Below, in pieces: positions 1 through 29,613 of a stretch of DNA of 29,613 nucleotides. The notes beneath the pieces were generated by a model. It did no database searches. It had not been told where the DNA came from and saw only the letters and a program-made list of their open reading frames with translations. Positions within the stretch are counted from its first letter, which is position 1. Each line of letters starts with the position of its first letter. Origin of the DNA: Myxococcota bacterium (GTDB lineage Bacteria; Myxococcota_A; Polyangia; Polyangiales; Sandaracinaceae); the NCBI GenBank assembly GCA_036149055.1, contig JAYZQJ010000257.1, forward strand, positions 1-29,613, in the 5' to 3' direction. The translations under genes were made by a program, and so were the position numbers.

Positions 1-495
1 CGCTCCGGGTGCTCCGCACCCTCCGCAGTGACGGGTCAGCCGGCTCCGCGGGGCCCCCCCACCCAATTGCCGGCGACCTCGCTTCGCTCGTCGCCGGTGT
101 CCCGCGCTCCGCGCGTGAGCCACGCGGCTCGCGCTCGCGCTTTGCGCGAGCTGGCCGCCCGCTGCCGCGGGGTCGAACGGGCGCGGTGGCGCGTGCGGCG
201 ACCTCGCTGCGCTCGTCGCCTGCCGTGTTCGTCTCGGCGACTTTGCTGCGCTCGTCGCCTCTGGGTGGCGCGTGGCGACCTCGCTTCGCTCGTCGCCTTC
301 CGTGTTCGTGCGAGCTGGCCGCCCGCTGCCGCGGGGTCGAACCGGGAGGGGGGGGCGTGGCGACCTCGCTGCGTTCGTCGCCTGCCGGTTCGTGCGGCGA
401 CCTCGCTGCGCTCGTCGCCTGCCGTGGCCGTGCGGCGACCTCGCTGCGCTCGTCGCCTGCCGTGGCCGTGCGGCGACCTCGCTGCGCTCGTCGCC
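1..495. repeat. Modular REP/BIME-like hairpin element, copy 1 (truncated at the window start), with an array of 24-bp palindromes
   Basis: Positions 1-~180 align with 22456-~22630. There are eight copies of GGCGACYTCGCTKCGCTCGTCGCC (two with a single mismatch) starting at 72, 197, 236, 274, 359, 396, 434 and 472, with a period of about 38 bp in the runs. Confidence 0.9.
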
Positions 496-632
496 TGCGG
501 TCGTCTGTCGCCTGCGGTCGTCTGGGGCAGTCGACGTGGCGGGCGGGTGGGGCGGCGGCATCGTTTTCGAGCGCTCGAGTTCGACGTGTCGCCGGGCGGG
601 GAGGCGCGGCGTCGAGTACACTGCGACCGCAG

Positions 633-1871
633 GTGGAAGTCCCGCTGTACATCGTGGTCGGCCGGTCCCCGGATTGCGACCTGGTCCTGCGGGAGCCGAG
701 CGTCTCGGGCCGGCACGCGCGGCTGAGCTGGCGTGGCGACACGATCCTCGTCGAGGATCTCGGGAGCGCCAACGGGACCTACGTCGATGGCGAGCGGGTG
801 CGGCGCGCGAGCGTGCGGCCGGGGGCGGACGTGGCGTGCGGCAACGCGGAGCTGCACTGGAGCGACCCGGCCCTCAAGAGCTTCCTCCGGCGCGGGGCCC
901 GCGGCGACACCCTCGTCGGCCTCAAGATCCCGGGGCGGCGCTTCATCTGCGGCTCGTGCGGCGCCCGGGGCATCATGCCGCCGGGGTTCGACAAGGGGCA
1001 GCTCAAGTGCGGCAGCTGCGGGGTGGAGCTCTCGGTGGGCAAGCGGGCGGGGGGCCAGTGGCTCACCGCCGCGATCTCCGCGGTGCTGCTCGCCTCGGTC
1101 GTGCTCGCGGGCGTCTGGCTCTGGCGCGAGGGCGCCTCGGCCGACAGCCTGCGCCGGGCGGCGGAGCGCCTCGGGATCGGCCGCACCGAAGACGAGCTCG
1201 AGCCGGCGACGTCGCCCCAGGAGCGGTCGATCCGCGCGCGTATCGCGCCCCAGGTGACCGAGGCGATCGACCCGACGAGCCCCGAGACGCGCAACAGCGC
1301 CGTCCGGATCGCGGCCGCGGACGAGGGCCCGTTCCGCATCGAGCAGGTGGCCCGCATCTGGTCGCACGTGCGCGGCGAGTGGCGCTACGTCAACGACCCG
1401 CGCGGGGACGAGTTCTTCGCCGCCGCCAGCCAGACGATCGCCAACGAGTACGCCGGCGACTGCGACGACTTCGCCATCGTGCTGTCGTCGATGATCGAGG
1501 CGATCGGCGGCGAGTCGCGCATCGTCATGATCGACGGCGAGCAGGGCGGGCACGCCTACGCCGAGGTCTGCGTGCAGGAGGAGGCGGAGGCGGTCGCGCG
1601 CCGGCTCTCGGTGCACTACCGCGCCAACTGGGACCGCTACCTGGGCCGGGAGCGCCTGGAGAACATCCACTTCCGCAGCTCCCCGGCGTGCCCCGTCTGG
1701 CTCAACCTCGACTGGAACGCGCGCGTCCCGGGCGGGCCCTACGGCCGCGAGTACTGGGCGGTCGCCATCTACCCGGACGGGCGCACCGAGACCCTGGCGC
1801 CCTCCGGCGGCAGCCCCGGCGGCGGCAACGTCACGCCGCCCGTTCCGGCGAGCGCGGCGGCGAGCGAGTGA
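633..1871 (+). CDS. FHA domain + Zn-ribbon + TM + transglutaminase-like cysteine protease domain protein (~412 aa; GTG start inferred)
   Basis: FHA signature GRSPDCDLVL..SVSGRHA..EDLGSANGTYVDG; CGSC-x17-CGSC; hydrophobic helix WLTAAISAVLLASVVLAGVWLW; C-terminal GDCDDFA..GHAYAEV..WLNLDW (candidate Cys-His-Asp triad). The upstream part of ORF 9..1871 is repeat read-through. Confidence 0.85.
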   Translation: MEVPLYIVVGRSPDCDLVLREPSVSGRHARLSWRGDTILVEDLGSANGTYVDGERVRRASVRPGADVACGNAELHWSDPALKSFLRRGARGDTLVGLKIPGRRFICGSCGARGIMPPGFDKGQLKCGSCGVELSVGKRAGGQWLTAAISAVLLASVVLAGVWLWREGASADSLRRAAERLGIGRTEDELEPATSPQERSIRARIAPQVTEAIDPTSPETRNSAVRIAAADEGPFRIEQVARIWSHVRGEWRYVNDPRGDEFFAAASQTIANEYAGDCDDFAIVLSSMIEAIGGESRIVMIDGEQGGHAYAEVCVQEEAEAVARRLSVHYRANWDRYLGRERLENIHFRSSPACPVWLNLDWNARVPGGPYGREYWAVAIYPDGRTETLAPSGGSPGGGNVTPPVPASAAASE

Positions 1872-1884
1872 TAGAGTCCCGCTC

Positions 1885-2391
1885 GTGAGCACACCCGTTC
1901 TCGAGGCGCTGCGCGAGCTACTGGACGAGGATCTCGATGGCGTCACCGCGACGCCGGAGGGGCTCCGGGCGGTGGCGGACGCTCGCTGGGGCGAGGTCAC
2001 GCTCCAGATCGATCAGGACGAGGACGGCCCCGAGCCCGACGAGATCGCGCTCCGGGTGTCGGCCGCGATCGCGCCCCCCGCGGGCGCCGGCCACGAGCTG
2101 CTGCTCTGGGCGCTCTCGATGAACACCCAGTACTGGGCGGTGAAGATCGGGCTGACCGAGGACGGGATGCTGCTCGTGCACGCCGACGTGGACGCGGACG
2201 GGCCGGAGCCGGACGGCTTGCTCGCCGCGGACGTCATGGACCGCGTGGAGTCCATCCTGCAGCTGCTCGACGAGGACCTCGCGGAGTGGTGCCTCACGCA
2301 CGCCTTCGGCACCCCGGCGCAGCGCGTCCGGTGGGAGAGCCGGCGGCCGGAGCGCATCCTCGACGAGGACGACGACGAGGACGGGCAGTAG
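1885..2391 (+). CDS. Acidic small protein, probable YbjN / type III chaperone-like fold
   Basis: 168 aa with coding-like codon usage; the pattern LLLWALSMNTQYWAVKIGLTEDGMLLVHADV resembles the YbjN/CesT-type fold; acidic tail. Confidence 0.6.
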   Translation: MSTPVLEALRELLDEDLDGVTATPEGLRAVADARWGEVTLQIDQDEDGPEPDEIALRVSAAIAPPAGAGHELLLWALSMNTQYWAVKIGLTEDGMLLVHADVDADGPEPDGLLAADVMDRVESILQLLDEDLAEWCLTHAFGTPAQRVRWESRRPERILDEDDDEDGQ

Positions 2392-2425
2392 CGCGCCGCG
2401 CTCGCGGGTGGCAGGCTCCGCGCCG

Positions 2426-3571
2426 ATGCGCATCCGCCCCACGGCGGCGTCGATCGCCCTCGCTCTCCTGCTCGCGCCCCTGGCGGCGCCGGTCTCCGCG
2501 CGCGCCCAGGACGGCGCGTCGCTGAGCGATCCGAACGAGACGGAGACGGAGCCGCCGGAGACGGAGTCGCCGCCGATCCCGGCGCCGAGCGACGACCTGC
2601 CCGAGCCGGTCTTCGCGCCGGGCCATCCCACGCCGCCGGCCGAGGAGCCGATCGCGCTGCCGCCGCCGGTCGGCGACGCCCTCGAGCCCGAGCTGGAGGC
2701 CCCGGAGCGGCCGCAGGCCCAGGAGGTCACGACCTCGAGGCCGACCACGCTGCTCGGGCCGCGCGCCGCGGCGTGGGGCGAGCTCGGCGTGACCGCGGGC
2801 GGACCGGAGGAGGCGCGCGTCACCGTCGGGACCGCCGAGGTCGGGCTCCGCTTCCGCCTCGCCGGCGCGTTCGTCATGCACGCGTCGTGGGGGCTCGCGC
2901 TGACCCAGGCGGAGGTCGAGGGTGAGGAGCCGCTCGGCGGCGCGCCCACGCCCTATCAGGGCAGCGTCTTCGCGGTGAACCCCGGCAACCCGCTCCTCGG
3001 CGCCGGGTTCGACGGCGCGCTCGGGGGCATGCGCTTCTCGGTGGCCGGCGAGCTCGCGGTGCCGGCGGCGGCGCGGGCCGAGCTGGGACGCGACGAGGCG
3101 ACGCTGGCCGAGCGGGCGGCGAGCGAGGCGACGCACCGCGCGGTGATGTCGGCGCGGGGCTACTGGTCGGCGTGGCGCTGGGCCCCCGAGCGGCTCGGGC
3201 TGGCGCTCCCCCTCCGGCTCGCCATCCCGCTCGACGCGGTCACCCTCGAGGCGGAGGGCGCGATCGCGGTCCTGGTCCCGATCCTCGGCGACAGCTTCGC
3301 GGAGACGGATGTGGTGCTGCAGCTCGCCGGGGGCGTCGACGCCCGGGTCGTCGGGCCACTCTCGCTCGGCGCGCGCCTCCGGATCGTCGGGGCGGCCAAC
3401 GGCGCGACGGTGCCCGGCGCGGTCGCCTCGCTCGAGCCCTACGCGGCGCTCCACGTCGACGACGCGATGGTCAGCCTGCGCGGCAACGTGAGCTTCAACG
3501 GCGACGACGGCGCGTTCGGTCCGCGCGGCCCCGGCTGGGGCCTCTGGCTCGCCTCCGGCGTGGGCTTCTGA
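2426..3571 (+). CDS. Secreted protein with Pro/Glu-rich linker, probable outer-membrane beta-barrel
   Basis: Signal peptide MRIRPTAASIALALLLAPLAAPVSARA, Pro-rich segment, alternating amphipathic strands and C-terminal WGLWLASGVGF ending in Phe (beta-signal-like). Confidence 0.65.
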   Translation: MRIRPTAASIALALLLAPLAAPVSARAQDGASLSDPNETETEPPETESPPIPAPSDDLPEPVFAPGHPTPPAEEPIALPPPVGDALEPELEAPERPQAQEVTTSRPTTLLGPRAAAWGELGVTAGGPEEARVTVGTAEVGLRFRLAGAFVMHASWGLALTQAEVEGEEPLGGAPTPYQGSVFAVNPGNPLLGAGFDGALGGMRFSVAGELAVPAAARAELGRDEATLAERAASEATHRAVMSARGYWSAWRWAPERLGLALPLRLAIPLDAVTLEAEGAIAVLVPILGDSFAETDVVLQLAGGVDARVVGPLSLGARLRIVGAANGATVPGAVASLEPYAALHVDDAMVSLRGNVSFNGDDGAFGPRGPGWGLWLASGVGF

Positions 3572-3578
3572 GCCGCCC

Positions 3579-4625
3579 TCACACCCGCATCAGGGCCGCG
3601 CCCCAGTTGAGCCCGGCGCCGAGGCCGAAGAAGCAGACCAGCTGGCCCTCTTCGACGGTGCCCGCGCGGCGCATCTCGTCGATCAGGATCGGGATCGTCG
3701 CGTCGGACGTGTTGCCGTAGTGGGCGATGTTCGACGGGACCTTCTCCATCGGCACGCCGAGGCTCTGCACGACGGCCGCGTTGATCCGGTCGTTGGCCTG
3801 GTGCGCCACGAACCAGTCGACGTCCTCGAGCGTGACGGAGCACTTCTCGCACAGCTCCTTGACGACCGAGGGCAGCCGCTGGACGGCGCACTTGAAGAGC
3901 TCGCGGCCGCGCATGCTCGGGATGCGCTCGTCGACCGGCACGTCCCAGTAGCGGTAGTGGCGGAAGCCGCCGGCGGGCACGAAGAAGTGATCGTGCCGCT
4001 GGCCGTCGGTCTTGCAGACGCTGCCGAGCACGCCGAAGCCCTCGTCCTTCTTGGGGTGCGGGCGGCAGACCACCGCGCCGGCGCCGTCGCCGAAGAGCAC
4101 GGCGGTCGCGCGATGCTGCGTGGCGAACTGGTACGCGTCGCCGTCGGACTTCTCGCCCGACCAGAGCGCGTCCCAGTCCCAGGGCATGAAGCCGGCGTGC
4201 GCGTTGGCGCCGACGATGAGGATGGTCTCGGCGACGCCGGCCACCGCCAGCGCGTCGGCGACCTGGAGCGCGAACGGGAAGAACGCGCACTGCTGGCGGA
4301 TGTCGAGCGCGGGCACGCCCTCCAGCCCGAGCTTGGCGCCCAGCAGGCCCCCCGACCCCGGCAGGATGTAGTCGGGCGTCATCGTGCCGAAGATGATGTA
4401 GTCGATCTCGTCGGCCTTCAGGCCGGCCGACTCGAGGGCGCGCTGCGCCGCCGGCAGCGCCAGCTCGCTCACCCCCTGTCCCTCTCGCGCGAAGTGGCGC
4501 TGCCCGATCCCGGAGCGGGGGCGGATCCACTCGTCGCTGGTGTCCATGACGCGCGCGAGATCGTCGTTGGTGACGGGATCGCCGGGGACGTGATGTCCCG
4601 AACCGATGATGGTGAGTCCAGGCAT
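3579..4625 (-). CDS. fabH: 3-oxoacyl-ACP synthase III family (FabH-like)
   Basis: MDTSDEWI..RSGI, catalytic Cys in DIRQQCA, LFGDGAGA, HQAN, YGNTS, GAGLNWG. The real start is ATG at 4625. Confidence 0.9.
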   Translation of the reverse strand: MPGLTIIGSGHHVPGDPVTNDDLARVMDTSDEWIRPRSGIGQRHFAREGQGVSELALPAAQRALESAGLKADEIDYIIFGTMTPDYILPGSGGLLGAKLGLEGVPALDIRQQCAFFPFALQVADALAVAGVAETILIVGANAHAGFMPWDWDALWSGEKSDGDAYQFATQHRATAVLFGDGAGAVVCRPHPKKDEGFGVLGSVCKTDGQRHDHFFVPAGGFRHYRYWDVPVDERIPSMRGRELFKCAVQRLPSVVKELCEKCSVTLEDVDWFVAHQANDRINAAVVQSLGVPMEKVPSNIAHYGNTSDATIPILIDEMRRAGTVEEGQLVCFFGLGAGLNWGAALMRV

Positions 4626-4748
4626 GGTGGAACAGTCGCCGGACCCTAGCAGTTGTCGGGCGGAAGCACACACATGGCTGGTCGCCCGCCCGGGAAGGCC
4701 CCATGCCCAAAGAAACCAAACTCCGATAGGCTCGAACCGCGAGGACCC

Positions 4749-5750
4749 ATGACCGACCCCACCGAACGGCGCGAGGCTCCGAAGGCCGGCGCGATCGCCA
4801 AGGCGATCGACCTCGACTTCGGGTCCTATCTGGAGAAGAAGAAGACCGGCTCCTGGGGCCGCGACGAAGGCGTCCGCTACGCCTACGCAGCCGACGTGGC
4901 CATGCTGCGCAGCTTCCAGCGCCTCCGGCCGGTCGAGATGGCCGCGGCGTCGGTGGTGCGGACCAGCCACGAGATGATGCGCAGCCAGCTGCTCGGCTCC
5001 ACCGTCAAGGTCGGCCCGCGGCAGTTCAAGTCGATCCACGACATCGTGAGCGACTGCGCGCGCATCCTCACCGTGCCGACGCCCACGGTCTACATCAAGA
5101 ACCACCCGACCCCGAACGCCTACACCTACGGCACGGAGGACGACTCGTTCATCGTCATCCACTCGGCGATGATCGACCACTTCGACGAGGCCGAGCTGCG
5201 CTTCGTGATCGGGCACGAGGTGGGGCACGTGCAGAACAAGCACGTGGTGTACAACACCGCGCTGATGATCCTGACGCAGAGCGCGGCGGTCTTCCTCGCC
5301 TGGATCGTGCAGCCGGCGCTGGTCGCGCTGCGGCAGTGGTTCCGGCGGGCCGAGATCACCTGCGACCGGGCCGGCCTGCTCTGCTGCGGCGACCTCGAGG
5401 CCGCGAGCCGCAGCTTCCTGAAGCTCGCCACCGGCTCCCAGAAGCTCTACCCGGAGATGAACGTCGACGCGTTCCTCGACCAGTTCGAGGAGGGTCAGGG
5501 CAGCATCGGCCGGCTCGGGGAGGCGTTCGAGACGCACCCCTACCTGCCCAAGCGCATCCACGCCCTGCGCGTGTTCGCGGAGAGCGAGCTCTACCGCAAG
5601 GCGCAGGGGCTCGGCGCCGGAGGCCTCGACATGGAAGAGGTCGACCGGCGCACCAGCGAGATCATCCAGATCACCAAGGGCCGCGAGGAGCCCACCACCG
5701 AGCTCGAGGGACCTGGGGCCGGCGCCCCGGGGAAGGGGAACGAGGAATGA
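4749..5750 (+). CDS. M48 family Zn metallopeptidase
   Basis: PNAYTYG, ELRFVIGHEVGH (HExxH), RRAEITCDRAG, THPYLPKRI; GAGGA RBS before ATG 4749. Confidence 0.9.
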   Translation: MTDPTERREAPKAGAIAKAIDLDFGSYLEKKKTGSWGRDEGVRYAYAADVAMLRSFQRLRPVEMAAASVVRTSHEMMRSQLLGSTVKVGPRQFKSIHDIVSDCARILTVPTPTVYIKNHPTPNAYTYGTEDDSFIVIHSAMIDHFDEAELRFVIGHEVGHVQNKHVVYNTALMILTQSAAVFLAWIVQPALVALRQWFRRAEITCDRAGLLCCGDLEAASRSFLKLATGSQKLYPEMNVDAFLDQFEEGQGSIGRLGEAFETHPYLPKRIHALRVFAESELYRKAQGLGAGGLDMEEVDRRTSEIIQITKGREEPTTELEGPGAGAPGKGNEE

Positions 5751-7513
5751 CCGTCAGCCCGCTATCCGACTACCAGGCGCAGAAGAGCGACGTCCTTTCC
5801 TCGCTGCGCGAGGTCGCGGCGCTCGCCGAGGACGCCGGCGCCAAGTCCCTCGCCGACCGGCTCCGGGGCGACCGCATCCCGCGCCTCGACGAGGAGCGCT
5901 TCCATCTGGTCGTGCTGGGCGAGTTCAACCACGGCAAGACGACGTTCGTGAACGCGCTGCTCGGCGCCCCGGTGCTGCCGACCGGCGTGACCCCGACGAC
6001 CGCCGTCATCCACCACGTGGTGCACGGCGAGACCCCGCACGCCAAGGCGGTGGGCGCGAACGCGGAGCGCGACGTCCCGGTCGAGCAGGTCGCCGACTAC
6101 GAGGTCGGGGGCAAGGCGGCCGAGGAGGAGGTCCGCTACCTCCAGGTCGACTACCCGGCGGCCATCCTCGAGGGCGGCGTGGTCCTGGTCGACACCCCCG
6201 GCGTCAACGACCTCAACTCGACGCGCGCCGAGATCACCTACAGCTACCTGCCGAAGGCGGACGCGATCCTCTTCCTGCTCGACGCGGGGCAGATCCTCAA
6301 GGAGTCGGAGCGCGCCTTCATCGCCAACAAGCTCCTGGCGCAGTCGCGCGACAAGGTGATCTTCGTCATCAACAAGATCGACCTGCTCGACGAGGAGGAG
6401 CGCGAGGAGGCGCTCGCCTACGCGCGCGGTCACCTGGCCCGGCTGGTCGACGAGCCGCGGGTCTACGCGGTCAGCGCGGAGAAGGCGCTCGAGGGCGACC
6501 TCGACGGCTCCGGCCTGGCGGCGCTCACCGGCGAGCTGCGCACCTACCTGACGGAGGAGCGCGGGCGGGTGCTGCTCGACAACGCCCTCGACGCCGGCCT
6601 GCGCGCCGCGGGCACGCTCGAGCAGAGCATCCGGATCCAGAAGCGCGCCCTCGAGATGGACCAGCAGGAGCTCGAGCGGCGGCTCGAGGCGCTCGAGAAG
6701 GACCTCAGCCACTCCGAGGAGATGGCCGACAAGCGGGAGCGGCAGATCCGCGAGTCGCTCAGCGCGGTGAAGGCCATCGTGCGGCGCGAGACCGAGGAGT
6801 TCGGCAAGCGCTTCGCCCTGGCCATCCCGGGCGAGATCGAGAGCAGCAAGGCCGAGGATCTCAAGCGCTACCTCCCGAGCTTCATGGAGGAGCGCTTCCG
6901 GGCCTTCGCCGACCAGCAGGGCGAGGAGCTCGCCAAGCGGCTCGAGAAGGTCGCCGAGGAGGCCATCGCATTCGTGACCGAGGACGCGCAGGAGCGGAGC
7001 CGCAAGCTCGACGAGCTGCTCGGCGGGACCGGGCCCGAGGTCGACCTGAGCGTCAACACGCTCGCCTACGACGTCGGCGTGATCGCGCTCGGCGCCTTCG
7101 GCATCGGCATCATGGCGCTCTCCAACGTCTTCGTCGGCGGCGCGATGACCCTCGCCGCGCCGGTGCTCGCCTACTTCTTCCGCGGCCGCGCCGACAAGGA
7201 GATGAAGAAGCGCGCGCAGGAGGAGGCGCCCAAGGCCATCGAGGAGGCGGCGAAGAAGCTCGCCGAGGCCTTCGACGCGCAGATCGACGGGTTCGGCGAC
7301 AAGCTCGTCGAGTTCGTGCGCAGCGCGAACGAGGAGGTGACCCGCTCGATCGCCGAGGTCGTGCGCACCGCCCGCACCGCCCGCCAGGAGGGTGACGAGG
7401 AGCTCGAGGAGCTCACCCAGGCCGTCGGCACCTCGATGGGCCGCCTCCGCGCGGTCGCCGACAAGATGGAGACCCTCCGCAAGGCCCTCTGGATCCCGCC
7501 CGCCACCACCTGA
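5747..7513 (+). CDS. Bacterial dynamin-like GTPase
   Basis: G1 GEFNHGKT, G2 PTTA, G3 DTPG, G4 NKID; long coiled-coil stalk; hydrophobic paddle VGVIALGAFGIGIMALSNVFVGGAMTLAAPVLAYFF; ATGA overlap with the M48 gene stop. Confidence 0.9.
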   Translation: MTVSPLSDYQAQKSDVLSSLREVAALAEDAGAKSLADRLRGDRIPRLDEERFHLVVLGEFNHGKTTFVNALLGAPVLPTGVTPTTAVIHHVVHGETPHAKAVGANAERDVPVEQVADYEVGGKAAEEEVRYLQVDYPAAILEGGVVLVDTPGVNDLNSTRAEITYSYLPKADAILFLLDAGQILKESERAFIANKLLAQSRDKVIFVINKIDLLDEEEREEALAYARGHLARLVDEPRVYAVSAEKALEGDLDGSGLAALTGELRTYLTEERGRVLLDNALDAGLRAAGTLEQSIRIQKRALEMDQQELERRLEALEKDLSHSEEMADKRERQIRESLSAVKAIVRRETEEFGKRFALAIPGEIESSKAEDLKRYLPSFMEERFRAFADQQGEELAKRLEKVAEEAIAFVTEDAQERSRKLDELLGGTGPEVDLSVNTLAYDVGVIALGAFGIGIMALSNVFVGGAMTLAAPVLAYFFRGRADKEMKKRAQEEAPKAIEEAAKKLAEAFDAQIDGFGDKLVEFVRSANEEVTRSIAEVVRTARTARQEGDEELEELTQAVGTSMGRLRAVADKMETLRKALWIPPATT

Positions 7514-8265
7514 CGCTCTTCGGTGGCTTTTTGTGCTCGCGCAAAGGCGCGGAGGCGCAAAGGGGCCGGGGGGCGGCGCGGTGGGGGCTGGCCGTCGGTG
7601 ACCTGGCGGCGCTCGGCTCGGCGTCCCCTCGGAGGGCGAGTTTCGGGGGCAACTAATTTCACGCAGAGGTGCAGAGGCGCAGAGGGGCCGGGAGCGCTTC
7701 GGTGGCTATTGTGCTCTCGCAAAGGCGCCAAGGCGCAAAGGGCTCGGGGGGCGGCGGGGTAGGGGCTGGCCGCCGGTGACCTGGCGGCGCTCGGCTCGGC
7801 GTCCCCTCGAATGGCGGGTTTCGGGGGCAACTAATTTCACGCAAAGACGCAAAGACGCAAAGGGGCGCCGGCGGTGTCCGGGTCGGGCGCTCCCGGCTGG
7901 GCTCTTTCCCTCCTCTTCCCTCCTCGTTTCCTCCCTTCCTCGCTTCCTGCGAGTAGGGAGGGGCCGAGGCGGCGGCGGGGTGGGGGCTGGCCGTCGGTGA
8001 CCTGGCGGCACTCGGCTCGGCGTCCCCTCGAATGGCGGGTTTCGAGGGCAACTAATTTCGCGCAGAGGCGCAGAGGCGCAGAGGGGCGCCGGCGGTGTCC
8101 CAGCCGGGCGCTCCCGGCTGGGCTCTTTCCCTCCTCCTCCTCCTCTTCCCTCCTCGTTTCCTCCCTTCCTCGCTTCCTGCGAGTAGGGAGGGGCCGAGGC
8201 GGCGGGGGGAGCCGAGGCGGCGGGAGGAGCCGAGGCGGCGGGAGGAGCCGAGGGGGCGGGAGGAG
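7514..8265. repeat. Modular intergenic tandem repeat: three copies of a ~90-bp core, 8-bp-periodic triplets, two pyrimidine-rich modules and an 18-bp minisatellite
   Basis: The core ends in CAACTAATTTC at 7650, 7828 and 8049 (spacing 178 and 221). The module at 7866-7977 is repeated at 8086-~8205. GGAGCCGAGGCGGCGGGA-type units lie at ~8208-8262. The region sits between convergent genes. Confidence 0.9.
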
Positions 8266-8269
8266 GGGA

Positions 8270-9379
8270 TCAGCCTCGCAGATCGCGATCGAGCTCGTCG
8301 TCGGACGCGAAGACGTCGGCGACCTCGTTGCGCTCGAGGAGCCACTCGCCGACGTGGGCGCCGGGGTTGCGGTGGCCCTGGAGGGAGACGAGCTTCTCGA
8401 GGAGGGCCTCGGAGAAGGCGTCGAGGTTCACGCCGTCCTCGAGCTCGAGCTTCTCCTCCTTCACCCACTTCTGGATGAGCTGCTTCGTCTGCACGAAGAG
8501 CGGGGAGGGGCCCTGACGGGTCTCGGGCTCGGGCTCCGGGGGAGGGCCGGCGCCGAGGGCGGCGGCGAGGGCCTCGAGGCCGCTCAGCTTGCCGCCGCGG
8601 GGGCCGCCCATCGCGCGCTCGATCTCGCTCTCCATCTCGCGGCTGAGCTCGTCGAGCTCGCCGAGATCGAGGTCGTCCATCGAGTCGTCGTCGTCGTCGG
8701 TGGGCTCGAGCACGCCGAAGTCGGTGACCAGGCAGAGCGGCTTGCCGCTCTTGTCGAGGCCCCAGAAGCTCGCGTAGACGCCGTCGCCCGCGCCGCTCCG
8801 GAAGGCGACGAGGTTGCCCTTCTTCTTGGGCTCGAGTACGACCTCGGCCCAGGGGGTGTCGGCGAGCTGGGGCTCCACCTCGGCGAGCGGGTCGTCTCCG
8901 CCCATCTCGGCCCGGTAGGTCTCGAACGCCTCGTGGTACTGGATGGCGTCGGAGGGCTCGATGCCGTCCTTGGCGAGCTTCTTGGCGACCTCGTCCTCGA
9001 GGGCCTCCTCGGACGCCATGTAGGCCTCGACCGTCGCGCGGTCGACGAGGCAGCCGACGCCGGAGTCGACGCCGTAGCCCGGCCAGCCCTCGACGTCCTC
9101 TTCGCCGGGGCAGCGCGCCACGGCCCAGCTCGCGATCTTGCCCCGCTTGGCCAGCTGGAGCCTCGCGTAGGCGGTCTCGCCCGCGATCACGCCCACCAGG
9201 ACGTCGTAGGTTCCCGGCTTCACCTCGCGCTGGAACGGGTCGCTCCCCAGGAACACCAGGGGGTCGCACGCCACGATCCGGCCCGAGGGCAGCTTCAGCT
9301 TGGCCGCCTCGACCTCTTTCACTTCTTCGAGCTCGCCGGCCGCGAGCCGGGTCAGCCAGTTCGGGGCGTCCTCGGCCAT
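8270..9379 (-). CDS. DUF4241-like protein with acidic linker and additional C-terminal domain
   Basis: LKLPSGRIVACDPLV, GYGVDSGVGCLVD and FRSGAGDGVYASFWG..LVTDF match the DUF4241 pattern as I recall it. Confidence 0.75.
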   Translation of the reverse strand: MAEDAPNWLTRLAAGELEEVKEVEAAKLKLPSGRIVACDPLVFLGSDPFQREVKPGTYDVLVGVIAGETAYARLQLAKRGKIASWAVARCPGEEDVEGWPGYGVDSGVGCLVDRATVEAYMASEEALEDEVAKKLAKDGIEPSDAIQYHEAFETYRAEMGGDDPLAEVEPQLADTPWAEVVLEPKKKGNLVAFRSGAGDGVYASFWGLDKSGKPLCLVTDFGVLEPTDDDDDSMDDLDLGELDELSREMESEIERAMGGPRGGKLSGLEALAAALGAGPPPEPEPETRQGPSPLFVQTKQLIQKWVKEEKLELEDGVNLDAFSEALLEKLVSLQGHRNPGAHVGEWLLERNEVADVFASDDELDRDLRG

Positions 9380-9420
9380 CGGCCGTGTACTAGCAGGCCG
9401 GCGCCCCTACGCACGCACCT

Positions 9421-10200
9421 TCAGCTCACGGCGGCGGCCCCGGCGAGGTTCGTCTCGGTCAGCATGCCGAGCATGTCGCCGCCCTTCATCACCACGATGC
9501 GGCGCACGTGCATCGCCCGCATCTGGGCGGCGGCCCGGTGGCACGGCACCTCGGGGCGGAGGACCAGGACCTCGTGGCCCATGACCCGGTCGACGGCCAT
9601 GGAGGCGTCGTGGTGGCGCGAGGCGAGCGCCTCCTCCTCCGCGAAGAGGCCCACGGGGATGCCCTCGTCCGCCACGACCAGGCCCCGGATCTTCAGCTCC
9701 TGCAGCTGCCGGCGCGCCGCGCCCAGCGGCTCGAAGGTGGCGATGCTCTGGACCGGCTGGGTCATGAACTCGGAGATCGGCCGCTCCACCCGGTGGTCGA
9801 CGATCACCCGCATGACGTCCCGGGTCGTCAGCACGCCCTGGAGGCGGCGCTCCTTCTCGACGAACACGCGGTGCACGTGCTGGTCGAGCATCAGCGCCGC
9901 CGCCTCGGCCACGCTGGTGCTCGGCGCCACCGAGAGGATCTGCCGGGTCATCACGTCGTCCGCGCGCTGCTCCGGCAGCCGCCACTCCGCGACCCCGCGC
10001 CCCTCGGGCACCACCAGCTCCCCGACCCGGAGGAGATCGCGGCGGCTCACCACCCCGACCGTGCGGCCCTCGGCGTCGACGACCGGCATCGCCGAGACCC
10101 TTCGCCGCTCGAGCGCGCGCGCCACCTCCTCGAGCGACGCGTCCTCGCGCACCGAGATCGGGTCCAGGGTCATGTAGACGAAGACGGGCGTGCGGAACAT
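9421..10200 (-). CDS. CBS domain protein (four CBS motifs)
   Basis: Four repeats of the type YMT.DPISV...PVVD..GRTVGVVSRRDL, DVMT..GVLTTRDV, EFMT, RVMG..GMLTETNL; start at ATG 10200. Confidence 0.85.
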   Translation of the reverse strand: MFRTPVFVYMTLDPISVREDASLEEVARALERRRVSAMPVVDAEGRTVGVVSRRDLLRVGELVVPEGRGVAEWRLPEQRADDVMTRQILSVAPSTSVAEAAALMLDQHVHRVFVEKERRLQGVLTTRDVMRVIVDHRVERPISEFMTQPVQSIATFEPLGAARRQLQELKIRGLVVADEGIPVGLFAEEEALASRHHDASMAVDRVMGHEVLVLRPEVPCHRAAAQMRAMHVRRIVVMKGGDMLGMLTETNLAGAAAVS

Positions 10201-10233
10201 GGGCTCGACGTACGCACGCACTAGAGTGAGGCC

Positions 10234-10740
10234 ATGCCGAAGCACAGCGCGGGCATCCTGCCGGTCCGCCTCCAGGGCGACCGGGTCGAGGTGATGCTGG
10301 TCCACCCCGGCGGGCCGTTCTTCCGCAAGAAGGACGCGGGCGCCTGGAGCGTGGTGAAGGGGCTGGTCGAGGACGGGGAGGACCTGCTCGAGGCGGCGCG
10401 GCGCGAGCTCGTCGAGGAGACCGGCTTCACGCCGCCCGAGGGCCCCTACGCGCACCTCGGCCAGATCACGCAGAAGGGCGGCAAGCGGGTCGACGCCTTC
10501 GCGGTGCTCGCCGACTTCGACGTCGCCGCGCTGCGGAGCGAGACCTTCGAGCTCGAGTGGCCGCCCCGCTCGGGCCGCGTGCAGCGCTTCCCGGAGGTGG
10601 ACCGCGCCGCCTGGTACGCGCCCGACGAGGCGCGGGCCAAGATCCTCGAGGCCCAGCGCCCGTTCGTCGACCGCGCGACGTCGCGCGAGGTGATCGCCCG
10701 CCTCACGCCTCGAGCCGGCCGCCTCTCCGGCGAAGCCTGA
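10234..10740 (+). CDS. NUDIX hydrolase (predicted NTP pyrophosphohydrolase)
   Basis: LVHPGGPFF..KDAGAWS, Nudix box KGLVEDGEDLLEAARRELVEETG, EWPPRSG...FPEVDRAAW. Confidence 0.9.
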   Translation: MPKHSAGILPVRLQGDRVEVMLVHPGGPFFRKKDAGAWSVVKGLVEDGEDLLEAARRELVEETGFTPPEGPYAHLGQITQKGGKRVDAFAVLADFDVAALRSETFELEWPPRSGRVQRFPEVDRAAWYAPDEARAKILEAQRPFVDRATSREVIARLTPRAGRLSGEA

Positions 10741-10752
10741 TCGTCGCGACCC

Positions 10753-11157
10753 TCAGAAGAACACGCCGCGCGGGAGCTCCTTGGCCTGCGCGACCCACTT
10801 CTCGACGGTCGCCGCGCTGGGGAGGGCGCGCACCAAGCTGGCCTCCTCGTTGACGCTCTTCATCTTCTCGTGGAGGTTCTCCGCGTTCCGGCGCGACAGC
10901 TCGACCACCGTGTCGACGCCGGCGCGCTCGAGCAGGTCGGCGTACTCCTCGCCGACCCCGCGGATGCGGAAGAGGTCGGCCATGTTGACCCAGCGGAGGA
11001 GCGCCTTCTCCGGCACGCCGCTCGCGTCCGCGATGCGCTCGCGTCCCGCGGGCTTCGCGCCCTCCTCGAGGAGCGCCTCCACCGTCTCGATGCCCGCGCC
11101 CGCGAGCTTCTCCGCGTAGGTCGGTCCGATGCCCTCGATCTCGCTGATCTTCGCCAT
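10753..11157 (-). CDS. DUF4332 (helix-hairpin-helix) protein, 134 aa
   Basis: MAKISEIEGIGPTYAEKL..AGI, WVNMADLFRIRGVGEEYADLLERAGVDTV.EL; GGAGGAG RBS upstream. Confidence 0.85.
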   Translation of the reverse strand: MAKISEIEGIGPTYAEKLAGAGIETVEALLEEGAKPAGRERIADASGVPEKALLRWVNMADLFRIRGVGEEYADLLERAGVDTVVELSRRNAENLHEKMKSVNEEASLVRALPSAATVEKWVAQAKELPRGVFF

Positions 11158-11211
11158 GTCGTTCTCCTCCGCCCGTCCATCGGGCGCGCCGATTTTCCGA
11201 GCGCGGGCATC

Positions 11212-11227
11212 AGCAGACGGCGTGCCA
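11212..11227 (-). promoter_or_regulatory. Putative sigma-54 (-24/-12) promoter for the DUF4332 gene
   Basis: The minus strand reads TGGCACG-CCGT-CTGCT, matching the consensus TGGCACG-N4-TTGCW with exact GG-N10-GC spacing, 55 nt upstream of the ATG. Confidence 0.7.
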
Positions 11228-11257
11228 GCGGGCCCAGCGGCGCCCGAGGAGGAGAGG

Positions 11258-11275
11258 CGTCGGGCGCGCCCGACG
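11258..11275 (-). terminator. Perfect 18-bp palindrome downstream of lysA (terminator-like hairpin or protein site)
   Basis: CGTCGGGCGCGCCCGACG is its own reverse complement; it is followed on the minus strand by a pyrimidine run but no U-tract. Confidence 0.35.
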
Positions 11276-11303
11276 GTTGGCCGGAGGGGATGTGGGGCGA
11301 CGG

Positions 11304-12596
11304 CTACAGCTCGTCGCGCCAGAGGTCCTCGACCGTCTGGCGGCGCCGGATCACCCGGGCCTCGCCGTCCGCGACCAGGACCTCGGCGGCCTTGGGGCGG
11401 GAGTTGTAGTTGCTCGCCATCGACATGCCGTAGGCGCCCGCGCCGCGGAGGAGCACGAGGTCGCCGCGCTCGAGGTGCGGCACCGCGCGATCGATGGCGA
11501 AGAAGTCGCCGGTCTCGCACACCGGGCCCACCACGTCGGCCGGCCGCCGGGTGGCGTCGCGGGGCTCCTCGACGTGCATGATCGCGTGATAGGCGTCGTA
11601 GAGCGCGGGGCGGATGAGCTCGGTCATCGCGCCGTCGACGACGACGAAGCGCTTCTCGGCCTGCTCCTTCACGAAGATCACCCGGGTCAGCAGCCCGCCG
11701 GCGTCGCCGACCAGCGCGCGGCCCGGCTCGACGATGAGCTCGAGCCCGAGGCCGGCCGCGCCGCCCGCCTCCAGGCCCTGGGAGATCGCGGCCCCGAAGT
11801 CGGGCCACGGGGCGTGCTCTTCGTCCTCGTCGCCGTAGCGGATGGGCCAGCCGCCGCCGGCGTCGATGCAGCGCAGCTCGGCCCCCGCGCGCACGCACTC
11901 GACGGCGAAGCGCGCGAGGATCTCCGTGGCGTCGCGCATCGGGTCGGGCCCGCCGAGCTGGCTGCCGATGTGACAGGCGACGCCCTCGAGCCGGAGGTGC
12001 GGGCTGTCGATCACGCGCGGCAGCAGCGCCCGGGCGACGTCGAGCTCGAGGCCGAACTTCGTGTCGTGCAGGCCGGTGGCGATGTACGGGTGCGTGTCCG
12101 GATCGACGTCGGGGTTCACGCGCAGCGTCATCGGCGCGCGCACGCCCATGGCCTCCGCGATCGCCTCGAGCGCGTCGATCTCCGGCGCGCTCTCGACGTG
12201 CACCGCGCGGATGCCGGTCTCGAGGGCCAGCCGCAGCTCGGCGTCGGTCTTGCCCACGCCGCTGAAGACGATCTTGGCCGGGTCCATGCCCGCCTGGAGG
12301 CAGCGCCGCAGCTCCCCGCCCGAGACGATGTCGGCCCCGCAGCCGCGCGCGGCGAGCCGCCGGAGCAGGTGCAGGTTGCTGTTCGCCTTGATCGCGTAGG
12401 CGATCAGGCAGGGCTCGGGGACCGCGGCGGCGAGCCGGTCGAAGGCGTGATCGACGCAGGCGGCCGAGTACACGAACGTCGGCGTGCCGTGGGCGGCCGC
12501 GATCTCGGGCAGGGGCACGCCGTCGCAGGTCAGCGTCCCGTCCGCGTAGGTCCAGTGGTTCGAGAAGGGGATCTCGGTCCGCGTGCCGCGCTCCAT
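11304..12596 (-). CDS. lysA: Diaminopimelate decarboxylase
   Basis: HGTPTFVY, YAIKAN (PLP Lys), ADIVSGGEL, KFG, CHIGSQ, GGG, EPGR, GPVCETGD, GAYGMSMASNYNSRP; the start overlaps the argH stop (TGATG). Confidence 0.95.
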   Translation of the reverse strand: MERGTRTEIPFSNHWTYADGTLTCDGVPLPEIAAAHGTPTFVYSAACVDHAFDRLAAAVPEPCLIAYAIKANSNLHLLRRLAARGCGADIVSGGELRRCLQAGMDPAKIVFSGVGKTDAELRLALETGIRAVHVESAPEIDALEAIAEAMGVRAPMTLRVNPDVDPDTHPYIATGLHDTKFGLELDVARALLPRVIDSPHLRLEGVACHIGSQLGGPDPMRDATEILARFAVECVRAGAELRCIDAGGGWPIRYGDEDEEHAPWPDFGAAISQGLEAGGAAGLGLELIVEPGRALVGDAGGLLTRVIFVKEQAEKRFVVVDGAMTELIRPALYDAYHAIMHVEEPRDATRRPADVVGPVCETGDFFAIDRAVPHLERGDLVLLRGAGAYGMSMASNYNSRPKAAEVLVADGEARVIRRRQTVEDLWRDEL

Positions 12597-13987
12597 CAGC
12601 CGTCTCCCCGGGCGTCGAGCCGGGCCGCGAGGGCCTCGATCTGCGCCGTGACCTGGGCCCGGGCCGGCCCGCCGAGGAGCGCGCGCCGCTCGATGGCGGT
12701 CTCCGGGTCGAGCGCCTCGAACAGCGAGGCGTCGAAGGCCTCGTGCTCCTCGCGGAGCTCCTCGAGGGTGAGCTCGGAGAGCGTCTTGCGCGCGTCCACG
12801 CAGCGCTTCACGAGCCGGCCGGTCACGTGGTGCGCCTCGCGGAAGGGCACGCCGTGCGCCGCGAGCCAGTCGGCCACCTCGGTCGCGTCGACGAAGCCGT
12901 GCTTCAGGGCGGCGCGCATCCGCTCGGCGTCGAAGCGCGCGGTGTCCACCGAGCCGGCGAGCACGTCGAGGCAGTCGTTCACCGTGTCGAAGGCGTCGAA
13001 CACGGGCGGCTTGTCCTCCTGCATGTCGCGGTTGTAGGCGAGCGGCAGGGCCTTCATCAGCATCAGCAGGTTCACCAGGTGGCCGACCACCCGCCCGGTC
13101 TTGCCGCGGGCGAGCTCGGCCATGTCCGGGTTCTTCTTCTGCGGCATGATCGAGGAGCCGGTGGTGTAGGCGTCGCTCATCTCCACGAAGCCGAACTCCT
13201 GGCTGCTCCAGAGCACGAGCTCCTCCGCGATGCGCGAGAGGTGCACCGAGCAGATGCTCAGCGCCGAGAGCACCTCGAGCAGGAAGTCGCGGCTGCCCAC
13301 CGCGTCGAGGCTGTTGCGGGTGGGCGCCCGGAAGCCGAGGGCCGCCGCGGTGCGCTCGCGATCGAGCGGGAAGGTCGTGCCGGCGAGCGCCGCCGAGCCG
13401 AGTGGGCACTCGTTGAGCCGCTCGGCCGCGTCCTCGAGGCGCCCGCGGTCCCGCTCCAGCATCTCCGCCCACGCCAGCACGTGGTGCGAGAGGCGCACCG
13501 GCTGCGCGCGCTGGAGGTGCGTGTAGCCCGGCAGCAGGTGATCCATCAGCTCGGGCGCGCGCCGGGCGATGACCGCGAGGAACCGGTCGATGCGGCGGCA
13601 GGTGTCGGCGCAGGCCTCGCGGGTCCAGAGCCGCATGTCGGTGGCGACCTGGTCGTTGCGGCTCCGGCCGGTGTGGAGGCGCCCGCCGGCCTCGCCGATG
13701 CGCTCGGTGAGGAGGGACTCCACGTTCATGTGGACGTCCTCCTTCTTCGGGTCCCAGCGCATCTCGCCGCGCGCGATCTCGCCGCGGATGACCTCGAGCC
13801 CCTCCGCGATCTTCTCGGCGTCGGCGTCGGTCACGACCCCCTGCGCGGCGAGCATGCGGACGTGCGCGATCGAGCCCCGGATGTCCTGGTCGGCCAGCCG
13901 CTTGTCGACGTCCACCGACGCGCTGAAGCGCAGCGCCAGCGCATCGAGCTCTTCTTCGAATCGTCCGCCCCAGGCTTTGTCGCTCAT
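12596..13987 (-). CDS. argH: Argininosuccinate lyase
   Basis: WGGRF, EDVHMNVE, LHTGRSRNDQVATD, PGYTHLQRAQP, GSSIMPQKKNPD, AYNRDMQEDK. Confidence 0.97.
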   Translation of the reverse strand: MSDKAWGGRFEEELDALALRFSASVDVDKRLADQDIRGSIAHVRMLAAQGVVTDADAEKIAEGLEVIRGEIARGEMRWDPKKEDVHMNVESLLTERIGEAGGRLHTGRSRNDQVATDMRLWTREACADTCRRIDRFLAVIARRAPELMDHLLPGYTHLQRAQPVRLSHHVLAWAEMLERDRGRLEDAAERLNECPLGSAALAGTTFPLDRERTAAALGFRAPTRNSLDAVGSRDFLLEVLSALSICSVHLSRIAEELVLWSSQEFGFVEMSDAYTTGSSIMPQKKNPDMAELARGKTGRVVGHLVNLLMLMKALPLAYNRDMQEDKPPVFDAFDTVNDCLDVLAGSVDTARFDAERMRAALKHGFVDATEVADWLAAHGVPFREAHHVTGRLVKRCVDARKTLSELTLEELREEHEAFDASLFEALDPETAIERRALLGGPARAQVTAQIEALAARLDARGDG

Positions 13988-13991
13988 CGCG

Positions 13992-14065
13992 GCGGAAGCT
14001 TCCGCGTTTTGGGCAGCGCGTCAAACACGGGCGAGGTTGACCGGGGGTCGGCCGAACCGTAGACC
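13992..14065. promoter_or_regulatory. Back-to-back sigma-70-like promoters for argH and the ATPase-like gene
   Basis: Plus strand: TTGACC (14037-14042)-N17-TAGACC (14060-14065). Minus strand: TTGACG (14024-14019)-N17-AAGCTT (weak -10), lying inside the perfect palindrome GCGGAAGCTTCCGC (13992-14005). Confidence 0.45.
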
Positions 14066-14074
14066 CACGCCCTC

Positions 14075-16291
14075 GTGACCCAGGAGCCCTCGACCGAGGC
14101 CGCCCGTCCGCGCCTGCCCGAGCGCCCGTGCCCCGCGTGCGGCGCGCAGGTCGAGCCGCTGCGCGCCGGCGCCGTGCTGCTCCTCGAGGACGGGTTCCGC
14201 TTCCTCTGCAGCGGGGACTGTCGCCGGCGCTACCTCGAGGGCGAGCGCGACCACGACGCCTCGCGCGAGCAGCTGCGCACGACGACCGCCCGCCGCCGGG
14301 CCGCGAAGCCGCCGGTGCGCCGCAAGCCCATCCCGACGCCGTCGCCCGATCACTCCGCGGCCTACGAGGCGCTCGCCGCCCCGCCCATCCCGCCGCCCTG
14401 GCTCGGCCTCGGGCTCGCCGCCGCCGCGGCGCTCCTCGCCGCCTTCGCCACCCACCCGATCGTCGCCTTCCTGGGCGCGCTCGCGGTGACCGGGGCGGCC
14501 GGCGCGGCGCTGGTGCGCGGGCTCGGCGCGCGCCGGGAGGTGGGCTGGCTCGGCTGGGCGCTGCCGCCGTCGGGCGCGGTGCTCGCCGCGGTCGCCGCGC
14601 TCGCCGCTCCGTCCGCCGACCCCTCCGCCGATCCTCGATTGCCCCTGGTCGGCGCCGCCGTCGCCGCGGCCGCGGTCGTGGTGCGCGCGTGGCTGGACGC
14701 CCGCTCGAGCCAGCCGATCACCCAGCTGGTGGGGGCGCTGTCCAGCAAGATGCCCAGCACGGTCCGCGTGCCGACCAAGCACGAGGAGTGGGCGGTCGTC
14801 GTCGAGTCCGAGGAGGTCATCGCGGGGCGGGTGCGCACCGGCCAGGAGGTCGTGGTCGGGGAGGGCGAGGTCGTCGCCGTCGACGGCGTCGTGCAGGCGG
14901 GCGAGGCGTTCGTGCTGCTCCACCCCGCGAGCCGGACCCCGGTCCGCCGCACCGCCGGCCAGCCGCTGATCGCGGGCGCCTTCGTCACCGAGGGCGAGGT
15001 CCGGGTGCTGGCCACCCGCGTCGGCGAGGACCGAGCACTGGTCCGCCCGCGCACCTTCGGCGACCTGGCCTCGGGGCGCGCGGCCGCGCTCACCCGGCTC
15101 GCCGCGCGGGTGGTGCGCTGGGGCGGGCTGGCGGCGCTGGTCGGCGCGGCCGGGAGCCTCCTGCTGGCCGCGGGCCTCGAGGGGCAGCTGGCGGCGGCGG
15201 CGGCGGTGCTGCTCGCCGCGCCGCTCATCGCGATCCGCCGCGCCTCCGACGCGCCCTACGTGGCCGCCGCCGCGACCGCGGCCGAGCGCGGCATCGTGTT
15301 CAGCAGCGCCCGCACCCTCGACCGGGCGGGCCGGGCCGCCGTCGGCGCGCTCTGCACCCACGGCACCATCACCGAGGGCGAGCCCGAGGTCGTCGAGGTC
15401 CACACCTTCGGCGACGAGCCCTGGAAGCCGCTGGTGGCGCTCGTGGCCGGCGCGGAGTCGGCCGCCGAGGGGCACCCCATCGCCGCGGCGGTGGCCCGCT
15501 TCTGCGAGCGCCGCGGCATCGAGCCGGCGTCGGTGCGGCGGGCGGACTTCAAGGCGGGGCGCGGGGTGACCGCGGTCGCGCCGAGCGGCGAGGCGCTGGT
15601 GGCCGGCAACCGGGCGCTCCTGCTCGAGGAGGGCGTCAGCGTCGCGGTCGCCGACGCCCACGCGAGCCGGGCCGAGGAGCGCGGGCACACGGTGGTGTTC
15701 GTCGGCCTCGACGGACGGGTGAAGGCGGTGATGAGCCTCCGGGACGAGGACCGCATCGGCGCCCGGGCCGCGGTGCAGCGCCTCATCGACCTCGGCATCG
15801 AGGTGGTGCTCGTCAGCGGCGACCACCGCGGCACCGTCGAGGCGCTCGCCAAGCCGCTCGACATCACGCACGTGAAGGCGGAGCTGCTCCCCGACGAGCA
15901 GGGCGCCGAGGTGCGCCGGCTGCGCGAGACCGGCGGCGTCGTCGCGGTGGTCGGCCGCCCCGTCGATCAGGCGGCGCTGGACGCGGCCGACGTCCCGGTG
16001 CTGCTCGGCTCGGCCGGGCTCCCGGAGAGCGATCGGGCGGTGGCGCTGACCAGCGACGACGTGCGCGACGCGGCCGCCGCGCTCTGGCTCGCCGCCGCCG
16101 CTCGCCGGGCCGCCTGGCGCGGCACCCTGGTCGCGGCCCTCGGCGGCGGCTTCCTCGTCCTGCTCGCGGCCATCGGCTTCGCGCAGCCCGCGGTCGCCGC
16201 GGTGCTCGCCCTCGGCGTCGACGCCTACGCGCTCCCCAGCGCCGCGCGCCTGCTCCGCCGCATCGAGCTCCGCCTCCCCGCCCGCGGGTGA
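14075..16291 (+). CDS. P1B-type ATPase-like membrane protein with degenerate catalytic motifs and an N-terminal TRASH/YHS-like Zn finger
   Basis: CPACG..FLCSGDC; A-domain VVAVDGVVQAGEA; GIVF..TLD; GTITEGEP; ES..GHPIA; GRGV; VSGD; AELLPDEQ; AALDAADV. The canonical DKTGT, CPx, TGE and GDGxND motifs are replaced. Confidence 0.85.
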   Translation: MTQEPSTEAARPRLPERPCPACGAQVEPLRAGAVLLLEDGFRFLCSGDCRRRYLEGERDHDASREQLRTTTARRRAAKPPVRRKPIPTPSPDHSAAYEALAAPPIPPPWLGLGLAAAAALLAAFATHPIVAFLGALAVTGAAGAALVRGLGARREVGWLGWALPPSGAVLAAVAALAAPSADPSADPRLPLVGAAVAAAAVVVRAWLDARSSQPITQLVGALSSKMPSTVRVPTKHEEWAVVVESEEVIAGRVRTGQEVVVGEGEVVAVDGVVQAGEAFVLLHPASRTPVRRTAGQPLIAGAFVTEGEVRVLATRVGEDRALVRPRTFGDLASGRAAALTRLAARVVRWGGLAALVGAAGSLLLAAGLEGQLAAAAAVLLAAPLIAIRRASDAPYVAAAATAAERGIVFSSARTLDRAGRAAVGALCTHGTITEGEPEVVEVHTFGDEPWKPLVALVAGAESAAEGHPIAAAVARFCERRGIEPASVRRADFKAGRGVTAVAPSGEALVAGNRALLLEEGVSVAVADAHASRAEERGHTVVFVGLDGRVKAVMSLRDEDRIGARAAVQRLIDLGIEVVLVSGDHRGTVEALAKPLDITHVKAELLPDEQGAEVRRLRETGGVVAVVGRPVDQAALDAADVPVLLGSAGLPESDRAVALTSDDVRDAAAALWLAAAARRAAWRGTLVAALGGGFLVLLAAIGFAQPAVAAVLALGVDAYALPSAARLLRRIELRLPARG

Positions 16292-17980
16292 TCACTCCGT
16301 GACGTGCACGAAGCTGCCGGTCCGGCCGGGGCCGGCGCTCATGCCGTGCCAGCCGGGGGGCAGCGCGGGGTCGCTCCACTGGAAGATCCAGCGCGCGTCG
16401 GCCGGGGCGAGGTTCACGCAGCCGTGGCTCCGGACCCGGCCGAAGCGGTCGTGCCAAAACGCGGCGTGCAGGGCGTAGGAGCCCTCGAAGTACATCGTCC
16501 ACGGCACGTCTTCGATGGAGTAGGCCTCGTCGCCCGCGTTCGGGTCGTCCATCGTCGTCGACACGTGCTTCGACTGGATGCGGAAGGTGCCGACCGGCGT
16601 CTCGTAGCCCTGCCGGCCGGTGGAGACGAGGGTCGCGAAGACCGGGCGGTCGCCCTCGTAGGCGACCAGCGTCTGCTCGGACAGATCCACGTGCACCCAG
16701 CGCGCGTCCTCGCCGATGCCGTCGGGCCGCGCGATCGGCTTGGCGACCCGCAGGGCGTCCTCGCGCACGATGCGCCCGCGGTCGTCCACCCGGTAGCGGC
16801 GGCGGGCCCGGGTGATGACCTCGTCGGTCAGCGGCATCGGCGTCAGGCGCTCGACCGGCTCCTCGAGCGAGAGCGCGCCGTCGGACGCGTCGCGGGAGAG
16901 CGAGCGGACGCCGCCGCGGTGCACGAAGCCGAGCGGGAGGCGCCAGCGGCCGCCGAGCACCACCCCGCGCATCGCCCCCGGGGAGGCCTCGATCACGGCG
17001 TCCGCCGGCACGTAGGCGCCGCGAATGGTGCGGTAGAAGCGCCGGCCGTCGAGCGTCTCGAGCCGGTCGATGCTCACGTAGAAGCCGCGCCGCATGCGCA
17101 TGCGCAGGAACGAGGGCTGCTCGTCCGCGTCCGGGACGCCGGCGTCGACGGGCGCGGCGGCGGGCCGCGGGGGCGCCACCGCGGCCGGGTCGCCGTCGGT
17201 ATCGGCCGAGGCGGTCAGCTCCGCCGGCTCCTCGTTCAGCGCGGTCGCGTCTCCGTCCAGGCCGGGGGGCGCCTCGAGATCGGGCTCGGGGGTCGGCTCC
17301 TCTTCCTGCTCGGCCGACGCGGCCTCACGCCGACGCTGCCGCTCGATCCACGCGCGGGCCTGCGCCTCCTCCTCGCGGCTCGGGAGCCGCCAGTACTGCG
17401 GGACGTCGTCGCGCGCGACCCAGGCGTAGGCGTAGGGGAGGGCGGCGTCGGCGATCGGCGCGACCGGCGAGGGCTCGAAGGTCTGCGGGCGCTCGCCGAG
17501 CGCGAAGCCGTTGCCGCGGCAGACGAAGCCGCCGCCGGGCACCCGGCTCCAGCCGCGATCGCAGCCCGGCCCGCGGAGCCCCGGCTGGGCGCGGAACTGG
17601 GCGCCGCGTCGCATGTAGCCCACGACGGGGCTGTCGCGGTCGGGGCGCGCGTGGACCTGGGCCAGGAAGTGGTAGGCGACGCCGTGCCACGGGTACTCGC
17701 GCTCGAACGCCTGCCGGGCCGCCTCCTCGCGGGCGCGCGCGGCGGCCTCCGGATCCGGCGCCGGCGCGGGCGGCGGGGCGGGCTCCGCTTCGACCTCCGC
17801 CTCGGCCTCCACCTCGACGTGGCGGGGCTCGGGCGCCTCCCGCTCCGGGGGCGGCGCGGCCTCGAAGGCCACCACCCGGGGCTCGGGCGTCAGCGTGATG
17901 GGGTCCGCCTCGGGCTCCCGGCAGCCGCCGAGGGAGAGCAGGAGGGAGAGACCCACGAACGTCTTGCGTCGCTTCGACAT
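16292..17980 (-). CDS. L,D-transpeptidase (YkuD domain) lipoprotein
   Basis: Lipobox signal MSKRRKTFVGLSLLLSLGGC; WVHVDLSEQTLVAYEG, VSTG..TPVGTF, ALHAAFWH..SHGCVNL (catalytic His/Cys); GGAGG RBS. Confidence 0.9.
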   Translation of the reverse strand: MSKRRKTFVGLSLLLSLGGCREPEADPITLTPEPRVVAFEAAPPPEREAPEPRHVEVEAEAEVEAEPAPPPAPAPDPEAAARAREEAARQAFEREYPWHGVAYHFLAQVHARPDRDSPVVGYMRRGAQFRAQPGLRGPGCDRGWSRVPGGGFVCRGNGFALGERPQTFEPSPVAPIADAALPYAYAWVARDDVPQYWRLPSREEEAQARAWIERQRRREAASAEQEEEPTPEPDLEAPPGLDGDATALNEEPAELTASADTDGDPAAVAPPRPAAAPVDAGVPDADEQPSFLRMRMRRGFYVSIDRLETLDGRRFYRTIRGAYVPADAVIEASPGAMRGVVLGGRWRLPLGFVHRGGVRSLSRDASDGALSLEEPVERLTPMPLTDEVITRARRRYRVDDRGRIVREDALRVAKPIARPDGIGEDARWVHVDLSEQTLVAYEGDRPVFATLVSTGRQGYETPVGTFRIQSKHVSTTMDDPNAGDEAYSIEDVPWTMYFEGSYALHAAFWHDRFGRVRSHGCVNLAPADARWIFQWSDPALPPGWHGMSAGPGRTGSFVHVTE

Positions 17981-18025
17981 GACCCCGCCTCCCGATCGCA
18001 CGGGGGGCGACGCCGCGTCCAAAAA

Positions 18026-20833
18026 TCAGCGAACGAAGACGCGGTCGTCGTCGGGCCGGATGTCGAGGTGGAAGTGGTTCCGGTGACCCTCGTTGTAGTT
18101 CGGGGTCAGGATCGAGCTGAACCGACGCGACGCCGCGAGGTCACAGGCGATGCGCTGGAGGGCCGCCGCGCGCCAGTCGTCGGGGGCCGGCGCGTCGCAC
18201 GTCGTGTGAGCCGGCGTCTCCTCGTAGTGGTCGTTGACGATCAGCTGCCCGCGGGGCGTGTCGAAGGCGTAGAGATCGAGCGCCATGCCCATGCGGTGGA
18301 AGCTCTGCCGCGGGCGGGTCCGATGGGAGCTGAGCACCACCACGTGGCGCACCCGCTGGCGCTTCACCACCCGGGCCAGGAGCGGCAGCCGGGCCGCCAT
18401 CTCGCAGCTCACGATCACCGCGTCGTCGTCCCGGTAGGTGGAGAAGCGCACGCCGTCGACCGCGCCGGTGAGCTCGACCGGGGTCGGCGTGGGGGTGTGC
18501 AGATCTTCGGTCACCCGGCGGTAGGGCACCTCGTCCTCGTCCAGCGCCGCGAGGCAGTCGGCCTCCGGGCGGATCCGCCAGAGGGCGCGGCGCGAGGTGT
18601 GCCAGACGCCGCCCGGGATGATCGCGCGGTAGTTGTAGAAGGTCGGCACCAGCCGGGCGACGAGGCGGGCGATGGGCCCGTTCGGGTCGTCGCGGGGCGC
18701 GAGGAAGCGGCGCGGCCGGGGCGGATCGCTGGGCGCCTCGCCGGGCGGGAGCTGGGGCGCGGGGTCCTGCTCGAAGAGCGCGGGCGGGAGGATGAAGTCG
18801 GGGGGCGCGCCGACCCGGACCGCGAGGCGTCGCATCTCCTCCGCCGTCACCCCCTCGGGCAGCTCCGGCGCCTCGGTCGGCTCGATCGTCGCCGCCGCGC
18901 CCTCCTCGGGCTCCGGCGCGGGGAGCCGCCAGAAGCGGTCGAAGTAGCCGGCCGCGAGCTGCCGGTTGCGGTTCGCTATCAGCCGCGGGCGGCTCGCGGT
19001 GGTGCGCCGATCGTAGACCACGTAGTCGGGCAGGAAGTCCGGGAGGTTCCGGGTGCGCGCGACCGCGTCGGCGGTGACTCCGGTGTGGACCAGGACGTAG
19101 CGCTCCGGCGCCTCGGGGTTCGGGTAGATGAAGCGCACGCCGACGTCCCGGCCCTGGAAGCGCTCGCCGCTCGAGAGCACCACCGCGCCGTCCTCCACCC
19201 GGATCGGCAGCGAGCCCTGCACGCGGTCGAGCACCGCGTTCTGCCCGGGCGCGCCGTAGAGCGCGAGGTGGGAGCGCTTCATCAGCTCGGGCGTCACCTC
19301 GGTGTCCGGGATCACGCGCTGGTTCAGGTACCAGACGCCCATCGGCCAGCCGTTGGCGCCGCGCTCCGCGGTCCGCCGCAGCTCGGCGGTCGCCGCGTCG
19401 TCCTGGGTCCCGTACACGTGCACGATCTCGTCGTGGTAGGCGTCGGTGATCGGCCCACTCAGGCCCGGCACCTTCTCCAGCCCCTCCGCGCGCGGGAGGA
19501 AGCCGAGGGTCCAGCCGCCCTCCGCGTCGCGCGCCGCGTGCACCACGTGCCCGAGGTGGGCGCGGGGGCCGCGGTAGATCTCGGCGCCGTCGATCGCGAT
19601 GCGCGTCTCCCCCGAGGCGCCGACCGGCGCGTCCCGGAGGTCGAGCGACAGCTCGATCACGTTGTCGGTCTCGGCCTCGATCGCGCCGTCGCGCGCGGTG
19701 GCCCGGACCCGGGCCAGCTCCGGGTAGCGCTCGATGCGGGTGACGGTGACCCAGTGCTGCCGGTTCGCGCGGTAGTCCCCGGTCACCACCCGCACCTCGG
19801 CCGGGCGGGGGTCGCGCACCAGCTCCGCGAGCTCCGGGTAGATCCGACCGTGCCGGTGCACGAGGTAGAGCAGGTCGTGCCCGTGCTCGTACCAGCGCAC
19901 GTTCGGCTCGAGCTCGAGGCCCCGCATGTGCTGCTCCATCTCGCGCACGAAGGCCGGCCGCATCGGGCCCGGGTCCTGGGTGCCGTGATAGAAGCGGAAG
20001 TCGGTGTCGACCGAGTTCTCGACCAGGTGCATCGCGCTGTAGCGGTGCAGGGCGGTCTCCTCGACGTCGCTCGGCCGGCCGCCGGCGTACTGCACCCAGC
20101 TCGGCGCGCCGGCCATCGCCTGCACGTGGCTGAAGCGCCACGCGTGCCGCATGCCGATCGAGTAGGCGCCCATGCCCCCGTTGCTCAGCCCGCCGAGCAC
20201 CACGCGGTTCGGGTCGACGTTGTAGTGCCGCTGCACGTCCTCGAGCACCTCGAGCACGTCCTGCTCCCCCATCCAGCGCCAGATGAGCTGCCCGACGCCG
20301 TCGGGGGCGACGACGATCCAGTCGGGCGACCAGCGGGGCGTGAAGTCGTTCCAGAGGTACTGGTTGTAGTGCTCCCAGTCCATGTTGTTCCCCAGCACCA
20401 CGCCGAGGAAGAGGTTCCCGTTGGAGGAGCCGCCGTGGAGCATCAGGATCAGCGGGTAGGCGCGGCTCGGGTCGTAGTCCGGCGGGACGTAGACGGCGTA
20501 GCCCTGCGGGAGCGGGCTGAAGCTGGCGTCGTATCCGCGGTTGACGATCTCCCCGCGCGCCGCCGGGTAGGGATCCCGGCCGGCCTCGATCTCGTCGAGG
20601 TAGCGGGCCGCCCGCCGCCGCCAGGCCTCGCTCTGCTCGGGGAAGCGCCGCTCGATGCGGTCGGCCACCTGCAGCAGGTAGCGGATGGAGGTGAGGGTGC
20701 CGGCGGGCACGCCGTCCGGCCGGTTGGCCTCCAGCCGATCGAGGCGCGCCCCCGGCGCGGCGGGGGCCTGGGCGGCCAGCGCGGCGGGCGTCAGCGCGAG
20801 GAGGAGGGCGGCGAGCGAGAGGAATCGGGGCAT
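18026..20833 (-). CDS. Secreted alpha/beta-hydrolase (esterase/peptidase-like) fused to a C-terminal extensin-like (LAS-type Zn peptidase fold) domain
   Basis: Signal peptide; YPLILMLHGG, GLSNGG (GxSxG), HGTQD, EHGH; C-terminal SFHRMGMALD (Hx6D) and LTPNYNEGHRNHFHLD (HxH). Confidence 0.8.
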   Translation of the reverse strand: MPRFLSLAALLLALTPAALAAQAPAAPGARLDRLEANRPDGVPAGTLTSIRYLLQVADRIERRFPEQSEAWRRRAARYLDEIEAGRDPYPAARGEIVNRGYDASFSPLPQGYAVYVPPDYDPSRAYPLILMLHGGSSNGNLFLGVVLGNNMDWEHYNQYLWNDFTPRWSPDWIVVAPDGVGQLIWRWMGEQDVLEVLEDVQRHYNVDPNRVVLGGLSNGGMGAYSIGMRHAWRFSHVQAMAGAPSWVQYAGGRPSDVEETALHRYSAMHLVENSVDTDFRFYHGTQDPGPMRPAFVREMEQHMRGLELEPNVRWYEHGHDLLYLVHRHGRIYPELAELVRDPRPAEVRVVTGDYRANRQHWVTVTRIERYPELARVRATARDGAIEAETDNVIELSLDLRDAPVGASGETRIAIDGAEIYRGPRAHLGHVVHAARDAEGGWTLGFLPRAEGLEKVPGLSGPITDAYHDEIVHVYGTQDDAATAELRRTAERGANGWPMGVWYLNQRVIPDTEVTPELMKRSHLALYGAPGQNAVLDRVQGSLPIRVEDGAVVLSSGERFQGRDVGVRFIYPNPEAPERYVLVHTGVTADAVARTRNLPDFLPDYVVYDRRTTASRPRLIANRNRQLAAGYFDRFWRLPAPEPEEGAAATIEPTEAPELPEGVTAEEMRRLAVRVGAPPDFILPPALFEQDPAPQLPPGEAPSDPPRPRRFLAPRDDPNGPIARLVARLVPTFYNYRAIIPGGVWHTSRRALWRIRPEADCLAALDEDEVPYRRVTEDLHTPTPTPVELTGAVDGVRFSTYRDDDAVIVSCEMAARLPLLARVVKRQRVRHVVVLSSHRTRPRQSFHRMGMALDLYAFDTPRGQLIVNDHYEETPAHTTCDAPAPDDWRAAALQRIACDLAASRRFSSILTPNYNEGHRNHFHLDIRPDDDRVFVR

Positions 20834-20976
20834 CGTCGTCGGGCCCAATTCTGATGCATCGGGGGGACTTTCGCCCGTTTTCGATCGGTCGCGTTGTAGT
20901 CTACGTGCGCGCTGCTATCCCTAGCGCGCGCCGCGGCCACTGGGGGCAATGCGGGGACCAACGAGGACAGGCTAGG

Positions 20977-22398
20977 ATGGCCAGACCGGGGCTCCTTCGA
21001 CCCCACAGCTCGCAGCTCACGCTCCTGCAGCGGCTGTTCGACGCCGGGTGGATCGCGCTCACCCACACCCTCGCGTATTACTTCCACCCGGACGCCCACT
21101 GGGTGACCGACCAGACGGTCGCCACCGGCGGCGCGGTCCTCATCTTCTACATCACGGGGGAGATCGCGGGGCTGTACCAGGCGTGGCGCGGCGTGCCGCT
21201 CGGCCGTCAGATCGCCCGCATCTGGGTGGCGTGGCTGCCGGTGGTGATGGTCCTGCTCGCCTCGGCCTTCCTGCTGAAGACGACCGAGCGCTTCAGCCGC
21301 GTCGCGTCCGGCGGCTGGCTCCTGCTCGCGCCGATCGCGATCACCGTCTGGCGCACCCTGGTGCGCATGTTCCTCCGCCACCTCCGGGCGAAGGGGAAGA
21401 ACCTGCGCACGGCCGCGGTCTGCGGGGCGACCGAGATCGGGATCGAGCTCGCCAACCGCATCCTCAGCTCGCCCCACCTCGGCATCAAGCTCGTCGGCTT
21501 CTACGACGACCGCACGCCCGAGCGCACCGAGCGGGTGAGCATGAGCTTCGGCGGCGTGGTCGGGAAGTTCGACGAGCTGGTCGAGCGGGCGAAGGCGGGC
21601 GACGTCGACCTCGTCTACATTGCGCTCCCGCTCAAGGCGGAGCCCCGGGTCAACGACCTCCTGCGCAAGCTCGCCGACACGACCGCGAGCGTCTACATCG
21701 TCCCCGACTTCTTCGTCTTCGATCTCCTGCACGGCCGCTGGAGCGCGCTCGGCGACGTCCCGGTCATCAGCATCTTCGAGACCCCGTTCTACGGCGTCGA
21801 CGGCTGGCTGAAGCGCATCGAGGACATGGTGCTCGGCACGATCTTCCTCACCGTGGCCGCGCCGCTGATGGCGGTGATCGCGGTGGCGATCAAGCTCAAC
21901 AGCAAGGGCCCGGTCTTCTTCAAGCAGCGCCGCTACGGGCTCGACGGAGAGACGATCGAGGTCTTCAAGTTCCGATCGATGACGGTGGCCGAGGACGGCG
22001 CCGACGTGAAGCAGGCCAAGAAGAACGACCAGCGCGTCACCGCGGTCGGCAAGATCCTGCGGCGCACCTCGCTCGACGAGATCCCGCAGCTCATCCACGT
22101 GGTGACCGGCTCGATGTCCCTCGTCGGCCCGCGCCCCCACGCGGTCGCGCACAACGAGCTCTACCGCAAGAAGATCGCCGGCTACATGCTGCGCCACAAG
22201 GTGAAGCCGGGCCTGACCGGCTGGGCTCAGGTCAACGGCTGGCGCGGCGAGACCGACGAGCTGTGGAAGATGGAGAAGCGGATCGAGCACGACCTCGAGT
22301 ACATCCGCCGCTGGGGCGTGGTGTTCGACCTCAAGATCATCTTCCTCACGGTCTGGGGCGTGCTCTTCGGCGGTAAGGTCCGTCAGAACGCGTATTGA
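20977..22398 (+). CDS. wcaJ: Undecaprenyl-phosphate glucose phosphotransferase (WcaJ-like priming glycosyltransferase)
   Basis: Four N-terminal TM helices, CoA-binding-like domain (VGFYDDR), KRIED, FKQRRYG, FKFRSM, LRRTSLDEIPQL, MSLVGPRPHA, VKPGLTGWAQVNG.RG, DLEYI. Confidence 0.9.
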   Translation: MARPGLLRPHSSQLTLLQRLFDAGWIALTHTLAYYFHPDAHWVTDQTVATGGAVLIFYITGEIAGLYQAWRGVPLGRQIARIWVAWLPVVMVLLASAFLLKTTERFSRVASGGWLLLAPIAITVWRTLVRMFLRHLRAKGKNLRTAAVCGATEIGIELANRILSSPHLGIKLVGFYDDRTPERTERVSMSFGGVVGKFDELVERAKAGDVDLVYIALPLKAEPRVNDLLRKLADTTASVYIVPDFFVFDLLHGRWSALGDVPVISIFETPFYGVDGWLKRIEDMVLGTIFLTVAAPLMAVIAVAIKLNSKGPVFFKQRRYGLDGETIEVFKFRSMTVAEDGADVKQAKKNDQRVTAVGKILRRTSLDEIPQLIHVVTGSMSLVGPRPHAVAHNELYRKKIAGYMLRHKVKPGLTGWAQVNGWRGETDELWKMEKRIEHDLEYIRRWGVVFDLKIIFLTVWGVLFGGKVRQNAY

Positions 22399-22399
22399 A

Positions 22400-22800
22400 T
22401 CTTGCTGGGAGGGGCTTTCAGCCCCTCCCCCCCGCTGCGCCGTCAGACCTGTCTCCGCTCCGGGTGCTCCGCACCCTCCGCAGAGACAGGTCAGCCGGCT
22501 CCGCGGGGCCCCCCCACCCAATTCCGCGCGCCTGCGGCGCGCGAGTCCCGCGCTCCGCGCGTGAGCCACGCGGCTCGCGCGCGCGCGGCGCGCGAGCTGG
22601 CCGCCCGCTGCCGCGGGATCGAAGACGGGAGGTGGCGCGTGCGGCGACTTCGCTTCGCTCGTCGCCTTCCGTGTTCGTCGGATGGTGGCGACTTCGCTTC
22701 GCTCGTCGCCCTCGGGTGGCCCGTTGGGCGGTGGCGACTTCGCTTCGCTCGTCGCCCTCGGTGGTTCGTTGGGGGGGCGACTTCGCTTCGCTCGTCGCCC
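22400..22800. repeat. Modular REP/BIME-like hairpin element, copy 2
   Basis: Starts just after the wcaJ stop; homologous to 1-~300; four GGCGACTTCGCTTCGCTCGTCGCC copies at 22643, 22687, 22733 and 22776; outer stem GACCTGTCTC (22446-22455) / GAGACAGGTC (22483-22492). Confidence 0.9.
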
Positions 22801-22823
22801 TCGGAGTCGGCTTCGGACCGGTC

Positions 22824-22949
22824 TCGGACACGGACTCGGATTCGGTCTCGGATTCGGTCTCGGACTCGGTCTCGGACTCGGTCTCGGTCTCGGTCTCGGT
22901 CTCGGATTCGGTCTCGGATTCGGTCTCGGTCTCGGTCTCGGTCTCGGAG
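22824..22949. repeat. Hexanucleotide microsatellite, TCGG(TC/AC/AT) x ~21
   Basis: Direct count of about 21 tandem 6-mers with degenerate units on either side; intergenic between convergent genes. Confidence 0.95.
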
Positions 22950-22975
22950 TCTGGGACTCGGTCTCGGCGAGGGGC

Positions 22976-24577
22976 TCAGCGTCGACGGCGTCGGGTGATC
23001 AGGAAGGCTCCGGCGGCGGCCAGGATCAGCCAGCTGAGCGCGGTGCCGGGGGTCACCCGGAAGGCGGAGCAGCCTCCGCCTCCTCCGCCCGCGTCGGCCA
23101 CGCCGCTCGCGGCGCCGTCCGCGCCCATCGATCGGCAGGTTTCGTCGGCGCTCATCGTTCCTCCCTCCCGCTGACGCACCACCGTGCCGTCGGGGAGCTC
23201 GATCCGAATGGGGGCGGTGGCGGCGAAGTACTCTTGCTCGCCGCACTCCGTGACCCGCCGGGCGGTGCGGACCTGGGGCACGTCGGGGAGGCCGTCGTCG
23301 AGGGCGAAGACGGGGTCGACGGTCATGTCCTCGGGGCGCATCGAGGTGCTCAGGCGGGTGGTGTAGGCGTGGCGGCTGACGAGGGCCTGCGCCTCGGCGC
23401 GGGGGGCCCGGATCTCGTCCTCGAGCGCGGCGGCGAGGCCCGCGGGGTCGAAGCGGGTCGGCTCGCCGCACCCGCGCCCGCGGGCGAGGCAGTTGAGGTA
23501 GGTCTGCGCGTCCTGGCCGGGCGGGGGCTCGATGAAGCGGGCGAGCAGCTCGAGCAGGAGCGCGTCGGCCGGGTAGCCGCGGGCCTGGATCTCCTGGACC
23601 ACCCGGGCGGCGTCGAGCTCCTCGGCGAGGTCGGCGACGTCGGGCAGGGTCAGGTCGAGCGTTGGCGTCGCGCCGGCGTAGTCGGTCGCGAAGGCGCGGC
23701 CGCCGAGCTCCTCCACGCGCTGGCGCACCGCGCCGTCCCAGGTCTGGCGGCCGATGAAGAGGTCGAGGTCGAGCGACACGTCGGCCGCGGAGTAGTTGAT
23801 CGAGCGCGCCGGGCGGTCGGCGAGGTGGAAGAGCGCGATGGGGAGGTTCGGGTCGGACGCGATCGGGGTGAGCCGGATCGGCAGGCAGGCCTCGTCGGTG
23901 GCCATGCGCATCACGACCGGGCGGATCACCGAGCTGTTGCGGTTCGCGTTCAGGCGGAGGGCGACGAAGACGAAGCCCTGGTCGGCGTAGGGCGCGAGCA
24001 GCTCGCCGCTCGCGTCCGGCACGTCGTAGCCGTTCATCTGGAGCCACTCGATGACCTCGGGGGCGCTCGAGGCGCCGAGCACCACGGTGTCGTAGGGGCC
24101 GACCACGCTCTCCGAGTAGACGGTCACCCCGCGACCGGCGTCTCCGAACGCGGCGGCGCCCGCGTCGCCGGCGAACCCCGGGTCGGGCGCGGGGCTGGCG
24201 TGGGCGCCGCAGCCCAGGCTGCAGCCGGGGCCCGGCCACGAGCAGCTGAGCGGGGCGCACTCGCCTTCGGTCTCGTTCACGGTCTGGAACCGCGGCTCGG
24301 TGCGCTGCAGGAGCTGCTGGAAGAGCGCGTCGGGGCCGACCGCGATCTCGTCGGGCGGCACCGGGACGGGCAGGATCCAGGCGAAGTCCTCGTCGCGACC
24401 CGAGTAGCTGATCTGCACGGCCATGGTGAGCGATCCGTCGGGCTCGTAGCCGTAGACCACCGTCTCCCGGGCCTGGTTGATCGGCGAGGACGAGCAGAAG
24501 AAGCCCCCGCAGGCGAACGCGCGCGGCGTGGGCAAGGCCGCGAGAACGAAGAGGAAAGCGACGAGGGGTCTCTGCAT
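22976..24577 (-). CDS. DUF2330 domain protein with MYXO-CTERM-like C-terminal sorting signal
   Basis: Signal peptide followed by ACGGFFC, FAWILPVP, VGPYDTVVL, WLQMNGY, FVALRL, LPIRLT, TRLST; C-terminus GGGGGGCSA + TM + RRRRR. Confidence 0.85.
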   Translation of the reverse strand: MQRPLVAFLFVLAALPTPRAFACGGFFCSSSPINQARETVVYGYEPDGSLTMAVQISYSGRDEDFAWILPVPVPPDEIAVGPDALFQQLLQRTEPRFQTVNETEGECAPLSCSWPGPGCSLGCGAHASPAPDPGFAGDAGAAAFGDAGRGVTVYSESVVGPYDTVVLGASSAPEVIEWLQMNGYDVPDASGELLAPYADQGFVFVALRLNANRNSSVIRPVVMRMATDEACLPIRLTPIASDPNLPIALFHLADRPARSINYSAADVSLDLDLFIGRQTWDGAVRQRVEELGGRAFATDYAGATPTLDLTLPDVADLAEELDAARVVQEIQARGYPADALLLELLARFIEPPPGQDAQTYLNCLARGRGCGEPTRFDPAGLAAALEDEIRAPRAEAQALVSRHAYTTRLSTSMRPEDMTVDPVFALDDGLPDVPQVRTARRVTECGEQEYFAATAPIRIELPDGTVVRQREGGTMSADETCRSMGADGAASGVADAGGGGGGCSAFRVTPGTALSWLILAAAGAFLITRRRRR

Positions 24578-24590
24578 GGAGAGGACGGAG

Positions 24591-24606
24591 AGCACCCCTC
24601 GTGCCA
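24591..24606 (-). promoter_or_regulatory. Putative sigma-54 (-24/-12) promoter for the DUF2330 gene
   Basis: The minus strand reads TGGCACG-AGGG-GTGCT with exact -24/-12 spacing; the predicted TSS near 24580 is about 3 nt before the ATG at 24577. Confidence 0.7.
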
Positions 24607-24792
24607 ACGCCGCGCCCTGGGGATCTGGCCAGCGCGCCTCGTGCCGCACCGTGCCGTCCGCACCGACCTCGCGCCAGGCCGTCGCGCCGTTGTCGCTGCA
24701 TCAATACGCGCCCGCCGCTTGCATCGATCCGGCCTTGCCGTACAACGACCTCCACTCGTGGGGACGGGTCCGGGGGCATTGAGCGAGGAACG

Positions 24793-25971
24793 ATGAGTCA
24801 CCCCAGTTCAGGTCACGCGCCGAAGAGCTCGCTCGGGATCGACCTGGGGACGACCCACACCGTGGTCGCTCACCGCGCCGAGGTGCTGCGCGTCAGCCGC
24901 GAGCCCGGGCGAGAGACGCTGCTCCCCTCCGTGGTGGCCTACCCGCCGACCGGCGAGACCCTCGTGGGCTGGCCGGCGCGGAACCGGCGCGCCATCGACC
25001 CGCGCCACACCCTGGCCTCGACCAAGCGCCTGATCGGGGCGGCCTGGGAGAGCTACCGCGCCAAGCGCTTCGCCGAGCGCCACCCCTACGAGCTGATCGA
25101 GCGCGAGGGCGCCGCGGCGCTGCGCACCCGCCAGGGCGTGGTCTCGCCGTCGCAGGTGGCGGCCGCCGTGCTCGGCGAGGCCTGCGGGGTCGCGGAGTGC
25201 GAGCCCTCGACCCACGCGGCCGTGATCTCGGTGCCCGCCGGCTTCGAAGCGGACGAGCGCGCGGCGACGCTGGACGCGGCGCGAAAGGTCGGCTTCCCGC
25301 AGGCCCGCCTGATCGAGGAGCCGGTCGCCACCGCGGTGGCCTACCTCGAGCGCTCGAACCTCCGCTACGCCGTCATCTACGACCTCGGCGGCGGCACCTT
25401 CGACCTCGCGGTGGTGGACTGCACCCGGCACCCCTTCCGCGTCGTCGGTCACGGCGGCGACCCCTACCTCGGCGGCGACGACGTCGACCGCATCTTCGCG
25501 ACCCGGGTGGCCGAGCGCATCCTGCGCTCCGAGCGCTGGGACGTCGCGAGCGACCCGGAGACCTTCGCGCGGCTGACGGTGCACGCGGAGGCGGCGAAGG
25601 TCGCCCTCGGCGACACGGCGGCGGTGCAGGTCGCGCTCGACGAGATCGACGAGGCGGCGCCGAGCGCGGCCCCGGTCACCTTCCAGCGCGCCGACCTCGT
25701 CGGCATCACCACCGACATCGTGCGCCGCACCTTCGTGGTCTGCGACCACGTGCTCTCGGACGCCGGCCTCCGCACCCGCGACATCGACGCGGTGTTCCTG
25801 GCCGGCGGCTCCACGTCGCTCCCCGGGCTGCGGGAGATGGTGGGCGAGTACTTCGGCAAGCGCGCCCGCTTCGATCTCGACCCGATGCACGTCGTCGCCC
25901 GCGGCGCGAGCCTCGCCGCCCTCCGGCCGGATCTGCACCGCCTGCTCGAGGCGGACGGCTACGCGGCCTGA
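24793..25971 (+). CDS. Hsp70-family protein consisting of the nucleotide-binding domain only (392 aa)
   Basis: GIDLGTT, STKRLIG, ISVPAGF, LIEEPVATAVAY, YDLGGGTFD, LGGDDVD, FLAGGSTSLP, DPMHVVARGA; it stops before the linker and substrate-binding domain; GAGGA RBS. Confidence 0.9.
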   Translation: MSHPSSGHAPKSSLGIDLGTTHTVVAHRAEVLRVSREPGRETLLPSVVAYPPTGETLVGWPARNRRAIDPRHTLASTKRLIGAAWESYRAKRFAERHPYELIEREGAAALRTRQGVVSPSQVAAAVLGEACGVAECEPSTHAAVISVPAGFEADERAATLDAARKVGFPQARLIEEPVATAVAYLERSNLRYAVIYDLGGGTFDLAVVDCTRHPFRVVGHGGDPYLGGDDVDRIFATRVAERILRSERWDVASDPETFARLTVHAEAAKVALGDTAAVQVALDEIDEAAPSAAPVTFQRADLVGITTDIVRRTFVVCDHVLSDAGLRTRDIDAVFLAGGSTSLPGLREMVGEYFGKRARFDLDPMHVVARGASLAALRPDLHRLLEADGYAA

Positions 25972-26073
25972 GCCCCGGCCGGTCGTAGCGCTCGAGCGAG
26001 CGGCTGTGGTCTAATGTGCGCACGCTCGCTCCCGCGGCCGATCCGGCCCGGGGGCAGCGTCGTAAGGGGCCCC

Positions 26074-29000
26074 GTGAACGCGGATGTGACGATGCGGGAC
26101 GCCCTCGCGGTGGCGAGGGTCGAGGAGCTCCGGGGCGTCGGCCCCGACGGAGCCTGCTACGTCACCGACGTCGACGGGCGCCCGGCCGAGGTGTGGCGGC
26201 TCGAGCCAGAGGCGCTCGACGCCGAGGCGCGGCGGCGGCTCTCCGCGCTGCGCGGGCTCGACCACCCGGGGCTGCTCGGGCTGCTGGAGCTGTCCCTCGA
26301 CGAGCCGCGGCCGAGCCTCACCCGGGAGCCGGGGCGGTGGCGCTGGGAGGAGCTCGCCAGCTGGACCGGCGACGCGGGCGCGCTGCGGGCCGGGCTCGCG
26401 CGGCTGGCCGGCGGGCTCGCGGCCGCGCACAAGCTCGACGTGGTGCACGGGGCGCTGGGGCCGTCGTGTCTCGTGGTCGGCGAGGACGGAGCGCCCCGGC
26501 TCGATCTGAGCGGGCTGCGGGTTCGACCGGGGCAGCCGCCCGAGGTCGCGCCCGAGCTCTCCCGGGGCGGGCGCGCGAGCGCGGCGGCGGACGTGTGGGC
26601 GCTCGGGCGTCTGCTGGCGTCCCTCCCCGCGGCGCGCGAGGTCGAGCTCGTCGCCCGCATGTGCGACCCCGACCCGGAGCGGCGCCCGCGGGCGGAGCAC
26701 GTCGCGGAGGCGCTCGGCGCGGCGCCGAAGCCCAAGCTCGCGGCGGTCGGGGAGGGCGACGCGGCCCGCTTCGGCATCCCGGACCGCCTCGGCGCGTACG
26801 CGCTCCAGGAGCAGATCGGGGCCGGCGGCATGGGGCGGGTCTTCCGCGCCCTCGACGTGGCCAGCGGGGGCGACGTCGCGCTCAAGGTGCTGCTCTCCAA
26901 CTGGGCCAAGGACCCGGAGCTGGTCGCGCGCTTCCGCCGCGAGGCGCGGGTGCTCGCGCAGGTGCAGAGCCCCTACGTGGCCCGGTTCGTCGCCGCCAAC
27001 GAGGACGCGGGCTTCCACTACCTGGTGATGGAGCTGGTCGGCGGGCGCTCGGCGGAGGCGCTGCTCAAGGAGCGGCGGCGGCTCGACGTCGACCTCGCCC
27101 TCGGGGTCGTCTGCGACGTGGCCCGCGCGGTCGGAGAGATGCACGCCCTCGACCTCGTGCACCGGGACATCAAGCCGGCCAACATCCTGGTCGACGAGTC
27201 CGGGGCCGAGCCGGTGGTGAAGCTCTGCGACTTCGGCATCGCGCGCGCCATCTCCCCCGAGCCCGAGCAGCAGCTCACCCAGGCCGGGGCGCCCGGCACG
27301 CCGTCCTACATGTCGCCGGAGCAGGTCGAGGGGCGCACGGTGGACGCGCGCACGGACGTCTACGCGCTCGGCGCCACGCTCTACTGCCTGCTCGCGGGCC
27401 GGCCGCCCTTCATCGGCACCGCGCACCTCGTGATGATCTCGCACCTGAGCGAGGATCCGGCGCCGCTCCGTGACCACGACCCTTCCATCCCGCAGGGCAT
27501 CTCGGACGTGGTGATGCGCTGCCTCGCGAAGTCGCCGGACGAGCGCTTCCCGGACGCGACCGCGCTGCACGAGGCGCTCCACGCGGCGTGGCGAGGCGCG
27601 ACCGAGCAGACCCTGGCGCTGCCCCAGACCCACGGGCTCGAGGGCAAGCCCCGGGTCTACGACTTCGCCTGGACGCTGCGCGCCGACCCGGAGGAGCTCT
27701 GGCCGCACGTCAGCAACACCGAGCGGCTCAACCGCGCCGCCGGGCTCGACGACGTGGAGTGGTCGCACGGCCCCGGCGAAGGCTACGTGCAGACCGAGGG
27801 CAGCTTCCGCGCGGCGGGCATGGAGCTGCGCTGGAAGGAGAACCCCTTCGAGTGGGTCGCGCCGCGGCGGCTCGGGGTGGTGCGCGAGTACGTCGCCGGG
27901 CCCTTCGAGTGGCTCCGGAGCACGGTGGAGATGATCCCGCGGCCCGAGGGTGGCACCGAGCTGCGGCACAAGATCGAGATCCGGCCGCGCGGCATCCTCG
28001 GGATCGCGGCGGCCACCGTCGAGGTCGGCATGCGGCTCCGGCGCGGGCTCGAGCGGGTCTACCGCCGCATCGACACCGCCTGCATGACCGCCCGCGAGAG
28101 CGCGCGGCCGGGATCGATCCGTCCGGTCGATCCCTTCGAGCCGCCCGAGCGGGCGACCGAGCGGCTCCGGGAGCGGGTCGACGGGCTGCTCGAGCGGGTG
28201 GTGGAGCGGGGCGGCGATCCGCACGTGGCGGAGGCGCTCGGCAGCTTCGTGTGCACGGCGCCGTCGCAGCGCCTCGGGCGGCTCCGGCCGCGGGCCTGGG
28301 CGCGCGAGAACGGCTTCGAGGAGTCGCTCGTGGTCGACACGCTGCTGCTCGCGGCGGCCGAGGGCGTGCTCGAGGTCATGTGGGACATCCTCTGCCCGAG
28401 CTGCCGCATCCCGAGCGGCATCGAGGAGTCGCTGCGGGCCCTCGGGGAGCACGGCCGCTGCGAGGTCTGCGACCTCGACTTCGACCTCGACATGGCGCGC
28501 TCGGTGGAGCTGGTGTTCCGGGCGCACCCGGCCATCCGGCCCGCGGACGTCGGCGTCTACTGCATCGGCGGGCCGGCCCACTCGCCGCACGTCGTCGCGC
28601 AGGTCCGCCTCGTGCCGGGCGAGCGGTTCGCGCTCTCCCTGGAGCTGGCGCCCGGCCGGTTCCAGGTGACGGGCCGCGGGCTGCCGCAGCGCTGGTCGTT
28701 CACCGTCGACCCGCGCGCGGCCTTCGAGCGGTGGGACCTGCCGCTCCGCGCCGGCGCCTCGCCGGACGTGCCGCGCAGCCTCCGCCCCGGCGACGTGCAG
28801 ATCTTCTTGACCAACGATCTCGACCACGAGGTCGTGGTGCGCCTCGAGCGCGCGACCCTGCGAGACGACGCGGTCACCGCCGCCGACGCGGCCGCCTCCG
28901 CGCTCTTCCGGCAGCTCTTCCCGGACCAGGTGCTCGCGCCCGACCGGCTCGTCGCGATCGCCGACGTCGCGCTCCTCTTCGCGCGGGTGTCCGACGCCCT

Positions 29001-29433
29001 CGATCGCTTCGAGCGCGAGGAGACCGAGGTGCACCGCGAGCTGGTGGCGCTCTCGAGCGAGGTCGAGCAGGCCGCGCACCTCGAGGGGGGCGCGCTGGTG
29101 AAGCTACACGGCGACGGAGTGATGGCGGTCTTCTCGGACCGCGTGGCCGCGGTGCGCGCGGCGCTGCGGATCGCCCGGCCCGACGCCACCGTCGGCCTCG
29201 GCCTCCACGCCGGCCCGGCGCGTATGACCTCGATCGGCGGCCAGCTCGACTACTTCGGCAAGACCCTGCACCTCGCCGAGCACATCAGCCGCGCGGCTCA
29301 CGCGGGGGAGCTGGTGGTGAGCGACGCCCTGCTCGAGGACCCGCGCATGTCCCCGCTCCTCGGCGCGCAGCTCGAGGCGCGTGGGTATCTCCGGGTCGGT
29401 AGCCTGCTCGCCGGTCGGCTCGCCGCGCGCTGA
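26074..29433 (+). CDS. Multidomain Ser/Thr kinase: pseudokinase - kinase - SRPBCC-like - DUF5939-like - degenerate class III nucleotidyl cyclase (start uncertain: 26014, 26074 or 26092)
   Basis: Intact GAGGMG, VALK, HRDIKPAN, DFG, YMSPEQ, DVYALG; upstream degenerate copy VHGALGP..DLS..APE..DVWALG; LWPHVSNTERLNRAAGL; CPSC..CEVC; YCIGGPAHSPHVVAQ; VKLHGDGVMAVF, GLHAGP, LDYFG. Confidence 0.88.
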   Translation: MNADVTMRDALAVARVEELRGVGPDGACYVTDVDGRPAEVWRLEPEALDAEARRRLSALRGLDHPGLLGLLELSLDEPRPSLTREPGRWRWEELASWTGDAGALRAGLARLAGGLAAAHKLDVVHGALGPSCLVVGEDGAPRLDLSGLRVRPGQPPEVAPELSRGGRASAAADVWALGRLLASLPAAREVELVARMCDPDPERRPRAEHVAEALGAAPKPKLAAVGEGDAARFGIPDRLGAYALQEQIGAGGMGRVFRALDVASGGDVALKVLLSNWAKDPELVARFRREARVLAQVQSPYVARFVAANEDAGFHYLVMELVGGRSAEALLKERRRLDVDLALGVVCDVARAVGEMHALDLVHRDIKPANILVDESGAEPVVKLCDFGIARAISPEPEQQLTQAGAPGTPSYMSPEQVEGRTVDARTDVYALGATLYCLLAGRPPFIGTAHLVMISHLSEDPAPLRDHDPSIPQGISDVVMRCLAKSPDERFPDATALHEALHAAWRGATEQTLALPQTHGLEGKPRVYDFAWTLRADPEELWPHVSNTERLNRAAGLDDVEWSHGPGEGYVQTEGSFRAAGMELRWKENPFEWVAPRRLGVVREYVAGPFEWLRSTVEMIPRPEGGTELRHKIEIRPRGILGIAAATVEVGMRLRRGLERVYRRIDTACMTARESARPGSIRPVDPFEPPERATERLRERVDGLLERVVERGGDPHVAEALGSFVCTAPSQRLGRLRPRAWARENGFEESLVVDTLLLAAAEGVLEVMWDILCPSCRIPSGIEESLRALGEHGRCEVCDLDFDLDMARSVELVFRAHPAIRPADVGVYCIGGPAHSPHVVAQVRLVPGERFALSLELAPGRFQVTGRGLPQRWSFTVDPRAAFERWDLPLRAGASPDVPRSLRPGDVQIFLTNDLDHEVVVRLERATLRDDAVTAADAAASALFRQLFPDQVLAPDRLVAIADVALLFARVSDALDRFEREETEVHRELVALSSEVEQAAHLEGGALVKLHGDGVMAVFSDRVAAVRAALRIARPDATVGLGLHAGPARMTSIGGQLDYFGKTLHLAEHISRAAHAGELVVSDALLEDPRMSPLLGAQLEARGYLRVGSLLAGRLAAR

Positions 29434-29443
29434 GGGCGCTGCT

Positions 29444-29613
29444 TCTTGCTGGAGGGTTTGGTGCAAACCCTCCCCCCATTGGGCGAAGCGCCAATGGGGC
29501 CCCCCTCCCGACTCCGTCGGGGCCTCGCGCGCTTCGCGCGCTGGCCCCGCGACCCCAGCGACGGGGCGCTGGGGGCCCTGCGGCTCGCGCTCGCGCTGCG
29601 CGCTCGCTGGCCG
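29444..29613. repeat. Multi-hairpin element related to the copy 1/2 family (truncated at the window end)
   Basis: Consecutive stems GGAGGGTTTG/CAAACCCTCC (29451-29473), CCCCATTGG/CCAATGGGG, CCCGAC-TCC-GTCGGG, GCGCGC-TTC-GCGCGC and CCCCAGCG/CGCTGGGG. It shares TCTTGCTGG..AGGG with the copy 2 start, and GGGGCCCCCC and GCGGCTCGCGCTCGCGCT with copy 1. Confidence 0.8.

Follow-up and report, generated by a model that had tools for sequence, protein, structure and literature searches.

Here I describe a modular repeat that occurs across the Sandaracinaceae and is, on balance, probably a non-autonomous mobile element that an enzyme with its gene at another place copies into Y-TGA-type sites by way of folded single-stranded DNA. 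It is a non-coding, directional repeat of 100-400 bases, present at about 160 places in the host genome with 3-7 different hairpins per unit, and the original prediction of a multi-copy, non-autonomous mobile element is supported by filled and empty sites among relatives. The 24-mer palindrome on which that prediction was built is real and multi-copy, but the repeating unit is larger: the 24-mer is one module of an element tied to stop codons. The window, a stretch of 29,613 nucleotides, is the whole of contig C257 of the host assembly G000 (9.9 Mb, 289 contigs, 73% GC).

Modules and fold of the element

Three copies lie in the window, both outer ones cut by the contig ends (Table 1), and across the G000 assembly 221 of 578 contig ends have an element module within 400 nt. 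An element opens with the T-rich linker and the first hairpin (GGAGGG...CCCTCC), continues with a second hairpin or a long one, the middle hairpins and the core module, and then has between one and eight 24-mers before a terminal module whose last bases are CTCGAG. Complete copies mostly measure about 300 bp, and their left and right ends are unrelated, with no terminal inverted repeats. The terminal module is reached by only 14 of the 55 internal copies; downstream of it the sequence often continues as linker and first hairpin, and tandem junctions carry variable linkers. The conserved hairpin foot reads GGAG, GGCG or GCAG and is preceded by the variable T-rich linker. Two neighbouring features can be recorded in their own right: just downstream of copy 1, a gene with FHA and transglutaminase-like domains (636-1871), and directly 3' of copy 2, a hexamer satellite of about 28 units (22800-22967) that runs towards the 3' end of a convergent DUF2330 gene and resembles satellites adjoining other element copies in G000 and G001.

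Table 1. Element copies and their parts in the window
Feature	Position	Strand	Remarks
Copy 1	1-541	+	5' end cut by contig start; decayed tail about 496-541
Copy 1, second half of long hairpin and G/C box	tip 7-21; box 42-60	+	
Copy 1, core module	146-177 and 310-341	+	plus eight 24-mers
Copy 1, array of eight 24-mer modules	72-495	-	6-bp stem, GA/GA mismatches, GC-GNA-GC tip
Copy 2, insertion site	22396-22398	+	TGA stop of sugar-transferase gene (20854-22398)
Copy 2, T-rich variable linker	22399-22407	+	
Copy 2, first hairpin	22408-22428	+	GGAGGG...CCCTCC; module conserved across family
Copy 2, long hairpin	22430-22508	-	GNA tip, GNA/GNA internal loops
Copy 2, middle hairpins and core module	22526-22623	+	
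Copy 2, terminal array	22643-22799	-	four 24-mer modules, without terminal module
Copy 3, insertion site	29431-29433	+	TGA stop of kinase gene (26014-29433)
Copy 3, linker, first and second hairpin, TNC-capped stems	29434-29613	+	cut by contig end
Copy 3, hairpins	first 29451-29473; second 29476-29499	+	

The first hairpin with its C run was found in 20 of 32 family genomes (the unpublished G023 included), with almost no matches in controls; G019 and the closed genome G003 carry a version of about 105 bp. G000, G001, G003, G004, G013, G017 and G019 are rich in the element, and the genera g6, g7, g2 and g5 are poor in it. A single-module scan found matches in five named MAGs (Myxococcota, Polyangia, Sandaracinaceae or Deltaproteobacteria), and among 401 genomes of the phylum the 13-nt core exceeded its control in G000 (227 vs 28) and G001 (81 vs 36), with a small excess in a few further genomes. 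Weak matches in other relatives were discarded as GC-rich chance; a viral scan yielded 18 loose hairpins, none of which had the full architecture by eye. A sister subtype of 35 copies lies in the opposite orientation, and in the JANQQS MAG (L041-L096) the modules are strung into long arrays that resemble REPINs in that a second terminal hairpin faces inward, as do first-hairpin modules. An Rfam search with the element gave no match, only sub-threshold microRNA entries; a likeness to group II intron domain V/VI, noticed by eye, was dropped. A search of the more recent, open literature by title and abstract likewise found no description of the family.

All 12 described copies of the 24-mer are in place (72-95 to 472-495, and 22643-22799), six with the triplet TTC and six with TGC; the one said to have a stem mismatch is 359-382, whose inner stem is broken, and the unrelated companion stems that also close on TNC are present in the window sequence. 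The geometry had been misread, since the 6-bp stem thought to enclose a TNC triplet actually has 12 nt between its arms, and their minus-strand sequence is GA-GC-GNA-GC-GA with one further base bulged out; the triloop thus closes a 2-bp inner stem, and the proposed GC-GNA-GC core sits inside tandem G·A mismatches, which, to judge from the sequence, may form non-canonical pairs. GGCGAC-N12-GTCGCC occurs 215 times in the genome, against 3-38 times at other spacer lengths from 3 to 19, and the loop triplets, tabulated genome-wide as had been proposed, are not random, with TNC in 202 of 209 copies (at most 1 mismatch; 132 clusters). Across three genomes the outer stems of the 24-mer vary with pairing kept. 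By itself the 24-mer folds no better than shuffles (z about -1); the long hairpin reaches z values of -6.5 on the minus strand and -4.8 on the plus strand.

These folds have a grammar and a strand. On stems of at least 4 bp, sense-strand triloops are TNC in 229 cases and GNA in 2 (shuffles 22 and 10), the 11-nt core GA-GC-GNA-GC-GA occurs within elements 228 times on the antisense strand and never on the sense strand, and the long hairpins of G000 and G001, 52 distinct ones in total, have the antisense tip C(GNA)G in 35 cases and C(GGNN)G in the other 17. Interior loops of the long hairpins are mostly GNA/GNA and the intervening stems vary: GNA loops and GNA/GNA internal loops persist through the turnover of the stems. 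The predicted strand asymmetry of folding, with DNA-type fold rules, was borne out, the antisense strand folding better under DNA parameters in 80 of 92 copies, compared with 73 of 150 controls; under RNA parameters it is favoured as well (73 of 92), so folding energy alone cannot tell DNA from RNA. The rule that GNA lies on the minus strand is not universal and fails for the first and second hairpins of the commonest subtype, where the first has GTG/GGG-type loops on the sense strand and the second, among 106 copies, has sense-strand loops AAA (89) or GAA (14); by eye, the JANQQS MAG has one loop in either orientation. GCGNAGC mini-hairpins are described as very stable in DNA, GC-NNN-GC mini-hairpins as formed by GNA only, and the RNA counterpart of the related 8-mer hairpin GCGAAAGC as far less stable (PMC13037366, a review available in excerpt).

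Stop codons as target and the turnover of junctions

Upstream DNA was sufficient for 174 element starts, and 158 of these have a gene-like in-frame stop whose first base is 5-20 nt away, against a background of 147 in 5000 random positions; the stops are TGA in 148 cases and TAG in 10, the modal distance is 10 nt, and the first hairpin begins about 7 nt past the stop. The target consensus is [not C]-Y-TGA-G, followed by the T-rich linker of 7 nt: position -2 is C in 7 of 142 sites (background 31%), position -1 is Y in 125 of 142 (background 47%), and position +1 favours G. Stop adjacency was found at 39 of 57 starts in G003 and G019, and in 6 of 57 cases in a scan that included the JANQQS MAG, whose matches are mostly array-internal. 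In the sister subtype the terminal TCA is a gene-like stop of the opposite strand in 16 of the 26 copies with both ends. I infer that one target word is usable on either strand and that selection keeps the stop-preserving copies. Strand relative to replichore, which had been suggested as a check, showed no bias (13 of 26 and 25 of 43 leading, with dnaA taken as the origin). At L228, L231 and L225 (G003, G019) the element stands directly after the TCA of a small palindrome bounded by TGA...TCA, which is itself post-stop.

Mobility can be read from orthologous sites. Sixteen G001 loci correspond in G000 to 8 filled, 6 empty and 2 undecidable sites, some of the filled ones holding a different subtype; the G001 orthologue of the copy 2 site (L037) is filled as well, and at one gene end three genomes of two genera all have the element. 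Between G003 and G019, each of the six tested sites holds the element in one species and lacks it in the other, in pairs with messy right junctions that cannot be polarised. A closer comparison drew on a strain whose coding flanks diverge by 0.9%, represented by Ga0310345 contigs of a metagenome assembly. Of the 49 loci given, 46 were scored, as 31 shared filled, 9 flagged empty and 6 without a usable orthologue; by eye, 4 of the flagged loci are filled, and the other 5, filled in this strain, lack the element in G000, one of them holding the sister subtype.

The linker, which adjoins unique DNA, differs at 20 of the 31 shared sites (40 of 214 bases, or 18.7%, versus 0.9% upstream), and this turnover of about 20 times that of the flank means that junctions are likely rewritten in place; the element body differs by 13% between strains, gaps included, a figure that may be inflated by the poor assembly of repeats at contig ends. 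The copy 2 linker is identical in two other samples (X1, X9), and contigs from four sequencing runs include none that skips across the element, the RNA run among them giving no proof of an element transcript. At L417, the sole clean and fully spanned pair, the element lies between a left and a right GA, and the empty allele has a single GA with no deletion, in a target without the G. GA stands at both the left and the right junction in 16 of 17 complete copies, CA at both junctions in 16 of 26 copies of the sister subtype, and the shared 2 bp can be read either as a target-site duplication or as an element end. A pre-existing T-rich target was rejected, since 5 of 6 G000 orthologues of G001 sites and 5 of 5 strain sites are not T-rich (one empty site in G019 has three linker-like bases after TGAG), and the linker thus arrives with the element. 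On the sense strand, linkers contain 462 T, 120 C, 39 G and 6 A, and their words recur, so that they are partly inherited.

The proposed mobilising enzyme and competing explanations

The copying process that I favour would begin with a trans-acting nuclease, HUH-like by analogy, that binds the hairpins and nicks the target at YT-GA, after which the target 3' end would anneal by 2-3 nt to another copy and be extended along its GNA-capped strand; such copying would fix the left junction, leave the right end variable and produce duplicated modules and mosaics. Because the target word is still present, a filled site might be hit again, with replacement of the linker and 5' modules. Copies would persist mainly where the gene keeps its stop: subtypes that end in TCGA would do so behind the stop, and the subtype of opposite orientation would persist since its terminal TCA restores the stop. 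Stop adjacency, target consensus, the shared 2-bp GA or CA, fold grammar, presence/absence polymorphism and linker turnover are the observed parts of this scheme. A bolder proposal, possible but somewhat unlikely, is a new class of element that homes to stop-codon words and re-homes into its own junction, where it would rewrite the 7-nt linker and exchange hairpin modules in place, moved by a single-strand-processing enzyme outside the known transposase families that reads the GNA/G·A zipper structure instead of sequence.

Seven enzyme-family searches and two neighbourhood screens did not find the mobiliser. Genes for TnpB, GIY-YIG, IS110 and resolvases are neither found beside the element nor distributed with it, a Y2 (IS91) search gave no match but was equally silent in the control genomes, and loci L532 and L546 of the enzyme-family screen hold loose palindromic matches. 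Of the two neighbour screens, the one by Pfam, which scanned 94 of 172 ORFs, returned no transposase family, and clustering of 466 ORFs returned generic host genes only among the 25 clusters listed (the largest being kinases and response regulators). An autonomous copy could be missing from the fragmented MAGs, as the host assembly is broken at repeats (the 221 of 578 contig ends given above), or could be too divergent for the profiles.

The same fragmentation would accommodate IS200/IS605- or REPIN-type peel-and-paste by a divergent or transiently present Y1 transposase, an explanation that I consider unlikely although it survives best among the alternatives. It would account for precise insertion 3' of a short word, a similar right-end word and the lack of terminal inverted repeats, and the GAG junctions correspond on the GNA strand to a boundary between C and T, where TnpA-REP is described as cutting single-stranded DNA near hairpins (PMC8266576, in excerpt). 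However, the element has neither a GTAG tag nor a conserved guide 5' of the first hairpin, where the linker is variable, it has no lagging-strand bias, and the L417 target lacks the G. The Y1 genes themselves point the same way: the predicted Y1/RAYT partner was not seen, since 0 of 9 host Y1 matches have modules within 2.5 kb; 7 of the 9 are associated with a different repeat, and the host Y1 families have other flanks and another distribution. The element-bearing genomes G003, G019, G013, G014, G018 and G022 gave no match in a Y1 search, G003 and G019 being complete or nearly so, and the host's main Y1 family as query found nothing in G001, G003, G004, G013, G014, G017 or G019. Among 29 Y1 loci of relatives a single one, an IS200 in G017, has a module (700 bp away), and this is an independent insertion with its own ends.

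Less probable still is a retro-element, in which an antisense RNA with an A-rich tail would be reverse-transcribed from the nicked target in a TPRT-like manner, template jumping producing the tandems. The antisense strand with its fixed end and its purine-rich tail of variable sequence, the truncation of the other end and the variable linkers at tandem junctions fit this, but GNA triloops are a DNA-type motif (PMC13037366, in excerpt), linker words recur and Rfam gave no match. Reverse transcriptases, present in 26 of 32 family genomes, show no link to modules: the 29 family RT loci have a true first hairpin at none, the host's single RT is retron-like by inspection with no module nearby, and the retron region has no similarity to the element apparent by eye. 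DGR-like A-to-N mutagenesis was likewise rejected, as the element body has no adenine-specific hypermutation.

I regard as very unlikely that these are old, mostly static 3'-UTR structures that act on the mRNA by stabilisation or ribosome stalling and are homogenised by gene conversion. The 8 of 14 decidable G001 sites also filled in G000 and the gene end filled in three genomes are in its favour, and so is the position of the first hairpin, inside the 15-nt zone of E. coli REPs (PMC12306157, in excerpt). Against it, the better-folding strand is antisense to the mRNA, the target is sequence-specific, five sites filled in a strain only 0.9% divergent are without the element in G000, and the linker, although at the edge of homology, has a rate of change 20 times that of the flank. 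That the element also acts on host mRNA as a side effect is plausible by analogy, because E. coli REPs within 15 nt of the stop are reported to lower translation (PMC12306157, in excerpt). Equally improbable is integration of a circular form by a recombinase with a 2-bp core (serine or IS110 type), which would suit the GA or CA shared at both junctions and the terminal module that often runs into linker and first hairpin, as expected at the junction of a circle, but which leaves the single-stranded fold grammar, truncated right ends and variable linker unexplained, with no IS110 match in G000, G004, G013, G014 and G017 and no true first hairpin flanking any of 60 IS110 or resolvase loci.

Kinship with known repeats and significance

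MITEs such as ERIC, RUP and Correia are also short and non-autonomous, have a 2-bp duplication-like junction and frequently lie beside stop codons; unlike them, the element has no terminal inverted repeats, is directional and modular, and shares the dinucleotide GA or CA. With IS91/ISCR rolling-circle elements it has in common one fixed end at a short target, another that is variable, and tandems, and it differs from retro-elements (group II introns, DGRs, retrons) in having no known RNA structure, linked RT or A-specific mutagenesis. Dispersed structured repeats are reportedly also known from myxobacteria, in papers of the 1990s on an 87-bp repeat of Myxococcus xanthus and msDNA-like repeats of Nannocystis. 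Non-autonomous derivatives of IS200/IS605 go by the name of PATE. Like such derivatives, as described in excerpts of PMC6006769 and PMC8266576, the element lacks terminal inverted repeats, has subterminal hairpins and inserts 3' of a short word, making no long duplication and having a similar word at its right end; unlike IS200/IS605, its guide position, 5' of the terminal hairpin, is its most variable part, there is no lagging-strand bias, right ends are mostly truncated and no cognate TnpA/TnpB accompanies it. C(GNA)G mini-hairpin tips on one strand are found in the phage G4 origin, ssiA and N4 promoters, and the element shares these tips with single-stranded priming and promoter signals (PMC13037366, in excerpt), but as a dispersed chromosomal repeat.

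Another close likeness is to REP, BIME and REPIN sequences, which in the available excerpts (PMC3733652, PMC6006769, PMC8266576) are also extragenic, multi-copy, lineage-specific hairpins in mosaics, often by stop codons, and are also read as folded single-stranded DNA with mismatches and a strand preference. Unlike REPs and REPINs with their RAYTs, the element has no 5' GT[AG]G (GTAG) or CGTC tag at the hairpin foot and no flanking or co-occurring Y1 gene was found for it; it also differs in having units of 100-400 bp with 3-7 different hairpins, a fixed left junction with a target consensus and a hypervariable linker. My verdict is that it is a variant of REP/BIME-like non-autonomous elements, unusual in that its stop-word target is used on both strands, its junctions turn over rapidly in place and its enzyme is missing.

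Other repeats of these genomes were met along the way. Past the stop of a dynamin-like gene, window positions 7510-8265 hold an unrelated mosaic repeat family with 403 motif matches genome-wide, whose motifs flank a gene at G000:C79 (about 63900-64900) that has a GxxExxY-type motif and likely encodes a cognate nuclease. A multi-copy, divergent Y1 transposase family, patchy in the bacterial family, is represented by G000:C4:48148-48852 and 12 other matches and is flanked by a dispersed 17-nt non-palindromic repeat (68 matches) in both orientations; a second Y1 family is broken at contig ends (the ends of C191 and C144 and the starts of C22, C135 and C185 in G000) and its 5' end has given rise to 7 short non-coding derivatives at other places. 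Short elements with terminal inverted repeats of about 25 bp starting GGGGAC (57 matches, at G000:C7:82210, C13:8092, C23, C58, C81 and others) resemble TIRYT ends (PMC6006769, in excerpt). Also, G003:C1 has eight dispersed RT genes with similar scores and long open frames (e.g., at 6480714 and 1463274), with no comparable RT matches in G019 or G000.

This element family gives direct handles on the question of how REP-like repeats spread through a genome and keep their uniformity: a defined target word, empty and filled alleles in strains 1% apart, junctions that turn over about 20 times faster than their flanks, and a 105-bp version in a closed Sandaracinaceae genome (G003) in which the Y1 search had no match. 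Should the enzyme turn out to be new, it would insert DNA under the guidance of structure and spare genes.
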